DNA of 56,283 nucleotides, taken from the UHGV virus genome UHGV-0315882; one strand, given 5' to 3'. Under the pieces are notes generated by a model. It was not told the origin of the DNA. It was given only the letters and a program-made list of their open reading frames with translations, and searched no databases. This DNA comes from a virus. Positions 1 through 56,283 of this stretch are shown here, one piece after another. A program made the translations under genes and the position numbers. How positions within the stretch are numbered: position 1 is the stretch's first letter; each line of letters begins with the position of its first letter.

Positions 1-15
1 GTTAATAATAGCCAT

Positions 16-116
16 TTTCAGAATCTCCAGTTTAGGACTTTATTTAGTGGGGAAGGTCATTCCCTCCCCGTTGATGTGTAATTTAGCCTATCTAAAAACC
101 AGTGTCAACAAAATTT
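16..116 (-). promoter_or_regulatory. Early-gene cassette type 1: sigma70-like promoter, GC hairpin, RBS
   Basis: Minus strand reads TTGACA (104-109), ~18 bp spacer, TAAATT (80-85), imperfect inverted repeat GGGGAAGG/CCCTCCCC (49-69), GGAGA RBS, then an ATG at 15-13 whose ORF runs off the window. Near-identical copy at 1064-1155. Confidence 0.5.
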
Positions 117-521
117 TTAGAGTTCTGCATAAATTGCATCGCAGATATTACGAAAATCATGACTTGCCAAATTACGTTGCAACCAAGTGGCAAAGAAATC
201 AGCGATTGCAAAATTTGCGTCATACTCGACAGATAACCACACTTTAACAGCAAATCGGAACATTTTCAAATCTAACTCTTTATTCATTACCTTAGATTTG
301 CCTAACATGTCGGCCATTTCATGTTGTGCACCGTCTAGCGTGATACCTGCTGCAACGTCAGTCAATGAGTTTTTTACGCTTTCAACGTCTAAGATAACAC
401 TTTGAATCTTCCCAATAATGTTTTGCAGTGTTTCATCTGGTGCTGATGACGTGATAACATTAATCCGGTTAACGGTCAAACGTGCTTTTAAGATAGATAA
501 CTCACGATTATTAATAGCCAT
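117..521 (-). CDS. hypothetical early protein (134 aa)
   Basis: ORF with GGAGA RBS ~7 nt upstream of ATG, directly downstream of cassette 522-612; no recognisable motif. Confidence 0.55.
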   Translation of the reverse strand: MAINNRELSILKARLTVNRINVITSSAPDETLQNIIGKIQSVILDVESVKNSLTDVAAGITLDGAQHEMADMLGKSKVMNKELDLKMFRFAVKVWLSVEYDANFAIADFFATWLQRNLASHDFRNICDAIYAEL

Positions 522-612
522 TTTTGAATCTCCAATTTAGGATTTAGTGGTAAAGCTCTTTATCTGGGGCTTACTGTACAGACTTATAAGCCCCTTGTAA
601 AGTACTTTATGC
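522..612 (-). promoter_or_regulatory. Early-gene cassette type 2: TTTACA, GGGGCTTA/TAAGCCCC inverted repeat bracketing a TANNNT hexamer, RBS
   Basis: Conserved flanks shared with copies at 1775-1866, 2380-2464, 2759-2847 and 3229-3318; stem 566-573/587-594; minus-strand TTTACA, 17 bp, TACAGT. Confidence 0.5.
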
Positions 613-921
613 TAAATGCAGCTTTTTGCCTTTTACTATGATGTAACTTGATGCGCTATTGCCGCATACATCTTGATAAATTCTACGCAAACGGCCTTTG
701 TAGTATACTTTCCAACTGGTTGGAATCTTTTTCCCGTATCCTGTAGCAGTTTTTTGGAGTCCTGCAACTTGCCAATCCAAAATGTGCTGTTCAGCCCGTA
801 AATCTTCAAAGCACATCACACCGTCTACATAGTGGCGTAGGGTTACGTTTAAGGTGCGACCGTTGTTAGTAGTGTACATTTTTGAATCTCCTAGTTTAAG
901 GACTTTATTTTGACAGTTCAC
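607..921 (-). CDS. hypothetical protein (104 aa)
   Basis: ORF preceded by a degenerate cassette remnant with GGAGA RBS; stop codon embedded in the conserved cassette flank. Confidence 0.5.
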   Translation of the reverse strand: MNCQNKVLKLGDSKMYTTNNGRTLNVTLRHYVDGVMCFEDLRAEQHILDWQVAGLQKTATGYGKKIPTSWKVYYKGRLRRIYQDVCGNSASSYIIVKGKKLHLA

Positions 922-1063
922 TAATTAAGACATCAAAGATTATATCATTATCTGCTACAGTTGCAACACCAGTGATATAATCAATTTCTAAGATAACAAC
1001 AACTTTCGTACATAAACCGTCATCTATATCATTCCAGATAACTTTATCACCTGCACAAAACAT
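905..1063 (-). CDS. small hypothetical protein (52 aa, below the ORF-track threshold)
   Basis: Hand translation MFCAGDKVIWNDIDDGLCTKVVVILEIDYITGVATVADNDIIFDVLISELSK; ATG immediately downstream of a full cassette (1064-1155) with GGAGA RBS. Confidence 0.3.
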   Translation of the reverse strand: MFCAGDKVIWNDIDDGLCTKVVVILEIDYITGVATVADNDIIFDVLISELSK

Positions 1064-1155
1064 TTTAGAATCTCCAGTTTAGGACTTTATTTAGTGGGGA
1101 AGGTCATTCCCTCCCCGTTGATGTGTAATTTAGCCTATCTAAAAATCAGTGTCAA
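1064..1155 (-). promoter_or_regulatory. Early-gene cassette type 1 (second copy)
   Basis: Near-identical to 16-116: TTGACA, hairpin 1096-1116, GGAGA RBS. Confidence 0.5.
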
Positions 1156-1484
1156 TAGTTCTGTTTTCGTTTGCTCAATTCTTGAACAATTACAGCGTAG
1201 TAGTCTTTTAAGTCACTGACATTTAAAGCATTTATCAGAGAATTATAATCATCAACTAACTGGAAATCATCTTTGAAGATGTCACTTATCTGATAGGTTT
1301 TCGCTTTGTATCTGAAGCTCATCTCTAGCCGCTTTATTTGCTCATCGCTTAAACGCTCTAGAAAGCTCATTACAAGGTTATTGCTAACCTGCTGCGTGAT
1401 TGCCTTACTTGCCAGATTATAGGCTTTATATGCCTTATAAAGTGCTATAATGGCTATGATTGCAGTAATGCCAGTTATTAACAT
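1152..1484 (-). CDS. hypothetical membrane protein (110 aa)
   Basis: Strongly hydrophobic N-terminus (LITGITAIIAIIALY); start overlaps the stop of the upstream ORF. Confidence 0.5.
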   Translation of the reverse strand: MLITGITAIIAIIALYKAYKAYNLASKAITQQVSNNLVMSFLERLSDEQIKRLEMSFRYKAKTYQISDIFKDDFQLVDDYNSLINALNVSDLKDYYAVIVQELSKRKQNY

Positions 1485-1774
1485 GGTGTTTCCTCTTTAC
1501 GTGATACCTTGCCACTTACAGATATCTCATAAGACTCTAATAAATCACTTTTAGACTTTACAGGACTTTTAAAAGTATCATCATAAATATTTACTTGCAA
1601 TACAGGTTTTTTATACTCCCTGCAACTATTCCATAAACAAATCACTACACGACGGCCTTTTATTTTGCCGTGTAACCATTCCATAACATCATGACTATTC
1701 CTTGATGTTTCAATGAAATCAATTTTGTTGAGTAATTTGCTCAGATTCTCACGAACATGATTTGATAATTTCAT
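1478..1774 (-). CDS. hypothetical protein (98 aa)
   Basis: ORF with GGAGA RBS, directly downstream of cassette 1775-1866. Confidence 0.5.
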   Translation of the reverse strand: MKLSNHVRENLSKLLNKIDFIETSRNSHDVMEWLHGKIKGRRVVICLWNSCREYKKPVLQVNIYDDTFKSPVKSKSDLLESYEISVSGKVSRKEETPC

Positions 1775-1866
1775 TTTAGAATCTCCTAGTTTAAGGGATT
1801 TATTTGATAAATCTCTTTATCTGGGGCTATCATATCCGCTTGTTAGCCCCGTGTAAAGAAATCTAT
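1775..1866 (-). promoter_or_regulatory. Early-gene cassette type 2 variant
   Basis: Stem GGGGCTA/TAGCCCC (1823-1829/1844-1850); minus-strand TTTACA, 17 bp, TATGAT; GGAGA RBS. Confidence 0.5.
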
Positions 1867-2379
1867 TTAGTTCTTAAAGATATTCATCACTGAATCTTTT
1901 AATGCTTCCAAGCGTTCTGATACTTCAGATTCTGCGTCTGCGTTGTTCACCTCTTCTTTTAGTCTATCCTCTAAATCATCGCCGTCACGATAGCACCAAT
2001 CGAAAGCATAACCAAGATAAAAACTCTCTAAAACCGTGCTACCGTTTGCATCCACAACTTTCGCGGCAAGGTTGTATTCTGAAGCCTCTAAATCTCTTTC
2101 TAGTTCTTTCTGTAAGCTGGTGTAAGCCTCTTTTGATGGGTTTTCCCGGCCTTGTTTTGCATAGTCACTTGAAAGCTGTTTAAGGCTGTAATGTAAAGGG
2201 ATTGCATATTTAAAATCATTACGCTGACAGTTGGGGTTTTTAATAGTCACGCCGCCTTGATGGTCATCTGTAAATTCCCAATTATCAAGATTATGGCTTG
2301 CTTCAAAGCAATTAACTGCTTCGTAAATGATGGAAAATTTTTCTTTTACAACTTCAAAGGTAGCGTCTACAGTTTTCAT
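1867..2379 (-). CDS. hypothetical acidic protein (170 aa)
   Basis: ORF with cassette-borne RBS; no recognisable motif. Confidence 0.55.
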   Translation of the reverse strand: MKTVDATFEVVKEKFSIIYEAVNCFEASHNLDNWEFTDDHQGGVTIKNPNCQRNDFKYAIPLHYSLKQLSSDYAKQGRENPSKEAYTSLQKELERDLEASEYNLAAKVVDANGSTVLESFYLGYAFDWCYRDGDDLEDRLKEEVNNADAESEVSERLEALKDSVMNIFKN

Positions 2380-2464
2380 TTTTGAATCTCCAGTTTAGGA
2401 TTTAGTGGTAAAGCTCTTTATCTGGGGCTTAAGATATCAACTTTTAAGCCCCTTGTAAAGTACT
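2380..2464 (-). promoter_or_regulatory. Early-gene cassette type 2
   Basis: Stem GGGGCTTAA/TTAAGCCCC (2424-2432/2444-2452); TTTACA, 17 bp, TATCTT; GGAGA RBS. Confidence 0.5.
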
Positions 2465-2758
2465 TTATTTGTTAATTTTCAGCTTTGCATAACTTCTCAT
2501 TGTACGAATGGTGGATGTTAATGCTACGCGTCTAATGTATGCCTTTTTCGTGTATACAGTTGTCTTCCCGATAGTGTTTACACATGTAAAAAGGTTTATC
2601 GGTGAATTTTTTAACTTCAACTGTTTATCAGCCTTCACGCCCCACCTTACAGCAGATTGTTTTCCGTTGTCAACCACTTTTCCGCATAACTTTTTAGCCA
2701 TAACGCGAGCGTCATCACGAGTTTTTGCAGCAATTACAACGTTTTTGATAATAGCCAT
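2465..2758 (-). CDS. hypothetical basic protein (97 aa)
   Basis: ORF after cassette 2759-2847; N-terminus MAII resembles that of ORF 117-521 (MAIN). Confidence 0.5.
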   Translation of the reverse strand: MAIIKNVVIAAKTRDDARVMAKKLCGKVVDNGKQSAVRWGVKADKQLKLKNSPINLFTCVNTIGKTTVYTKKAYIRRVALTSTIRTMRSYAKLKINK

Positions 2759-2847
2759 TTTTTAGTTCTCCAATTTAGGATTTAGTGGTAAAGCTCTTTA
2801 TCTGGGGCTTACTTTATCGAACTATAAGCCCCTTGTAAAGTACTTTA
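2759..2847 (-). promoter_or_regulatory. Early-gene cassette type 2
   Basis: Stem 2804-2811/2825-2832; loop identical to the copy at 3229-3318. Confidence 0.5.
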
Positions 2848-3228
2848 TCAGTTAATTTTGAAAATTGTCACATATCCGTCACTGCCGATTATTTGAGATA
2901 CTCCAGCTTTTTCCACTGAATAGCCCATATTTTCAAGATGATAAACAGCATCATCATAACCATATGCGCCACCCTGATAACGTCTCTTATCGCATCTTAT
3001 CAGGTTTTTACCACGTCCTGCAAGTGCATTCAGTACAGCTTTTTCACTTGATAGCATACCATCTAACATGGTTGCCGTGTAATGGTTGATTCTATTCCCA
3101 TTTACATCATACTTAAAATTGAATGCGTGAACAACGATAATGTTACCTTTAAAATTTTCATCAAGTGACTTCTCCAGTGCGTTGCGAAAGTTGTCTTTGT
3201 TGATGAATTTAGGTGCACGATATGCCAT
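2848..3228 (-). CDS. hypothetical protein (126 aa)
   Basis: ORF with cassette-borne RBS. Confidence 0.55.
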   Translation of the reverse strand: MAYRAPKFINKDNFRNALEKSLDENFKGNIIVVHAFNFKYDVNGNRINHYTATMLDGMLSSEKAVLNALAGRGKNLIRCDKRRYQGGAYGYDDAVYHLENMGYSVEKAGVSQIIGSDGYVTIFKIN

Positions 3229-3318
3229 TTTTGAATCTCCTAGTTTAAGGGTTATTTAGTAAAGCTCTTTATCTGGGGCTTACTTTATCGAACTATAAGC
3301 CCCTTGTAAAGTACTTTA
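3229..3318 (-). promoter_or_regulatory. Early-gene cassette type 2
   Basis: Stem 3275-3282/3296-3303; loop identical to the copy at 2759-2847. Confidence 0.5.
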
Positions 3319-3525
3319 TTAGATATCGTAGTAATAAACTGCTGTCTGTCTTATGTGCTTTCTTGTATTTCTTGTAAGGTAGCAATTAGAATTAATAGCC
3401 GTTTCTACATAGTTGCAGTAGTCAGCTTCTGATATTCTGGACCATGCGCCACATACTTGCATGTAAAAACGTTTTACCTTTGTGTTAACGTTAGTTGTAA
3501 CCATCAATTCACGACTATAAAGCAT
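3319..3525 (-). CDS. hypothetical protein (68 aa)
   Basis: ORF with GGAGA RBS after cassette 3526-3606. Confidence 0.45.
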   Translation of the reverse strand: MLYSRELMVTTNVNTKVKRFYMQVCGAWSRISEADYCNYVETAINSNCYLTRNTRKHIRQTAVYYYDI

Positions 3526-3606
3526 TTTCGATTCTCCAGTTTAGGAAGTGGGCTTGCTTGCCCGTCTGATGCAAATATTAGATAACCATACTCAAAGAGT
3601 CAATAG
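3526..3606 (-). promoter_or_regulatory. Early-gene cassette variant (TTGACT, 17 bp, TAATAT, short GGGC/GCCC hairpin, RBS)
   Basis: Same architecture as type 1 with a different, weaker hairpin (3550-3563). Confidence 0.4.
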
Positions 3607-3780
3607 GAATTTTAAAAATATTTTTGGCAAAAATGTAATGAAACGGGTGCGCGCGACTACCACAAAACAGAACTACAATCAAGAATTATTTTTCAATCCG
3701 CTACAAATTTTTCTGTTGACTTTTATTTCCAGATGTGGTAGCCTTGTGAGAAATGGCGACATCCCCACCTGCACCCACCT

Positions 3781-3963
3781 ACCTGCACAATTCTAAAATG
3801 ATTTTTCTTGCCCGACCTGATTTTTCTCTGCACGTTTTGAAAATGAAAAAGCTCTTTGGAGATTACCTGCACAGTTTGAAAATGAATTTTCTCTTTGGAG
3901 TTCAAAATTTTCTCTACAGATTTCTCTATAGAAATATACCTGCACAATTCTGAAATGAAAAAG
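3781..3963. repeat. Four direct copies of a ~22-26 bp motif in noncoding DNA
   Basis: Copies at 3781-3802, 3827-3851, 3865-3886, 3938-3963 (ACCTGCACA[A/G]TT[C/T]T[A/G]AAATGA); CTCTTTGGAG also occurs twice. Confidence 0.6.
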
Positions 3964-4031
3964 CCCTCCTTACCTGAAAAATTTACCAGATAAGAAAGGC
4001 TTAGTCTATTGTGAATATCCTACGAAGTTTC

Positions 4032-4817
4032 TTAGTTCTTTGCGTCTAAGAAGGTAAGCTCTGGTGAAGAGAAAACCGTCTCGATATCCTCATCAGTTCT
4101 TGCATAGATGTAAGCATCTGCATCACTGCCAAATGTTACTGCAATCCTGTGATTGCTCTTCGACAGGTGGGTAACTAGAGCGTTACTTAGAGACATCTTT
4201 TCAACCGGAGGGTTACTTTGATGTATCTTGCCTTTTCTTCGTCTGAAGAGGGTAACTACATCATTAGTGAACACTACTACACCAGCAAAGTATTCTGGTT
4301 CACAGTAGTTCTTCCAACCTGAGCGTAACTTGTGGTACATCTCTCCTTCATAGACATACAGATACACATCTACACTCTTCATCACCTGATTAATGATGAC
4401 TGTGACGGCTTGAGAGTCTAGTCCACCGATACCTGCACCAATCATAGGTAACCCAACTTTCTTCAACTGATTGACTTCACAGTATCTGTTAAGTTGTTTC
4501 AAAGATGATTCTAAAGCACTGTATCGGGCATCTTTACCAGTCTTAAGCTGAGTGTAAAGGTTAGCTATACGGCCTTGTTCTAAACGTGCTACAGAGAAAT
4601 TGCCTAGTAAATTTTCACAGGGTTTGTGACCTATGCCACCTGCATACAGATAAACTTCTGTATCGGTCTCATATGCTTTTGGGTAAAGTTTAGAAATCTT
4701 GTCAGCGATACCTGCACCCATTAAGTTCATACAGTTGCAACCGTGACCAATGATATCAAACTTACCTTTATCAAATGCGGAGAAGATATCCCCATTGATG
4801 ATTTTTACAATACCCAT
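4032..4817 (-). CDS. TARG1/OARD1-like macrodomain protein with unknown C-terminal domain (261 aa)
   Basis: N-terminal ~150 aa carry GDIF...HGCNCMNLMGAGIA...LPMIGAGIGGLD, matching TARG1-type macrodomain hallmarks recalled from memory; GGGAGAGA RBS. Confidence 0.6.
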   Translation of the reverse strand: MGIVKIINGDIFSAFDKGKFDIIGHGCNCMNLMGAGIADKISKLYPKAYETDTEVYLYAGGIGHKPCENLLGNFSVARLEQGRIANLYTQLKTGKDARYSALESSLKQLNRYCEVNQLKKVGLPMIGAGIGGLDSQAVTVIINQVMKSVDVYLYVYEGEMYHKLRSGWKNYCEPEYFAGVVVFTNDVVTLFRRRKGKIHQSNPPVEKMSLSNALVTHLSKSNHRIAVTFGSDADAYIYARTDEDIETVFSSPELTFLDAKN

Positions 4818-5018
4818 TTAGCATCTCTCCCAAGATTCTTTATCTTCTGAAGGTTTTACACGTTGTCCTTCGTGGTCTACCCAGATACATCCACAACCTT
4901 CACAGATTACTGGCATTGCATAGCCAGCTTTAAAGTCATCTTCAGTGATAAGACCTTTTAAGTCACCTGTATCACGTCCGAACATTTCGATAGCACAGTC
5001 TTTGCAGAAGTCAGCCAT
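4818..5018 (-). CDS. small Cys-rich protein, putative zinc-binding (66 aa)
   Basis: CKDC...CEGCGC; start placed at the internal ATG (MADF) with AGAGG RBS because the track start is a GTG. Confidence 0.4.
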   Translation of the reverse strand: MADFCKDCAIEMFGRDTGDLKGLITEDDFKAGYAMPVICEGCGCIWVDHEGQRVKPSEDKESWERC

Positions 5019-5244
5019 GAATAATTGCCTCTTGAATGATGATGCCTTTACCACAACGACTTTTAAAATCTTCTAATGGTTCAGAGAAGAAGTCACGGAA
5101 ATGGTTACTGCACTCACGTTTTATCACCTTCTTGTAAGTTAACACATCTTCTTCTGCAAACGGGATGACTTCATGTCTCCCTTTGAATACTGCTGAACGT
5201 ACAATCTTGCGGGTCTTTTTATCTCTGGCTAGTATTACTTTCAT
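5011..5244 (-). CDS. hypothetical protein (77 aa)
   Basis: ORF in tight same-strand array. Confidence 0.45.
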   Translation of the reverse strand: MKVILARDKKTRKIVRSAVFKGRHEVIPFAEEDVLTYKKVIKRECSNHFRDFFSEPLEDFKSRCGKGIIIQEAIIHG

Positions 5245-5551
5245 AGTTTACCTTCTCAGTTAGCTCATACAAGTCAACATGCTCAATGCTATCAATGTTG
5301 ATACCAATCTTTTTGAAGCGTTCTATCACTTCGTTGTCAGTCATCCATATCAGACACCAATGATTATGGATGGATTCTTCAAGAAGGTCAACACAGTCTT
5401 TAAAAGTTTTTGTATCACTTCTTGTTCCGACTACTGCGATTGTCCCATACAACCACTTACCATTGCCATAAGATACTTGTGCTACGCCAACTTCTTTATC
5501 TTTCTCGTAGTAAACGGCTACAAAGTCTCTTCCATTAATCTGCATAGTCAC
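5219..5551 (-). CDS. hypothetical protein (110 aa)
   Basis: ORF in tight same-strand array. Confidence 0.5.
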   Translation of the reverse strand: MTMQINGRDFVAVYYEKDKEVGVAQVSYGNGKWLYGTIAVVGTRSDTKTFKDCVDLLEESIHNHWCLIWMTDNEVIERFKKIGINIDSIEHVDLYELTEKVNYESNTSQR

Positions 5552-5817
5552 TTCCTCGTTTTAAGAACTGCTAAGATTTCTTTAGAGTCTGGTAAGAACC
5601 ATGTGTAGTGATTCTCTTTGATTTCTGGATGAGTGTCAACCTTTATTTTGCACTCTTTACCAACATGCTTAAGCTGTGCTGTGACACCTTGCATAAAGAT
5701 ATGACACATCACGTTATCCATAATGGTTGGTGAGAAATCAACCCGCATATAAGTTTCTTTTGGTCGTGGTAGCAGTAAATACCCTTCTACATAGAAAGTA
5801 TCTTCATTCTCTGTCAT
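5548..5817 (-). CDS. hypothetical protein (89 aa)
   Basis: ATGA start/stop overlap with the upstream gene. Confidence 0.5.
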   Translation of the reverse strand: MTENEDTFYVEGYLLLPRPKETYMRVDFSPTIMDNVMCHIFMQGVTAQLKHVGKECKIKVDTHPEIKENHYTWFLPDSKEILAVLKTRK

Positions 5818-6083
5818 TGCTGTTTGTTTCCTAATAAAATCATATCAATAAGGTTATTAGCTTTGATTGTGCACTGGTAAAAACCATCACGATAAAACTC
5901 AAGGGCTGCTGCCACATCACTACCAGTATTACCTTTGACAGTGAATCTTGACTCTTCTTGAGTGTACTTGTCACTCTCACTTACTTGGGAGTTTTTGAAT
6001 GTACTGTTCACTTTGTTCGTTGAACACCCTGACATAATTATCAGTAACACAAACATTATAAAACTCTGGCTTAGTCTTTTCAT
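5814..6083 (-). CDS. putative outer-membrane lipoprotein, o-spanin-like (89 aa)
   Basis: Signal peptide with lipobox-like IMSGC; start lies within the 3' end of the upstream membrane/coiled-coil gene, as in overlapping Rz/Rz1 pairs. Confidence 0.45.
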   Translation of the reverse strand: MKRLSQSFIMFVLLIIMSGCSTNKVNSTFKNSQVSESDKYTQEESRFTVKGNTGSDVAAALEFYRDGFYQCTIKANNLIDMILLGNKQQ

Positions 6084-6324
6084 ATGTTATTACCTCTTTT
6101 GTGTGCTTATTCTTAGCAAGCACATCTTTCAAATCATTTTTGTAATTGGTGCTGAGTGTGGCTAAACCTTCCTGATAAGCATCTTTGGCAACACTTATTA
6201 GTTTCTCATTATTTAGCTCAGCTTCAGCAACTTGGTAGTCTCTGTAAGAGTATCCTCCCCAGACACCTGCTCCAACTAAGAAAACAATTATGAAAGTAGC
6301 TTGGCAGAACTCTTTAAATGTCAT
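5977..6324 (-). CDS. putative i-spanin-like protein (115 aa)
   Basis: N-terminal transmembrane helix followed by a charged, helical periplasmic region; overlaps the lipoprotein gene. Confidence 0.45.
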   Translation of the reverse strand: MTFKEFCQATFIIVFLVGAGVWGGYSYRDYQVAEAELNNEKLISVAKDAYQEGLATLSTNYKNDLKDVLAKNKHTKEVITYEKTKPEFYNVCVTDNYVRVFNEQSEQYIQKLPSK

Positions 6325-6340
6325 TTAACAATCTCCTGAA

Positions 6341-6366
6341 ATGAAAAAGGCTCCCGAAGGAGCCTG
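6341..6366 (-). terminator. Intrinsic terminator
   Basis: GGCTCC-cgaa-GGAGCC stem-loop followed by a T-run on the minus strand. Confidence 0.6.
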
Positions 6367-6376
6367 TATCTTAACC

Positions 6377-6841
6377 TTAACTGAGGACTTTAGCAAGGAT
6401 ATTCGCAGCCATCGAAGAAGCTTTTGCAGCAGCAACTACGCCAGCTTTGACAGTGCCATCCTTAATAGCAGATACCGTTGCAGCATCAGTAAAGAGGTAA
6501 GTGATTGTTTTAGAACCACTTGTAAAGGAAAGCATAAGAGTAGTTTCCAGATTGAAAGAGCGATACGGAGCACCTTCTTTAACGATACCTTCAGCACCTA
6601 ACTCTGAAGCCTTACCCATATCATAAATAGTCATCAGGTTTTCTTTGTGTGCAGTCGTTGAACCAGCACCTTTTACGTGCTTTTTAACATTCAACAATGC
6701 ACGATATTCACGAATGCTGCCATCAGCTTTTACATTAACAGCACGAAAAATTTTACCTTCAAAGTTACCTTGAATCAATTTACGAACTACTACAGATTTG
6801 TTTGTCGTATCGTCCAGTGCTACCGTAATGATATTGTTCAT
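6377..6841 (-). CDS. hypothetical protein (154 aa)
   Basis: ORF with its own downstream terminator; Ala/Gly/Thr-rich. Confidence 0.55.
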   Translation of the reverse strand: MNNIITVALDDTTNKSVVVRKLIQGNFEGKIFRAVNVKADGSIREYRALLNVKKHVKGAGSTTAHKENLMTIYDMGKASELGAEGIVKEGAPYRSFNLETTLMLSFTSGSKTITYLFTDAATVSAIKDGTVKAGVVAAAKASSMAANILAKVLS

Positions 6842-6851
6842 AAGTTTTCTC

Positions 6852-7547
6852 TCAATGTTTAACTAACATGGTTTTAATGTGTGGAAGGATTCTGTTTACC
6901 TTCTGAACATTCATCTCTGTATCTTCTATAAAGCATACTATATTAAAGTAAGGAAGAATGCAAGACTGAATCATCCTAACTTTTAAACTTTCTGCACTTA
7001 TAGAGTTAGTTCCAAAACCACGCATGAAAAGCATGTAATCATGCTCTATGTAATGCCTTAAAAACATCTCAGTAGGTATTCTCTGAGATTCACCCCTCGC
7101 TGTCAAGAGTCCAATGGCAGCATGGTTAGCAATTGCATCAATAATATTGAAAACATACGTTGGTTTTGCTCTTACAGAGTCAAGCAAATTAGTGTACTGT
7201 GAAAATGACCCATCAATCAATTCTGTTGAGCAATCTTCGTGATTAAAATTTGTAAGAACACCATCAATATCTGCTAAGATGAGGTTACCTTTTTCTACAA
7301 GGTCTTTATTGACTATGACTAAGCTGTCACGCCTTACACCTATAGTTTGTCCAGTCTCTTTATCTACAACATTCACAATTGTCTCTGATGTGTGGAACTC
7401 TTCGAGTGAACATACAACTTCTCTTGCGGTGTCTTCAAAATCCCTACACTGTTCTGGAGTCCATACACAGGAATCAAGACCTAACTCATGAGGATGTAAG
7501 TCATAAGCATGACACAGTACTTCATCAGACTTTCTTAATTTTTTCAT
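6852..7547 (-). CDS. HAD-family phosphatase, 5'(3')-deoxyribonucleotidase-like (231 aa)
   Basis: ILADIDGVLTNF matches HAD motif I (DxDGV) as in NT5C-type nucleotidases. Confidence 0.45.
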   Translation of the reverse strand: MKKLRKSDEVLCHAYDLHPHELGLDSCVWTPEQCRDFEDTAREVVCSLEEFHTSETIVNVVDKETGQTIGVRRDSLVIVNKDLVEKGNLILADIDGVLTNFNHEDCSTELIDGSFSQYTNLLDSVRAKPTYVFNIIDAIANHAAIGLLTARGESQRIPTEMFLRHYIEHDYMLFMRGFGTNSISAESLKVRMIQSCILPYFNIVCFIEDTEMNVQKVNRILPHIKTMLVKH

Positions 7548-8073
7548 GATTTACCTTAGAAATGTTTGTTGCAAATTCACATTGAGCAATAACTTTCATG
7601 TTGTTATAAACATCTTGAGAATATTTCTTAGCTTTAGGGATTTTGTACGAGTACCCAGCATTATATGATGCTAAAACTTTTTGTAAAGTCTTCTTTGACT
7701 TTGGTTGACCATGTACCTTCGTCCAAAACTCAAGCTCTTTGTGTGTTTCCTTTGCAGCATAGTCAAAGTCTTTTAAGAGTTTCTTTTTAGCCACATTAGG
7801 ACTGATTTTGTTACGCTTTACAACAGTCTTCAAGTGATTCTGGAAAATACCATAATCATGTGTCTTTTTATTCTCTACCTTCAGACCTAACTCTGACTCT
7901 TGTAAGGCTATAGCAGCTAGAGTGATACCCCAACCTTTACCCATATTATTCTCACCATACTGGTAAGCTTTTAACATGTTTACTTTTTGGCTAATTGATA
8001 GCTCTGGGCAGTCAACTGCATAAGATAAGTGTGCTGTAAACATTAAGCACAAACCTAGAATCAATTTCTTCAT
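7525..8073 (-). CDS. Lytic transglycosylase (SLT domain) with N-terminal signal peptide; putative secreted endolysin (182 aa)
   Basis: Signal peptide MKKLILGLCLMFTAHLSYA; SLT-like motifs ALQESELG, YGIFQ, SYNAGY. Confidence 0.6.
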   Translation of the reverse strand: MKKLILGLCLMFTAHLSYAVDCPELSISQKVNMLKAYQYGENNMGKGWGITLAAIALQESELGLKVENKKTHDYGIFQNHLKTVVKRNKISPNVAKKKLLKDFDYAAKETHKELEFWTKVHGQPKSKKTLQKVLASYNAGYSYKIPKAKKYSQDVYNNMKVIAQCEFATNISKVNHEKIKKV

Positions 8074-8132
8074 TGGTTCTCCTGTTTAGTTTATCGTGAC
8101 AACAATTATACAGCACTCTGCACAAAATACAA

Positions 8133-8162
8133 ATAAAAAAGGCCGCCGAAGCAGCCTTTTAA
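8133..8162 (-). terminator. Intrinsic terminator
   Basis: Imperfect GC stem (GGCCGC/GCAGCC) flanked by A6 and T4 runs. Confidence 0.5.
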
Positions 8163-8173
8163 GAAATTACTTA

Positions 8174-9283
8174 TTAGATTTCACGTTTACGTTGGGAGAT
8201 AAGTTCTCCAGCAGTACCGACGATGACATGTAGAGCTTCAGTCTTACCATCCCATGCTTTCAGTACTTTACGTTGATTATCAACGATTGCTGCAACTTCA
8301 TAACGAGACGAGCGCATCTTCATATCGTTGTAATCAGTTGGTACGGATACAACGTCTCGTGGATGGACACGAACCTTCAGAATTGTATCACCTGAGAAGT
8401 AACGAACATAATCCCAAGCACCAACGTGAAGACCTTGAGAGCAAGTCACGTTACGGTTATTATCAACCATCCAACGTGGCATTTCTACAATGTTACCCAA
8501 ATCATTAGGTACTTTGCAGGTGCGGGAGTCAACCAGCTTGCCTTCACGAGTAGAGACTTTCTTCCAACCAATGATGTAGCCTTCTTCATCAATTTCAACA
8601 TCAAGGTGAGATATGAATCCCCAAAGTTGTTCTACAGAATCTTTAGATGGGTTTTCCATCAGTTTTTCGAAGAACATTACAAGTCGTTCAAAACCTTTAT
8701 CACCAGTCTTCATCATGTGAAGGATACGGTCAACCAGAGTAGAACGCATCTCAACAGCACCGTAGAATAGCTTATCACCTTTGATTGTGATAGCTCCCTG
8801 CGTGAAGTTTTCGATAGACTTACGAATGTTCATCAGTTCAAAGGCTTTCTTGAACTCACCTTTCACAACATGAACTACAATCTCTTGATAGTTCGGATGA
8901 GTAGACTCAACAATTTCAGATTCTGAACCGTAAGTCATAATTACAGAGTCACCAGTAATCATGTACTCAATCTTGTCATCTTTCTGCATAGCTTCGTGCA
9001 GTTTATTTACTGGAGCTTTCTGTACAGCGTCTTTAACTACCTTTTCAACTGGTTTTCCAGCTTTCTTCTTAAAGGTCTTAGCAACTTGCTTCAAAGTCTT
9101 CGTAGCTGGTGTAGAAGTCACCTTCTTATTCCCTTTTAAGGTTGCTTCATGACGCTCTACAGCACGACCGACTGAACGGGTTGAAGTATTAAATTTCTGT
9201 GCAATAGCTGTTTTAGTCAGCTTACCTTCTTTAACCAGTTTGTAAATTTCTGCGTCAATCTGTGCTTTAGTTTTAGTAGTCAT
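8174..9283 (-). CDS. rIIB: rIIB-like protein (369 aa)
   Basis: Immediately downstream of the rIIA-like gene (conserved rIIA-rIIB order); positional assignment only. Confidence 0.4.
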   Translation of the reverse strand: MTTKTKAQIDAEIYKLVKEGKLTKTAIAQKFNTSTRSVGRAVERHEATLKGNKKVTSTPATKTLKQVAKTFKKKAGKPVEKVVKDAVQKAPVNKLHEAMQKDDKIEYMITGDSVIMTYGSESEIVESTHPNYQEIVVHVVKGEFKKAFELMNIRKSIENFTQGAITIKGDKLFYGAVEMRSTLVDRILHMMKTGDKGFERLVMFFEKLMENPSKDSVEQLWGFISHLDVEIDEEGYIIGWKKVSTREGKLVDSRTCKVPNDLGNIVEMPRWMVDNNRNVTCSQGLHVGAWDYVRYFSGDTILKVRVHPRDVVSVPTDYNDMKMRSSRYEVAAIVDNQRKVLKAWDGKTEALHVIVGTAGELISQRKREI

Positions 9284-9362
9284 CTTATTACTCTCTCTTG
9301 TTAGTTAATAAATCATTTTGTGATGCTATTTTAAGGGGCTTTGAAGCCCCTTGTCAAACACT

Positions 9363-11729
9363 TTAATCGTAAATTGTAGTCCCTTCTGGAACACATTTTA
9401 CATCAAAACCTAAGAACTTACTCACTTCGATGGGTGACACTTTATTCCAATCTAAATGAGAAAGCAAGAAGTTTTCTTGTTTTCTTTTTGAAAGGTAGTT
9501 TGTCACCTTAATGACCATGCGGTCACCAGCTTTCTTAATTTTCTTGTAAAGCTTTGTATCATTGTCAAGGCATTCTTTCAAAGTTTGCAATCTACTAACA
9601 GTGTAAGTGTATGCAAACGGTGCAGCAACGTATTGGATTTTACCGAACATTGCCTCTACAGCCTCTTCATTACCTTCTAGGAAGATAGTTTTGTTTGTAT
9701 CCCGTGAATAGCAATAACCACGAGAAATCTTCCTATTATTGAATGTAAAGTTTCTGGCAATAATCCAGCTACTTGTAAGGTCAAGAACACCATTCATGTA
9801 GATGCGTGTCATATACCTGTTATGATTAATCCAATGAACATCAGTTAAGCTGTCGTTCAAGAGCTTCTCATCTACTTCAATCCAGTCTTCTGGTATCTTT
9901 TTCCAATTTGCTTTTCGGAAAACATAAACTGTCTTTCCAATAACATTAGCAACTGACTTAGCTACATCTTCTGGAGATGAGCAAAAACATCTACCATCAA
10001 CTGTGTCACCAACTGCCTTAATATAAAGCTGAGGTTCTTCAATTGTGTCTAAGTCTTCTGACACCTCTTTGTATGAAGCTACAGATTCTGCTGGAACAGC
10101 TTTCCATAGTTTTACAACACCTCTCACAGCCTCTTTACGCTGATAATGATGCTCCTTATCAGACATTTTCACAATCTTTAACAAGCTTTTATCAAGTTTG
10201 TGTAGATTGATTAAATCATCTAACTCTTTTTCAGTCGAGAATACAAACACAATACCATTGTATCTGTGGAACAGGCCTGACTCGTTAGCGTAGTCTCGAC
10301 ATGCACCACGCAAGATTTGATTTCGTCCTACAGTCTTCTCAGTGCCATTTTTATTGCGACGGTCATTAATCACGAACAAAAACTGTTCAATTTGGCTTTT
10401 ACGCATTGCACCAAAGATATTGAACATACTTGCCTCTTGAGTGTAGGAAAGTGCTGTTGCACGAATCTCACTCTCTAAAGAGTTGAACTTGACATAAGCA
10501 ACTGGGTCATAAAGGTAATCTACTTTAGGGATGTTGTTTCCGTTCCTATCAACCTTAATATTACCTTTACCGTCACGCTCATAAATGACTGAGCCGTCTT
10601 CTGCGTAGATAATCCCGCGACGAATGTTTAGCAACTCTTCTTCCAGAGAATCAAGCTTAACGCCTCCCCACTCTAGCTTTGGACACACAGCATTAAACAT
10701 TTCTCGTGAGTTCAAACGCAACTCAGCATAAGCCTGTGCAGCATCCATGAGTGTGGGCTGATTGTTAATCTTTTTGATAACATCCTTTGTAATGGCTTCA
10801 GTTATCTTTTTAGTAGCCTCAATGATAACATTTTTTGTCGTGTCATTCATCTGCAATGCTTCACGAGAAGCTGCAATAGCAACTGAACCAATAGGCATGT
10901 AGATGTTTACAAGGTCTACGCTCCTACGGAAAAACTCTGGCAATACTTTGAAGAAATCATCGCCAAGTAATGCTTCCATATTAACAGGGTAGGCAATGTT
11001 ACCCATCACCACATTAAACTCTGTCCTGTTATCACTAGAACGCCAGCTGTGCTTATGAATCATGGCATCATAAACACCTTCTTCACGGGCAATGACGTTC
11101 ATATCTGCTAATACATCGTTGTACTCAATATTACTTTCTGGTTTTACAGTGAAGTATGAGTACACATTCCCAGCTTCTTCAAAGAACTTTGAGATACGGT
11201 GGTCAGCAACTGCCACACGTACAGCTAAACCATTAGGTTCTTTTGTTGGGTTAGTTGTCAGCTTAGTTACTTGAGGGATACCATTCTCAAGATAAACAGA
11301 GTACTTATTAACAACACCGTCAACATAACTAGATACTGTGAATGACTGAGCAATTGCAAATGGTGACTTTGAGCCGATACCCATTGCACCAATGTAGTCA
11401 TTAGAGTCGTTCTTCGTAGAAGCTCCATAGTTTAGGTACAGACTCATAACTTTATCATGAGTCAATCCAGTTCCAAAATCACGAACTTCGAAGTAAGGCT
11501 CAAAACGAGTAGGTAAATGCACATGGAATGGGATGTTCTCTTTTCCAGCTTCTTTCTGAGCATCCACTGCGTTACATGACAGTTCACGAATCACTGCCCT
11601 TTCTTTAAAGGTGTATACACCAGAACTCAAAAGGCTGAACATCTCAGGTGTCATTGTAATCTGTGCTTGAGACGTCTCTAAAGAAGTTGAACTCTTAATC
11701 ACTTCTGCGTGGTCATTTACCATGCGCAT
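9363..11729 (-). CDS. rIIA: rIIA-like protein with GHKL/HATPase-type ATPase domain (788 aa)
   Basis: N-terminal motifs ELSCNAVDA, RDFGTGL, GAMGIGSKS resemble the GHKL ATPase fold of rIIA. Confidence 0.6.
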   Translation of the reverse strand: MRMVNDHAEVIKSSTSLETSQAQITMTPEMFSLLSSGVYTFKERAVIRELSCNAVDAQKEAGKENIPFHVHLPTRFEPYFEVRDFGTGLTHDKVMSLYLNYGASTKNDSNDYIGAMGIGSKSPFAIAQSFTVSSYVDGVVNKYSVYLENGIPQVTKLTTNPTKEPNGLAVRVAVADHRISKFFEEAGNVYSYFTVKPESNIEYNDVLADMNVIAREEGVYDAMIHKHSWRSSDNRTEFNVVMGNIAYPVNMEALLGDDFFKVLPEFFRRSVDLVNIYMPIGSVAIAASREALQMNDTTKNVIIEATKKITEAITKDVIKKINNQPTLMDAAQAYAELRLNSREMFNAVCPKLEWGGVKLDSLEEELLNIRRGIIYAEDGSVIYERDGKGNIKVDRNGNNIPKVDYLYDPVAYVKFNSLESEIRATALSYTQEASMFNIFGAMRKSQIEQFLFVINDRRNKNGTEKTVGRNQILRGACRDYANESGLFHRYNGIVFVFSTEKELDDLINLHKLDKSLLKIVKMSDKEHHYQRKEAVRGVVKLWKAVPAESVASYKEVSEDLDTIEEPQLYIKAVGDTVDGRCFCSSPEDVAKSVANVIGKTVYVFRKANWKKIPEDWIEVDEKLLNDSLTDVHWINHNRYMTRIYMNGVLDLTSSWIIARNFTFNNRKISRGYCYSRDTNKTIFLEGNEEAVEAMFGKIQYVAAPFAYTYTVSRLQTLKECLDNDTKLYKKIKKAGDRMVIKVTNYLSKRKQENFLLSHLDWNKVSPIEVSKFLGFDVKCVPEGTTIYD

Positions 11730-11758
11730 AATACTTTCCTCTTAGTTTACTGTTAAAT

Positions 11759-11935
11759 CACTTATTAAACATTTTACCAGAACCGCCACACATAGGGCAA
11801 CAACCTGCTCTTGTATAACCTTCCCCATTACAGAAGTCACATTTTTTGTGTTCTGCATAGTACTTGCAAAGAAGGTAAACGAACACTGCTACACTACCAA
11901 GTGACAGTAAAATTTCTATCCAATATGCTTGCATG
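11759..11935 (-). CDS. small membrane-anchored zinc-finger protein (58 aa, below the ORF-track threshold)
   Basis: Hand translation MQAYWIEILLSLGSVAVFVYLLCKYYAEHKKCDFCNGEGYTRAGCCPMCGGSGKMFNK: hydrophobic helix plus two CxxCxGxG repeats; GAGAGG RBS. Confidence 0.4.
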
Positions 11936-12251
11936 ACTCACCTCTCATATTTTTGTAAAGGATAAAGCTTCTGTCATGAACGATACTTGTAGATACTGCA
12001 AAGTTACTTTCAAGCATCTGTTTGTTTGGATTGTAGAAGCTTTCTTTAAACTCGTCAAGTGCAAACTGGTGATGTTGTGGAAGACCTTTTACACAAACCT
12101 TTATTGTGATTGCTGCTGCAACCTTTCCAGTCAGTTCTTCTTTAGCTGCTACTAAAATTTTGTTGAGGAACTTATGGCCATCTTCAGGCTTCTTGATGTT
12201 CTCCCAACGTTCTTCTAAGATAATGTTGATGTTCATTTCTTTGATTTTCAT
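11916..12251 (-). CDS. hypothetical protein (111 aa)
   Basis: ORF downstream of terminator 12269-12291. Confidence 0.5.
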   Translation of the reverse strand: MKIKEMNINIILEERWENIKKPEDGHKFLNKILVAAKEELTGKVAAAITIKVCVKGLPQHHQFALDEFKESFYNPNKQMLESNFAVSTSIVHDRSFILYKNMRGESCKHIG

Positions 12252-12268
12252 AGTCTTCTCCAGAAATT

Positions 12269-12291
12269 AAAAAGGCTCCCGTAGGAGCCTC
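12269..12291 (-). terminator. Intrinsic terminator
   Basis: GGCTCC-cgta-GGAGCC followed by a T-run on the minus strand. Confidence 0.6.
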
Positions 12292-12304
12292 TTATCATAT
12301 ACTT

Positions 12305-14086
12305 TTAAAGCTGCTTGTCAATATTATTTCGAATATCGCCAAGAGTTGTGTAGCCAAACTGCTCAGAGTCGCTAAAGACTAAACGTAAAGCACAAGCTGG
12401 ATGTTCAAGTGCATCTGCAAAGCTCTGGAATCCATAGCCATCTACAGCTTTCAATTTATCACCATCCCACATAGGCGCTACACCACCAAAGGCAGACTTC
12501 TTCACACCACTATCTGTTTTAGGGTCTTTTGCAAGCATAATCTCCTTACCACCAATGCTTGCAAGAGTTGCTTTGACAGCAAATGCAAAGGTGTCACGAG
12601 TCATGTACTGGTAAGTGTAAGAGCCTACACCAAACACTACGTTAGAGCTTGCAAAACCCATTTCATACAAACGCTTCAATATTTCGTTTGCACGTTCCAA
12701 CGTGATAGAGTCACCATAAATAAGTCCGATGTGCTCATCCAGTACTTTAAAACCTTTGGAGTTGATAGTCCCTCCGAAGATGTTATACAGGGTCTTAATA
12801 GCTCCATCAATCTCTGCTACAGGACGTGTTACAACGTTTGCAGAACCAACCATATAAGCATTCTTCAGCAGTACTGTATCAGCAACTTCAAAGTCTTCTC
12901 GGTCAACAACCATTTCGTAGCCTTCTGACAGTAGCCATCCAGCAATACCATAGTTGATGTTTTCAAGCTTCATGTTCAGAACAGATTTCAGCATTGTATC
13001 ACTAGCTTCCAGCTTGCTAAGATGTTCATAATAAGCCTTCTTAGCACATTCTAAGTGGATTGCTTTATAACCTGTGACAATATGCACAGGGTCTCCAGAG
13101 TCAGGACGAATTACCAGCTTGCCGTCACGTTCCATAATCTCTTTACGGAGTTCTGGCAGTATCACTGATACAGTTCTCCAGAAGTTATAAGTATCTGAAA
13201 CAATACTTGCAATACCCGTTGGGTAAGTTTCTGTTAAGAAACGACGGAAGGTTTGTAACTCACCTTTAAAGCGTCTTTCTTCTTCAATCAATTCGTTACC
13301 ACCTTCCCAAGCAATGTTTGCACACATTACAGAGTGCTCAGTGGCTGGTACAGAGCTACCAATATCAGAGACTGGGTAAGACTGTCCGTAGATGCGTTTA
13401 GCTGTATATACGGCAGGGAAGCTATCAGTTCCTTTAAAGCTGGTCAAGTGGCCTACAGCATTAAATGCGTCATCAGTAAAGCCGGACATACCACGCATAG
13501 CAAAGTCATGGCACTGATAAGGCAAATGCAAGTCGTTATCACAAGTAAGGTCAGCCCACTTCTTACAGATACGTTTGTAGTGCAATGCAATAGTTGCAAT
13601 GGTACAAGCCTTCCAAATCTCAGCAGAGAAAGCATCTTCCAGATAACCTGCTACCCAATGGAAACCTGAAACAGTGTTCTGGAAAACAATCATTGGGACA
13701 CGCATAGGGACAACTGTGCCTTCTTCTACAGCGTATACTTCAACTGGTAGATAACCTAAGTCGTGAAGTGCTTCCCAATGCTCTCGACCGATAGCATCTT
13801 TACCAAGAACACCATTCATGACTTCTAAGATTTCGTCAATTGCTTCTTTTTTATCACGTTCAAAGAAAGTGGCATTCCAGTGGTCTATCAAGTAATCTTT
13901 AACAAAACGTTGAATACCAAAAGCCACTACACCGTCAATTGCTAAAGGGCTGTTAAACCATTTATCACTACGTGGTGTCAGGTTGAACATCAAGTACTCT
14001 GTTGCGCTAGGATACTGGTAAACATGACCAGATTTGTAAGCATCTGCATTTAAACCTGCTGGTACTGCATAAAGTGATTTAGTCAT
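12305..14086 (-). CDS. NAMPT-family phosphoribosyltransferase (593 aa); nicotinamide phosphoribosyltransferase or Namat-like ADPR transferase
   Basis: N-terminal DAYKSGHVYQYP matches the NAMPT/NAPRT signature; length and collinearity fit the family. Confidence 0.8.
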   Translation of the reverse strand: MTKSLYAVPAGLNADAYKSGHVYQYPSATEYLMFNLTPRSDKWFNSPLAIDGVVAFGIQRFVKDYLIDHWNATFFERDKKEAIDEILEVMNGVLGKDAIGREHWEALHDLGYLPVEVYAVEEGTVVPMRVPMIVFQNTVSGFHWVAGYLEDAFSAEIWKACTIATIALHYKRICKKWADLTCDNDLHLPYQCHDFAMRGMSGFTDDAFNAVGHLTSFKGTDSFPAVYTAKRIYGQSYPVSDIGSSVPATEHSVMCANIAWEGGNELIEEERRFKGELQTFRRFLTETYPTGIASIVSDTYNFWRTVSVILPELRKEIMERDGKLVIRPDSGDPVHIVTGYKAIHLECAKKAYYEHLSKLEASDTMLKSVLNMKLENINYGIAGWLLSEGYEMVVDREDFEVADTVLLKNAYMVGSANVVTRPVAEIDGAIKTLYNIFGGTINSKGFKVLDEHIGLIYGDSITLERANEILKRLYEMGFASSNVVFGVGSYTYQYMTRDTFAFAVKATLASIGGKEIMLAKDPKTDSGVKKSAFGGVAPMWDGDKLKAVDGYGFQSFADALEHPACALRLVFSDSEQFGYTTLGDIRNNIDKQL

Positions 14087-14104
14087 CTTTTAATCTCTCT
14101 TAAA

Positions 14105-14124
14105 ATGGGGCTTGGAAGCCCCTA
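14105..14124 (-). terminator. GC hairpin with U-run between the Prs-like and NAMPT-like genes
   Basis: GGGGCTT-gg-AAGCCCC followed on the minus strand by ATTTTAAG; preceded by TTTATA. Confidence 0.45.
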
Positions 14125-14131
14125 TAAAGTT

Positions 14132-15028
14132 TTAATCAAGGTTTGCTACAGTAACTTGGCTATAATGTGTTAAGCCACGGTCTTTAGCTTCCCCTAAAGA
14201 GTTTGTAGTGTAGATATGGTCAATACCATTGTCAAGAAGGTTTTCAACATCTTTAGAGAAGATACCATGTGTTACATAGAGTTCCACTCGTTTTGCACCT
14301 GCTTCACGAAGATGTTTAGCTGCTTCTATGAAGGTTCGTCCTCCATCACAAATATCATCCAGAATCATGACGGTTTTATCTGTCAAATCAACATCGTCAA
14401 GGATTCGCATACCAGTGATTTCACCAGTCTTGAGGTTGCGTACTTTAGACATTGTGATATATGGTTTATCCACCTCTTTAGCGGTTTCTGCAACCTTCTT
14501 AGCAGCACCTGCATCTGGGGCCACTAAGTAATCAACCAGTGGGTCATTTGCATAGTGGACTGCAATCTCCTTTTGAGGAATACTCTGGAAGCAGTTAAAC
14601 AGGTTATCTGGAACGTAACTGTGAGGGTCAACTGCACAGACTGCACCAAACCCCATTGCATTAACCTGTTTAGCAAAAACCTTCAAAGCTGCTGCATCGC
14701 CTTTAAACATGTGACGGTCATATCGTGCATTTGGTAAGTAGTAAAAGATGACAGTCTTTAAAGCATAATCATGAGGAATTAAATCATCAATTGCTTCTTT
14801 AGCAAGTGCTACAGCAAACAATGTGTCTTTATCATAACCTTTTACAATCATAATCACATTGTTGATGGATGATGCAGCATAAGCAGTAAAATCAACAAAC
14901 TCTGGTGAAAAGTGTCCACCAATCTCACCAGAAGGAAATTGGATGATGTTAAACTCTTCTTCATGAGTTCCTTTAGTTGGTGAATGAACTGTAACACGTA
15001 TAGATGTTTTCATAATTTTCTCTCTCAA
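14132..15028 (-). CDS. Ribose-phosphate pyrophosphokinase (Prs) family protein (298 aa); PRPP synthetase or ADPR-PP synthetase (Adps)-like
   Basis: Type I PRTase/PRPP-binding motif VMILDDICDGGRTF; size fits Prs. Confidence 0.8.
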   Translation of the reverse strand: MREKIMKTSIRVTVHSPTKGTHEEEFNIIQFPSGEIGGHFSPEFVDFTAYAASSINNVIMIVKGYDKDTLFAVALAKEAIDDLIPHDYALKTVIFYYLPNARYDRHMFKGDAAALKVFAKQVNAMGFGAVCAVDPHSYVPDNLFNCFQSIPQKEIAVHYANDPLVDYLVAPDAGAAKKVAETAKEVDKPYITMSKVRNLKTGEITGMRILDDVDLTDKTVMILDDICDGGRTFIEAAKHLREAGAKRVELYVTHGIFSKDVENLLDNGIDHIYTTNSLGEAKDRGLTHYSQVTVANLD

Positions 15029-15303
15029 TCAAAAGTTACGTTAGTTACTGCCATTGCAGACTTGCATTTCACAGGGTCTACAACGTGATAAAGTACACTA
15101 CAGTTTCCTGTACTATCTGGCACAGGCTTTACCCATTGCTGTTTGACAGTTGGTTCTCCTAAGTCTTTGTAAGAACCATCTGTATAATTATTTACCATCT
15201 CAAGTGCAATTGGCTCTGGGACATGACCACGTATCATGTACATTTCACAACCATTACCACCTTCACTGACTAATGATAAAATCTCCCACTTTTCTTTAGC
15301 CAT
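15025..15303 (-). CDS. hypothetical protein (92 aa)
   Basis: ATGA overlap with the upstream gene. Confidence 0.5.
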   Translation of the reverse strand: MAKEKWEILSLVSEGGNGCEMYMIRGHVPEPIALEMVNNYTDGSYKDLGEPTVKQQWVKPVPDSTGNCSVLYHVVDPVKCKSAMAVTNVTFD

Positions 15304-15811
15304 TGTAAGTTGCCCTATAAACTATCTCGAACTTCAACAGGAGAGATATTGCCAAATCTGTATAGTTGTTGTCAAGCACATCTGGCATATTATTTTTGAT
15401 ATATCTCTCTTGCTCTTCATAGGTCATCTTAGGGGTACTTAAAAGACTATCTCCTTGCTTCTGGTTATCAGCTTTAGTCTGAATAAACCAGTTTGTACAG
15501 TGATGTTCACCACCTTTTGTAACAGGTTTGTGGTGGCCTAATGTGAAGGATTGACTGCCTGTGTATCTGCAAAGTTTATTGAGTACTGTAATGGTGTTCT
15601 TCACAACAAAGCATTCATACAGGTTGTCTATGGTGTAGTGTGGGTAATATCGAAATAATGCTCTTTCACGAGTACTCTCACGATTCCAGAGAATCATGTG
15701 ATTGGAGTTGGAAGGGTCGTATTGGTGGGAGTCAATGAACTCTTGACGTTCCTCAAAACTGAGTCTTAACACTGACATTGCAGCAGAACGTTTCAGATTT
15801 GACAGATACAT
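15296..15811 (-). CDS. hypothetical protein with possible HNH-nuclease-like motif (171 aa)
   Basis: GHHKPVTKGGEHHCTNW...KADN resembles an HNH core (HH, GG, N); weak. Confidence 0.35.
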   Translation of the reverse strand: MYLSNLKRSAAMSVLRLSFEERQEFIDSHQYDPSNSNHMILWNRESTRERALFRYYPHYTIDNLYECFVVKNTITVLNKLCRYTGSQSFTLGHHKPVTKGGEHHCTNWFIQTKADNQKQGDSLLSTPKMTYEEQERYIKNNMPDVLDNNYTDLAISLLLKFEIVYRATYNG

Positions 15812-15823
15812 ATTATCTCCAAA

Positions 15824-15852
15824 ATAAAAAGGGAACCTTTACAGTTCCCTTA
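15824..15852 (-). terminator. Intrinsic terminator
   Basis: GGGAAC-ctttaca-GTTCCC followed by a T-run on the minus strand. Confidence 0.6.
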
Positions 15853-15862
15853 TAGTATCTGC

Positions 15863-16183
15863 TTACTGAGCTACTTTCAAGATTCTTGTGAATGGAATTT
15901 CACTTTCTTCCATTAACTCTTTAGTTTCTTTGGTAACTTTCACAAAGTTATCTAGGCAGATAATCTTCTTATCTTTCTTGCTATAGGTTAATTTAACCTT
16001 TTCAATATCTTTCTCAGAGCTTTTCTCTTCATTGAAGAGTTTTACAGCCTCTTTGAATGGGAGATATGAGCCATCATTATCACTAATGAATCCTGTACCA
16101 CAATAGTAGGAGTTATGCTCTCTAGCCATAAACTGGCACAGTAAGAAAATCTGTAATTTACGAGTGTTATAAACTTTGCTCAT
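15863..16183 (-). CDS. hypothetical protein (106 aa)
   Basis: ORF followed by a terminator. Confidence 0.5.
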   Translation of the reverse strand: MSKVYNTRKLQIFLLCQFMAREHNSYYCGTGFISDNDGSYLPFKEAVKLFNEEKSSEKDIEKVKLTYSKKDKKIICLDNFVKVTKETKELMEESEIPFTRILKVAQ

Positions 16184-16185
16184 GA

Positions 16186-16452
16186 TTATTTAGCCTTCTT
16201 ATTACGTTTACGGTTACGAGCTTTCTTAGCTGCTCGTTTAATAGCTGCTGCACCAGACGGACGGTGGGCTTGTTTCTTACCACCTTTGCCACGGCCTACA
16301 TAGATGTAAGGCTGCTGTTCAATTTGGCTTGTAAGAACCTGTGCAACCGCTGAAGCATCTACACCGACCTGCTTTCCAGTCATAGAAACAATTGCTGCTG
16401 CTTTTGCCAGTGCCTTCAAGAATCCGGCTTTCATATTACCTAAAATTCCCAT
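16186..16452 (-). CDS. hypothetical protein with highly basic C-terminus (88 aa)
   Basis: C-terminal KRAAKKARNRKRNKKAK; possible nucleic-acid binding. Confidence 0.45.
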   Translation of the reverse strand: MGILGNMKAGFLKALAKAAAIVSMTGKQVGVDASAVAQVLTSQIEQQPYIYVGRGKGGKKQAHRPSGAAAIKRAAKKARNRKRNKKAK

Positions 16453-16548
16453 TTTTAGTCTCTCTCATTAAAGTTTAATGCAGAACTTATGAAGTTCTTC
16501 TTCAGTGATACCAATTGGAGTTATACCTTAATCCATTTGCCAGAATAA

Positions 16549-17034
16549 TCATTCTGCTCGCCATTGGCAATCACCTTGCCACCCATACTCTTTTCTCCAG
16601 AGGTTTTGGTTATCAGAACCACGATATGGTTTAACTGTTGGTTTAGATGAATCATACTTACCATCAATCACCACGTCAACATATTTCATCACATCAAGGT
16701 GAATTTTTTCATGTAACTGAAAACCTGTCCAGAGCCAGATAGATTTTTCTGGGTAAACGGTTTTAATACGTTTGCATATGTTGGTAACCTCTTGAATGTT
16801 TCTATCATCCAGAGGTTCTCCACCAAGTATTGACAGCCCACTGATGGCATTATCATCCATTAACTTAATGATGCCGTAGAGGTTTGCATAAGTAAACACT
16901 TTACCGGCATTAAACTTCCAAGACTCCCTGTTAAAGCAGCCTTCACAGTGATGCTTACAACCAGCTACGAAGAGGCTTACACGAACCCCTTCACCATTAG
17001 CTGTGTCAAATGGTCGAATCTCCATGTAATTCAT
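16549..17034 (-). CDS. nrdG: Anaerobic ribonucleotide reductase activating protein (radical SAM)
   Basis: GCKHHCEGCFN matches the CxxxCxxC radical-SAM cluster motif; size ~160 aa. Confidence 0.75.
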   Translation of the reverse strand: MNYMEIRPFDTANGEGVRVSLFVAGCKHHCEGCFNRESWKFNAGKVFTYANLYGIIKLMDDNAISGLSILGGEPLDDRNIQEVTNICKRIKTVYPEKSIWLWTGFQLHEKIHLDVMKYVDVVIDGKYDSSKPTVKPYRGSDNQNLWRKEYGWQGDCQWRAE

Positions 17035-17043
17035 CTAGTTACC

Positions 17044-17343
17044 TCACCAATACATATAAGTGTTCTTAGCGGCTTTCTTTGGAGACTTACTATCAATGTC
17101 AAAGTCTTCATCTAAGAAGGATGTCTTAGAAAGCTGCCTGATTTGTGTTCTTGTAAGACGTTTAGTAGCCTCCTTAATCTCTCTACAAGGCTGGCTTGTG
17201 AAGTCATAAGAGCCACCTTTTCTGGACATCATATCAGAATGGAAGTAGACATCTGAAGCATTTTCTCTGTTACGTACCTCATTTCTCCACTCATAGAGTC
17301 CATGAACGTTCTTCAAACCTTTTCTTCGAATTGTTTTACTCAT
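17044..17343 (-). CDS. hypothetical protein (99 aa)
   Basis: ORF in tight same-strand array. Confidence 0.45.
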   Translation of the reverse strand: MSKTIRRKGLKNVHGLYEWRNEVRNRENASDVYFHSDMMSRKGGSYDFTSQPCREIKEATKRLTRTQIRQLSKTSFLDEDFDIDSKSPKKAAKNTYMYW

Positions 17344-17735
17344 TCAAACACCACCTGACAAGGAACCTGTTTAGTAATAAACTCTTCGCAGTGCTCTTTA
17401 ATGAAGTTTTGTAATGGCACACAGTCTTGTGCACAAGTCATTAGCATAATGTACTCTGGATTCATAATATTTTCAAGACTGTAGAAGACAACATCGTCAG
17501 ATAGCTCGTGACCATCTTCTTCAGACCAAGTTCCAGTGACTACAGCTAATTTGTCAAGTAATTCATTAGGCAAAGCTACACCATCTTCTACGGAATCACT
17601 TAGAACGTTGTCACCAACATACAATGTGAAGGTCGTATGAAATGTTGAGTATTTTACGTGATTCTTTTCGCAAGAGCCACACTCTGAGGCGTAATCTTTA
17701 ATCCACTCTAATTGTTTTTGGCTTAACTTAATCAT
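17340..17735 (-). CDS. hypothetical protein (131 aa)
   Basis: ATGA overlap with the downstream gene. Confidence 0.5.
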   Translation of the reverse strand: MIKLSQKQLEWIKDYASECGSCEKNHVKYSTFHTTFTLYVGDNVLSDSVEDGVALPNELLDKLAVVTGTWSEEDGHELSDDVVFYSLENIMNPEYIMLMTCAQDCVPLQNFIKEHCEEFITKQVPCQVVFE

Positions 17736-17947
17736 AATTTGACCTTAGTTGGTATTGCAGAAAATGCAATAGTTAACCCTAAAAATGGTTTGAAGCATGA
17801 CCACAAATCCATCTGACCCTGATATGAAAACTCCCATTGTGGGTCTGAGAAACCCCATACTATGACACTAACCCCAATGAAGAATACCGCTATATGCAGT
17901 ATGGGTATCGACACCTTTAAAAGCTTAGACATAATTAATTCCACCAT
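17732..17947 (-). CDS. small membrane protein (71 aa)
   Basis: Hydrophobic helices. Confidence 0.4.
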   Translation of the reverse strand: MVELIMSKLLKVSIPILHIAVFFIGVSVIVWGFSDPQWEFSYQGQMDLWSCFKPFLGLTIAFSAIPTKVKL

Positions 17948-18318
17948 ATAGTTTTCCCATTATCACATGTGTAAAGATATTCTACAGAAGTTTGTGGAAC
18001 AAGTATAGTGGTACTCCCACTAAGCACGCTCACAAAATAAGTGACCTCACGGTTTTGAGAGGTTTTTACACAATTGTTTGCATCCATCCATGCCATTACC
18101 TTATACGAATCATATACAACAAAAGCACAAAATATAAGGAATACCACTACCATAGCTTTAAAGATAAACTCAGGCCAAAAATCTGAGCAAATAATGTCTT
18201 TAAAACGCATGACACCGATAATGATTAATATGATGAGACATGCAAGGCCACAAACTGCTACATAAAGCCACAAGTCCATGATACAACTCCAATAAAAAAG
18301 GTGATGTAAGCCTATCAA
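17935..18318 (-). CDS. membrane protein (127 aa)
   Basis: Multiple hydrophobic segments. Confidence 0.45.
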   Translation of the reverse strand: MIGLHHLFYWSCIMDLWLYVAVCGLACLIILIIIGVMRFKDIICSDFWPEFIFKAMVVVFLIFCAFVVYDSYKVMAWMDANNCVKTSQNREVTYFVSVLSGSTTILVPQTSVEYLYTCDNGKTIWWN

Positions 18319-18341
18319 GACTCACACCACCATGTCAAGTT

Positions 18342-20486
18342 TTACATAGAAACTCTGTCACGAATCTCAGCGATTTTTGCATCGTTCATTCGGGATTCAC
18401 CTTTAATCTTAGTCCATCCAAGATACCCACACACCCTGTTAATCACAGAGATATCATGTGAGTGACAAACTTCACACTCTTCAACATCTGATTTTGGTCT
18501 GTTACCACAATGCTCACAGATTGCTAAGTCAAAGTTAAGTCCCTGATAGAAACCTTTCAACATCCCTCTTGTAATACAGCTCTTAAGTGCTGATAAGTTT
18601 TCTGGGTTAGCTACTCTTACATACTGGATTCTACCGCCTCTACAGATATGGAAGAATGGTTCTTCTAAGTCCTGCTTCTCAAATGGTGAGATGTCTGCTG
18701 CAACATTCATATGGAAACTGTTTGTAAAGTATTCCTTGTCAGAAACGCCTTTGATAACGCCAAACATATCTCTGAACTGTTTTAGTTGAGTTCCGCAAAG
18801 TGATTCTGCTGGAGTACCATAGACGGCATATAAGAAGCCATCTTCATTTTTAAACTCTTCGGTTTTCATGTTAATGTATGCCAGAACATCATATGCAAAA
18901 CTATAGCTTCCAACTTCATGCAGTCGTTTACCTTCAGCAAGAACAGACAACTCATCAAGCGCAGTAACACCAAAAGAAGCTGTGAAGGACTTCACAATAT
19001 CCCAACCAACCTTGTCAGTAGGTTTCTTAGTTCCTTTGTACAGACCACCTTGTGTGAATGCAAGAGGGTTAGAGCTTGCTGGCATATTAGCAATCATTTC
19101 GTAGCGTTTCTTATGGAAACTACGAATCATCTCTAGGTACTTATCAAGCTCTTTCCAGAAATCTAAGCCATTCTCTTTAGAATACTGGTAAATCATTGGT
19201 AAGTTCAAAGATACAGCACCAATGTTAGCACGACCAACGTAGAACTCTTCTCCACCCTCATTAAGATATGGAGATAAAAAGGCTCTGCAACCCATCGGTG
19301 AAATTACCTTACCAGAACGCTCAAAAGCCTCTGCTACAGCACCATGACCAGACACACTTAAGAAATCTGGGTACATTGCTTTAGAGCAACACTCAATAGC
19401 TTTACTGTACAGGTGACCTTGACAGATATTTTCATCATGTCTCTTCTGGTCATAAATATAAACCAGTTTAGGGAATACAACAGGTTTTTTGCTCTTGCCT
19501 TGTCCATTCATACGAACATCTAGGAGAGTACTTGCAATCATGTATTGTAGTCGATTATCCTCATTAGACATATCTGAGTCAAGTAAACCAAATGTTAAAG
19601 TTGTGAATGCAAAATCACCACGGCTACAAGGTACGGTATTTAGTTTCATCTCAAGTGACTGAAAACCTTGAGTCAGTTCAATTTGTAACTGCTCCATTAC
19701 ATAATTGTGGTAATGCTCTTTAGGAATACCATAAGATGATGCTTTCTCAGCATGATAGCGTAGAGACTTCTTAGCATACGGTACAAGTACCTTATCAATC
19801 TCTGCTAAAGTAAAACCACCAAATTGCTGTGCAGTTGCTGAAAGTACTACGTCACCAATAACCTGCAACGCTGACAGTACAGATTTAGGTTCACAGTACT
19901 CAATGCCGGACATTTCAAAGCCGCCTTTTAGTACTTTACCAATGTCAAACAGGCAACAGTTAATACCACCAAAAATCAGGTCTCTCAAATCGTGGATATA
20001 GATAAAGCCTTTCTCAATGGCTTCAAGTTCCTCTGGTGTTAGATGATACTGTTTAAAGATTTCTTTAGTCAGGTAACCACGGATAATTGAACCTTTCGTA
20101 GAAATTAAACTGCTGTCAAAGTTAGCATTTTCACGGTCACCTAAGAAGAGTGTGTCTCTAGTCTTTTGGTAAAGTTCATCCCAATTTTGAGCAACCTCTT
20201 TACGGTAATTTCTGTATGTTGAGTAAGACTCATAAATCTCGTGATTGACCTCTGCCAAAGCACCTTCAACAATACTGTGAATATCGTTTACCGAAATTAG
20301 TAAATTATTCTGTTTAGTAGATTTTACCAGAATCCTCATAAATGCTGACTCAAGAGCTTGAGTAACATCTGGTGGGAGTTCTTTATACCCAACCCTATTA
20401 GCTGACTTTGTGACTGCTGCTAAAACTTTTTTGATATCAGGTTCTTCGAGTGAGCCATTCTTTTTAATAATCTGTACTTTGTTCAT
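18342..20486 (-). CDS. nrdD: Anaerobic ribonucleoside-triphosphate reductase (class III)
   Basis: C-terminal glycyl-radical motif RVCGYLG and CxxC...CxxC zinc site; 714 aa. Confidence 0.9.
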   Translation of the reverse strand: MNKVQIIKKNGSLEEPDIKKVLAAVTKSANRVGYKELPPDVTQALESAFMRILVKSTKQNNLLISVNDIHSIVEGALAEVNHEIYESYSTYRNYRKEVAQNWDELYQKTRDTLFLGDRENANFDSSLISTKGSIIRGYLTKEIFKQYHLTPEELEAIEKGFIYIHDLRDLIFGGINCCLFDIGKVLKGGFEMSGIEYCEPKSVLSALQVIGDVVLSATAQQFGGFTLAEIDKVLVPYAKKSLRYHAEKASSYGIPKEHYHNYVMEQLQIELTQGFQSLEMKLNTVPCSRGDFAFTTLTFGLLDSDMSNEDNRLQYMIASTLLDVRMNGQGKSKKPVVFPKLVYIYDQKRHDENICQGHLYSKAIECCSKAMYPDFLSVSGHGAVAEAFERSGKVISPMGCRAFLSPYLNEGGEEFYVGRANIGAVSLNLPMIYQYSKENGLDFWKELDKYLEMIRSFHKKRYEMIANMPASSNPLAFTQGGLYKGTKKPTDKVGWDIVKSFTASFGVTALDELSVLAEGKRLHEVGSYSFAYDVLAYINMKTEEFKNEDGFLYAVYGTPAESLCGTQLKQFRDMFGVIKGVSDKEYFTNSFHMNVAADISPFEKQDLEEPFFHICRGGRIQYVRVANPENLSALKSCITRGMLKGFYQGLNFDLAICEHCGNRPKSDVEECEVCHSHDISVINRVCGYLGWTKIKGESRMNDAKIAEIRDRVSM

Positions 20487-20503
20487 TATTGCCCCTTTAC
20501 ATG

Positions 20504-20530
20504 CTAAAAAGGTCTCCGAAGAGACCCTTT
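20504..20530 (-). terminator. Intrinsic terminator
   Basis: GGTCTC-cgaa-GAGACC followed by a T-run on the minus strand. Confidence 0.55.
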
Positions 20531-20534
20531 CATT

Positions 20535-20741
20535 TTAAATCTTTTTAGAAAACTTCGAAACGAGTTTTCTTAGTTTTTCAGTGATGCCTAACTGTATCTC
20601 TAATATTTCAAAGATAACCCATAGTAACATGGCCCCAAACAATGAACCTTGTTCAAAATCAGTAAATAGGTTAACAATCAGCATACCAATCACAATGGCT
20701 GGTGCATCAACAACCAGACCTTCCCAAAGGCGTTTAAGCAT
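20535..20741 (-). CDS. small membrane protein (68 aa)
   Basis: Two hydrophobic helices; possible holin-like protein (speculative). Confidence 0.4.
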   Translation of the reverse strand: MLKRLWEGLVVDAPAIVIGMLIVNLFTDFEQGSLFGAMLLWVIFEILEIQLGITEKLRKLVSKFSKKI

Positions 20742-20976
20742 TATTCACCTCTGCCATAAAATTCTGTAGCGTTCCAACAGGTTTTAGGTTTTGTCCATCA
20801 GTTTTCATGATGAATGGCATCTGACGAACTGGCATCTGTGCAATATCCATCAGGTCTGACAGTTCATAATCCTGCCCTAACATTCTCACAACATGGTCAA
20901 TACCACGAGCTTTTGCAAAATTCTTTGCAGTCTCACACTGAGGGCATCCAGTTTTGGAGTAAATCACATAAGTCAT
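20734..20976 (-). CDS. Glutaredoxin/NrdH-like redoxin (80 aa)
   Basis: YSKTGCPQC active-site motif; adjacent to nrdB. Confidence 0.7.
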   Translation of the reverse strand: MTYVIYSKTGCPQCETAKNFAKARGIDHVVRMLGQDYELSDLMDIAQMPVRQMPFIMKTDGQNLKPVGTLQNFMAEVNNA

Positions 20977-22049
20977 TAAGGAACCTCTAAAAATCCACTA
21001 TTCAAATCATCTACAACAGTATTCAACAGGTACGCACCGTTCTGTTGCTCCTGATTAGCATTCTGCTCTTTATCAATTTCCATCTTCTTAATCATATACT
21101 TCAAAGGTGGTTCTTTAGGAGCTACAAAATCTCTGGGAATGCCAAACATATCATACAGTGGGGCAGCATTATAGTAAACCCACTCATGAAGAAGTTTTGT
21201 GTTTAAGCCAACTACAGCACGTCCTTCGGAGAAGATATAATACGACCATTTCTCTTCACTTTCAACTACTTCATCTAAGATTACTTTAATCTCTGGAAGA
21301 ATTTGTTGAAAAGCTTTCTGCCACTCATCATCTCTTAAAGTTTCTTTTAAAACTTCAATATCAATTTTGGTGTGAAGGATTTCATCAAGCATAATTTTCT
21401 GGACAGCTTGAGCAATACCCTGAAATTTATCCTGAGCATCAAGTGCAAAGGTACATGCAAAGGATGCCATGAAGGAAATGCCTTCAAGTGCAGTCACTGC
21501 AAACAGCCCTTTCAGAATCACTTTATGGAAGTGTAAAGGGTCTTTGTCCAGAAGTGAATCACGGACATAACTCAGGCGGTAGTTTATACCTTCATCCAGT
21601 AATTCTTCAAGAACACGATTCACAGTTTTTAATCGGTCTTGTACAGCAACATTCTGGTTAATCTCATCTAAAATTGTTTCAGGGTTTTTAATACATTGCC
21701 TTACAATCTCTGAGTAAGTAAGAGCATGTAGGTTTTCAATCTCAGACTGCTTCATAATTGCAGTTGCATAGATGTCATCAGAGATGAATGGTGCAAAGGC
21801 GAATGCCAAGCTCTTAGCAACTTGGGTATCTGCTTCCCACTGCCACTTAAGAATCTCAAGCATTACACCTGACATTGATGCTGGGACACTCTCAAAATCA
21901 AGACGTGATTGTTCAAAAGGGAACTCATCTTCTGACCAATCTTGTGCTTTTTGTTGTTTATAAAGCTCAAAGATTTTTGGGTAGTGTTTATTAAGTGAGT
22001 CAAATGTCTTTCTCTCACCACCTAAAAAGATTGGGTGTTGGTTAATCAT
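20976..22049 (-). CDS. nrdB: Ribonucleotide reductase small subunit (class Ia beta)
   Basis: Start trimmed to the internal ATG (MINQHPIF) with AAGGAG RBS and ATGA overlap with the upstream stop; length and helical ferritin-like composition fit NrdB. Confidence 0.8.
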   Translation of the reverse strand: MINQHPIFLGGERKTFDSLNKHYPKIFELYKQQKAQDWSEDEFPFEQSRLDFESVPASMSGVMLEILKWQWEADTQVAKSLAFAFAPFISDDIYATAIMKQSEIENLHALTYSEIVRQCIKNPETILDEINQNVAVQDRLKTVNRVLEELLDEGINYRLSYVRDSLLDKDPLHFHKVILKGLFAVTALEGISFMASFACTFALDAQDKFQGIAQAVQKIMLDEILHTKIDIEVLKETLRDDEWQKAFQQILPEIKVILDEVVESEEKWSYYIFSEGRAVVGLNTKLLHEWVYYNAAPLYDMFGIPRDFVAPKEPPLKYMIKKMEIDKEQNANQEQQNGAYLLNTVVDDLNSGFLEVP

Positions 22050-22303
22050 AGTGTGATTTCTCCTTTCTTTATCATTTCTAAGGCTTGTTTTCGGTCTAGA
22101 ACTTCCCAATTTTCTTCATTGAACATCTCATATGGTCTTGCATAGATTTTACCATCTGCTGTAGAGATGTAAGAGATACCAGCAACCCATGAGTCATCCT
22201 TTTGTTTTATCATCATATCTGTGCTACTCACATAGTACATCGTTTTCCGAGGCTTGTGGAGCAAGTATATTGGTCGCTCATGTTTTTCTATTAAATCTTT
22301 CAT
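22046..22303 (-). CDS. hypothetical protein between nrdA and nrdB (85 aa)
   Basis: Start trimmed to the internal ATG (MKDLIEK) with GGAGA RBS; the track's longer version would begin inside nrdA. Confidence 0.4.
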   Translation of the reverse strand: MKDLIEKHERPIYLLHKPRKTMYYVSSTDMMIKQKDDSWVAGISYISTADGKIYARPYEMFNEENWEVLDRKQALEMIKKGEITL

Positions 22304-22358
22304 GGTCTCTCCAAAGTTATTTTTAGAGGGTCTTTTACGACCCTCATAGTTGTTAAAA

Positions 22359-24593
22359 CTAAACACCACAACCCTCGCAATAAGCATCTTGCAGTGCAGA
22401 TTTACCTACACCAATGCGACTGTTAAGGTAGTACATGGTTTTCATACCTACCGAGTTGGCATAAATCATGTACTTCAAAGCTTGAGCCAATGATACCTTC
22501 TTAGACTTTGCATAGTCAACATAGAAGTCTGAAGAGATAGCTTGACCAGTGAACTTTTGAACAATTGCATAACAGTCAATCATATCAAAGGTGTCAATAT
22601 CCCAAGCAATTTCATAGACATACTTCAATTCTTCATAATCTGGAACAATGAACAGTACGTTACCAGTTGCAGACTTTTTAGTTAAAATAAAGTCACGAAT
22701 TGGGTACAAACCATTTGTCGTATTAGTTGCTAGTGAAGAACTCTCATTAGGCATGTAAGCTTCTAATACAGAATTTCGGATTCCACCATTTTCTTTGATA
22801 CGTTGTGCTAAGTCATCCCAATCATATCGTAGTTTTGCATCATGCTTTTCATCAATCTTCTTGTTAGCTGTCTTTGGAGGAACCCAGCCTTCAGGATACT
22901 TAGTGAACTTCATGTACTCTGGCACGCCACGTTCTTTAGCAAGTCTCAGAGAGGCTTCATGCAGATAGTAAGAGTGCATCTCTGCCAGTTCATGAAGTTT
23001 CGTTTTACCTGCTCGTGAAGAGTAGTTCACGTAGTTCTTCGCAAGGTAATGAGCCACATTTGTAAGGCCAATCCCAACAGAACGACGCTTCTGAACATGG
23101 TTACGCATCGACGGATACGGATAATCCATAAGGTCAATAACGGAGTCAACCATTGCAAGAGCATAATAAGCAACGTCAGCGTATTCATCTTCTGAAATTC
23201 TCCCTGCAACCAAACTAGCTAGGAAGCAAAGAGCTACCTCACCATCCTCTTTCACAGCATCATCTCTGTAAAGGTCTGTCTCTTTCTCAAAGCCGTACAC
23301 TGGCAACACAATTTCCATACAAAGATTTGACATCTTCAAAGGCTCTTTAAATGGTGTATGTGTGTTTGCATTATTCGTGAAGAATGGGTACACACGGCCT
23401 GTTGCATAACGCTGCTGGATAAACAGTTTAGCAATTTCACGAGCCTTTACTCGTCTGTGCTTAACACCTGAATGCACTGCGTGACCAACTGCCATAGCAA
23501 ACTCATCAGCAGATGCTGTGTAGAACATGTCATAGATTTTTGGTGCATCTTTGTAAGAGAATAGCAACCAATCTGTATCATACTGAACACACTGCCAGAA
23601 ATAATCGTTTGTGCCGAATGAGTAGTCCATCTCATTAATACGTTTAGAAGGAACCGTTGTAGGGTGCTTCAAACGCAGTAAATCTTCAATCTGCGGGTCT
23701 AGAGCAGTGTAGAAGTTATTAGCTGAACCACCACGACTCTTCTGTTTGTTTGCCTCTACAGATGAACGTACAAGCTTGTAATAAGGCAGTTTACCCATAT
23801 GCTCAATAGTATTATGACGGATACCATCACCAATGGTGCGAGTTTCCATCAGCATCCCAATACCAGCTTGCTTTGTAGTCATATCATAAGCAACCTTTGC
23901 AGCAATACCGAGAGACTCAGCAGTATCATTTGCCTTAATCAAACAGCATGACGCATAACCTGATTTAGTTGCTCTTAACCCGTTTAAATAGGGCGTAGGA
24001 GCATTAATCTTCAGGTCAGATAGGTAAGTGTACAGCTTGATAACATCTTGCAGTCTACGGTGCTTTGGTTGCTTCTCAAAGGCTTTCATAGCCATACCCA
24101 TGAACATAAATTGTGGTGACTCAAAAAGTCTTCCCGTTTTAATATCACGGATACCATACTTGTCTCTGAACTGTTTCAAGACTGCATAACCGTAAGAGAT
24201 ATCTTTTGAGTGCACGATGTAACCTTGCAGGTATTCAAGCTCTTCCTGTGAGTAGTCCATCTTCTCCCAAAGTCCTGCTCTCTCCATATTTTTAACGAAG
24301 GTAACCAGCGTAGGAACCTTAGTAAAGCCTCCAAAGGCTTCTTTGTAGATAATTCCCAGAAGTAGCCGTCCAGCCATGTCTGAGTACTCTTGAGTTTGCT
24401 TATCAACACAAACATCAATCATGGCTTGGTGCATCTCTTTTGTAGTGCAACCCTCATAGACACGCTTCATGGCTTCCATAGTGACTTCTGACCAGATAAT
24501 TCCACGCTTGTCTGCCCATGATGCCCACTTATTCAGTCTTTCTGGGTCAAAGCTTACTACTGTACCGTTTGATTTTTTAATTGTCTTAATCAT
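22359..24593 (-). CDS. nrdA: Ribonucleotide reductase large subunit (class Ia alpha)
   Basis: 744 aa; NLCMEIVLP active-site region and C-terminal CEGCGV cysteine pair. Confidence 0.9.
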   Translation of the reverse strand: MIKTIKKSNGTVVSFDPERLNKWASWADKRGIIWSEVTMEAMKRVYEGCTTKEMHQAMIDVCVDKQTQEYSDMAGRLLLGIIYKEAFGGFTKVPTLVTFVKNMERAGLWEKMDYSQEELEYLQGYIVHSKDISYGYAVLKQFRDKYGIRDIKTGRLFESPQFMFMGMAMKAFEKQPKHRRLQDVIKLYTYLSDLKINAPTPYLNGLRATKSGYASCCLIKANDTAESLGIAAKVAYDMTTKQAGIGMLMETRTIGDGIRHNTIEHMGKLPYYKLVRSSVEANKQKSRGGSANNFYTALDPQIEDLLRLKHPTTVPSKRINEMDYSFGTNDYFWQCVQYDTDWLLFSYKDAPKIYDMFYTASADEFAMAVGHAVHSGVKHRRVKAREIAKLFIQQRYATGRVYPFFTNNANTHTPFKEPLKMSNLCMEIVLPVYGFEKETDLYRDDAVKEDGEVALCFLASLVAGRISEDEYADVAYYALAMVDSVIDLMDYPYPSMRNHVQKRRSVGIGLTNVAHYLAKNYVNYSSRAGKTKLHELAEMHSYYLHEASLRLAKERGVPEYMKFTKYPEGWVPPKTANKKIDEKHDAKLRYDWDDLAQRIKENGGIRNSVLEAYMPNESSSLATNTTNGLYPIRDFILTKKSATGNVLFIVPDYEELKYVYEIAWDIDTFDMIDCYAIVQKFTGQAISSDFYVDYAKSKKVSLAQALKYMIYANSVGMKTMYYLNSRIGVGKSALQDAYCEGCGV

Positions 24594-24609
24594 TTTTGAA
24601 TCCTACAGA

Positions 24610-24636
24610 TGAAAAGAGCCTCCGAAGAGGCTCCCT
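24610..24636 (-). terminator. Intrinsic terminator
   Basis: GAGCCTC-cgaa-GAGGCTC followed by a T-run on the minus strand. Confidence 0.55.
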
Positions 24637-24639
24637 AGT

Positions 24640-24978
24640 TTAAATCTTGAAAATTTGCTCATTCTGCCACATATCGTAAAACTTATCACTTACTTTTGTG
24701 ACTGAAGAAGTGTGCATACAATTCAGGGAGAACCATGATGATGTATTATCATCCATAAGTGTTTCAAGTTTTTGTGTAACGTTCACATCCATGTCTGCAA
24801 CAACATAATTACCTCGCATCTTGCAAACAATTCTTCCAAACAAGATTGCACTTCTACCTCTTCGGTCATCACAGTACATAACTGTGTCTCCGTGCTTAAC
24901 GTCTTGTCCGATACTGTCAACACCTAGCTTAGCACCTGAGATAATGTCATCATAAGATAGCTTTTTTGCTTTAGACAC
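24640..24978 (-). CDS. hypothetical protein (112 aa)
   Basis: ORF in same-strand array. Confidence 0.5.
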   Translation of the reverse strand: MSKAKKLSYDDIISGAKLGVDSIGQDVKHGDTVMYCDDRRGRSAILFGRIVCKMRGNYVVADMDVNVTQKLETLMDDNTSSWFSLNCMHTSSVTKVSDKFYDMWQNEQIFKI

Positions 24979-25303
24979 GGTATTTCTCCAAGTTTCTTTT
25001 TAGATATAACCAACCGTAGTCAGTCCTTTCTACACCCATAAAAAGTGGAGCCATCACAACTTTACCAAAAGTATTTCTGTGTTGGCAGATTTCAAAGGAA
25101 TACTCTTTCTCAATATCAATCCCGTATTTGTACAGGACTGCTTTTAAAACTTGTTCATTATCCAGAAGTGTATCTGGAGTCTCACCATACTTCTCAAGTA
25201 ACGGGTCATTCATAAACACCGTCATAGAGATATTGTAGTTTGAGAAGTGGCTCTTCTGAGCCACACCTTCTTTATTAATGTTCTGTGAATCCATTATAAC
25301 CAA
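24971..25303 (-). CDS. hypothetical protein (110 aa)
   Basis: ORF in same-strand array. Confidence 0.5.
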   Translation of the reverse strand: MVIMDSQNINKEGVAQKSHFSNYNISMTVFMNDPLLEKYGETPDTLLDNEQVLKAVLYKYGIDIEKEYSFEICQHRNTFGKVVMAPLFMGVERTDYGWLYLKRNLEKYRV

Positions 25304-26030
25304 CCCCTTTTAACCAGCACTTCAGGTTATTAGCATCATAATTCAGTTTCGGGTATGAGGTTACATGGAACTGCTCACCATCGTAGTAGACAATATCTGC
25401 AATCCATAGTCCATTCTCTTTACAGAAATCTTTATCTGCTTTAGAGGTAATTGGATTAACTTCTACAAAACCATCTACACCCAAATCCTTTAAGCTACAT
25501 ACAATACCTTTGCAGATAACGCATGTATCAGATACTACCACAAAAAGTTCTTGGCTTTCAAGCTCTACAATGTATTCACCAAGCTGTACTTTAGGGAGAT
25601 TTGATTGCTTCATAATCTTCCCATCGGCTGCACGGACAATCGCATACCACTCTTTACCATCAACCACTGACATTCTGATGATACACTCTTGACCAGTACG
25701 CTTCTCAATATCTGCAAGACGTTTTAAAGCTTCTTCATAGTCATCTGTGTACTTCAGGTCATTATTATGGCAAACAGCTTTCATAGCACCGTTATGGTCA
25801 TGTTGTGACAGATAAATCAGACCATCAAGAACATATTGCAAATCTGCCTGAGCATCCAGTGTCTCAATGGGGTCTTTTTCTTCAATTGCTTTTACAAGCT
25901 CTTTTGCTTCTTCAAGCATACACAGAGACTGGGATTTTAAAGATTCCCAATACTCATCACTGTAAGGTTGCTTTTGAGTGTTTCCACAACGAAGATTCCA
26001 GTTTTTTACTGCTTCTCTTGAGTTAAACAT
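25275..26030 (-). CDS. hypothetical protein, possible MazG-like NTP pyrophosphohydrolase domain (251 aa)
   Basis: LEEAKELVKAIEEKD...DLQYVLDGL resembles the EExxE/D helix pair of all-alpha NTP-PPases; weak. Confidence 0.3.
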   Translation of the reverse strand: MFNSREAVKNWNLRCGNTQKQPYSDEYWESLKSQSLCMLEEAKELVKAIEEKDPIETLDAQADLQYVLDGLIYLSQHDHNGAMKAVCHNNDLKYTDDYEEALKRLADIEKRTGQECIIRMSVVDGKEWYAIVRAADGKIMKQSNLPKVQLGEYIVELESQELFVVVSDTCVICKGIVCSLKDLGVDGFVEVNPITSKADKDFCKENGLWIADIVYYDGEQFHVTSYPKLNYDANNLKCWLKGVGYNGFTEH

Positions 26031-26268
26031 TTGGACTCCTTAAAAATCTGTTAACCTTTAGCTCTCGTGTTTCAATATATTCCAGATGCTCACGTAGCTC
26101 TTGACGTTTAAGCATTAGGTGCTGCATTTGAGACTCAACAGCTTCAACTTCTTTAATTATTGACTCTCTGGCATTTGCAAGAATGCGCTCAAGTTCTTCA
26201 ATCTTGCTGTCAACCTTTGCTACATGACTCACAGCTTTACTTTTGTTAAACATTTTATTCTCTCTCAA
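26023..26268 (-). CDS. hypothetical coiled-coil protein (81 aa)
   Basis: Heptad-like charged sequence. Confidence 0.45.
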   Translation of the reverse strand: MRENKMFNKSKAVSHVAKVDSKIEELERILANARESIIKEVEAVESQMQHLMLKRQELREHLEYIETRELKVNRFLRSPNV

Positions 26269-26274
26269 TAGTTA

Positions 26275-26772
26275 TCAAGTACAGTTTGCTTTCATTACCT
26301 TATGGATTCTTTTTTCAGCATCTTCATAAGTTTCTTTAGTAATAAACTTAATTGCTGCAATATTGGCATTGTAGAAGAGTCTGAGCTTAGAGTCAATCCT
26401 TTTTGTCATTACATCGAATTTATGTTGGAGGTTTGCTTCACCATAAACTAGACCACCTTTCGTGTAGTAGGTTTGGATAATGTAAAAGTCAAAAAATTCT
26501 TTTCCAAAGCTCTCAATATCTTTTTTAATATACTCAGAAGAGGTTTCGTAAGTCATCCAATCACTTTCCTTAGTGACTACCTTCTTCCGAGTCTTCCCAG
26601 CAACTTTTCTTTTGTTCACACTGTTAAGCTGTTTCTTTCCTATATAATATTGTCCAGTCTTCTTACAGTGTACTAAATAGACAAAGCCAAAATGTTTAGT
26701 GGGGTCAACTTCCCCACATAAAGATACCCAATGACCGTAGGTAGGGCAATTGCCAAATCCTTTAATCTTCAT
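26275..26772 (-). CDS. GIY-YIG domain protein, putative homing endonuclease (165 aa)
   Basis: GFVYLVHCKKTGQYYIGKK matches the GIY...YIG motif pair. Confidence 0.5.
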   Translation of the reverse strand: MKIKGFGNCPTYGHWVSLCGEVDPTKHFGFVYLVHCKKTGQYYIGKKQLNSVNKRKVAGKTRKKVVTKESDWMTYETSSEYIKKDIESFGKEFFDFYIIQTYYTKGGLVYGEANLQHKFDVMTKRIDSKLRLFYNANIAAIKFITKETYEDAEKRIHKVMKANCT

Positions 26773-27802
26773 TCATACACGGCTCCCAATTATATTTCTT
26801 GAAAGAGAAATTGTCTTTTGGATTTCTCTCTTGATATGCTATCCAGAAATGCTGTTCCATTAACTCTAACGGTGTCTTTGTAACAGTCTGTCCATCCCAT
26901 GACACATAGGTATAAGAGTCTTTTTTAGCATAGAGTTCATAGATAGCATCAAGACACTCTTTGTAGGTCTCTTTACCATCTAAAGCATTCATCACAGCTA
27001 CTTTACCAGCCCCTTTTAGGCCGAAGTAGTTGTCTGCATTATCTCCAGCAACAGCCTGATAACACAAGAATTTAAAACCTACACCAACTGTTTTTGCAGC
27101 TTTTGGTTTTGATTTGATAGGACAATCCCAGATATCACCAACATTGTTGTCAGCAATAAAAATTAATGGTGATTTTTCATAAGTCATATCAATACAATAA
27201 GTCCCTTCAGCTTGTCGAAGGTCTTTGTCAATACTCATAAGAGCAGCTTTCTTACCCATCTTTTCAGCTTTAGCAATTACGATTGAATCGGCTTCGAAGC
27301 CACCCTTTAAGAGCTTGAACTCTGGTCTTGACAGAAGATACTCACGACAAGCAACTAAGTGTGTTGGTGTGACAGCATCTTTACGGTTACCTTGATATTG
27401 GTGCTCAAGACCTTTAATGTCTTTATGTTTATGCACACCTTTCTCTGTTAAATAGCCTACCCAAGTTCTCTCTTTACCAACAATCTTAAGCCATTCCTGA
27501 AGCACCTGTTGAGTAGCCATGATAGCTTCTTTTTCACTCTTAGCTTCTTTCCAAGTCTGTCTTTCCCATTCATCTTCATCAAATGTCAGGCCAAGCTCTT
27601 CCACAAGGATTCTCTGGTCTGCTAACCATCTTGCAGCATCTTTTGCATTATCAAATGGTTCAGATTCTTCTGCTGTGAGTTTATTGACGTATTTATATTT
27701 TGCTTTCTCAACTACACAAGCACCTTTATAGGCAATACTGTCAGAGTCAATAAAGACATGTGTAACTGAATCGGGAAGTTTTGTTAATGTGTACTTCTCC
27801 AT
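26762..27802 (-). CDS. 5'-3' exonuclease / RNase H (FEN-like, T4 RNase H-type)
   Basis: N-terminal HVFIDSDSIAYKG resembles the FEN/T4 RNase H motif (ICLIDFSQIA); 346 aa. Confidence 0.5.
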   Translation of the reverse strand: MEKYTLTKLPDSVTHVFIDSDSIAYKGACVVEKAKYKYVNKLTAEESEPFDNAKDAARWLADQRILVEELGLTFDEDEWERQTWKEAKSEKEAIMATQQVLQEWLKIVGKERTWVGYLTEKGVHKHKDIKGLEHQYQGNRKDAVTPTHLVACREYLLSRPEFKLLKGGFEADSIVIAKAEKMGKKAALMSIDKDLRQAEGTYCIDMTYEKSPLIFIADNNVGDIWDCPIKSKPKAAKTVGVGFKFLCYQAVAGDNADNYFGLKGAGKVAVMNALDGKETYKECLDAIYELYAKKDSYTYVSWDGQTVTKTPLELMEQHFWIAYQERNPKDNFSFKKYNWEPCMNED

Positions 27803-27815
27803 TATGGCTCTCCAT

Positions 27816-27850
27816 ATGAAAAAGCCCCATACGGAGTACAGGGCTTTAAA
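27816..27850 (-). terminator. Hairpin terminator
   Basis: AAAGCCC / GGGCTTT stem with 13 nt loop followed by a T-run on the minus strand. Confidence 0.45.
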
Positions 27851-27863
27851 GTAACTTTAGAGA

Positions 27864-28721
27864 TTAATCTTCTGTATCGAAGTCTTCATCTTCTTCGTCA
27901 TCTGGGTCTGGCAAATCTTCATCATCACCATCATCAGAATCATTCGAAGATTTATGGTCTGTTGCGTCTTCTTCAGTGATTTCACCGTTATCTTCGACAC
28001 CATCAAGACCAAGCATAGCCAGTTCATCTTCATCCAGTTCTGGTTCACCATTAGCACCGTTACCACCAGTGTAAGGCACAAGAGTATCAATGATAAACTG
28101 CTCCTGAATAGGTTTTGTCAGAACATTGTTCTCAAAAGTGTAGAAGTGAGTAGAAAGAATCACACTACCAAAAGAACCGTTACCAACTGCAATATCTGGA
28201 TGAATTACATCATAGTTCTTGTCATCTTCATGTTTATCAGATGCTTGAGCTTTAATTTTCTTCATCGGCTGTTTAACAGCTACACGCTTACCATTTACTT
28301 CTTCAATAAGCATAACAGGGAATGACTGTTTAGCTGTCCATACAGCACCATCTTTATAAGCTGCTGCACGACTTACTTTCAAGATGTAGTAAGTGTCTGC
28401 TTCAAAAGGTGGTTTACAACCAAACTTCTCTTCGAAGTCGTCTGCATCAACTGCTTCAGTAGTGACTTTATCCCAACCTTCTGGGTTTTTCTTAGACTTA
28501 GTAAACTCTTTAAACAGCTTGTTACCATCTTCTGCCAGAATTGAAACGCTGTAGTTACAGTCTTTGCCTGGGAATTTCTTATCAATGGACTTGCCTTTTC
28601 CCGGACGTGGTGAAGTGTTCAGGTAATAAAACCAGACATCTTTCAGAAGGTAACGCAGAGTTTGACGTTCAGTACCGTTGTACTTCTCTACCGGAGCTTT
28701 CATTTTAACAACTTTAGACAT
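27864..28721 (-). CDS. Single-stranded DNA-binding protein-like (acidic C-terminal tail)
   Basis: ~55-residue D/E-rich C-terminal tail, typical of phage SSBs; sits next to the primase-helicase. Confidence 0.45.
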   Translation of the reverse strand: MSKVVKMKAPVEKYNGTERQTLRYLLKDVWFYYLNTSPRPGKGKSIDKKFPGKDCNYSVSILAEDGNKLFKEFTKSKKNPEGWDKVTTEAVDADDFEEKFGCKPPFEADTYYILKVSRAAAYKDGAVWTAKQSFPVMLIEEVNGKRVAVKQPMKKIKAQASDKHEDDKNYDVIHPDIAVGNGSFGSVILSTHFYTFENNVLTKPIQEQFIIDTLVPYTGGNGANGEPELDEDELAMLGLDGVEDNGEITEEDATDHKSSNDSDDGDDEDLPDPDDEEDEDFDTED

Positions 28722-28793
28722 TATTTAAACCTCTATCTCAATTTATGAAGAGTACCAATTCTAATTTGTTGATACTCTATTGTCAAACATTAA

Positions 28794-28943
28794 TTACTGG
28801 AAGTTGTGCTTATCTTTAGAAGCTGCTTTACGTGCAGTTTTTCCAGTTCTTACACGCTTCTCTTCATAGTATTTTGCTGGTTTTCCAGCAGTGGCTTTTA
28901 AAGAGTCCCCAAAAACTTTTTCAAATGCTTTAGAGTGTTTCAT
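28794..28943 (-). CDS. small basic hypothetical protein (49 aa, below the ORF-track threshold)
   Basis: Hand translation MKHSKAFEKVFGDSLKATAGKPAKYYEEKRVRTGKTARKAASKDKHNFQ; GGAGA RBS; ATGA overlap with the upstream stop. Confidence 0.3.
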   Translation of the reverse strand: MKHSKAFEKVFGDSLKATAGKPAKYYEEKRVRTGKTARKAASKDKHNFQ

Positions 28944-29221
28944 GATATTCTCCGATATACTTGATATTCAAACACATTTTCTTTCATTATAAACAGCCAA
29001 CCAATATTATGTTCAGGTATAGTAATAGTGACTGTGATAATACTGTGATGGAACTTTTCTTCTACCTCAACGCCACCATCACATTTCATGTAGAGCATTC
29101 TATAGAACCTATCAATCTTTGTCAAACACTCTTCCTGAAATTTATTTAAACTTTTTTCTTCAAAGAAGGGTGTGAACCCCTCTCTTTTATAACTATCACT
29201 CAGTTTCGAATGGGCAGTCAT
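28940..29221 (-). CDS. hypothetical protein (~93 aa)
   Basis: Start placed at the ATG with GAGGA RBS; overlaps the 3' end of the primase-helicase gene. Confidence 0.4.
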   Translation of the reverse strand: MTAHSKLSDSYKREGFTPFFEEKSLNKFQEECLTKIDRFYRMLYMKCDGGVEVEEKFHHSIITVTITIPEHNIGWLFIMKENVFEYQVYRRIS

Positions 29222-31187
29222 CTGCATCCTCACTTAATACAGGTGGAATCGTTGAGCTTTGACGCTGCTCTTCAGTATAGACTTCACCAGTCTCACGGTC
29301 AAATACTTCATCCTCATAATGTGGCAAAGAGTCATCGTAATGGTCTTCAGCTTCACCAATACCAAACTGTTGGCGAATATTTTCTGCTGCGCCATCAATG
29401 TCAACTCCACAACCAGATGCTTTAATGAGACGCCCTGTATCTGGATTGTACCAAGTATGACCAGCAATACCCGTTGACTTACCGTGACGACGACATTTAG
29501 TTAACTTGATTTTTGTCAAGTTTTTCTTAACAGGGTCTGGGTCAACCTTGTTACGCATTAACAAAATATTATTCATGGAAATCTGGAAATACGCACCAGA
29601 ACCCTTGATATCCTCTTCAGAGATATCCCCACCTTCAGAGTTAGCTTTCTGACCACCTGCACTCTTACGAACGTGACATACGTTTACCTGCGCATACTGG
29701 TAGCGTTTGCAACGACGCAATAGCTCAGACAAAACTTCCTCTTCATCCGTATCTGAACGTGACAGAGCTAACGTGATAGGGTCAAGAATGATAATCTTGC
29801 AATCTAAACTGTTAACAAGATAGTCAACAAATTCCAGCAGGTTATCTTGGTCAATTGCCCCTTGATGGTCAACGATGTGGATACGACGACCTTTAGACAG
29901 TTCTGCGTGTGCCCCTTTTAGTTCATCCCAATCACGTTCGTCATAAGGAATCTCAGAAATCTGCTTGCTCAGGTGGATTGCACAGAGCATTTCCATAAGT
30001 TCTTCGTAAGTATCTTCTACAGGAATTACACCGATATTATAATCAGTTTCTTTCCAAGCTGAATAAATCATCTCACGAGTATAAGCTGACTTACCTACTG
30101 AAGATGGTGCTGCAATAGTTGTAATCTCACCCAAACCATAACCACCGTAAGTCAGTCTGTTCAAATCCCCGAAAGATTCTGGGAAAGGAATCAATGGAAT
30201 CTGACCACGATTCTTCATTGCCTCAAAACCATCTGCAAAGTTCTTGATACCAGCAGGGCAATAACGAGGTGCGTTGTAGATACGCTGCTTAAATCCTTCC
30301 AGAACTGTGTCTTTCTCTTTATAGAACTTTGTCCACCATTCGTTAAGGTCTTTTACACCCTCTGGATACTGGAATAAACGAACCTTCTCAATAGGTAAGA
30401 TACCAGCAGCCTCTTTGGTAGCTTTAGCACCTGCTTCATCGTTATCAAAGCACAAGTAAATTTCATCAAATGATGTGATGTACTGATAGTTATCTTTGAT
30501 AGACTTGATGTTTGCACCTGACGGAACAGATACATGACAGTAATTCTTACGACGAGATTTGTCCTTAATCGCAAGAGAAGTCATATAGATTGCTGTCGCA
30601 CATTCCATCTCACCTTCCCAGATGAATAGACGGTTACCACCTTCTGGAGCAATCCATGAACCGAACATTGCCAGTTCACCTTTAATGTCTCCAACACCAC
30701 CAGAAAAGTCTTTTAACTTACCTCGTAGGTGCTCTTTTGGATGGTCTTCTGGGTAACGGTGACGAACACGGTAGCCAACATGCTCTAGCTTGCCATCTTC
30801 ATTGCGTTTGTAAGTTGGGTAGAAATGCGCGTCAATTTCACCATCACTGTCAATGTCAACCTTAATACCCAAACGCTCAAGAACTTTTGCAGGAATCTTC
30901 CTGTCTTTCAAGTCCATTGCTTCAAGGTTTTCTTTTACATCGTCTAAATCCATTCCACGGAAAGTACGGTTTTTATTGTCTGAACCAGTAGAATAAGTGC
31001 TCACAATTTGTCCTTTATCAAAATCCCACTCTGGGAAACCTTTGTTACAACTAAAGCAAGTCATCGAATAAGAATCATCGTCATGATGATAGATTGAACC
31101 AGCATCTGATGAACCACAACGTGGACATGCACAATGACCAATAAACTGACCAGCCTCTTTCAATTTACGACCTTTAGACATTAGCAC
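29196..31187 (-). CDS. DNA primase-helicase (T7 gp4-like)
   Basis: N-terminal Cys4 zinc ribbon (CACPRCG...CFSC) and C-terminal DnaB-like Walker A (AAPSSVGKSAYT); 663 aa. Confidence 0.85.
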   Translation of the reverse strand: MLMSKGRKLKEAGQFIGHCACPRCGSSDAGSIYHHDDDSYSMTCFSCNKGFPEWDFDKGQIVSTYSTGSDNKNRTFRGMDLDDVKENLEAMDLKDRKIPAKVLERLGIKVDIDSDGEIDAHFYPTYKRNEDGKLEHVGYRVRHRYPEDHPKEHLRGKLKDFSGGVGDIKGELAMFGSWIAPEGGNRLFIWEGEMECATAIYMTSLAIKDKSRRKNYCHVSVPSGANIKSIKDNYQYITSFDEIYLCFDNDEAGAKATKEAAGILPIEKVRLFQYPEGVKDLNEWWTKFYKEKDTVLEGFKQRIYNAPRYCPAGIKNFADGFEAMKNRGQIPLIPFPESFGDLNRLTYGGYGLGEITTIAAPSSVGKSAYTREMIYSAWKETDYNIGVIPVEDTYEELMEMLCAIHLSKQISEIPYDERDWDELKGAHAELSKGRRIHIVDHQGAIDQDNLLEFVDYLVNSLDCKIIILDPITLALSRSDTDEEEVLSELLRRCKRYQYAQVNVCHVRKSAGGQKANSEGGDISEEDIKGSGAYFQISMNNILLMRNKVDPDPVKKNLTKIKLTKCRRHGKSTGIAGHTWYNPDTGRLIKASGCGVDIDGAAENIRQQFGIGEAEDHYDDSLPHYEDEVFDRETGEVYTEEQRQSSTIPPVLSEDADDCPFETE

Positions 31188-31374
31188 CTCTTCGTTGTAG
31201 TTCTGCCTTCAATCCATTTTCAATCTTGTCCAGTTCATGAATCTCATCTGCAATCTCTTTCCTTCGTGATTCAACTCTCTTAAGACGTTCAACCATTACC
31301 TCATTGGAAAGAGATGAGAGTTCCACTAAACGATGGTCAATAACTTTAAAATTATCTTTTACTCTCATCTTCAT
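31174..31374 (-). CDS. hypothetical coiled-coil protein (66 aa)
   Basis: Small ORF overlapping the primase start. Confidence 0.4.
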   Translation of the reverse strand: MKMRVKDNFKVIDHRLVELSSLSNEVMVERLKRVESRRKEIADEIHELDKIENGLKAELQRRGANV

Positions 31375-31382
31375 TCTCTCTT

Positions 31383-32126
31383 TTAAATTTTCAGGATAGC
31401 TCTTAGCTTGCTTTCAAGGTCTGCAAGAGTACCATTATTATGAATAATGTCACGCGCATATTTGGTAGAAATCCCATTTTCTGAAACATGTGACGAAACC
31501 TTATCCACATTGTCTCTTTTTACTTCAATAGTTTGGTGTGCAAATCTGCTCAGCCACTCAGCTTCAGAGTCAAACCTTAAGTCACTGATTAAAACAACAC
31601 CGTCCTGATTCTTAAGTGAGCAAAAGTCAAAGAAATTTGCCATTCGTTTTTCGAGGTCTTTAGCCCAGAATTTGTCACCCATAACTTTACGGATAACTTC
31701 AGTACCCCAAATCTGTTGAATCTGTCTTGATGAAAATTTATACTTTTTACTAAATCCCAGGCGTGTTAATAGAGTCGGTTTAGCAACCTTCTTCAGTTCC
31801 ATAATTAATCGTCCGGTTAACTCTGACATGAGTTTGAAGTCCGTATGATAACGTTCGCCTCTGAAGGTAAACTCCATAGCTTCTGTGACCTTGAACATCA
31901 GTTCAGAGTATGATAAATCAAAAACCTGTGGAGTCTCTTTAGTTTCACCGTACAGGTCATTCCAAGTCAAGTCAAATATCCTTGATGCAGAGAGTTTAAG
32001 GTTGTCTGCATAGGCCATTACTGCAACATTGTAGCCATACTCATCTTCTAGGATATTCTTAACAATAGAACATGAGGTGTCTTTTCCAGAACGTGCCTTT
32101 CCAGTAAATGCGATAATATTACTCAT
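31383..32126 (-). CDS. Deoxynucleoside monophosphate kinase-like (P-loop)
   Basis: N-terminal FTGKARSGKDT resembles T4 gp1 dNMP kinase (SGVKRSGKDT); 247 aa. Confidence 0.55.
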   Translation of the reverse strand: MSNIIAFTGKARSGKDTSCSIVKNILEDEYGYNVAVMAYADNLKLSASRIFDLTWNDLYGETKETPQVFDLSYSELMFKVTEAMEFTFRGERYHTDFKLMSELTGRLIMELKKVAKPTLLTRLGFSKKYKFSSRQIQQIWGTEVIRKVMGDKFWAKDLEKRMANFFDFCSLKNQDGVVLISDLRFDSEAEWLSRFAHQTIEVKRDNVDKVSSHVSENGISTKYARDIIHNNGTLADLESKLRAILKI

Positions 32127-32144
32127 TCTATCTCCCTTAATTAC

Positions 32145-32172
32145 TAAAAAGCCCCCAACTAAGGAGGCTTGT
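32145..32172 (-). terminator. Intrinsic terminator
   Basis: Imperfect AGCCCCC/GGAGGCT stem followed by a T-run on the minus strand. Confidence 0.45.
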
Positions 32173-32187
32173 AAGGTTTATAAAGAC

Positions 32188-33000
32188 TTAGTGCAGTTGG
32201 TCAGTATTAGCCTGTGAATACTCTTTTTCAGCCATAGCTGAGATTTGCTTCACAAAATCATCACCAAAGTTAATGCGCAGCTTCTCTTCAATGATTGAAG
32301 CACCAATGCTCACCAGAACATCATTGATTGCTTGCATACTCACACCACCAGTCATACTCTCAATGAACTCAATGCTTGTGCCCATCATCTGTGAAAGCTG
32401 GATTAGTGCAACGATATTCATCATTGTAGAAATAGCTGGAATCATCAATGCAACTTTCACCTGAAGTGGTTCTATGTCAGCTACAGAATCATCTTTCACA
32501 GCTTCTTCCAAAGAAGCTTTGGTTTGCTGGATAATCTCTTTGATTCGTGGGTTTAATTCCTCTACACCCCAATCAAGCTTTTCATATCTTGATAGCTTCT
32601 CTTCCATTCGCTTCTCAAGAGCAGCCATAACAGCACTCGTTGACGAAATTAACAGGTCAATTAGCTCATTATATTCTAGGAGCAGCAGTGAGTCTTTTTC
32701 TTCAGAGGTCATGGCAATATAGTCATTTTTCTGCATCTCATAAAAAATGAACTCTGCAAGAGCATCGACACCTACAACAATAGATGCTAAAGCAAGTGTT
32801 TTGTCACACAGCATCATATTAACCTGTTCTGCAAAAGCACCGTTATCAGACTTGTCTTTAGGCAGGTTATAGCTTGCAGGCATAAACTGTTCTGTGTAGT
32901 TGTTTCCACGAAGAATCATAGCCATGCTTTCTACGGCATTGATTAAGAATGCTTCGTCAATACCTTTTTCTTCAAGCATTTGTTCTACATTAATATTCAT
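32188..33000 (-). CDS. hypothetical protein (270 aa)
   Basis: Second gene of the minus-strand operon leaving the divergent control region. Confidence 0.55.
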   Translation of the reverse strand: MNINVEQMLEEKGIDEAFLINAVESMAMILRGNNYTEQFMPASYNLPKDKSDNGAFAEQVNMMLCDKTLALASIVVGVDALAEFIFYEMQKNDYIAMTSEEKDSLLLLEYNELIDLLISSTSAVMAALEKRMEEKLSRYEKLDWGVEELNPRIKEIIQQTKASLEEAVKDDSVADIEPLQVKVALMIPAISTMMNIVALIQLSQMMGTSIEFIESMTGGVSMQAINDVLVSIGASIIEEKLRINFGDDFVKQISAMAEKEYSQANTDQLH

Positions 33001-33001
33001 A

Positions 33002-33424
33002 TTATTTCTCTCTCAGTTGGTTAAGTTTCTTTCTAGAACATTTTAAGTTTTCTGATGAAGAAAAGTCAAGTGTCTTTTCAGAACGTGGATAGTAGTGTCT
33101 ATCCCAAGAAGTTTCGACATCGTTAATCAGTGATGCTAGATTACACAGGTCTGTACCACTTTGCAACCTCTTTTTAAGAGAATCTAGTAAAGCAACTGTG
33201 TCTTTGGCTTTACGTCTCGCTGTAGCAACATCTTTCATATGCTCAAATACAGAGCATTTTAAGTCATCTTCATAGTTTTCAGACAACTCTATTTCATGTT
33301 GTATATCAACCATTCTCCTGTGATGGTGAGCATATTCCCGTTGAGCAGCAATGTCAAGTTCTTCCAACTTCTGCAAAGCTCTAACAAAGTCAGCTATGTC
33401 TGGGTGAACAAACATTTTCTGCAT
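33002..33424 (-). CDS. hypothetical protein (140 aa)
   Basis: First minus-strand gene next to the divergent control region; AAAAGAGG RBS. Confidence 0.55.
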   Translation of the reverse strand: MQKMFVHPDIADFVRALQKLEELDIAAQREYAHHHRRMVDIQHEIELSENYEDDLKCSVFEHMKDVATARRKAKDTVALLDSLKKRLQSGTDLCNLASLINDVETSWDRHYYPRSEKTLDFSSSENLKCSRKKLNQLREK

Positions 33425-33681
33425 GTAAGCCTCTTTTAAGTAACTATTAAGTTTTAATCTTTTATCTTAACGTATTCTATACGTTATACTTTAAAGCTTT
33501 TTAAAAGCTATTAAATAATCTTTTAAGAGTTTTAAAGTATCTGTATAGTTAAACTGTTAAGTAACCTTTTAAGTAAAAACCCACTTCGCAAAGATTAACA
33601 CCTTGTCAAGTGCATTGTCAACTTGCTTTTTATAATTTTTTGCAGTAATGTATGAGGTTAATGATTTTAGAGGGAGTAAAA
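33425..33681. promoter_or_regulatory. AT-rich divergent control region
   Basis: Consensus TATAAT at 33631-33636 upstream of the polymerase ATG; repeated CTTTTAAG/TTTAAAG motifs; small inverted repeat ACGTAT/ATACGT (33471-33486). Confidence 0.45.
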
Positions 33682-36381
33682 ATGGAAAACGTAGATTTTA
33701 AAAACTTACATTTGGTTGGTGATACAGAAACTGATGGTTTACTCCTTGAGTTCACTAAAGTGCACGTAATGGCTTTCGCAGACTATAAATCTGACGATGA
33801 AGAGCCACCTGTATGGGTCTTTACAGATGAACCTATCCTCGGTCACAAGTATACCAAGTACATTAAGGGTGGCTTACGTGAAGGTGTTGAATTTGCGTTA
33901 AAGGCAAAACGTCTTTGCATCCATAATGGTCTCGGTTATGACTGGTGGGTTTTCAATCACATTGCACCTGATTTGTGGAACTTTGATAATCCAAAATGTA
34001 AGCCGTGGAGTAATTTCTTTCAGGATTCTCTTATCCAGTCTCGTGTTCAGTGGATGGATAGACCAACTCCAAAGGGCTATAAAGGTGCTCATGGTTTGGC
34101 TGCATGGGGTGCTCGTGTTGGTGTTCGTAAACCAGAGATTGAACATTGGGGTGTGTGGAATGCAGAAATCTTCACTCGTGTTGTAGAAGATATCCGTATT
34201 AACGCCAAAACTAAACGGGCGCTTGATAATGAATATCTCAAGCTTAAGAAGTGTGGCATAGACACTTATGAAACCTACATGCGAGCTAAAGAAACATCTT
34301 TCTGGATGAGTCAACAAGCTATCAATGGCTGGAAAGCTGATAAAGAGCTTATGGAGTTCCATGTAAAGGAACTTGACAAGTTGACTAATGAGCTTGCTTC
34401 AGAGGTTGAACCACATCTACCTCCAACTATTAAGACCAAAGGTAAAGTAACTGGTGAAGAGTTTGCAAAGGCTTGGAATGAGTATGTTGAAACATTTGGT
34501 CATGCAGATGGGTTGAAGAGAATCACCAAGTATCCTAAGACGAAGTACCGTCAACAGGTGCGTAACGGTGAGATGCAGACATACGAAATCAAACCATTTG
34601 GTAAGCCAACTACAAAGATTTTTAACATTGAAAAGAGAAATTGCTATACACCAACCAACTCTGTAACTGGTGAAGAGTACAAGGAAGGCTTTGTAGCAAT
34701 GAAGGATGCTCGTGCAATTTGCAATGAGTTGAATGCAAAGATTGGTAAGAAATGCAAAGACTGGAAGCCAGTGAAAACAGTCAAAACTGTGAAGTACTAT
34801 AACAGTCACGTTGTTAACCACTTTGAACTTGAGTCAAGTCGATACACAGGTTTGATTGATGCACCATATACACCAATTGATTTTGAAGTTTCTCGTATGA
34901 CTCAGGTAGCAGTTGTTAAAGACTACTTGAAATCAGTTGGTTGGATTCCAGATGACTGGAACTACAAGAAAGACTCAGATGGTCGCCCTGTCAAAGTTTG
35001 TCGTTTCAAAGACAATAAAAAGATGATTACAAAACATCCTAAGTGGCAGGAAATGGTTGAGCGGTGTGGTTTGAGCTATGTTGAACATGAAGGTGTACAG
35101 TACATTGAACATAACTGGTCTGTGAAGAAGTACACAGATTTGCTTGAGCCTTGCTTAATCCGTACTTCACCAAAGCTTACTGAGTCATCTTATGATACGA
35201 TTGAAGGTGAACTTGGACAGAAGATTGCTAAGTACTATACTTTGATGCACCGACGCAGAACTATTGAGAACTCAAAGGATGATGAAAAAGGTTGGTTGAA
35301 CCAGATTCGTCCTGATGGTCGCCTTAGTGCTGGTGCAATGGTGTTTGGTACTTCAACTGGACGTATGACACAATATGGTATTGTAAACGTACCGTCTGGT
35401 GCTGCTGTCTATGGGGAACCAATGAGGGCAGTGTGGATTTGTGAGGAAGGTACTAACGTTGTCTCTGTAGATATGAACTCAGCCCAGCTAGTTCTACTTT
35501 GTAACTTTATGGGTGATAAAGACTTCACCAAAGCGGTAACGCAAGGTAAAGAAGAAATTGAGTTCATTCGTCAAGAAGATGGACGCTATTACTGCAAACA
35601 CTTTGATGAGTACCTCAACCCAGAGATTGATAAGTACCTTCGCTATGACTCTGAGAATGACCTGTACGTTGTCTATTCAGGGACTGATGCACATACACTG
35701 AACAGTATTTACTTTAGCTTGAATGATGAGCAGGACATCTTGACTTGTCGAGCTACTCAGGATGAGAATCTTCTTCATGAGATTAGCAAAGGTCGTAAGA
35801 AAGCTAAGAATGGTATCTATGCACTGCTGTTCGGTGCAGGTGATGAGAAGTTTGCTAAGACGATTAAAGCTGCGACTACTCAGGAAGGTGCGCTGACTAA
35901 ACAGACTTACTTTATACGTTTGCCTAAAATTAAGAAGCTACTAGATGACTTGGAAGCTGACTACAAAGCAACTAAAAAGGCACTTGAAGAGGTGTTTGGT
36001 AAGACTGCTGCAATCTCTAAAGGGGGTTTTGTAAAGGTTGCTGGAGCTTGGTTGTGGTGTAAATCTCCACATAAGTTATTGAATTATTTGCTTATGGGTT
36101 CGGAAAGTCAGATTCAGAACGAGGCAATTAACCTTGCTTGCCGTCGTATGATTGACGAAGGTTTGATGAAGTTGAACGGTCGCAAACCCGCTATAGGTGC
36201 TCGTTTATTGTGCTCCTATCACGACGAGACAAGTTGGGAATGCCCAGAAAGTATGACGGCAGAGGTGAAGGCTGTTACTGATTGGTATTACGGGCAAGCC
36301 TCTAAGAACTTAGGACTAAAAAGTGAAACACTGGTAACTGGTACTGGTAAGGTTGGCAAATCGTGGTTGGAAGTGCATTAA
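33682..36381 (+). CDS. DNA polymerase, family A (T7-like) with 3'-5' exonuclease domain
   Basis: Start trimmed to MENVDF with GAGGGAG RBS; Exo I DTETDG; motifs resembling pol A motif A (VDMNSAQL), motif B (KNGIYALLFG) and motif C (YHDE). Confidence 0.85.
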   Translation: MENVDFKNLHLVGDTETDGLLLEFTKVHVMAFADYKSDDEEPPVWVFTDEPILGHKYTKYIKGGLREGVEFALKAKRLCIHNGLGYDWWVFNHIAPDLWNFDNPKCKPWSNFFQDSLIQSRVQWMDRPTPKGYKGAHGLAAWGARVGVRKPEIEHWGVWNAEIFTRVVEDIRINAKTKRALDNEYLKLKKCGIDTYETYMRAKETSFWMSQQAINGWKADKELMEFHVKELDKLTNELASEVEPHLPPTIKTKGKVTGEEFAKAWNEYVETFGHADGLKRITKYPKTKYRQQVRNGEMQTYEIKPFGKPTTKIFNIEKRNCYTPTNSVTGEEYKEGFVAMKDARAICNELNAKIGKKCKDWKPVKTVKTVKYYNSHVVNHFELESSRYTGLIDAPYTPIDFEVSRMTQVAVVKDYLKSVGWIPDDWNYKKDSDGRPVKVCRFKDNKKMITKHPKWQEMVERCGLSYVEHEGVQYIEHNWSVKKYTDLLEPCLIRTSPKLTESSYDTIEGELGQKIAKYYTLMHRRRTIENSKDDEKGWLNQIRPDGRLSAGAMVFGTSTGRMTQYGIVNVPSGAAVYGEPMRAVWICEEGTNVVSVDMNSAQLVLLCNFMGDKDFTKAVTQGKEEIEFIRQEDGRYYCKHFDEYLNPEIDKYLRYDSENDLYVVYSGTDAHTLNSIYFSLNDEQDILTCRATQDENLLHEISKGRKKAKNGIYALLFGAGDEKFAKTIKAATTQEGALTKQTYFIRLPKIKKLLDDLEADYKATKKALEEVFGKTAAISKGGFVKVAGAWLWCKSPHKLLNYLLMGSESQIQNEAINLACRRMIDEGLMKLNGRKPAIGARLLCSYHDETSWECPESMTAEVKAVTDWYYGQASKNLGLKSETLVTGTGKVGKSWLEVH

Positions 36382-36391
36382 TGGTGACAAA

Positions 36392-36919
36392 ATGATTACA
36401 CAAGAACGTTTAAAGGAGCTACTACACTATGACCCCGAAACAGGGGTCTTTACTTGGCTTCGTAGAGAGGGTGACTCAAGGGCTGTTAAAGTCTTTAATA
36501 GTAAGTACGCAGGACAGGTAGCGGGGAGCATCCAGATTGACTCAACTAGTCATAAGCAGATTACTATCTATTTTGACAAGAAAGCACATAAAGCACACAG
36601 ACTCGCATGGCTGTACGTGTATGGTAGGCTACCGAAAGGTGTTATTGACCATATTAATGGGGACTCCCTTGATAACAGGGTTGTAAACTTAAGAGAAGCA
36701 GATGACTGCCAAAGTGCTTGGAATAAAAGCAAACTATCCACCAATAAATCAGGCTATAAGGGTGTAAGCCTGAAGAAGAAGTCTGGTAGGTGGGTTGCGC
36801 AAATAAGCTATAAAGGTAAAAAGATGTCATTAGGTTACTATGACACACCAGAAGAGGCCCATAAAGCTTACTGTGAAGCTGCTATTAAACTCCACGGAGA
36901 ATTTGCAAAACTAAGTTGA
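36392..36919 (+). CDS. HNH homing endonuclease with C-terminal AP2 DNA-binding domain
   Basis: HRLAWLYVYG...DHINGDSLDNRVVNL (HNH) and YKGVS...GRWVAQI...YDTPEEAHKAY...HGEFA (AP2-like); start trimmed to MITQE. Confidence 0.65.
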   Translation: MITQERLKELLHYDPETGVFTWLRREGDSRAVKVFNSKYAGQVAGSIQIDSTSHKQITIYFDKKAHKAHRLAWLYVYGRLPKGVIDHINGDSLDNRVVNLREADDCQSAWNKSKLSTNKSGYKGVSLKKKSGRWVAQISYKGKKMSLGYYDTPEEAHKAYCEAAIKLHGEFAKLS

Positions 36920-36970
36920 CAAGGTGCTCATGGAAGAGTACCTTATACAATATCTTATATAGGAGGGCTT

Positions 36971-37180
36971 ATGAGCCACCGTGGAAGAACCCATGCAGCG
37001 ATGATGAAAGGTGCTTCAAAGGAGACTATCAAAAATCGTAAGCAGAAGTTGTTTGAGAGAATGAACAGGTTAATTGACAATTCATCTCTTTCAGGTTCTG
37101 AGAAGGTTTTCTTGAAAGGGAATCTGAAAAGTATTGCACAGGAACTTATGGATATTGAATTTTGGAGAAACCAAAAATGA
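36971..37180 (+). CDS. hypothetical protein (69 aa)
   Basis: AGGAGGG RBS upstream. Confidence 0.5.
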   Translation: MSHRGRTHAAMMKGASKETIKNRKQKLFERMNRLIDNSSLSGSEKVFLKGNLKSIAQELMDIEFWRNQK

Positions 37181-37389
37181 CTTATGAAGAAGCTGTTGAA
37201 GCAATGAAGCAAGGTAAGAAGGTTCGTAATGAGAACTTCACATCTGATGAGTTCTTTGAAATGAAAGATGGAAAGATTGTCTGTGAAATGGGTTACCCGA
37301 TGGCTTCATGGTATCGTGGTCTTGATTGGCAGAAATCTGGGTGGAGCATTGTGCAAGACTCTCCAAAAGCATCTGACTTATTCTTTTAA
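37177..37389 (+). CDS. DUF2829-like small protein (71 aa)
   Basis: Start at MTYEEAVEAMKQGKKV with GGAGA RBS and ATGA overlap; N-terminal motif resembles the DUF2829 family hallmark as recalled from memory. Confidence 0.4.
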   Translation: MTYEEAVEAMKQGKKVRNENFTSDEFFEMKDGKIVCEMGYPMASWYRGLDWQKSGWSIVQDSPKASDLFF

Positions 37390-37398
37390 GGAAAAGAT

Positions 37399-37605
37399 AT
37401 GGAAGCCTTAGTAAACTATATCTACTGTTATGATGTTGTTCACTCCACTACAACCGTAGCTCAATGTAACCCAATCGTCCCACGAGAGGGTGAGTTGGTT
37501 CGAATCGAGGGTTGGACTTACACTGTGGGGAGCATCATTCATAAGTTTGATGTTGCTGGTGATGTTCAAGTCATCGACGTAGAGATTGTTGGTAAAAGAA
37601 AATGA
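37399..37605 (+). CDS. hypothetical protein (68 aa)
   Basis: ORF in tight plus-strand array. Confidence 0.45.
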   Translation: MEALVNYIYCYDVVHSTTTVAQCNPIVPREGELVRIEGWTYTVGSIIHKFDVAGDVQVIDVEIVGKRK

Positions 37606-37787
37606 AAACAGAACCTGTAAAAACTGAAGATGGAAACATTGAGACATTCTCAATCACAGTCGCTGGTGATGAGTTCTCTTGCAAATGTGGGTGTAACTGC
37701 TTTCATAAACCAGATAAAACAAAACTTGGTCTTTATGAATGTAATAGTTGTGGGTTGAGGTTCTTAGACAAAAGCAAGGATATGTGA
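37602..37787 (+). CDS. small zinc-ribbon protein (61 aa), paralog of 38115-38306
   Basis: FSITVAGDEFSCKCGCNCFHKPDK...LYECNSC; shares this pattern with 38115-38306. Confidence 0.5.
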   Translation: MKTEPVKTEDGNIETFSITVAGDEFSCKCGCNCFHKPDKTKLGLYECNSCGLRFLDKSKDM

Positions 37788-38035
37788 TGAAGATAACTCA
37801 AGAAATGAAGAAGTTGTATGAGGGAAGTGTGAAGATTCCACCAAGAACTGATGCAAAGAAGTTACTATTCAACTCTTGGATGAATGATTGCACGTATGAG
37901 CAATACTACTTTAAAGTAATAGCATCAGGTGAAAGACCAGAATCACCAGAATATTATGAAAGTTACATAATGTGGCGTGATGAAAAATGTTTAGACTTCT
38001 ACGAAAGATACATGGAAGCAGTAAATTCAATTTAA
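37787..38035 (+). CDS. hypothetical protein (82 aa)
   Basis: Start trimmed to MKITQEM with AAGGA RBS. Confidence 0.45.
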   Translation: MKITQEMKKLYEGSVKIPPRTDAKKLLFNSWMNDCTYEQYYFKVIASGERPESPEYYESYIMWRDEKCLDFYERYMEAVNSI

Positions 38036-38114
38036 TCACTGGAGAAGACTTTGGTAGATGTGCTTGGCGCTACTTCTACTCAAAAGGCTGCATAGCTTGT
38101 GAGGCAAGAGATAA

Positions 38115-38306
38115 ATGAACAAAGAAGATAAGCATAAAAATGCTGTACGAACTCCTGATGGAAAGGTTCAATCCTTCATCCTGACAGTTGGTGGAAAGCC
38201 GTTTCGTTGCCACTGCGGAGCGAACTGTTTTCATAAACCAGATAAAAATGACTTAGAGCTTTACGCATGTAATGCTTGCAATACTTGGTATCACTCAGAG
38301 GAATAA
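38115..38306 (+). CDS. small zinc-ribbon protein (63 aa), paralog of 37602-37787
   Basis: FILTVGGKPFRCHCGANCFHKPDK...LYACNAC. Confidence 0.5.
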   Translation: MNKEDKHKNAVRTPDGKVQSFILTVGGKPFRCHCGANCFHKPDKNDLELYACNACNTWYHSEE

Positions 38307-38307
38307 A

Positions 38308-39411
38308 ATGACAATTCTATACAAACAAAATAAAGACGGCTCTTTCAACGTTTGGTCATGCGTTGCTGTAGGTGATAAAGTTGTTACAACCTACGGTAAA
38401 GAAAATGGCAAGATGATGTTTGAAGAGTATACAGCAGAACCTAAAAACATCGGTAAAAAGAATGAGCGTAACGCTGAACAGCAAGCTCTCTTTGAAGTTG
38501 CTGCAAAGTATAAAAAGCAGGTTGACCGCAAAGGTTATGCTTACACAAAAGAGTCTGCACAGAATACTGAGAAGGTAGGTGTACAGCTTGCTCATGATGC
38601 TGCAAAGGTTAGTCATGCAAAGTATTTGAAATTCCCTGCTGATGCTCAACCGAAGCTTGATGGTGTACGTTGTAGAATTTCAAGACACTTAAGCATTGGT
38701 AGCGTATTCACAGCATACTCTCGTGAGAATACTGTTTATAAAATCCCTACTGAACTCATACCTGACATTATGGCAATGTTAAGGCTCCACAAAGATGTTG
38801 ATGAGTTTGATGGAGAGATTTATGCTCATGGGTGGGACTTAGAAGATATCGTCTCTATGATTAAAAATGAAGACAATCCTGACAGACACCTGCTCAAGTT
38901 TTACTGGTATGATATCTGTGACAGTACTAAGACGTGGCCTGAGCGTAGAGATATCATTGAGACTTCACCATTGAATGGCTTTAGAGATGGCTGTAAAGTT
39001 GTCCCTGTTAAGTCTCGTCGTGTAAATTCTTGGGAAGAATTTGATGAAGCTCATGATAAGTGGGTTGAAGCTAAGTTTGAAGGTGCAATGTACCGTTCAA
39101 TCTCTGAAGACTCCTTCTATGAGTGTTGTCACCGTTCATACTTCTTGATTAAGCACAAGAAGATGCACACTGAAGAGTTTAAAGTAACTGGTGTCAAGAC
39201 TGATAAACGTGGACATGGCAAGTTCGTTGTAGAGACTCTTCCTAACGTCTTTGTAGATGTCTCATGGAAGACTACTCATGAGAAGAAACAGTATCTTGCT
39301 GAGCATCCTGAAGAGTTTATTGGGAAACCTTTAACGGTTCAGTTCCAGAAGATGACTCGTAAAGGTTCTTTACAGTTCCCTGTTGGGTTAGTTATTCGAG
39401 ACTACGAATAA
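38308..39411 (+). CDS. ATP-dependent DNA ligase-like protein
   Basis: Nucleotidyltransferase motif I KLDG (PKLDGVRC); GAGGA RBS; ~367 aa. Confidence 0.6.
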   Translation: MTILYKQNKDGSFNVWSCVAVGDKVVTTYGKENGKMMFEEYTAEPKNIGKKNERNAEQQALFEVAAKYKKQVDRKGYAYTKESAQNTEKVGVQLAHDAAKVSHAKYLKFPADAQPKLDGVRCRISRHLSIGSVFTAYSRENTVYKIPTELIPDIMAMLRLHKDVDEFDGEIYAHGWDLEDIVSMIKNEDNPDRHLLKFYWYDICDSTKTWPERRDIIETSPLNGFRDGCKVVPVKSRRVNSWEEFDEAHDKWVEAKFEGAMYRSISEDSFYECCHRSYFLIKHKKMHTEEFKVTGVKTDKRGHGKFVVETLPNVFVDVSWKTTHEKKQYLAEHPEEFIGKPLTVQFQKMTRKGSLQFPVGLVIRDYE

Positions 39412-39418
39412 AAAGTTG

Positions 39419-39446
39419 TTGACATAGAAAATTTGGTGAGTATACT
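39419..39446 (+). promoter_or_regulatory. Strong sigma70-like promoter
   Basis: TTGACA (39419-39424), 16 bp spacer, TATACT (39441-39446). Confidence 0.55.
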
Positions 39447-39620
39447 GAGCAGCATAAAACAACAGGTACTCACCAGCATCACTTAAGAGTCTTCTAAGAG
39501 GGTTTTAAGTGATGTATTGCACGGTAAAGTGATGTGAAGTCTGGTTTGGCATGGTGTGGTCTGGTATGGAAGGATGGCAGTAGCCTTATAAAAAATCTGC
39601 CAAATAAGCTATAAAATCTG

Positions 39621-39649
39621 TTGACAAGTCAGGTGTTATAGCTTATTTT
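39621..39649 (+). promoter_or_regulatory. Candidate sigma70-like promoter
   Basis: TTGACA (39621-39626), 17 bp spacer, TATTTT; ~45 bp upstream of the 39694 start codon. Confidence 0.4.
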
Positions 39650-39693
39650 TATACTCAATGTAATACAAAATTTAATATAACTTTGAGGTCATT

Positions 39694-40077
39694 ATGAAAA
39701 AGGTTTTATTAGCTGCTGCAATGGTTATGGCAATGAATTTACCAGTCAATGCAACAGAACTCCCAAACGTGGACTTATCAGGTGTTCCAGCAGACACTTG
39801 CCAGATTGTAAAAGGTGTTGCTCTGGCTAATGGTGAGCTACTTAAACCAATCTCTGAAGAGTCTTTGACAGAGATGACTGATAAGGTGACTGACTATCAG
39901 TATCGTGTTCTTGCAGAGTATTTCCTGCAATCTGCAAACATTAAAGAGAAGCACCATGAAGATATTGATGTACAGGCTATGCTTAATCATCGTATCCAGT
40001 TTAAAGAAGATTTGATGCAAAAAGCTATGTATGGTGTTGAGTATTTCTTAGAAAACAGAAGCTGCACAGGTATTTGA
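39694..40077 (+). CDS. secreted (signal-peptide) protein of unknown function (127 aa)
   Basis: N-terminal signal peptide MKKVLLAAAMVMAMNLPVNA followed by a charged mature region. Confidence 0.55.
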   Translation: MKKVLLAAAMVMAMNLPVNATELPNVDLSGVPADTCQIVKGVALANGELLKPISEESLTEMTDKVTDYQYRVLAEYFLQSANIKEKHHEDIDVQAMLNHRIQFKEDLMQKAMYGVEYFLENRSCTGI

Positions 40078-40078
40078 T

Positions 40079-40291
40079 ATGGCTCTTAAAAAGTTACATC
40101 CCAGAAGCGGTTATGGTAAGATAATTGACGATACAGACGGCTTTACAGTCTTTACAGTCATCTGTCAAGATGATTCACAGATTGAGAAGGCTCTTGATGA
40201 TTATCTCAACGATGAACGTGAAAAGGTTAGGGCTACAAACATAGATTCATTGATTGACACTTCACGCAAACGGAAGAAGAAAGATGAATGA
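40079..40291 (+). CDS. hypothetical protein (70 aa)
   Basis: ORF in tight plus-strand array. Confidence 0.45.
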   Translation: MALKKLHPRSGYGKIIDDTDGFTVFTVICQDDSQIEKALDDYLNDEREKVRATNIDSLIDTSRKRKKKDE

Positions 40292-40583
40292 GGTTTTTGA
40301 CCCTTATGCTCCACAAGATGATTGGGAGGCTGACAGAGAGGCTGAAATGGAGAGTTATATTTGTCCAATGGATGTAGACGAAATGAGAGACTTCGTTGCA
40401 CATCGTTTTAAGAGAGAGATTAAATCCAGAGGTCTTTCTCAAGAGCAAGTTGCTAAAATTTGTGGTATCTCTCAGGCTCGTGTATCCAACATAATCCACC
40501 TCACTGGTAATGTCTCCCTTGAGTATATGTTGGAAGTATGCGAAAAATTTGGTGTTAATTTTAATTTAAGGCTGGCAGATTAA
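40284..40583 (+). CDS. helix-turn-helix domain protein, putative transcriptional regulator (99 aa)
   Basis: LSQEQVAKICGISQARVSNI resembles an XRE-type HTH; start trimmed to MNEVF. Confidence 0.5.
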   Translation: MNEVFDPYAPQDDWEADREAEMESYICPMDVDEMRDFVAHRFKREIKSRGLSQEQVAKICGISQARVSNIIHLTGNVSLEYMLEVCEKFGVNFNLRLAD

Positions 40584-40584
40584 T

Positions 40585-40944
40585 ATGAAACGTGAAAACA
40601 TTATCCACTCTGAAAACTTTGCATTAGGCTTTTATGGTGTACCTACTCACCTTGAAAAATATTATGGTGTGAAGATTCTTTCCAATCTCATTATGGCTTA
40701 CAAAGATGGTAAGATTAAGCATACTGAGAAGAAACGTGTCATGGGTTATATGGCTGTAGGTTCAGCAATCTCAAACATTAAGCTGGAAACCACTAGCAGT
40801 CAGGTTGTGAAAGACCACTTCATCAAAGAGCTTTACCAGAATCTTGATGGTGTAGATGTTCAGGCTGTTTGGTTGGATGTTGACGGTCACAACTACACAA
40901 GTTTCGTTTTCAAAAATGATGACATCAAGTGTCTGTTCCCATAA
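40585..40944 (+). CDS. hypothetical protein (119 aa)
   Basis: ORF in tight plus-strand array. Confidence 0.5.
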   Translation: MKRENIIHSENFALGFYGVPTHLEKYYGVKILSNLIMAYKDGKIKHTEKKRVMGYMAVGSAISNIKLETTSSQVVKDHFIKELYQNLDGVDVQAVWLDVDGHNYTSFVFKNDDIKCLFP

Positions 40945-40957
40945 TAGGTGATTAACT

Positions 40958-41473
40958 ATGATTGATATCTACTTACAAGATGCTCATGCAGATTTCCTTA
41001 AAGAAATGCTTAAAAAGTTTATGGCTTCACAGTATGAGAATGAAGCATCTTTTAAAATAGTTACATGTGGCGACGAAGCTGGTTTTGTTGAGATTGAACA
41101 TGAAGGTACTGGAAAGACTGTTTGTAAGCTACCTGATAGCATGTTCTCTAAAACGTTCTTAACAAAGACTAGTATAAATGTTAAGCTTGTTCCTCAGATT
41201 GAAACATACTCTGGTACAGATTACCCTAAAGGCTTCAAGTCACTGATGAAACACTTCTTAGGTGACTTTGTGAGTAATCTTCTAAGTGAGGTAACAGAAA
41301 GCCGTACAATATTAACTGTAGAGAATATAGGGAACACTATCAGGGTTACTTCTGACCGATATTCTATGAGCCTCTTCGACTTTGTACCTAAGAACTTTGA
41401 TGGTATTCTGGATGAAGAAGATGACTGTGTAGATTTTATATTGGTTCTTGAACCAGTTTTTGAGGTTAAATAG
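40958..41473 (+). CDS. hypothetical protein (171 aa)
   Basis: ORF in tight plus-strand array. Confidence 0.5.
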   Translation: MIDIYLQDAHADFLKEMLKKFMASQYENEASFKIVTCGDEAGFVEIEHEGTGKTVCKLPDSMFSKTFLTKTSINVKLVPQIETYSGTDYPKGFKSLMKHFLGDFVSNLLSEVTESRTILTVENIGNTIRVTSDRYSMSLFDFVPKNFDGILDEEDDCVDFILVLEPVFEVK

Positions 41474-41734
41474 ATGAAAATTGAACACTGCTATGAGTCT
41501 GATGGAACACCTATCCGTTGTCCACATTGCGGGTGTACAGACTTACAAGGTGAGGTAAGTGAAATAGTCAACGGTCATATTGCTGAAGAAAGTACCCGAT
41601 GCACAGGGTGTAATGAAATTATCGCTTTCTGGGCTTATGGTTCATACCAACCCTCTCCACATTTTATCTACCATCGTAGTAAAGTTGTGAAGAGTGTCAT
41701 CAACTGGCTTATTAAGAAAGGATTTACAAAATGA
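41474..41734 (+). CDS. small zinc-ribbon protein (86 aa)
   Basis: CPHCGC...CTGC cysteine pairs. Confidence 0.45.
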   Translation: MKIEHCYESDGTPIRCPHCGCTDLQGEVSEIVNGHIAEESTRCTGCNEIIAFWAYGSYQPSPHFIYHRSKVVKSVINWLIKKGFTK

Positions 41735-42276
41735 TTAAATTAATCTTTGCAAGTGGTGAAAACGGTGAATTTGGTACTCCAACTGGTATGCCGTGGCCTC
41801 GACATAAACAGGACATGCAAGAGTTTAAGAGACTCACTAAAAATAACTTAGTAGTCATGGGTAATGAAACTTTTAAGACTCTGGGGAGTAAGCCTTTACC
41901 AGAACGTGCAAACCTCATCTTAACAAATTCTGTACCATACTTAGGCATAGACTTTGGCAAAGATGATGTGATGTATGCTAAAGCCAGCAAAGATTCATTT
42001 GGAGCATTTTTGAAGTATCTTGATAGCTCTATTGATGAAGATGTCTTTGTAATTGGCGGTGCAGGTGTCCTTGTCAATGCTTTACCGTATGCTGATGTAG
42101 TGTTCCATACAGTTTTCCATAAAGTGACTGAAGAGGCCACTGTGCATTTACCTTTTGAAAACTTCTTTGAGAAGCTGTATGATAACCGTGTATTTACAAA
42201 GGTACAGTCAAAACCATCAGAGGATGGTAAAGCAACCTTTGAAATTTATGTTCCACAAGTAAAAGGACACTTTTGA
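41731..42276 (+). CDS. frd: Dihydrofolate reductase
   Basis: N-terminal MIKLIFA...GMPW and size (181 aa) fit DHFR; immediately upstream of thymidylate synthase. Confidence 0.8.
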   Translation: MIKLIFASGENGEFGTPTGMPWPRHKQDMQEFKRLTKNNLVVMGNETFKTLGSKPLPERANLILTNSVPYLGIDFGKDDVMYAKASKDSFGAFLKYLDSSIDEDVFVIGGAGVLVNALPYADVVFHTVFHKVTEEATVHLPFENFFEKLYDNRVFTKVQSKPSEDGKATFEIYVPQVKGHF

Positions 42277-42277
42277 T

Positions 42278-43177
42278 ATGTCACAAGCAGATTCAAGTTA
42301 CAAAAATATTCTGAACCATGTTTTATCAGTTGGCGAACTGCGTACTACACGAACTGGAGATGTTATCTCTGCATTTGCTCCACCTCAGTTTCGTTTTGAT
42401 ATGCGAACTGGTTTCCCACTCTTAACATCTAAACAGGTGTTTACACGGCAAGTTATCGGAGAAGCTTTATGGTTCCTAAATGGCGAGAATAAACTTGGTG
42501 AACTCCGTTACCGTACTTGGGGTGAAAATGATGGGGAACGCTGGACTATCTGGTCAGATGATTTTAAACGCTGGTTAAGCTCTAACTATTCTTCTGAACA
42601 AGACTGGTTAGAGGATGCAGGTGGGAGAATCTACGGGGTTCAGTGGAGAAACTTTGAAGGTCATAATGGTTGTGTTGTAGACCAGTTAGAGACCTTAGTA
42701 ACGAAGATGAAAGGTGATATCACAGACCGTTACATGCTTGTTAATGCTTGGAATGCAGCAGATATTGCAGCTAACTCAATGGCTTTAGCACCTTGTCATG
42801 TTCTGTTTCAGATTTATATCACTAACGAAGGTGAAGTTGACTTACAATGGTATCAACGTTCTGTAGACACCTTTTTAGGACTTCCGTTTAACATTGCATC
42901 TTATGGTTTTATTCTGGAAGTTCTTTGTAAGATGACTGGATACACTCCACGATACTTGATAGGTGTCTTTGGGGATACTCAGATTTATCAGAACCATATG
43001 AAGCAGGTTTATGAACTGATGAATAATGAAGAGTTCCATGCACCTACTTTTGAGATTGGTGTGCAGCTTAACACTCTAAGTGATTTAAAACACCTTACTG
43101 CAAGTGATTTTATTGGTGGCATTAACAACTACCAACATGCAGGGAAGATTGAAGCACCTCTGTCAGTAGGTAAGTAA
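42278..43177 (+). CDS. thyA: Thymidylate synthase
   Basis: YGVQWRNF, catalytic LAPCHVLFQ and GLPFNIASY motifs; Asn in PFNIASY argues for dUMP rather than dCMP specificity. Confidence 0.85.
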   Translation: MSQADSSYKNILNHVLSVGELRTTRTGDVISAFAPPQFRFDMRTGFPLLTSKQVFTRQVIGEALWFLNGENKLGELRYRTWGENDGERWTIWSDDFKRWLSSNYSSEQDWLEDAGGRIYGVQWRNFEGHNGCVVDQLETLVTKMKGDITDRYMLVNAWNAADIAANSMALAPCHVLFQIYITNEGEVDLQWYQRSVDTFLGLPFNIASYGFILEVLCKMTGYTPRYLIGVFGDTQIYQNHMKQVYELMNNEEFHAPTFEIGVQLNTLSDLKHLTASDFIGGINNYQHAGKIEAPLSVGK

Positions 43178-43180
43178 AAC

Positions 43181-43212
43181 AAAAAAGGCTCCCGTAAAAA
43201 GGAGCCTTAAAC
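43181..43212. terminator. Bidirectional intrinsic terminator between convergent genes
   Basis: A6-GGCTCC-cgtaaaaa-GGAGCC-TT; T-run on the minus strand, weaker U-tract on the plus strand. Confidence 0.55.
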
Positions 43213-43213
43213 T

Positions 43214-43585
43214 TTATTTTTCAGTATTCTTTGTGTTCTTTTCAGTAATAGCTTGGAGGGCTGATACTGATTGAGCCAGATTATTCACACTGTCAGAGAA
43301 TTTATCAAGGGTTTTAGTAAGTTTTGCGTTTTCACCCTTAACATTCTCTAACTGAACTTTCTGGTTCTCCATCCCTAGCTGAATCAGTCTCATGTCAGAC
43401 TGTAAATCACGAATAGCTGAATAGTTACTTTTGGAATAATTATCTAGCTGCTGTAACTTTGTTGTGACAGACACTTCTTGTTTACCACTTGAAACTTGCA
43501 TAGTGGTATACATCCCAATAACACTAAAAATACCAACTACAATTGCACCAATATTATTTTTAAAAGCTTCCTCTAGCCACTTCAT
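43214..43585 (-). CDS. membrane-anchored coiled-coil protein (123 aa)
   Basis: N-terminal transmembrane helix then heptad-like region. Confidence 0.45.
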   Translation of the reverse strand: MKWLEEAFKNNIGAIVVGIFSVIGMYTTMQVSSGKQEVSVTTKLQQLDNYSKSNYSAIRDLQSDMRLIQLGMENQKVQLENVKGENAKLTKTLDKFSDSVNNLAQSVSALQAITEKNTKNTEK

Positions 43586-43780
43586 TTATTTCTCCCCCTT
43601 AAAAGCTTTTTCTAAGTTATCTACGAACTCATCATCAATAGGTGTGTCTGTTTTACTCGCAAGGTATCTTGCAAGCTTAAAGAACACTTTCTCAATCATG
43701 TATTCACTTAGAAGGGATAAAATGAGTTTCCAGAAGAAGCTACCTAGATTTTTTAGAAGAATTGCTAGGATTGTAGGCAT
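43586..43780 (-). CDS. small membrane protein (64 aa)
   Basis: Hydrophobic N-terminus; GAGGTGAT RBS. Confidence 0.4.
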   Translation of the reverse strand: MPTILAILLKNLGSFFWKLILSLLSEYMIEKVFFKLARYLASKTDTPIDDEFVDNLEKAFKGEK

Positions 43781-43859
43781 TTAATCACCTCATCAGCCAA
43801 GATGGTGAGAATACCCATAAAGAATATTAACACCATCTTAACAATCAGTCAACAAGGGA

Positions 43860-46391
43860 TTAAGCAGTTCTTACCCAAGCCATTAACTTGTAGAACTGGT
43901 TAGTAACACTAAATGCTGAACCAGAACCTGTGCCACCAGTATTACCACTAACTGTATGAGTGTGAGCACCAATAGCTATTGCGTGAGCATGTCCCCCACC
44001 GAGGTCAGTAGAACCACTTACAGAGTGTGTGTGAGCACCATCACCTTCCGTCCACCCAACATGTGTTTGAGCAGAGTTTGATGAAGCTACACGACCATTT
44101 GGTACGTTAGCGTTATCACCTTGTGAGATTCTATGTGCGTGGTATCCAGCAGAGTTAGTAGAACCACTTACAGCGTGTGAGTGAGCACCATTGACAACAG
44201 TTTCTTTTACACCATAATCAAAAGATGAAGTGGTAGCAGAGAAACTATGGGTGTGTGACGGTAAGTTACCAACAGATAACACCACAGAGTCTGAACCACC
44301 TGTTGTAGCAACATCTGAACCATCTGCTGCTGCAATCCTGATAGTCCTACCAACACCATTGTTAAGGTACGTCCAAGTTAACCCAGGAAGTGCTGTATTA
44401 GGGTCAACATTACTGTTAAACCACGTTACAATACCTACTGGATAGATTTTGTTAAGGTCTGTAGAGTCACTGATTGCTGTTGCAATCTTCTGGTCAGTCT
44501 CAGCTTTAGTGTATGCACCAATATCTGAAGGGGTTGGCTTCAAAATACTCGTGTAATAGTGAGCAATTGTCCCAGCAACATAGCCAGATGGAGAGCTGTC
44601 AGAGGTCTCTGGTGTCTCAAACAACTGGACTGTTGCATTATCTGATGCCTGAACCCTAGCTGTCGTAGCGTTTTGATAGCCACCAACATTGCAATAAATA
44701 TCATAATTATCACCAGACGTATTAACATAACCAATTTGGTCTACAACACCATTTGGTGAGTTTTTCCATGCAACAACATTTAACCCTTTTGGATTACCAT
44801 TCCCTGTTCTGAGAACAATCTCTGTCTTACAGGCTTGGTCTGTAGCACCATAGTTGAAACCAGACCCACCAAATAGCTCAATTACGGCTGTTGCTGTCCC
44901 TTGTGGCATGGTGACTGTAGCAATCTTAGCCCATTTACCACCAGCATTCTGGTTAAAGCCAGTACTTCTTACTCTCAGGTATCTATTATCGGCAGAAGTT
45001 TTATTATAATACCTGTCGTCAATGTTACTCCAATCAGAAGGTTTAACTTGACCATTGATTCTAACAGTTTTATTTAGAAAAAAGTCATCTTGCATAAAAA
45101 GAGTGGTCCCAGTTTTATCATTGTGGATAATGAGTTTAGATGGGTTTTCTCTCTCGCCATTCCCGATGAACCACCTTCTCACATTATCAGCGTTATAACC
45201 AGCAAAGTATAGTGCATTATCCTGAACAGTGTTTCTTAGCTGTAACGATAGGTCATCTTGGGTAATAACTTGTGTAGACCTGAAAATGTTCATGTTACTG
45301 AGTTTAGCAAGATTACTCAAAGTTCCTGCCGGAATGTATCTAGAATCAATGTTACTCCAATCAGAAGGTTTAACTTGACCATTGATTCTAACAGTTTTGC
45401 TCATGGCAATAGTGTTACCTAGTGAGACTTGTGTTTTTGTTAGATAGTTATAGATTTTTAAAATGTTCTCATCACCGTCATTACCAATGTACCACTTATA
45501 ATTCCCATCTGACTTTCTTGCTCGGATATATAAAGAGGGAGCAGTGTCCACATTTTGCAGAGTGATGGCTTCAGCATTCTTCTTAGCAACAAAATTAGAG
45601 AAAGTGTTAGTACCAGTAAAAGTGTTATTACCAGCTAACTGCGCAAATCTCTGATTAGCTGCTGTCTGGGTAAAATACCTAGCATCTAAGTTAGCAAAAC
45701 TTGAAGGCTGAACTTGGCCAGCAATTTGAAGAGTTCTGTTGACTGTCACCAAATTCTCTAAAATAGCAATTGAAACGTCAGACTTTACATTCTTCAATAC
45801 AAGATTATTTGTACCCCTATTATCATTACCTAGATACCATCTGTTAGTACCATCTGCATCTTGACCACGAAGATAGAGTGGAGCACCTTGAGTGATATTT
45901 TTGATAATGAGTGCTTCATTGTCAGAGAGGATAGCTTGAGTACCTCTAAAGGTGTTATTTACAGCAAGTCTTGCATATCTTGCATCATTCTCTTTATTAG
46001 TTCTCATACCAAGCTCATTAGGACTTGGCTTATTCAGAGTATGATAAACGGTTGCCGACCTTGAAGCATCTGCAATAGTCAGTTTAAGGCCATTTGCGTT
46101 AATTTTAAAAGTCTTTAAAACATCCCCAATATTAATCTCAGAAGAGCCTGTTGGGTTAAATACTACCTTACCACCATAAAGTAACTTAACAATCCCTAAG
46201 TCACCTGTCATAGTGCTACCAGCAATCTGAACAAATCTCTCAAGTTTAAAAGATGCTAAGAAGTCTTGATAGGTCATTCGACGGTCTTCATCACCTAGCA
46301 TTTCAGGTCTCTTTTTAACCCTGACATGAAGAAGGTCATCTGAACGGATTGTATCGATTGAGTTTAATTCACTCAACTTGTAATCTGCCAT
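43860..46391 (-). CDS. Tail fiber protein with His-rich C-terminal tip (843 aa)
   Basis: C-terminal HxH repeats (HTHSF, AHSHAV, HAHRI, AHTHSV, HAHAI, AHTHTV) as in metal-binding fiber tips; internal ~50 bp DNA repeat (45021-45071 and 45346-45397). Confidence 0.75.
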   Translation of the reverse strand: MADYKLSELNSIDTIRSDDLLHVRVKKRPEMLGDEDRRMTYQDFLASFKLERFVQIAGSTMTGDLGIVKLLYGGKVVFNPTGSSEINIGDVLKTFKINANGLKLTIADASRSATVYHTLNKPSPNELGMRTNKENDARYARLAVNNTFRGTQAILSDNEALIIKNITQGAPLYLRGQDADGTNRWYLGNDNRGTNNLVLKNVKSDVSIAILENLVTVNRTLQIAGQVQPSSFANLDARYFTQTAANQRFAQLAGNNTFTGTNTFSNFVAKKNAEAITLQNVDTAPSLYIRARKSDGNYKWYIGNDGDENILKIYNYLTKTQVSLGNTIAMSKTVRINGQVKPSDWSNIDSRYIPAGTLSNLAKLSNMNIFRSTQVITQDDLSLQLRNTVQDNALYFAGYNADNVRRWFIGNGERENPSKLIIHNDKTGTTLFMQDDFFLNKTVRINGQVKPSDWSNIDDRYYNKTSADNRYLRVRSTGFNQNAGGKWAKIATVTMPQGTATAVIELFGGSGFNYGATDQACKTEIVLRTGNGNPKGLNVVAWKNSPNGVVDQIGYVNTSGDNYDIYCNVGGYQNATTARVQASDNATVQLFETPETSDSSPSGYVAGTIAHYYTSILKPTPSDIGAYTKAETDQKIATAISDSTDLNKIYPVGIVTWFNSNVDPNTALPGLTWTYLNNGVGRTIRIAAADGSDVATTGGSDSVVLSVGNLPSHTHSFSATTSSFDYGVKETVVNGAHSHAVSGSTNSAGYHAHRISQGDNANVPNGRVASSNSAQTHVGWTEGDGAHTHSVSGSTDLGGGHAHAIAIGAHTHTVSGNTGGTGSGSAFSVTNQFYKLMAWVRTA

Positions 46392-46437
46392 TATAAATTT
46401 TCCTCTTAAAAGGGGCTATCAAGCCCCTGTAAAGAAA

Positions 46438-47610
46438 TTAAGCTGTTCTCTGCCATACATACAGTACAAAGGATGGCTGCTCAATATTAACCGCCTGACC
46501 TCCACCAACACTATTCGTATTGCCACTATGTGTATGTTCAGAAGAAGAAACTGTCACAGTACCACTGTGTGTATGTGAACCAATACCAACTGTGTGGCTG
46601 TGAGCACCAATACCAACTGTGTGGCTGTGGTCACCAGATGCACCAGATGTAACGCTAAAACTGTGTGAGTGTGCACCGTCACTAGATGTCCTTGATGTTC
46701 TCCATGCACCACCACCATCAGAGTCAGCTACAGCATTACCAGTACCATCATTTTCTCTAGGGTACACATCATGGTTGTGAGTACCATTTGTACTTGTGTT
46801 ACCTGATACGTTGTGTGTATGGTTACCAGTTGTATTGGTATCTTTTGTTCCATAGTCAAAAGAGTTGGTAGTCTTAGTCCCATAGTCAAAAGCTGAAATT
46901 GACACAGTTGCATTATGGGTGTGACCGCCACCACTAAGAGACACAGAGTGTGAGTGTTGAGGCATGTTATTAACTGACAAAGTGACAGTTGAAGCACCAA
47001 ATACAGAGCCTGCTGGTCTTGTATCAGAGTCATAACCAACCAATGCCCTACCTTTTGAAACTAACTCCCAAGTACCTCCACAAATTAAATATGTAGAAGG
47101 GTTTGCAGAGTTCATGGAAAGATGGATAGTACCTACTGGATAAGAAGCCTGAACAGCCTTGTACAAGTTATTTACTGCTCTTGCTGTAGCATACTTATCT
47201 GCATCTTCGTTATAAAGGTTAGATGTTGTCCAGTTCTGAACATTACTTAGACCAACCTGTGCCTTAGTTGTATTGTGTGGGTTGCTCTTGTCCTGAATAT
47301 GCTGTTGAACAAGATTATTAACCTCTTCTGAAGACATAATCTGTAGATTTGCTCTTGCCTGAGCTACATTAGTAACATCTGATAAGTTATTTGCAGCAAC
47401 TAACTGAAGAGCATTAATAACATTATCTAAACCAATTTGTGTTTTAGTAACACCATGAGGGTTATTTCTTAGGCTTGAGTGTGGAGCAAGTAATTGCTCA
47501 AGAGTACATCTCTTATCTTCAATACCCTGCTTAAGATGGAAGATATCACTAAGGCCAATTGGTAAGGCTGCTTGAGGCAAGGCACTAATTTGAATTTCAC
47601 CTACTGCCAT
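46438..47610 (-). CDS. Tail fiber protein, paralogous His-rich tip (390 aa)
   Basis: C-terminal HSHSVS, GHTHNA, NHTHNV, THNHDV, AHSHSF, DHSHTV, AHSHTV, SHTHSG, EHTHSG repeats; C-terminus WQRTA parallels the 843 aa fiber (WVRTA). Confidence 0.7.
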   Translation of the reverse strand: MAVGEIQISALPQAALPIGLSDIFHLKQGIEDKRCTLEQLLAPHSSLRNNPHGVTKTQIGLDNVINALQLVAANNLSDVTNVAQARANLQIMSSEEVNNLVQQHIQDKSNPHNTTKAQVGLSNVQNWTTSNLYNEDADKYATARAVNNLYKAVQASYPVGTIHLSMNSANPSTYLICGGTWELVSKGRALVGYDSDTRPAGSVFGASTVTLSVNNMPQHSHSVSLSGGGHTHNATVSISAFDYGTKTTNSFDYGTKDTNTTGNHTHNVSGNTSTNGTHNHDVYPRENDGTGNAVADSDGGGAWRTSRTSSDGAHSHSFSVTSGASGDHSHTVGIGAHSHTVGIGSHTHSGTVTVSSSEHTHSGNTNSVGGGQAVNIEQPSFVLYVWQRTA

Positions 47611-47612
47611 TA

Positions 47613-55628
<8,016 letters not shown>

Positions 55629-55629
<1 letters not shown>

Positions 55630-55868
55630 TACATTTTTCCTGCTCTTCTAAGTTCGTTGTAAGCAATTTCCTCTTTATACGACCTCTGAATCTCAAGAAA
55701 TTGTCTCAATGATAATAAATCAGAGAATGTCATAGCAAAGAGTTGGTCAAGTGTTTCTTTACACCCTTCCATACCATAAATAGCAAGCACAAATTTCATC
55801 TCGTCTGCTTCTTCATAGGTTGCCTCTACAGCAGCATCAGTTAGTGGTGTCTGTAGAGTGTTACCCAT
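55629..55868 (-). CDS. tail assembly chaperone-like protein (79 aa)
   Basis: Small ORF immediately upstream of the tape measure gene. Confidence 0.45.
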
Positions 55869-55870
55869 GT

Positions 55871-56269
55871 TTACTGAGAAGTTAGGCTTTTGAAAATGCT
55901 TGCTTCGAAAAAACTTCCGAAGTTTGCCTCCAGCGCAAATGCTAAGTAATCAATAAACTCACCGTAGTTTGCTTGGAAGTACGTATCAATATTAAGTGGG
56001 AAGTCGTCAACAGTTGCCCCTTGAAATAATAAGGTAGCCATCTCTTCAAGGTTAATTTCTTCAATTCTGTCAAAACAAGCTTCAACAAGCTCTTTAAATG
56101 GAACCATTGGAGCTTCCTTCTTACCCTTGTCAGTCAGACTTGATAGCATCTGTGCAAAGGTTGGAACAACAATTTTACCCAACTTCATAGACATCTTAAT
56201 ACCATCTCTTGCCCCAAGCAGAACGATATTTACTTTCTTACCATTAATTACTCTAGATTCTGTTTTCAT
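55871..56269 (-). CDS. tail assembly chaperone-like protein (132 aa)
   Basis: Position upstream of tape measure. Confidence 0.45.
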   Translation of the reverse strand: MKTESRVINGKKVNIVLLGARDGIKMSMKLGKIVVPTFAQMLSSLTDKGKKEAPMVPFKELVEACFDRIEEINLEEMATLLFQGATVDDFPLNIDTYFQANYGEFIDYLAFALEANFGSFFEASIFKSLTSQ

Positions 56270-56283
56270 TGTGATTCCTTAAT

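What the first reader, a model, noticed from the sequence alone, without database searches (positions are those of the whole stretch)
37602..38306. Duplicated small zinc-ribbon genes
ORFs 37602-37787 and 38115-38306 share a clear pattern (TVxGxxFxCxCGxNCFHKPDK, LYxCNxC) but differ elsewhere, indicating an old duplication retained ~300 bp apart in the DNA-replication gene block.
Basis: seen in the sequence. Interest (0 to 1): 0.4.

Follow-up and report, generated by a model that had tools for sequence, protein, structure and literature searches.

The report
Tandem diverged phage zinc-ribbon genes
Two small zinc-ribbon genes lying 327 bp apart in a FelixO1-like phage are two diverged versions of one dispensable accessory gene that recombination has placed side by side, and a close relative in phage Bas63 has been reported to set off the bacterial Hhe defence system.

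Summary
ORFs 37602-37787 (A, 61 aa) and 38115-38306 (B, 63 aa) are true homologues: 26/49 residues identical, E 5e-21, and both match PHROG 5768.

The window is a Felixounavirus genome. The family is a large, unnamed, phage-wide Cys4 zinc ribbon (C-x-C...C-x2-C plus an N-[VC]-F-H-K-P-D loop). It has 502 clusters at 50% identity and no Pfam or PDB relative.

"Old duplication retained" is only partly right. A and B are alleles of one slot between a 68-aa gene and the ligase gene. Most relatives carry one copy: B-type, or A-type as in EC106 and phiSUSP1. Phage L27 carries none. Only 9 of 185 matching phage records have two copies flanking an 82-aa gene.

A 25-nt conserved core (24/25 identical) is a crossover point. 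The FelixO1/Bas63 gene and a metagenomic gene are exact upstream-N-half/downstream-C-half chimeras.

Links to the ligase are not conserved outside Ounavirinae.

Bas63 gp40 is 78% identical to B. A preprint reports that its disruption raises phage fitness under several defence systems and that it is toxic only in cells carrying Hhe. The native biochemical function is unknown.

This is an ordinary accessory-gene mosaic with a neat recombination story.

The parts
37602..37787 (+). Zinc-ribbon gene A (61 aa; N1+C1 allele). Its start overlaps the stop of the upstream 68-aa gene (ATGA).
   Evidence: ORF. phrog_5768 E 2.8e-29. 90% identical to the single-copy gene of EC106 and phiSUSP1. dN/dS 0.11 against EC106. 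The exact protein is on at least 24 metagenomic contigs.
37695..37719 (+). Conserved core in A, encoding N-C-F-H-K-P-D-K. It forms a direct repeat with 38223-38247 (24/25 nt identical, offset 528 bp).
   Evidence: Codon-register alignment. The crossover points of the chimeric genes map here.
37787..38035 (+). p82: an 82-aa gene (phrog_32421, unknown function) carried between the two zinc-ribbon genes. Its ATG shares one base with the stop codon of A.
   Evidence: phrog_32421 E 7.6e-41. Found in only 12 phage records. AF2 predicts four helices, pLDDT 92, with no Foldseek match. Restricted to felixounaviruses.
38036..38114 (+). 79-nt spacer that travels with p82. Its 3' end (GGCAAGAGATAAATGA) resembles the 3' end of the 68-aa gene (in relatives GGTAAGAGAAAATGA).
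   Evidence: In L27 and A132 the spacer precedes the ligase gene; in two-copy genomes it precedes B.
38115..38306 (+). Zinc-ribbon gene B (63 aa; N2+C2 allele). This is the common Escherichia-type copy, directly upstream of the ligase gene.
   Evidence: ORF. phrog_5768 E 1.6e-40. 100% identical in many felixounaviruses. 78% identical to Bas63 gp40. AF2 model pLDDT 89, all-beta.
38223..38247 (+). Conserved core in B, the partner of 37695-37719.
37399..37605 (+). Upstream flank: conserved 68-aa gene (phrog_4427). It is the left border of the variable slot.
38308..39411 (+). Downstream flank: ATP-dependent DNA ligase. It is the right border of the variable slot.
   Evidence: PF01068 and PF14743; phrog_114 E 3.8e-95.

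Best explanation
A and B are two diverged alleles of one non-essential accessory gene of Ounavirinae phages. The family is PHROG 5768, represented by FelixO1 ORF210 and Bas63 gp40. Each encodes a roughly 60-residue all-beta Cys4 zinc ribbon.

In this genome, inter-phage recombination has juxtaposed the phiSUSP1/EC106-type allele (A) and the wV8-type allele (B), with an 82-aa passenger gene between them. They sit in a hypervariable slot between a 68-aa gene and the ligase gene. All are co-translated from the polymerase-to-ligase transcript through overlapping stop and start codons.

The two copies share a 25-nt core that encodes the invariant loop. Crossovers within it exchange N- and C-terminal halves, and when they occur between the tandem copies they delete 528 bp and leave a chimeric single gene.

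Functional inference: the protein acts by binding a host or phage macromolecule during early or middle infection, and the Hhe helicase-nuclease defence system senses it or its activity. That would make it a target of arms-race selection and would explain the allele diversity, half-shuffling, loss and occasional doubling.

Shown here: homology, zinc-ligand conservation, purifying selection, combinatorial slot structure, chimeric alleles, dispensability. Taken from a preprint on the orthologue: disruption of Bas63 g40 raises phage fitness under several defence systems, and g40 is toxic only in cells carrying Hhe. Inferred: the origin by juxtaposition, binding as the mode of action, and the arms-race rationale.
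For: Homology and family:
- establish homology.
- The family has 502 clusters at 50% identity.
- Invariant positions over 149 representatives: C32 149/149, C34 146/148, C52 147/147, C55 146/146, N37 145/149, N53 145/146.
- AF2 model: pLDDT 89, all-beta.

Slot states:
- B only: SP3, FelixO1.
- A only: EC106, and phiSUSP1.
- A'+p82+B: pSJ21, EC6, BPS17W1.
- p82 only: L27, A132.
- Breakpoints fall at gene edges. Relative to L27 the window has extra sequence at exactly 37607-37786 and 38119-38305.

Chimeras:
- The Logan contig gene equals the window A N-half (112/114 nt) plus the window B C-half (62/63 nt).
- The FelixO1 gene equals the EC6 upstream-copy N-half (125/129) plus the EC6 downstream-copy C-half (57/57).
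- Fisher p ranges from 1e-7 to 1e-16.
- Five of six possible N/C combinations are observed.

Selection: dN/dS is 0.1-0.3 for A, p82 and B, while the flanks have dS about 0.2 and A versus A' is saturated.

Stability: both copies are intact in 12 distinct metagenomic loci whose ligase genes are 89-100% identical to the window's.

Dispensability: L27 lacks the family entirely (best hit E 0.07, noise).

Bas63:
- bas63_0040 is the orthologue (78% to B, 52% to A).
- The paper's gene numbering was checked against locus tags.
- The preprint reports that g40 became 'more nonessential' in several defence systems and was toxic only in Hhe cells (PMC11482910).
Against: - The direction of events cannot be fixed. 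An ancestral two-copy state followed by repeated precise losses would give the same set of arrangements.
- The sequences are short (about 60 codons), so phylogenetic resolution is low.
- The Hhe result comes from a single preprint assay on a different allele (N3+C2). It identifies a liability, not the native function.
- No partner, nucleic-acid target or zinc content has been measured.
- The proteins are near neutral in charge (my count from the sequences, not a tool result), which gives no clear hint for DNA binding or DNA mimicry.
- dN/dS below 1 shows no sign of diversifying selection within alleles.
- The advantage of keeping two copies of a defence trigger is unexplained.
Confidence: 0.6

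Rival explanations
1. Ancient in-situ tandem duplication. The ancestor carried A-p82-B. The paralogues subfunctionalised, and most lineages later lost one or both copies.
For: Same family, same strand, adjacent, and both under purifying selection. Deletion between the copies demonstrably produces single chimeric genes of the FelixO1 and Logan types, so at least some single-copy states derive from two-copy states.
Against: Two copies occur in only 9 of 185 records. A-only and B-only genomes have clean gene-boundary junctions, not chimeric ones. A is as distant from B as from homologues in unrelated phage genera, and its N-half is closest to Klebsiella phage FKP3. The A and p82 modules differ far more between two-copy genomes (61-70% aa) than their flanks do (93-100%).
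Confidence: 0.15
2. The zinc ribbons are accessory subunits of the phage ATP-dependent DNA ligase or of the replisome, for example a nick- or DNA-binding module like the zinc finger of eukaryotic ligase III (that comparison rests on my own knowledge).
For: Immediate adjacency to the ligase gene across Felixounavirus and Suspvirus, and in one unrelated IMG/VR lineage (L066). Some GenBank records label the 63-aa protein 'DNA ligase'.
Against: L27, A126 and A132 keep the ligase without any family member. In Kolesnikvirus, Loessnervirus, Justusliebigvirus and an Arthrobacter phage the homologue is not next to a ligase. Only 2 of 25 surveyed distant loci have a neighbouring ligase. The 'DNA ligase' label is an annotation and clustering artefact: the protein has no ligase domain, and it is clustered with full-length ligases that contain no ribbon sequence.
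Confidence: 0.08
3. The proteins are small nucleic-acid-binding regulators (transcription or translation factors of the zinc-ribbon type, like TFIIS/TFS-type or ribosomal zinc ribbons). The two copies would recognise different targets.
For: The weak Foldseek neighbours are generic zinc ribbons from ribosomal proteins, TFS4 and RNA-polymerase subunits. The genes sit in an early/middle operon.
Against: No Foldseek match better than E 0.27. By my count from the sequences the net charge is about -1 (A) and +1 (B), so the proteins are not basic. The gene is dispensable. There is no conserved partner gene or site.
Confidence: 0.12
4. Assembly artefact: two co-infecting strains with different alleles were collapsed into one contig.
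For: The window appears to be a metagenome-assembled scaffold (100% match to ENA ERZ28592827 scaffold_1).
Against: The same architecture is present in seven independently sequenced isolate genomes. The identical A protein occurs in the same A-p82-B order in 12 distinct contigs from different samples and genetic backgrounds.
Confidence: 0.01

Closest known systems
Bas63 (Escherichia phage JohannRWettstein) gp40 = bas63_0040, which has the same allele type as FelixO1 ORF210
   Same: Orthologous position (68-aa gene, zinc ribbon, ligase). Same family. 78% identical to B and 52% to A. Its C-terminal half is nearly identical to that of B.
   Different: It is a single copy with a different N-terminal half (N3) and a 9-residue longer tail. 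It is itself the chimeric N3+C2 form expected from crossover between the copies of a pSJ21/EC6-type two-copy genome. Its reported Hhe-trigger phenotype (PMC11482910) has not been tested for A or B.
CSL-type zinc finger (DPH3/Kti11/DESR1, PF05207)
   Same: Small all-beta zinc module with a C-x-C-G first knuckle and a C-x2-C second knuckle. It is the top Foldseek PDB hit (2jr7), and hhalign places the four Cys in register.
   Different: No Pfam hit. hhalign probability 2%. Foldseek E 0.48 and TM 0.37. The characteristic C-P-S-C-S-L motif is absent. This is a resemblance only.
Lar-type restriction-alleviation zinc ribbons (PF14354) and other small phage zinc ribbons
   Same: Small cysteine-rich early phage proteins. 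One metagenomic protein fuses a Lar domain to this domain.
   Different: A and B do not match PF14354. The first knuckle is C-x-C rather than C-x2-C. Lar is only one of many unrelated N-terminal partners.
Modular shuffling of small early genes in T4-type and other virulent phages (own knowledge: hyperplastic regions, Hendrix mosaicism model, Arbiol et al. 2010)
   Same: Gene-sized cassettes are present or absent between conserved flanks, with junctions at gene borders and short junction homologies.
   Different: No promoter-stem-loop cassette is seen at the junctions. Here an additional intragenic joint, the 25-nt core, shuffles half-genes.

Membership tests
PHROG 5768 / Bas63 gp40-FelixO1 ORF210 zinc-ribbon family | Full-length match to the family profile | tested here: met
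   A: E 2.8e-29 over residues 2-60. B: E 1.6e-40 over residues 1-63. The own-built HMM scores 86 and 107 bits.
PHROG 5768 / Bas63 gp40-FelixO1 ORF210 zinc-ribbon family | Four invariant Cys (C-x-C ... C-x2-C), plus the N-x-F-H-K-P-D loop and the Y-x-C-N-x-C knuckle | tested here: met
   All are present in A and B. Family-wide frequencies are 96-100% for the Cys and Asn positions.
PHROG 5768 / Bas63 gp40-FelixO1 ORF210 zinc-ribbon family | Compact all-beta zinc-ribbon fold | tested here: met
   AF2 model of B with a 65-sequence alignment: pLDDT 89.2, pTM 0.72, strands only. This is a prediction; zinc binding has not been measured.
PHROG 5768 / Bas63 gp40-FelixO1 ORF210 zinc-ribbon family | Activates the Hhe defence system, and disruption raises phage fitness under several defence systems (reported for Bas63 gp40) | not testable with these tools
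   Reported only for bas63_0040 in PMC11482910. Dispensability is supported indirectly by L27, which lacks the family.
CSL zinc finger (DPH3/Kti11, PF05207) | Match to the Pfam model, or significant profile-profile or structural similarity | tested here: not met
   No Pfam hit at E <= 1. hhalign probability 2.1%. Foldseek E 0.48.
Lar restriction-alleviation protein (PF14354) | Match to PF14354 | tested here: not met
   No hit for A or B. The Lar domain appears only as a separate N-terminal domain in one fusion protein.
ATP-dependent DNA ligase (label given to the 63-aa protein in some GenBank records) | Nucleotidyltransferase or OB ligase domains | tested here: not met
   No PF01068 or PF14743 hit in A or B. 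Both domains are in the next gene, 38308-39411. The label is traced to annotation transfer and clustering.
Lineage-specific tandem paralogues (in-situ duplication) | The copies are each other's closest relatives, and the two-copy state is widespread in the clade | tested here: not met
   A is 53% identical to B but 50-64% to many unrelated representatives, and its N-half is 78% identical to FKP3. Two copies occur in 9 of 185 records. A-type is the sole copy in phiSUSP1 and EC106.

The most novel reading that the evidence does not exclude
The invariant 25-nt core is more than a by-product of protein constraint. It would work as a built-in recombination joint that lets Ounavirinae phages recombine N-terminal and C-terminal specificity halves of a defence-sensed protein (an Hhe trigger). 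Two-copy genomes would be the reservoirs and intermediates of this half-gene shuffling, giving an escape-by-shuffling strategy for a trigger protein. The two co-resident copies might also act together, for example as a heterodimer or as a decoy for the sensor.
Probability: 0.15. Interest if true: 0.6.

Novelty: new member of a known kind. Interest (0 to 1): 0.3.

Why it matters
The result gives an anonymous but very widespread small phage protein family a defined signature (Cys4 ribbon plus an N-x-F-H-K-P-D loop). It connects that signature to the only experimental phenotype available, Bas63 gp40 as a trigger of Hhe.

It also shows that the type phage FelixO1 and the model phage Bas63 carry a recombinant allele. 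The parental halves of that allele still sit side by side in a few genomes such as this one.

A two-copy phage is therefore a natural tool for asking which half of the protein Hhe senses and what the protein does for the phage.

In itself, a pair of diverged small accessory genes in a hypervariable phage region is ordinary.

Tried and rejected
- Pfam, NCBIfam and PADLOC scans of A, B, p82 and neighbouring genes returned nothing for A, B or p82.
- A PDB sequence-profile search returned only insignificant C2H2-linker look-alikes, best E 0.006 over about 20 residues.
- Foldseek of the B model against PDB and BFVD gave nothing below E 0.27.
- The CSL/DPH3 idea was rejected (hhalign probability 2%).
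- The word-indexed protein search found only 6 close relatives of B and 5 of p82. The exhaustive profile search was needed to see the family.
- N-terminal fusion partners (Lar, NUDIX, dATP/dGTP pyrophosphohydrolase, RyR, Tad2-like, DUF2934) are all singletons among 85 long members. They look like incidental fusions of neighbouring small genes and give no functional hint.
- A neighbour survey of 25 distant loci (96 ORFs) found no recurrent partner.
- The promoter and terminator scan found nothing inside the block.
- The nucleotide conservation of the core does not extend to distant phages, so no DNA-level function is required.
- The p82 structure (pLDDT 92) has no fold match.
- The vB_SflM_004 'two places' hit is set aside because that record looks like a patchwork assembly.
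- The paper's supplementary tables were not available.

Full report
**1. Observation**

The window is a segment of a Felixounavirus (FelixO1-like myovirus, Ounavirinae). A 2.6-kb piece around the finding matches 260 phage records at 80-99% identity, nearly all of them Escherichia, Salmonella or Shigella felixounaviruses. The window is 100% identical, over all genes tested, to an 87.8-kb ENA metagenome scaffold.

On the + strand, between the DNA polymerase gene (33652-36381) and an ATP-dependent ligase gene (38308-39411), lie these genes:
- an HNH-AP2 endonuclease gene;
- several small ORFs;
- a 68-aa gene (37399-37605);
- gene A (37602-37787, 61 aa);
- an 82-aa gene, p82 (37787-38035);
- a 79-nt spacer;
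- gene B (38115-38306, 63 aa).

A and B align without gaps over 49 residues with 26 identities (E 5e-21). Both match phrog_5768 end to end. A family HMM finds exactly two copies in the window.

**2. The protein family**

A and B have no Pfam, NCBIfam or PADLOC match. Public names for members are only 'hypothetical protein' or a mis-transferred 'DNA ligase'.

An exhaustive profile search of 1.84 billion cluster representatives found 502 clusters at E <= 1e-3 and 107 at E <= 1e-10. Most are 55-75 aa. Many are 90-200 aa with the domain at the C-terminus.

Conservation over 149 representatives, in B numbering:

| Position | Residue | Frequency |
|---|---|---|
| 32 | Cys | 149/149 |
| 34 | Cys | 146/148 |
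| 52 | Cys | 147/147 |
| 55 | Cys | 146/146 |
| 37 | Asn | 145/149 |
| 53 | Asn | 145/146 |
| 39 | Phe | 143/148 |
| 42 | Pro | 137/149 |
| 40 | His | 129/148 |

The extra Cys at position 38 in A and B is Val in most members. The family is therefore a Cys4 site of the form C-x-C-x17-C-x2-C with a conserved N-[VC]-F-H-K-P-D loop.

AlphaFold2 with a 65-sequence alignment gives a confident all-beta model (pLDDT 89, pTM 0.72). Foldseek finds nothing significant in PDB (best hit DPH3/DESR1 CSL zinc finger, E 0.48) or in BFVD (best E 0.27). A PDB sequence-profile search gives only noise. hhalign against yeast Kti11 lines up the four Cys but with 2% probability. The fold is a zinc ribbon; there is no evidence of membership in any named family.

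The N-terminal extensions of long members are heterogeneous and each is a singleton: Lar, NUDIX, dATP/dGTP pyrophosphohydrolase, RyR, Tad2-like, DUF2934. I read them as incidental fusions of adjacent small genes.

**3. The locus is a combinatorial slot, and A and B are alleles of it**

Comparing loci from related phages gives five states between the 68-aa gene and the ligase gene:
- (i) B-type only: SP3, wV8 and many others. FelixO1 has a variant of this.
- (ii) A-type only: EC106, and phiSUSP1 of the sister genus Suspvirus, whose protein is identical to EC106's and 90% identical to window A.
- (iii) A single A/B chimera: a 75-kb Logan contig.
- (iv) Upstream copy, p82, spacer, then B: pSJ21, EC6, BPS17W1/15S6/17S6, DE17, KEP2, and the window.
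- (v) p82 plus spacer only, with no zinc-ribbon gene: L27, A126, A132.

Breakpoints coincide with gene borders. Relative to L27 the window has extra sequence at exactly 37607-37786 (= A) and 38119-38305 (= B). Relative to EC106 it has extra 37791-38307.

All junctions are stop/start overlaps of the ...AAATGA type. The 3' end of the spacer resembles the 3' end of the 68-aa gene.

In the phage collection, 185 records match the 705-nt block. Nine of them, representing seven phages, carry the whole two-copy block, and three carry p82 alone.

The exact A protein occurs on at least 24 assembled contigs. In all 12 distinct loci examined the order is A-p82-B-ligase with both ribbons intact, in backgrounds whose ligase is only 89-100% identical to the window's. 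The arrangement is real and stable enough to spread.

**4. Divergence pattern**

Between the window and pSJ21, EC6 or BPS17W1:

| Gene | Amino-acid identity | dS |
|---|---|---|
| 68-aa gene, B, ligase | 93-100% | about 0.06-0.3 |
| Upstream ribbon | 61-66% | saturated |
| p82 | 68-70% | 0.7-1.3 |

All dN/dS values are 0.1-0.3, so the genes are under purifying selection and are not decaying.

A is 53% identical to B. It is 50-64% identical to many representatives from unrelated phages, and its N-half is 78% identical to that of Klebsiella phage FKP3.

A and B are therefore not a lineage-specific pair. The simplest reading is that alleles of one slot, diverged in different Ounavirinae lineages and exchanged with other phages, were brought together by recombination. 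An ancient duplication followed by multiple precise losses cannot be excluded, but it fits the distribution and the clean single-copy junctions less well.

**5. Half-gene mosaicism at a conserved core**

A and B are 62% identical at the nucleotide level. They share a stretch with 24/25 identical nucleotides (37695-37719 and 38223-38247, offset 528 bp) that encodes N-C-F-H-K-P-D-K.

Alleles fall into three N-half types and two C-half types:
- N1: window A, EC106, the chimera.
- N2: window B, SP3.
- N3: the pSJ21/EC6 upstream copy, FelixO1, Bas63.
- C1: window A, EC106, the pSJ21/EC6 upstream copy.
- C2: window B, SP3, FelixO1, Bas63, the chimera.

Five of the six possible combinations are observed.

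At the nucleotide level:
- The Logan gene matches window A at 112/114 positions up to the core and window B at 62/63 after it.
- The FelixO1 gene matches the EC6 upstream copy at 125/129 before the core and the EC6 downstream copy at 57/57 after it.
- Fisher p values range from 1e-7 to 1e-16.

These are exactly the products expected from crossover in the core between the tandem copies of the two known kinds of two-copy genome, deleting p82. An equivalent inter-genomic exchange would give the same products.

Synonymous variation in the core among distant phages shows that its nucleotide identity comes from protein constraint and codon bias, not from a separate DNA-level function. p82 is itself mosaic in its C-terminal third.

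**6. Function**

*Linkage to the ligase.* Linkage is limited to Ounavirinae and one other lineage. In Kolesnikvirus the homologue lies between an NrdA-like ORF and the polynucleotide-kinase region. In Loessnervirus it lies among small ORFs near an SSB gene. In Justusliebigvirus it is next to a methyltransferase. In an Arthrobacter phage it is near HNH and methylase genes. In 25 distant IMG/VR loci, 96 neighbouring ORFs show no recurrent partner.

*Dispensability.* The complete L27 genome has no family member, so the gene is dispensable and is not an obligatory ligase cofactor.

*Experimental evidence.* The one experimental handle is Bas63 (MZ501086). bas63_0040, directly upstream of the ligase gene, is the N3+C2 allele, 78% identical to B and 52% to A.

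I checked that the PhageMaP preprint's gene numbers equal the locus tags:
- g79/g80 are the PRPP synthetase and NAMPT.
- g84/85 are rIIA and rIIB.
- g123 is the endolysin.
- g124 is the Ig-like protein.
- g130 lies upstream of the tRNA genes.

The preprint reports that disruption of g40 made the phage fitter ('more nonessential') in several defence systems. It also reports that plasmid expression of g40 was toxic only in cells carrying the helicase-nuclease system Hhe, and the authors call it an Hhe trigger (PMC11482910).

*Working model.* My best-supported model is a small zinc-ribbon binding protein of the early/middle programme, non-essential in the laboratory. Either the protein or its activity is sensed by at least one defence system. 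That gives a rationale for allele turnover, half-shuffling, loss (L27) and occasional doubling. The native target and the benefit of carrying two copies remain unknown. These steps are inference.

**7. Verdict**

The finding is real, but its interpretation needs correcting. It is not a retained old duplication tied to replication. It is two diverged alleles of a dispensable, widespread, unnamed zinc-ribbon accessory gene, juxtaposed in a recombination-prone slot. The type phage's own allele is a recombinant of such a pair.

The result is modestly interesting as a natural experiment on an Hhe-trigger family. Otherwise it is typical phage accessory-gene mosaicism.

Noticed in passing
window 40284-40583 (+): This 99-aa HTH protein is 100% identical to Bas63-035. 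A 2026 preprint (10.64898/2026.04.18.719102) identifies Bas63-035 as the phage factor that activates the DRT7 reverse-transcriptase defence system. This block therefore holds at least two reported defence triggers within about 2.5 kb.
   Followed up: partly
window 37162-37389 (+): A 75-aa ORF has a weak Thoeris-anti-defence Tad2-like (PF11195) match over its N-terminal 34 residues, E 1.9e-4 and below the Pfam cut-off. It also hits phrog_3474. It is present in only some relatives, about 95% identical in phiSUSP1 and SUSP2, and replaced by a DUF4884 ORF in others.
   Followed up: partly
window 37987-38118 (+): A 43-aa ORF overlaps the end of p82 and ends in an ATGA overlap with the start of B. 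It stays open in all loci examined and is annotated in EC6. However, most differences between spacer alleles change the amino acid, and 27 stop-free codons are not unusual. I cannot tell whether this is a real gene or just a conserved spacer holding the ribosome-binding site.
   Followed up: partly
window 38272-39411 versus 38308-39411: The longest ligase ORF starts at ATG 38272 and overlaps the last 35 nt of B. Bas63 and some gene callers annotate this 378/379-aa form. ATG 38308 is preceded by GAGGAA and matches the 366/367-aa form used in most records, so the short form is probably the real one.
   Followed up: partly
window 36353-36919 (+), and L001, L004, L005: An HNH_3 + AP2 homing-endonuclease gene sits directly after, and slightly overlapping, an intact 909-aa DNA polymerase gene. 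In pSJ21, EC106, L27 and the Logan contig the polymerase is annotated in two pieces with a gap between them, and the HNH gene varies from 45% to 100% identity or is absent. This is another mobile-element-driven variable spot.
   Followed up: no
window 37787-38035 and L016, L019, L021, L022: p82 is itself mosaic. Contigs carrying the identical A protein have p82 alleles that share the first two thirds but switch to the EC6/BPS17W1-type sequence in the last third.
   Followed up: partly
window 39419-39446 (+): The best sigma-70-like promoter match in the region (TTGACA-16-TATACT, 11/12) lies just after the ligase stop codon, with a second at 39621-39649. None lies inside the polymerase-to-ligase block, which suggests one long transcript followed by a new unit.
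   Followed up: no
GenBank records (e.g. BPS17W1_66/68, pSJ21, adrianh, SapYZU01, Fifi44 gp41) and protein cluster 3: The 61-72-aa zinc-ribbon proteins are labelled 'DNA ligase' in several records. In the 90% clustering, Bas63 gp40 is grouped with full-length ligases that contain no ribbon sequence. This is an annotation and clustering artefact that propagates.
   Followed up: yes
L033 (MK295205.1, Shigella phage vB_SflM_004): This record has a B-type gene placed between head-protease or capsid fragments and Mooglevirus-like genes, plus a second match elsewhere. It looks like a patchwork or mis-assembled genome and was left out of the counts.
   Followed up: no

What the first reader, a model, noticed from the sequence alone, without database searches (positions are those of the whole stretch)
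39412..39693. Structured 280 bp intergenic region with a near-consensus promoter and nested inverted repeats
Directly after the ligase stop lies TTGACA-16-TATACT. It is followed by inverted repeats GGTGAGTA...TACTCACC (8 bp arms) and CATCACTTAA...TTAAGTGATG (10 bp arms), GT-rich short repeats, then a second promoter-like site before ORF 39694. A strong promoter driving ~200 nt of structured noncoding sequence fits a small regulatory RNA or a long structured leader.
Basis: seen in the sequence. Interest (0 to 1): 0.45.

Follow-up and report, generated by a model that had tools for sequence, protein, structure and literature searches.

The report
Orphan VIPR guide-RNA gene in phage
This gap between two genes of a Felix O1-like phage holds one guide-RNA gene (vrRNA) of the VIPR RNA-guided silencing system described in 2026, but the phage has lost the Vipr protein that uses such guides, so the RNA is probably a decaying leftover.

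Summary
The window is a Felixounavirus. The 282-bp gap is a compact copy of a modular noncoding array conserved across three Ounavirinae genera. The order is: promoter P1, an 18-20 bp hairpin, 11-12 in-phase GGYNN pentamers, an H-type pseudoknot, then a hairpin that carries promoter P2.

The same pentamer arrays sit beside a ~190-aa protein in 35 unrelated viral contigs. A profile of that protein matches PDB 36pp, "SUSP1 Vipr protein", at E = 3.6e-80. Two 2026 bioRxiv preprints describe the system as VIPR. Vipr, a RAMP/Cas7-like protein, polymerises on the GGY motifs of ~100-nt vrRNAs. The variable NN dinucleotides then read double-stranded DNA with one base skipped, which silences a satellite phage.

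I reproduced that targeting rule with guides from relatives. The window phage has no vipr or vap1 gene, and neither does the complete genome of its close relative Si3. The window guide has only 6 of 10 canonical GGY units and no detectable target.

Verdict: this is a member of a recently described kind, a solo "orphan" vrRNA gene that is most likely a transcribed relic. The idea of a structured small RNA is broadly right. The idea of a classical regulatory sRNA or leader is not.

The parts
38272..39411 (+). ATP-dependent DNA ligase gene (upstream context)
   Evidence: ORF list. Pfam DNA_ligase_A_M and DNA_ligase_OB_2. Annotated as ligase in relatives.
39419..39446 (+). Promoter P1 of the vrRNA gene: TTGACA-16-TATACT. 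The start site is predicted near 39453.
   Evidence: 11/12 match to the sigma-70 consensus. Nearly invariant in 23 related loci, Moogle and SUSP1. 1 polymorphic column of 28 among 10 close relatives. The start site is inferred, not measured.
39434..39475 (.). Inverted repeat TGGTGAGTA / TACTCACCA. The left arm overlaps the P1 -10 hexamer. Role unexplained.
   Evidence: I12. Both arms are invariant while the spacer varies at 4 positions. The left arm lies upstream of the predicted start site, so it cannot fold in the P1 transcript (read directly from the sequence).
39477..39514 (+). Hairpin A: about 18 bp, G.U-rich near the apex, UAA loop. It lies 5' of the repeats and is probably a processing or boundary element removed from the mature vrRNA.
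   Evidence: Folding. Covariation on 41 distinct copies: 92.7% paired, 6 pairs changed on both sides, conserved G.U pairs and a U.A to U.G polymorphism that fit only the + strand RNA. The processing role is inferred from the ~100-nt size of mature vrRNAs reported.
39508..39567 (+). vrRNA repeat tract of 12 in-phase GGYNN units: AGTGA TGTAT TGCAC GGTAA AGTGA TGTGA AGTCT GGTTT GGCAT GGTGT GGTCT GGTAT. The first two units overlap the 3' arm of hairpin A. The guide dinucleotides (units 2-12) are AT AC AA GA GA CT TT AT GT CT AT.
   Evidence: Family-wide logo from 527 pentamers: G1 84%, G2 97%, T3 90% (C 9%), N4 and N5 free. Matches the GGY/NN definition of vrRNAs.
39568..39602 (+). Invariant 3' tail forming an H-type pseudoknot. 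Stem 1: 39570-39573 with 39584-39587. Stem 2: 39575-39580 with 39597-39602. Loop 3 is A-rich.
   Evidence: Covariation: stem 1 paired in 26/26 sequences with 3 of 4 pairs changed on both sides; stem 2 has 6 of 8 pairs changed on both sides; slid controls are 26-45% paired. The preprints describe and resolve a 3' pseudoknot that caps SUSP1 vrRNAs.
39602..39649 (+). AT-rich hairpin with 19-nt arms (one mismatch, one G.U) followed by a T run. Its loop carries the P2 -35 hexamer (39621-39626) and its tail the -10 hexamer (39644-39649). Probably ends the vrRNA unit and restarts transcription.
   Evidence: I1; 10/12 promoter match; fold. Invariant in all loci. P2 is annotated as a promoter in ASO1A. 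The terminator function is inferred; the consensus scan did not call it.
39694..40077 (+). 127-aa ORF with an N-terminal signal-peptide-like sequence (downstream context, phrog_4332, function unknown)
   Evidence: sequence read.

Best explanation
The region is a single vrRNA gene of a type II (SUSP1-clade) VIPR locus.

How it is built:
- P1 starts transcription.
- The 5' leader and hairpin A are probably trimmed off.
- The mature RNA of about 90-100 nt would consist of about 11 GGYNN repeats capped by the 3' pseudoknot.
- The AT-rich hairpin that follows ends the unit and carries promoter P2 for the next genes.

How it works in relatives that encode Vipr (from the preprints): one Vipr protomer binds each GGY motif, building a helical filament from the pseudoknot in the 3'-to-5' direction. 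The exposed NN dinucleotides pair with double-stranded DNA while skipping every third target base. The resulting R-loop triplex blocks transcription of a satellite phage.

In this phage, the vipr and vap1 genes that normally sit inside the array are absent. The single RNA joins the P1-proximal hairpin to the P2-proximal tail, as expected from a deletion between repeated array elements. Without Vipr it cannot act on its own. Its eroded GGY motifs and lack of a detectable target make a still-transcribed, decaying relic the most likely state.

Basis of each step:
- Shown here: the anatomy, the homology, the absence of vipr, the erosion, and the missing target.
- Taken from the preprints: the RNA size, Vipr binding and silencing.
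- Inferred: the start site, the processing, the deletion route and the relic status.
For: Locus and architecture:
- The window is a Felixounavirus, and the locus is syntenic with the SUSP1 VIPR locus.
- The same modular array, with 1 to 6 modules, is found in 23 IMG/VR loci, VpaE1, Moogle and SUSP1.
- Pentamer logo G1 84%, G2 97%, Y3 99%, N4/N5 free. Module lengths change in 5-nt steps. Tracts hold 6-16 units with a mode of 11.
- Hairpin and pseudoknot covariation.

Link to Vipr:
- Homologs of Felix-like gp096 lie next to GGTNN arrays in 35 unrelated viral contigs.
- The family profile hits PDB 36pp_D 'SUSP1 Vipr protein' at E = 3.6e-80.
- An AlphaFold model (pLDDT 93.4) matches Csm3/Cas7 RAMPs.
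- The preprints define VIPR and vrRNAs: 9-16 YNNGG repeats, a pseudoknot tail, ~100-nt RNAs and the 1-nt skip rule.

Targeting rule reproduced:
- About 28 of 62 guides from relatives match an E. coli satellite at 82-95% of NN positions, at least 2 above shuffled controls.

Orphan and relic status:
- No Vipr or Vap1 homolog in the window or in the complete Si3 genome, which is 93.5% identical to the window and has the same one-module locus.
- Canonical GGY units: 66% in one-module orphans against 83.5% in vipr-positive loci, Fisher p = 0.013.
- The window guide has no target above control level and no exact match in three large collections.
Against: - No expression data exist for this phage. 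The RNA size and processing are extrapolated from SUSP1.
- P1 (1/28 polymorphic columns) and the tail (1/35) stay almost invariant among ten vipr-less relatives, and the NN positions vary little (3/20). That is more conservation than a purely neutral relic predicts, although recombination with vipr-positive relatives could explain it.
- Two-module orphans keep guides that still match the satellite: L012 at 20/22 and L029 at 21/24.
- Satellites carry vrRNAs without vipr, so use of Vipr supplied in trans is plausible.
- The erosion statistic rests on four RNAs, two of them from one lineage.
- The target search did not cover a Salmonella pangenome, which is the likely host range of this phage's closest relatives.
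Confidence: 0.9

Rival explanations
1. The orphan vrRNA is functional in trans. It could load onto Vipr made by a co-infecting vipr-positive phage and redirect silencing. Alternatively it could act as a decoy that soaks up a competitor's Vipr, an RNA 'anti-VIPR'.
For: - P1, the tail and the G2/Y3 positions are strongly conserved in ten vipr-less genomes.
- About half of the Ounavirinae records keep vrRNAs without vipr: 118 records have vipr out of 231-260 with the locus.
- Satellites carry vrRNAs but no vipr, and the preprint says such satellite vrRNAs target other satellites.
- Two-module orphans keep guides that match the satellite at 83-91%.
Against: - The window guide has no target above chance.
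- G1 positions are eroding: 5 of 10 are polymorphic, and only 6 of 10 units are canonical.
- There is no experimental evidence for trans-loading or decoy activity.
Confidence: 0.22
2. It is a conventional small regulatory RNA or a long structured leader. Such an RNA would act by contiguous base pairing with an mRNA, or would control the downstream ORF in cis.
For: - A strong promoter is followed by a stably folding transcript: -61.9 kcal/mol, z = -4.2.
Against: - The conserved positions are GGY at 5-nt spacing while the intervening bases are hypervariable. A contiguous antisense seed would show the opposite pattern.
- The downstream ORF has its own conserved promoter, P2, after the RNA.
- No Rfam family matches.
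- Homology to experimentally defined vrRNAs explains all the features.
Confidence: 0.03
3. It is only transcriptional punctuation: a terminator for the ligase operon plus a promoter for the next operon, as annotated in phage ASO1A.
For: - ASO1A annotates hairpin A as a rho-independent terminator and P2 as a promoter.
- The 39602-39648 hairpin is followed by a T run.
Against: - Hairpin A has no T run after it and was not called by the terminator scan.
- Punctuation does not explain P1, the phased pentamers, the covarying pseudoknot, or the copy-number variation.
Confidence: 0.04
4. It is a DNA-level element: a replication origin driven by R-loops on a G-rich non-template strand, a cluster of primase sites, a packaging site, or (on the opposite strand) a Rho loading site.
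For: - The tract is G-rich on the + strand, sits downstream of a strong promoter, and lies among replication genes.
- One public record (pinkbiff) starts inside this region.
Against: - G.U pairs and the pseudoknot with an A-rich loop 3 point to a + strand RNA.
- The + strand RNA folds far better than the - strand RNA.
- UAB_Phi87 has 608-bp terminal repeats, and this locus lies about 58 kb into that record.
- The Vipr association explains the 5-nt period.
Confidence: 0.01

Closest known systems
VIPR type II (SUSP1-clade) vrRNA (bioRxiv 10.64898/2026.04.26.720920 and 10.64898/2026.04.26.720927)
   Same: - Same syntenic position, between the ligase gene and the 127-aa ORF.
- Same promoter P1.
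- Same GGY/NN pentamer repeats, with a unit count inside the reported 9-16 range.
- Same pseudoknotted 3' tail.
- The last-vrRNA tail and the P2 hairpin are identical to those of SUSP1.
   Different: - No vipr and no vap1 gene in the phage.
- Only one vrRNA, against four in SUSP1.
- G1 is lost in about 40% of units.
- No target found under the 1-nt skip rule.
- Vipr-less phage arrays are not discussed in the preprint's main text: the words 'orphan' and 'Felix' do not occur.
CRISPR crRNA with a Class 1 Cas7 backbone, and orphan or phage-borne CRISPR arrays
   Same: - A guide RNA with a variable part capped by a conserved structured handle.
- A RAMP-fold protein polymerises along the guide and flips out bases periodically. 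The Felix-like Vipr model matches Csm3/Cas7; the parallel is drawn in the preprints.
- Arrays that survive without their effector genes are also known for CRISPR (my own knowledge).
   Different: - The period is 5 nt with three bases sequestered and two read, not 6 nt with one base flipped.
- The guide is noncontiguous.
- There is no repeat-spacer organisation of 28-37-nt units and there are no adaptation genes.
TRAP binding to the trp leader (GAG/UAG triplets with 2-3-nt spacers)
   Same: A protein oligomer reads a conserved triplet every 5 nt on single-stranded RNA while the spacers are free. This was my working analogy before the Vipr link appeared (my own knowledge).
   Different: - TRAP is a closed 11-mer ring that controls attenuation and does not use the spacer bases.
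- In VIPR the spacer dinucleotides are the information-bearing guide.
Phage T2/T4 gene 32 mRNA pseudoknot
   Same: An H-type pseudoknot with a 1-nt loop 1 spanning a 6-8-bp stem 2 and a ~7-nt A-rich loop 3, next to an unstructured protein-binding tract. The geometry comparison is from memory.
   Different: - No sequence relationship.
- Here the pseudoknot lies 3' of the tract and caps a guide RNA rather than nucleating a translational repressor.

Membership tests
VIPR vrRNA (type II, SUSP1 clade) | Tandem GGY/NN (YNNGG) pentamer repeats, 9-16 units, kept in phase | tested here: met
   12 in-phase units at 39508-39567. G2 and Y3 are kept in 12 of 12 units and G1 in 6 of 12. The family logo comes from 527 pentamers. 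The definition is given.
VIPR vrRNA (type II, SUSP1 clade) | Invariable 3' tail that folds into a pseudoknot | tested here: met
   39568-39602. Stem 1 is paired in 26 of 26 sequences, and 9 of 12 pairs show changes on both sides. The sequence is identical to the tail of the last vrRNA in SUSP1.
VIPR vrRNA (type II, SUSP1 clade) | Located in a locus with a vipr (RAMP homolog) gene | tested here: not met
   tblastn with Felix-like Vipr finds nothing in the window or in the complete genome of Si3. The control on VpaE1 gives 100% identity at E = 1e-133. The position is nevertheless syntenic with vipr-positive loci.
VIPR vrRNA (type II, SUSP1 clade) | Accessory gene vap1 next to vipr | tested here: not met
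   No homolog of VpaE1_086 (the gene after vipr, presumed vap1) in the window or in Si3.
VIPR vrRNA (type II, SUSP1 clade) | Expressed as a discrete ~100-nt RNA that co-purifies with Vipr | not testable with these tools
   Shown for SUSP1 by small-RNA sequencing and pull-down. Here there is only a near-consensus, conserved promoter.
VIPR vrRNA (type II, SUSP1 clade) | NN dinucleotides match a natural DNA target under the 1-nt skip rule (at least 80% of NN positions) | tested here: inconclusive
   - Best score is 17/22 (77%), equal to the shuffled-unit controls, on five satellite variants, the window and VpaE1.
- No exact match in IMG/VR, GTDB species representatives or JGI metagenomes.
- Guides from relatives score 82-95% in the same scan.
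- A Salmonella pangenome was not available.
Intrinsic (rho-independent) terminator | G+C-rich stem-loop immediately followed by a run of U | tested here: not met
   This applies to hairpin A (39477-39514), which ASO1A annotates as a terminator. It has no T run after the stem and was not called by the scan. The 39602-39648 hairpin has a T run but an AT-rich stem and a 9-nt loop, and it was also not called.
Any curated Rfam family | Covariance-model score at or above the gathering threshold | tested here: not met
   No hit at gathering thresholds in the whole window. Only two chance-level hits with E > 2 in 39380-39720.
CRISPR array | Direct repeats of about 28-37 nt alternating with unique spacers of similar length | tested here: not met
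   The repeat analysis finds only 5-nt phased units and module-level repeats.

The most novel reading that the evidence does not exclude
Vipr-less phages may keep solo vrRNA genes on purpose. The RNA would load onto Vipr supplied by a co-infecting relative, as the vipr-less satellites presumably do. It would then either redirect that protein or act as a decoy that titrates it, which would make it an RNA-based anti-VIPR. This would explain why P1, the pseudoknot tail and the G2/Y3 positions stay nearly invariant in about half of all Felix O1-like genomes that lack vipr.
Probability: 0.2. Interest if true: 0.7.

Novelty: new member of a known kind. Interest (0 to 1): 0.42.

Why it matters
VIPR was described only in 2026, as a noncontiguous RNA-guided DNA-recognition system proposed to be older than CRISPR.

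- This window shows that raw sequence reading can pick out its guide-RNA genes.
- Roughly half of the Felix O1-like phage records keep vrRNA genes after losing vipr: 118 records carry vipr out of 231-260 that hold the locus, and among Salmonella phages about 17 of 75. These phages include ones used for Salmonella typing and biocontrol.
- That gives a natural series for asking how guide arrays decay, or are reused, once the effector is gone. The series runs from vipr-positive phages, to two-module orphans that still match the satellite, to one-module orphans that are eroding.
- It also corrects public annotations that call these elements terminators, repeat regions or nothing at all.

Tried and rejected
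**Hypotheses dropped**
- Protein-sponge RNA of the TRAP, CsrB or gp32-operator type; R-loop origin; primase-site cluster; G-quadruplex array; Rho loading site on the minus strand; packaging site. All were working hypotheses. They were dropped once the Vipr association and the preprints explained the 5-nt period.
- Genome terminus, suggested because the pinkbiff record starts inside the region. Rejected because UAB_Phi87 has 608-bp terminal repeats and the locus lies about 58 kb into that record.
- Small peptide coding in the tract. Rejected because a 5-nt period is incompatible with a reading frame and stop codons are frequent (read from the sequence).
- The window guide as an ortholog of the last SUSP1 vrRNA. 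The similarity is only 54% at NN positions, so the claim was not made.

**Searches that led nowhere**
- The 15-nt match at 36800-36814 lies inside a homing-endonuclease-like ORF and is chance.
- Rfam gave nothing.
- Pfam, PHROGs and PADLOC on neighbouring proteins named only an HTH_3 regulator.
- BLAST of the module against E. coli genomes found no match.
- Exact 1-nt-skip pattern of SUSP1 vrRNA1 in IMG/VR found no match.
- Exact pattern of the window guide in IMG/VR, GTDB representatives and JGI metagenomes found no match. The 9-unit subpattern gave 30 hits, all in unrelated taxa and roughly in line with my estimate of about 17 chance matches.
- Literature searches on Felix O1 genomics and transcriptomics found no earlier description of the element.

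Full report
**1. The observation**

The window is a Felix O1-like myovirus of the genus Felixounavirus. A 3-kb stretch around the finding matches 260 phage records at 80-99% identity. The finding lies between an ATP-dependent DNA ligase gene (38272-39411) and a 127-aa ORF (39694-40077).

- P1: TTGACA 39419-39424, 16-nt spacer, TATACT 39441-39446 (11/12).
- First inverted repeat: TGGTGAGTA 39434-39442 / TACTCACCA 39467-39475.
- Second inverted repeat: CATCACTTAA 39477-39486 / TTAAGTGATG 39505-39514.
- P2: TTGACA 39621-39626, 17-nt spacer, TATTTT 39644-39649 (10/12).

Two corrections matter. The left arm of the first repeat overlaps the -10 hexamer, so it cannot be part of a P1 transcript. The 'GT-rich short repeats' are a strictly phased pentamer tract. 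A run of at least five GG dinucleotides at 5-nt spacing occurs only here in the window, and only at the homologous locus in the 88-kb VpaE1 genome; shuffles expect 0.015.

No Rfam family matches. The predicted + strand RNA folds at -61.9 kcal/mol (z = -4.2). The opposite strand folds at -41.9 kcal/mol.

**2. Anatomy from relatives**

In VpaE1, two extra genes sit between the ligase gene and the 127-aa ORF. Both flanking gaps there hold several tandem modules. The same plan is found in 23 IMG/VR loci, in Citrobacter phage Moogle and in Escherichia phage SUSP1:
- P1;
- one to three modules of [hairpin A, (GGTNN)n, element B];
- optionally the two extra genes followed by a canonical terminator;
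- one to three further modules;
- an AT-rich hairpin whose loop holds the P2 -35 hexamer.

The window, L008, L009 (EC6) and L024 (Si3) have a single module and no extra genes.

Across 46 unique tracts (527 pentamers), G1 is G in 84%, G2 in 97% and position 3 is T in 90% (C in 9%). Positions 4 and 5 are unconstrained. Tracts hold 6-16 units with a mode of 11, and module lengths change in 5-nt steps.

Hairpin A is really an 18-20-bp helix. On 41 distinct copies it is 92.7% paired, with six pairs changed on both sides. It has conserved G.U pairs and a U.A to U.G polymorphism that only make sense on the + strand RNA.

Element B is an H-type pseudoknot. Stem 1 is paired in 26 of 26 distinct copies, with three of its four pairs changed on both sides (GUAG/CUAC, GUGG/CCAC, AAGG/CCUU). 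Stem 2 has six of eight pairs changed on both sides. Slid controls are only 26-45% paired.

**3. Identification**

An exact scan of IMG/VR for (GGTNN)7GGT hit more than 120 stretches in unrelated viral contigs. Several carry long arrays of ~10-14-pentamer modules with short punctuation between them.

I clustered the ORFs near these arrays. One family is present in 35 loci, usually directly upstream of the array on the same strand. It is homologous to the first of the two extra Felix-like genes, VpaE1_087 (a wV8 gp096 homolog, phrog_4652).

This family has more than 500 members and no Pfam domain. A profile of 40 members hits PDB 36pp_D, 'SUSP1 Vipr protein', at E = 3.6e-80. An AlphaFold model (pLDDT 93.4) matches Csm3/Cas7 RAMPs by Foldseek, with E about 1e-5 to 1e-4.

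Two bioRxiv preprints from 2026 describe the system as Viral Interference Programmable Repeat, VIPR:
- vrRNAs of ~100 nt consist of 9-16 YNNGG repeats and an invariable 3' tail, which is a pseudoknot in the SUSP1 clade.
- One Vipr protomer binds each GGY motif.
- The NN dinucleotides pair with double-stranded DNA while skipping one target base per unit.
- The resulting R-loop triplex represses transcription.
- SUSP1-clade guides mostly target a satellite phage in E. coli.
- Small-RNA sequencing of SUSP1 infection showed one vrRNA upstream and three downstream of vipr-vap1.

The window's module therefore corresponds to one vrRNA gene. The residues the cryo-EM paper names as contacting RNA or DNA (H17, K33, R39, G87, R138, R179) are invariant or nearly invariant in my alignment.

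**4. Independent check of the mechanism**

I parsed 62 distinct guides from the loci held and scanned them with the 1-nt skip rule.
- None matches the window or the VpaE1 genome better than shuffled-unit controls.
- The preprint says the satellite shares a baseplate hub protein with SUSP1. Using that hint, I found a chromosomal element of about 11.7 kb in 474 of 5426 complete E. coli genomes.
- On five variants of this element, about 28 of the 62 guides score 82-95% NN identity, at least two positions above the best of 20-30 shuffles.

This reproduces the published rule. The satellites carry their own vrRNA with a covarying tail but have no vipr gene.

**5. What is special here**

The window has no Vipr or Vap1 homolog. 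Neither does the complete 84.4-kb genome of Si3, which is 93.5% identical to the window over 51.6 kb and has the same one-module locus.

In the phage collection, 118 Ounavirinae records encode Vipr, against 231-260 that hold the locus. Among Salmonella phages the figure is 17 of about 75.

The window's RNA joins the P1-proximal form of hairpin A (prefix AGCATCAC) to the P2-proximal tail type. That is what a deletion between repeated array elements would leave (inference).

Evidence of erosion:
- The window guide keeps G2 and Y3 in all units, but only 6 of 10 units are canonical GGY.
- One-module orphans as a group have 66% canonical units, against 83.5% in vipr-positive loci (Fisher p = 0.013). 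The sample is small and partly non-independent. Two-module orphans have 81%.
- Among ten window-type orphans, polymorphic columns are 11/50 in the tract. By register that is G1 5/10, G2 1/10, Y3 2/10 (both T to C), N4 2/10 and N5 1/10. By contrast, P1 has 1/28 and the tail 1/35.

Evidence on targets:
- The window guide has no target above control level in the satellites.
- It has no exact match in IMG/VR, GTDB species representatives or JGI metagenomes.
- A 9-unit subpattern gives only chance-level hits in unrelated taxa.

**6. Interpretation**

The best-supported reading is a solo vrRNA gene that is still promoter-driven but has lost its effector and is eroding. The main rival, at roughly one chance in five, is that such orphans work in trans with Vipr from a co-infecting phage, either as guides or as decoys. 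The tight conservation of P1 and the tail, the vipr-less vrRNAs of satellites, and the satellite-matching guides of two-module orphans keep that possibility open.

The classical-sRNA or leader reading, pure transcriptional punctuation, and DNA-level roles are all poorly supported.

Two details remain unexplained. One is the invariant inverted repeat overlapping the P1 -10 hexamer. The other is the role of hairpin A, which neither preprint discusses in its text. Mature vrRNAs are ~100 nt, which roughly equals the repeats plus the tail. Hairpin A is therefore probably removed, so it is a candidate processing signal (inference).

**7. Novelty**

The kind is known, though only since April-June 2026 and only from preprints. 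This instance is a new, effector-less member. Public records annotate the region as nothing, as a 'repeat_region', or as a terminator plus promoter.

Noticed in passing
L106 3220-4350 (+); L056 4560-5050 (-); L063 2200-3350 (+); also L055, L061, L068, L100, L105, L125: Many unrelated IMG/VR contigs carry long arrays of ~10-14 in-phase GGTNN pentamers. The arrays are separated by short conserved punctuation (GGCAGTTR; AAGGCTAATGG; AAGGAATGGTTTAATGAATTTAATT), usually right after a Vipr homolog. A second ~165-aa ORF family recurs in 8 of these loci. They are probably other VIPR types with other vap genes.
   Followed up: partly
L167 4600-16400 (NZ_LT594504.1); L168-L171: A satellite-like island of about 11.7 kb is present in 474 of 5426 complete E. 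coli genomes, at several integration sites (yciI/tonB, yecN/yecD, ymdF/wrbA). It carries a serine recombinase, a tape measure gene, and a baseplate hub gene 68-95% identical at the nucleotide level (about 90-95% in roughly half of the genomes) to the Felix-like gene. It is the target of about 28 of 62 Felix-like vrRNA guides.
   Followed up: yes
L167 5871-5920 (-); L169 4637-4696 (-): The satellites encode their own vrRNA. It has a GUGG/CCAC pseudoknot tail with a different, compensated stem 2, followed by a canonical terminator. The five satellite loci have no vipr or vap1 homolog, so these RNAs presumably borrow the helper phage's Vipr.
   Followed up: partly
window 39434-39475: The inverted repeat TGGTGAGTA/TACTCACCA has invariant arms while its 24-nt spacer varies. 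The left arm overlaps the P1 -10 hexamer. It could be an operator or a structure in read-through RNA from the ligase gene. No explanation was tested.
   Followed up: no
window 39477-39514 and all inter-vrRNA positions in L008-L030, L049, L050: Hairpin A comes in two compensated stem types but keeps a conserved G.U-rich apex (GUCUUYUAAGAGGGU). It precedes every vrRNA. Neither VIPR preprint mentions it in the main text. It is a candidate 5' processing signal.
   Followed up: partly
window 39602-39649: The P2 -35 hexamer sits exactly in the 9-nt loop of a 19-nt-arm AT-rich hairpin, and the -10 hexamer sits in its T-rich tail. This looks like a compact terminator-promoter unit. It is invariant across three genera.
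   Followed up: partly
phage collection: Only 118 of about 231-260 Ounavirinae records with this locus encode Vipr. Salmonella-infecting members are mostly vipr-less (17 of about 75), whereas E. coli-infecting ones mostly keep it. This fits the targeted satellite having been found in E. coli genomes.
   Followed up: partly
GU169904.1 (Staphylococcus phage SA1) 91679-92544; MG065668.1 (Campylobacter phage A126) 5415-5702: Records filed under Staphylococcus and Campylobacter phages contain Felix O1-like sequence, including this locus, and SA1 also contains vipr. These are likely mixed or misassigned records.
   Followed up: no
window 36353-36919: An ORF with an AP2-like motif (…YYDTPEEAHKAY…) interrupts the small-gene cluster upstream of the ligase gene. 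It resembles a homing endonuclease. Its 15-nt match to the P2 hairpin arm is chance.
   Followed up: partly
window 39694-40077: The ORF downstream of P2 begins MKKVLLAAAMVMAMNLPVNA, a typical signal peptide. It belongs to phrog_4332 (function unknown) and is conserved in all relatives.
   Followed up: no

What the first reader, a model, noticed from the sequence alone, without database searches (positions are those of the whole stretch)
43860..47610. Two paralogous tail fibers with His-rich tips and an internal exact repeat
Both fiber proteins end in dense HxH arrays and near-identical C-termini (WVRTA, WQRTA), indicating duplicated receptor-binding tips built on a shared metal-binding fold. 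The larger gene has an exact ~50 bp DNA repeat 325 bp apart, marking tandem domain duplication that could mediate length variation.
Basis: seen in the sequence. Interest (0 to 1): 0.5.

Follow-up and report, generated by a model that had tools for sequence, protein, structure and literature searches.

The report
Felix O1-type phage tail fibre pair
These are the already-described short and long tail fibres of a Felix O1-like coliphage, both ending in a T4 gp37-type histidine "needle" tip; the exact 53-bp repeat is a small homogenised patch at a conserved joint between old, diverged shaft domains and shows no sign of changing fibre length.

Summary
Two minus-strand genes, 46438-47610 (390 aa) and 43860-46391 (843 aa), end in HxH arrays (9 and 6 motifs) and in ...WQRTA / ...WVRTA. 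The larger gene carries an exact 53-nt direct repeat, 327 nt start to start and in frame.

The window is a Felixounavirus. The genes are orthologues of Bas63 gp26 (short fibre) and gp27 (long fibre), and of VpaE1 gp74 and gp75. Their shared T4 gp37-like tip (collar, HxH needle, head) was published in 2015 and 2025.

Both tips match the T4 gp37 crystal chain 2XGF (E 7e-29 and 1.4e-12) and each other (E 2e-26). The chain folds back, so the variable receptor-contact head lies between the HxH arrays. The conserved C-terminus returns to the collar.

The 53-nt repeat encodes KTVRINGQVKPSDWSNI, the linker ending shaft modules B and C. Those modules are otherwise only about 45% identical in DNA, so the duplication is old. 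The exact patch most likely reflects recent gene conversion.

All 26 relatives keep three modules. Length differences come from an alternative mid-domain cassette. The gene is a mosaic with breakpoints at the linkers.

Verdict: ordinary and already known. The homogenised patch is a minor new detail.

The parts
43860..46391 (-). Long tail fibre (LTF) gene, 843 aa; orthologue of Bas63 gp27 / VpaE1 gp75
   Evidence: ORF. phrog_4277 tail fiber, 1228 bits, full length. PF20744 gp37_trimer E 4e-47 in 3 stretches. tblastn 61.6% to the Bas63 tail fiber protein over 100% of the query. Synteny with Bas63.
46438..47610 (-). Short tail fibre (STF) gene, 390 aa; orthologue of Bas63 gp26 / VpaE1 gp74
   Evidence: ORF. 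phrog_2097, E 4.6e-135. PF21939 Gp10_C E 5e-17. 97.7% aa identity to VpaE1 gp74 and 72.8% to Bas63 gp26.
45972..46391 (-). LTF N-terminal conserved region (aa 1-140), baseplate-binding domain by orthology
   Evidence: Median 96% aa identity across 24 relatives. The Bas63 paper assigns the N-terminus to baseplate binding.
45738..45971 (-). LTF shaft module A (aa 141-218), hypervariable beta-helix repeat domain
   Evidence: Median 43% identity in relatives, with discrete allele classes (97-100% or about 35%). PF20744 best stretch 159-248.
45399..45641 (-). LTF shaft module B (aa 251-331)
   Evidence: Median 42% identity. 100% to ASO1A, 37% to L003.
45346..45398 (-). Exact repeat copy 1: linker at the end of module B, encodes KTVRINGQVKPSDWSNI(D), aa 332-349
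45072..45345 (-). Linker helix plus LTF shaft module C (aa 350-440)
   Evidence: Best identity in the IMG/VR sample is 67%. 93% nt identity to phage P54 (PV390658) over gene nt 994-1373.
45019..45071 (-). Exact repeat copy 2: linker at the end of module C, aa 441-458
44538..45005 (-). LTF mid domain (aa 463-618), long-form cassette
   Evidence: Present in WIN, L003, L004, L006, L007, L013, L019 and momo. Replaced by shorter unrelated cassettes elsewhere. Residues 487-617 are 30-50% identical to T-even gp37 distal fibre.
44256..44537 (-). LTF collar domain (aa 619-712)
   Evidence: Median 96% identity. PF21939 Gp10_C at 26.1 bits, just under the 27-bit cut-off. Aligns to the STF collar.
43926..44255 (-). 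LTF needle and head (aa 713-822): 3 ascending and 3 descending HxH, with the variable head at aa 754-786 (window 44034-44132)
   Evidence: 2XGF match at residues 707-822, E 1.4e-12. Head median identity 19% versus 94% within its own allele class.
43863..43925 (-). LTF conserved C-terminal return strand (aa 823-843, ...WVRTA)
   Evidence: 95-100% identical in the 24 relatives compared, 100% in 23 of them. Aligns with the T4 gp37 C-terminus ...IVRLA.
46957..47190 (-). STF collar domain (aa 141-218)
   Evidence: PF21939 at residues 154-264. T4 gp10 C-terminal domain chains 5HX2/2FKK, E about 4e-5.
46528..46956 (-). STF needle and head (aa 219-361): 4 ascending and 5 descending HxH, with the variable head at aa 281-313 (window 46672-46770)
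   Evidence: 2XGF match at residues 146-362, E 7e-29.
47613..47915 (-). 100-aa protein, orthologue of Bas63 gp25 (LTF platform, T4 gp9-like)
   Evidence: phrog_4141. Same size and position as bas63_0025. Role taken from the paper.
47915..50244 (-). Baseplate wedge 1 (285 aa) and wedge 2 (489 aa, Baseplate_J)
   Evidence: The sizes match those given for Bas63 wedge 1 and wedge 2.
43799..43839 (-). Hairpin just downstream of the LTF stop, probable transcription terminator
   Evidence: Inverted repeat I8, 15-nt arms, 87% complementary. ASO1A has a terminator annotated at the equivalent place.

Best explanation
The region encodes the two baseplate fibres of a Felixounavirus (Felix O1-like myovirus): a 390-aa short fibre and an 843-aa long fibre. 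Each is presumed to be a homotrimer (inferred by homology). Each has a conserved N-terminal baseplate-attachment domain and a C-terminal T4 gp37-type receptor-binding tip. In that tip the chain passes through a collar domain and ascends a six-stranded needle. HxH motifs from the three chains are inferred to coordinate metal ions octahedrally: Fe in T4, and 6 predicted sites in the LTF and 9 in the STF here. The chain then forms a small variable head that contacts the receptor, descends the needle and ends back at the collar. The likely receptor is LPS core sugars, as in related phages. In this phage the two heads differ (40% identity over needle plus head), so the fibres probably read different LPS epitopes. 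The LTF shaft contains three hypervariable beta-helix repeat modules, separated by conserved linkers (...xTxxIxGQVxPSDWxNxDxRY...), followed by a swappable mid domain. The gene is a mosaic assembled by homologous recombination at these conserved linkers. The 53-nt exact repeat is the linker after module B and the linker after module C. It was made identical by a recent short-patch gene conversion, or by the recombination event that installed the P54-like module C. It is a by-product of module shuffling rather than a device for changing repeat number. Shown: gene identity, homology to 2XGF, mosaic structure, uniqueness of the exact patch, and constant module number. Inferred: trimer, metal binding, LPS receptor and the conversion mechanism.
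For: Taxon and orthology: 93-96% nt identity to Felixounavirus genomes, with the same gene order as Bas63, ASO1A and VpaE1. Tip homology. Published descriptions: VpaE1 gp74/gp75 share the T4 gp37 adhesin region, and Bas63 STF/LTF have collar, HxH needle and head. Receptor: LPS-core mutants (waaV, waaW, waaY) block the related phiWec172-177. Those phages differ by N777S in the 844-aa fibre and K286E in the 390-aa fibre; by the window's numbering I place these in the two head segments. VpaE1 is specific for truncated LPS core. Old duplication: modules A, B and C are 51-54% identical in DNA including the linkers. Patch is exceptional: 53/53 against mean 39 and maximum 47 in relatives. No match of 28 nt or more to the 53-mer in 50,697 phage records. 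P54 carries the same module C (93%), but its two flanking linkers differ from each other. Mosaic: per-segment identities switch between about 95% and about 30% independently. Similarity breakpoints fall at gene nt 791, 994-1091, 1333-1387 and 1849-1855, i.e. at the linkers. Module types occur at different positions in different phages, e.g. L006 module C = L017 module A at 89.6%. Constant number: exactly three GQVxP linkers in all 27 LTF genes examined.
Against: Metal binding, trimer state and receptor are not tested here. Single-sequence AlphaFold models of both tips were unusable (pLDDT 36.3 and 32.6), so no independent fold comparison was possible. The donor and direction of the proposed conversion cannot be resolved: the shared 53-mer differs by 5 and 7 nt from the two P54 linkers (counted by eye from the sequences). 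Without reads, an assembly or polishing artefact that homogenised two similar linkers cannot be excluded. The LTF collar hit to PF21939 is 0.9 bits below Pfam's cut-off.
Confidence: 0.85

Rival explanations
1. The 53-bp repeat marks a recent tandem duplication of a shaft domain and acts as a substrate for unequal recombination that varies the number of domains, and so the fibre length.
For: The repeat is direct, exact, in frame and 109 codons apart, so recombination between the copies would give a clean one-module deletion or duplication. Module types have moved between positions in relatives, so out-of-register exchange does happen over evolutionary time.
Against: Outside the patch the two units are about 43% identical in DNA and about 30% in protein. 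All 27 genes examined have exactly three modules. LTF spans in GenBank relatives are 2343-2544 nt, none differing by 327 nt. The Bas63 study found no variable beta-helix repeat number in the genus.
Confidence: 0.07
2. Assembly or consensus-polishing artefact. Reads from two similar linkers were cross-mapped and the consensus was homogenised, so the real genome has two slightly different linkers.
For: The 53-mer, including the unusual QVK codon, is found in no other phage record. Linkers in relatives are already 74-89% alike, which favours mis-mapping of short reads.
Against: The patch has sharp edges and is in frame. Both copies encode a plausible linker peptide. Exact linker matches of 43-49 nt occur in independently assembled relatives, so long identical tracts are a real property of this gene family. 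No read data are available to test this.
Confidence: 0.08
3. The exact repeat is kept identical by selection on the nucleic acid itself. It would be a dedicated recombination or regulatory site, or part of a diversity-generating (template/variable repeat) or invertase system.
For: Codon agreement between linkers of one gene in relatives (67% of same-residue positions) is higher than random codon choice would give.
Against: The repeat is exact, not adenine-biased as in DGR pairs, and direct, not inverted as in shufflons. None of the ORFs scanned in or beside the region matched a reverse transcriptase or invertase, though the rest of the window was not scanned. The identical tract is unique to this genome, whereas a functional site should be conserved across relatives.
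Confidence: 0.02

Closest known systems
Bas63 (Escherichia phage JohannRWettstein) STF gp26 and LTF gp27, cryo-EM, Sci Adv 2025 (PMC12609058)
   Same: Same genus and the same gene order: wedge 2, wedge 1, LTF platform, STF, LTF. Same domain plan: N-terminal baseplate-binding domain, beta-helix repeats with helix-and-turn linkers in the LTF, and a gp37-like collar/needle/head tip in both fibres. LTF has 6 HxH in both.
   Different: The window's STF has 9 HxH against 7 in Bas63, and a different head. LTF is 843 aa against 784 aa because it carries the long mid-domain cassette. LTF identity is only about 59-62% and STF 73%. The exact 53-nt linker repeat is absent from Bas63: its closest linker (C) matches the 53-mer at only 47/53.
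VpaE1 gp74/gp75 (Viruses 2015, PMC4690856) and ASO1A gp74/gp75
   Same: STF is 97-98% identical. LTF N-terminus, collar and C-terminus are conserved. ASO1A shares modules A and B and the LTF head.
   Different: Module C and the mid domain are replaced. The VpaE1 LTF head is the T4 gp37 type, whereas the window's is the RISQGDNANVP type.
T4 gp37 receptor-binding tip (PDB 2XGF)
   Same: Collar, HxH needle, head and return strand, with a C-terminal hydrophobic-x-R-x-A end. Significant sequence homology for both fibres.
   Different: T4 has 7 HxH. Its tip sits on a 1026-aa distal half-fibre joined to gp34-36, and the T4 record annotates gp38 next to it as tail fibre assembly. Here the tip is on single-protein fibres attached directly to the baseplate. 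The two small proteins downstream of the LTF have no assigned PHROG function, and momo and P54 annotate the 123-aa one as holin.
T4 gp34/gp37 rod repeats (Pfam PF20744; PDB 5NXH as cited by the Bas63 paper)
   Same: Three PF20744 stretches in the LTF shaft. The paper likens the LTF beta-helix domains and helix-turn linkers to the gp34 rod.
   Different: Here the repeat modules are hypervariable cassettes flanked by conserved linkers.
Recombination between conserved 'His box' motifs in T-even gp37/gp38 adhesins (Tetart, Desplats and Krisch, J Mol Biol 1998; recalled from memory, not read here)
   Same: Conserved short motifs flank hypervariable segments and serve as crossover points that swap specificity. 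Here both the GQVxPSDW linkers and the HxH boxes flank variable segments, and some relatives share tip sequence between STF and LTF (113-nt exact match in L025).
   Different: The shuffled units here include shaft domains, not only adhesin loops. No experimental recombination data exist for this genus, to my knowledge.

Membership tests
T4 gp37-type receptor-binding tip (collar-needle-head) | Significant sequence homology to the solved tip (2XGF) | tested here: met
   STF E 7e-29 over residues 146-362. LTF E 1.4e-12 over residues 707-822.
T4 gp37-type receptor-binding tip (collar-needle-head) | HxH motifs on both the ascending and descending strands, flanking a short head segment | tested here: met
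   LTF 3+3 and STF 4+5, aligned with the 3+4 of T4.
T4 gp37-type receptor-binding tip (collar-needle-head) | Collar domain of the gp10_C / tail-collar type preceding the needle | tested here: met
   STF PF21939 at 63.5 bits (cut-off 27). LTF at 26.1 bits, marginal, but it aligns to the STF collar.
T4 gp37-type receptor-binding tip (collar-needle-head) | Intertwined homotrimer with octahedral Fe coordination by six His per site | not testable with these tools
   Monomer single-sequence models failed (pLDDT 36 and 33). Inferred from homology and from the Bas63 paper.
T4 gp37-type receptor-binding tip (collar-needle-head) | Dependence on gp38/gp57A-type assembly chaperones | not tested
   The two small proteins downstream of the LTF have no assigned PHROG function, and relatives annotate the 123-aa one as holin. 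The rest of the window was not searched for chaperones.
Felixounavirus LTF/STF (Bas63 gp27/gp26 orthologues) | Synteny: wedge 2, wedge 1, 100-aa LTF platform, STF, LTF, then small proteins and convergent thyA/frd | tested here: met
Felixounavirus LTF/STF (Bas63 gp27/gp26 orthologues) | Conserved N-terminal baseplate-binding region and C-terminal strand | tested here: met
   LTF N-terminus has median 96% identity and the C-terminus 100%. The STF N-terminus is near-invariant.
Felixounavirus LTF/STF (Bas63 gp27/gp26 orthologues) | Presence in the virion as two distinct fibre trimers | not testable with these tools
   Shown for Bas63 by cryo-EM and for VpaE1 by virion MS.
gp34/gp37 rod beta-helix repeats (PF20744) | Repeated domain matching the Pfam model above its cut-off | tested here: met
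   E 4.1e-47, 158.6 bits, 3 stretches.
Contingency-type repeat-number variation | Copy number differs among close relatives or within populations | tested here: not met
   Three modules in 27 of 27 genes. No 327-nt length classes.
Diversity-generating retroelement target | Template/variable repeat pair with adenine-specific differences and a nearby reverse transcriptase | tested here: not met
   The copies are identical. None of the ORFs scanned in or beside the region matched a reverse transcriptase; the rest of the window was not scanned.

The most novel reading that the evidence does not exclude
The conserved GQVxPSDW/helix-turn linkers would be portable recombination joints. They would let Felixounaviruses shuffle discrete beta-helix shaft cassettes in register and out of register, and let STF and LTF trade tips through the HxH boxes. 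The hypervariable shaft modules would themselves be host-range determinants, for example through lateral glycan contacts, rather than passive spacers. The window's 53-nt identical pair would then be a fresh scar of such an event and a live substrate for the next one.
Probability: 0.25. Interest if true: 0.45.

Novelty: already known. Interest (0 to 1): 0.15.

Why it matters
Little is at stake for basic knowledge. The paired gp37-like tips of Felix O1-type phages are published, and the window adds another allele combination: ASO1A-like modules A and B and head, a P54-like module C, and an L003/momo-like mid domain. There are two practical points. First, receptor-contact residues should be sought in the head segments between the HxH arrays (LTF 754-786, STF 281-313), not at the C-termini. 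Second, the LTF is built from discrete cassettes joined at conserved linkers, which gives natural splice points for engineering host range in this therapeutically used genus. The linker homogenisation and the cross-position module transfers are modest new observations about how such fibres evolve.

Tried and rejected
1. Single-sequence AlphaFold2 of the STF tip (aa 140-390) and the LTF tip (aa 619-843) gave mean pLDDT 36.3 and 32.6. The models were unusable, so no fold search was run. Alignments built from fetched loci cannot be submitted to that tool, and I judged a 13-CPU-hour homologue search unjustified for a known family.
2. Megablast of the 53-mer against 50,697 phage records found no match. 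This helped show uniqueness but did not identify a donor.
3. The T4 gp37 tip structure paper (PMC2996694) is not held. Domain logic was taken from the Bas63 paper's summary and from an alignment to T4 gp37 fetched from NC_000866.
4. Recent tandem duplication was rejected on the divergence of the flanks.
5. DGR and shufflon readings were rejected: the repeat is exact and direct, and no RT or invertase matched among the ORFs scanned in or beside the region.
6. The promoter/terminator scan of the region found nothing above shuffle expectation, apart from the thyA/holin bidirectional hairpin.
7. The tRNA scan of the window found none.
8. PDB sequence searches returned no Felixounavirus fibre chains. 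This fits the paper's statement that fibre density was too poor to model.
Full report
**What is there.** Window positions 43860-47610 hold two adjacent minus-strand genes: 46438-47610 (390 aa) and 43860-46391 (843 aa).
- The DNA is 89-95% identical to many Felixounavirus (Ounavirinae, Felix O1-like) genomes such as ASO1A, VpaE1 derivatives and ULIM phages.
- The neighbourhood is the one annotated in those phages. It runs baseplate wedge 2 (489 aa), wedge 1 (285 aa), a 100-aa protein, the 390-aa fibre and the roughly 800-aa fibre. Then come two small proteins and convergent thymidylate synthase / dihydrofolate reductase.
- In Bas63 these are gp23-gp27. Cryo-EM identified gp25 as the LTF platform, gp26 as a 430-Å short tail fibre (STF) and gp27 as a 630-Å long tail fibre (LTF).

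**Check of the observation.**
- The LTF has 6 HxH motifs (residues 713-812) and ends ...AWVRTA.
- The STF has 9 HxH motifs (residues 219-361) and ends ...VWQRTA.
- The exact DNA repeat is real: 53 nt at 45019-45071 and 45346-45398, 327 nt start to start, in frame. Both copies encode KTVRINGQVKPSDWSNI(D).
- Keeping the protein but resampling synonymous codons never gave an internal repeat longer than 32 nt in 300 trials.

**The tips.**
- The two C-terminal regions align at 32% identity, E 2e-26.
- Both match the crystal chain of the T4 gp37 receptor-binding tip, 2XGF (STF E 7e-29, LTF E 1.4e-12). The STF collar also matches the T4 gp10 C-terminal domain.
- An alignment with T4 gp37 785-1026 puts the HxH motifs in register. 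T4 has 3 ascending and 4 descending, the LTF 3+3 and the STF 4+5. A segment of about 33 residues lies between the two sets.
- As the Bas63 paper summarises the T4 structure, the chain goes up the needle, forms the small head that touches the receptor and returns to the collar. The di-histidine motifs coordinate Fe along the needle.
Metal binding itself is inferred.
- The conserved ends WVRTA/WQRTA are the counterpart of T4's ...IVRLA return strand, not the contact surface.
- The contact candidates are LTF 754-786 and STF 281-313. These are the least conserved segments among relatives. The LTF head has median 19% identity but 94% within its own allele class. The STF head occurs in about five discrete types (my reading of the alignment).
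- In phiWec172-177, which depend on LPS outer-core genes, the variants carry N777S in the 844-aa fibre and K286E in the 390-aa fibre. By the window's numbering I place these in the head segments.
- That both fibres share the gp37 adhesin region was already noted for VpaE1 in 2015 and shown structurally for Bas63 in 2025.
- My own structure predictions, single sequence only, failed (pLDDT 36 and 33).

**The repeat.** The LTF shaft has three PF20744 (gp37_trimer) domains, here called modules A, B and C. Each ends in a conserved linker...(K/R)xhxIxGQVxPSD(W/F)xN(L/I)DxRY... [quoted passage not shown] The two 53-nt copies are the linkers after B and after C.
- Outside the patch the B and C units are about 43% identical in DNA and about 30% in protein. 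The domain duplication is therefore ancient, and the exact tract is a local event.
- In 24 relatives the equivalent linker pairs share on average 39 and at most 47 of 53 nt. Exact linker matches of 31-49 nt do occur in some relatives.
- The 53-mer has no match of 28 nt or more in 50,697 phage records.
- Phage P54 carries the same module C (93% over gene nt 994-1373), yet its two flanking linkers differ from each other.
- The most economical reading is a recent short-patch gene conversion, or the recombination that installed module C, in this lineage. An assembly artefact cannot be excluded without reads.

**No length variation by repeat number.**
- All 27 LTF genes examined have exactly three linkers.
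- LTF lengths fall into classes of about 780 and about 845 aa. The alignment shows that the difference is an alternative mid-domain cassette (window aa 463-618), which occurs in at least three unrelated forms.
- GenBank LTF spans are 2343-2544 nt, with none offset by 327 nt.
- The Bas63 authors reached the same conclusion for the genus.

**What the gene looks like instead: a mosaic.**
- Per-segment identities to relatives switch independently between about 95% and about 30%. The window shares modules A and B and the head with ASO1A, module C with P54, and the mid domain with L003, L004 and momo.
- Similarity breakpoints sit at the linkers: gene nt 791, 994-1091, 1333-1387 and 1849-1855.
- Module types also turn up at different positions in different phages. 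L006 module C equals L017 module A at 89.6%, and Bas63 module A resembles the module C of many phages at 60-72%. Out-of-register exchange has therefore occurred while the count stayed at three.
- Some relatives share tip sequence between their own STF and LTF: a 113-nt exact match and 74% identity in L025, and 41 nt and 71% in L018. In the window the two tips are well separated (14 nt, 40%).
- This resembles the His-box-mediated swapping known for T-even adhesins. That comparison comes from memory and was not checked here.

**Verdict.** The fibres and their paired gp37-like tips are already known. The exact repeat is best read as a homogenised linker patch and shows no sign of driving length variation. 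The linker homogenisation, the cross-position module transfers and the STF/LTF tip exchange in relatives are small additions to the picture of fibre mosaicism. Interest is low.

Noticed in passing
L006 and L017 (IMG/VR contigs), LTF genes; Bas63 L026:2501-4855: The same shaft module type sits at different positions in different phages. L006 module C equals L017 module A at 89.6% aa over 77 residues. Bas63 module A is 60-72% identical to the module C of many relatives. This implies out-of-register recombination between linkers with the total kept at three.
   Followed up: partly
L025 (contig the same length as UAB_Phi87), L018, L004: STF and LTF tips: In some relatives the two fibre genes of one phage share tip sequence: a 113-nt exact match and 74% aa identity in L025, 41 nt and 71% in L018, and 66% in L004. 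This suggests gene conversion between the paralogous tips. In the window the figures are only 14 nt and 40%.
   Followed up: partly
L002/L022 (VpaE1) LTF head versus T4 gp37 (L028:4543-7623): The VpaE1 LTF head ([40 protein letters not shown]) is almost the same as the T4 gp37 head. This fits both phages using E. coli B LPS and points to tip exchange between Tequatrovirus and Felixounavirus.
   Followed up: no
window 44538-45005 (LTF aa 463-618): The long-form mid-domain cassette is 30-50% identical to an internal region of T-even gp37 distal fibres (e.g. Sf24 at 48% over residues 487-617). At least two shorter unrelated cassettes occupy this slot in other Felixounaviruses.
   Followed up: partly
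window 46528-46956 (STF needle): The window's STF has 9 HxH motifs. Bas63, momo, L017 and L021 have 7, with a different ascending strand and head. Needle length and the number of predicted metal sites therefore vary within the genus.
   Followed up: partly
window 43214-43780, minus strand: Two small genes (64 aa and 123 aa) follow the LTF. Both have no assigned PHROG function (phrog_402, phrog_4038). The 123-aa one is annotated as holin in momo and P54 and, by my reading of its sequence, has an N-terminal hydrophobic segment followed by a coiled-coil-like region.
   Followed up: no
window 43185-43208: A GC-rich hairpin with T-runs on both strands lies between the convergent thymidylate synthase gene (ends 43177) and the 123-aa gene (ends 43214). 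It is probably a bidirectional terminator. ASO1A has terminators annotated on both strands at the same place.
   Followed up: no
PV390658.1 (phage P54) record: The record is filed under Straboviridae/Tequatrovirus, but its 88-kb genome and fibre locus are Felixounavirus-like. This is probably a taxonomy mislabel in the deposit.
   Followed up: no
L001 (ASO1A) 5402-6574 / 3001-5424: Several annotations and ORF calls (ASO1A; my ORF calls for L022 and L023) start the LTF at an upstream ATG that overlaps the STF, giving 807-810 aa. The conserved start is MADYKL, giving 784-787 aa in those phages.
   Followed up: partly
whole window: ARAGORN finds no tRNA gene in the 56-kb window.
   Followed up: no
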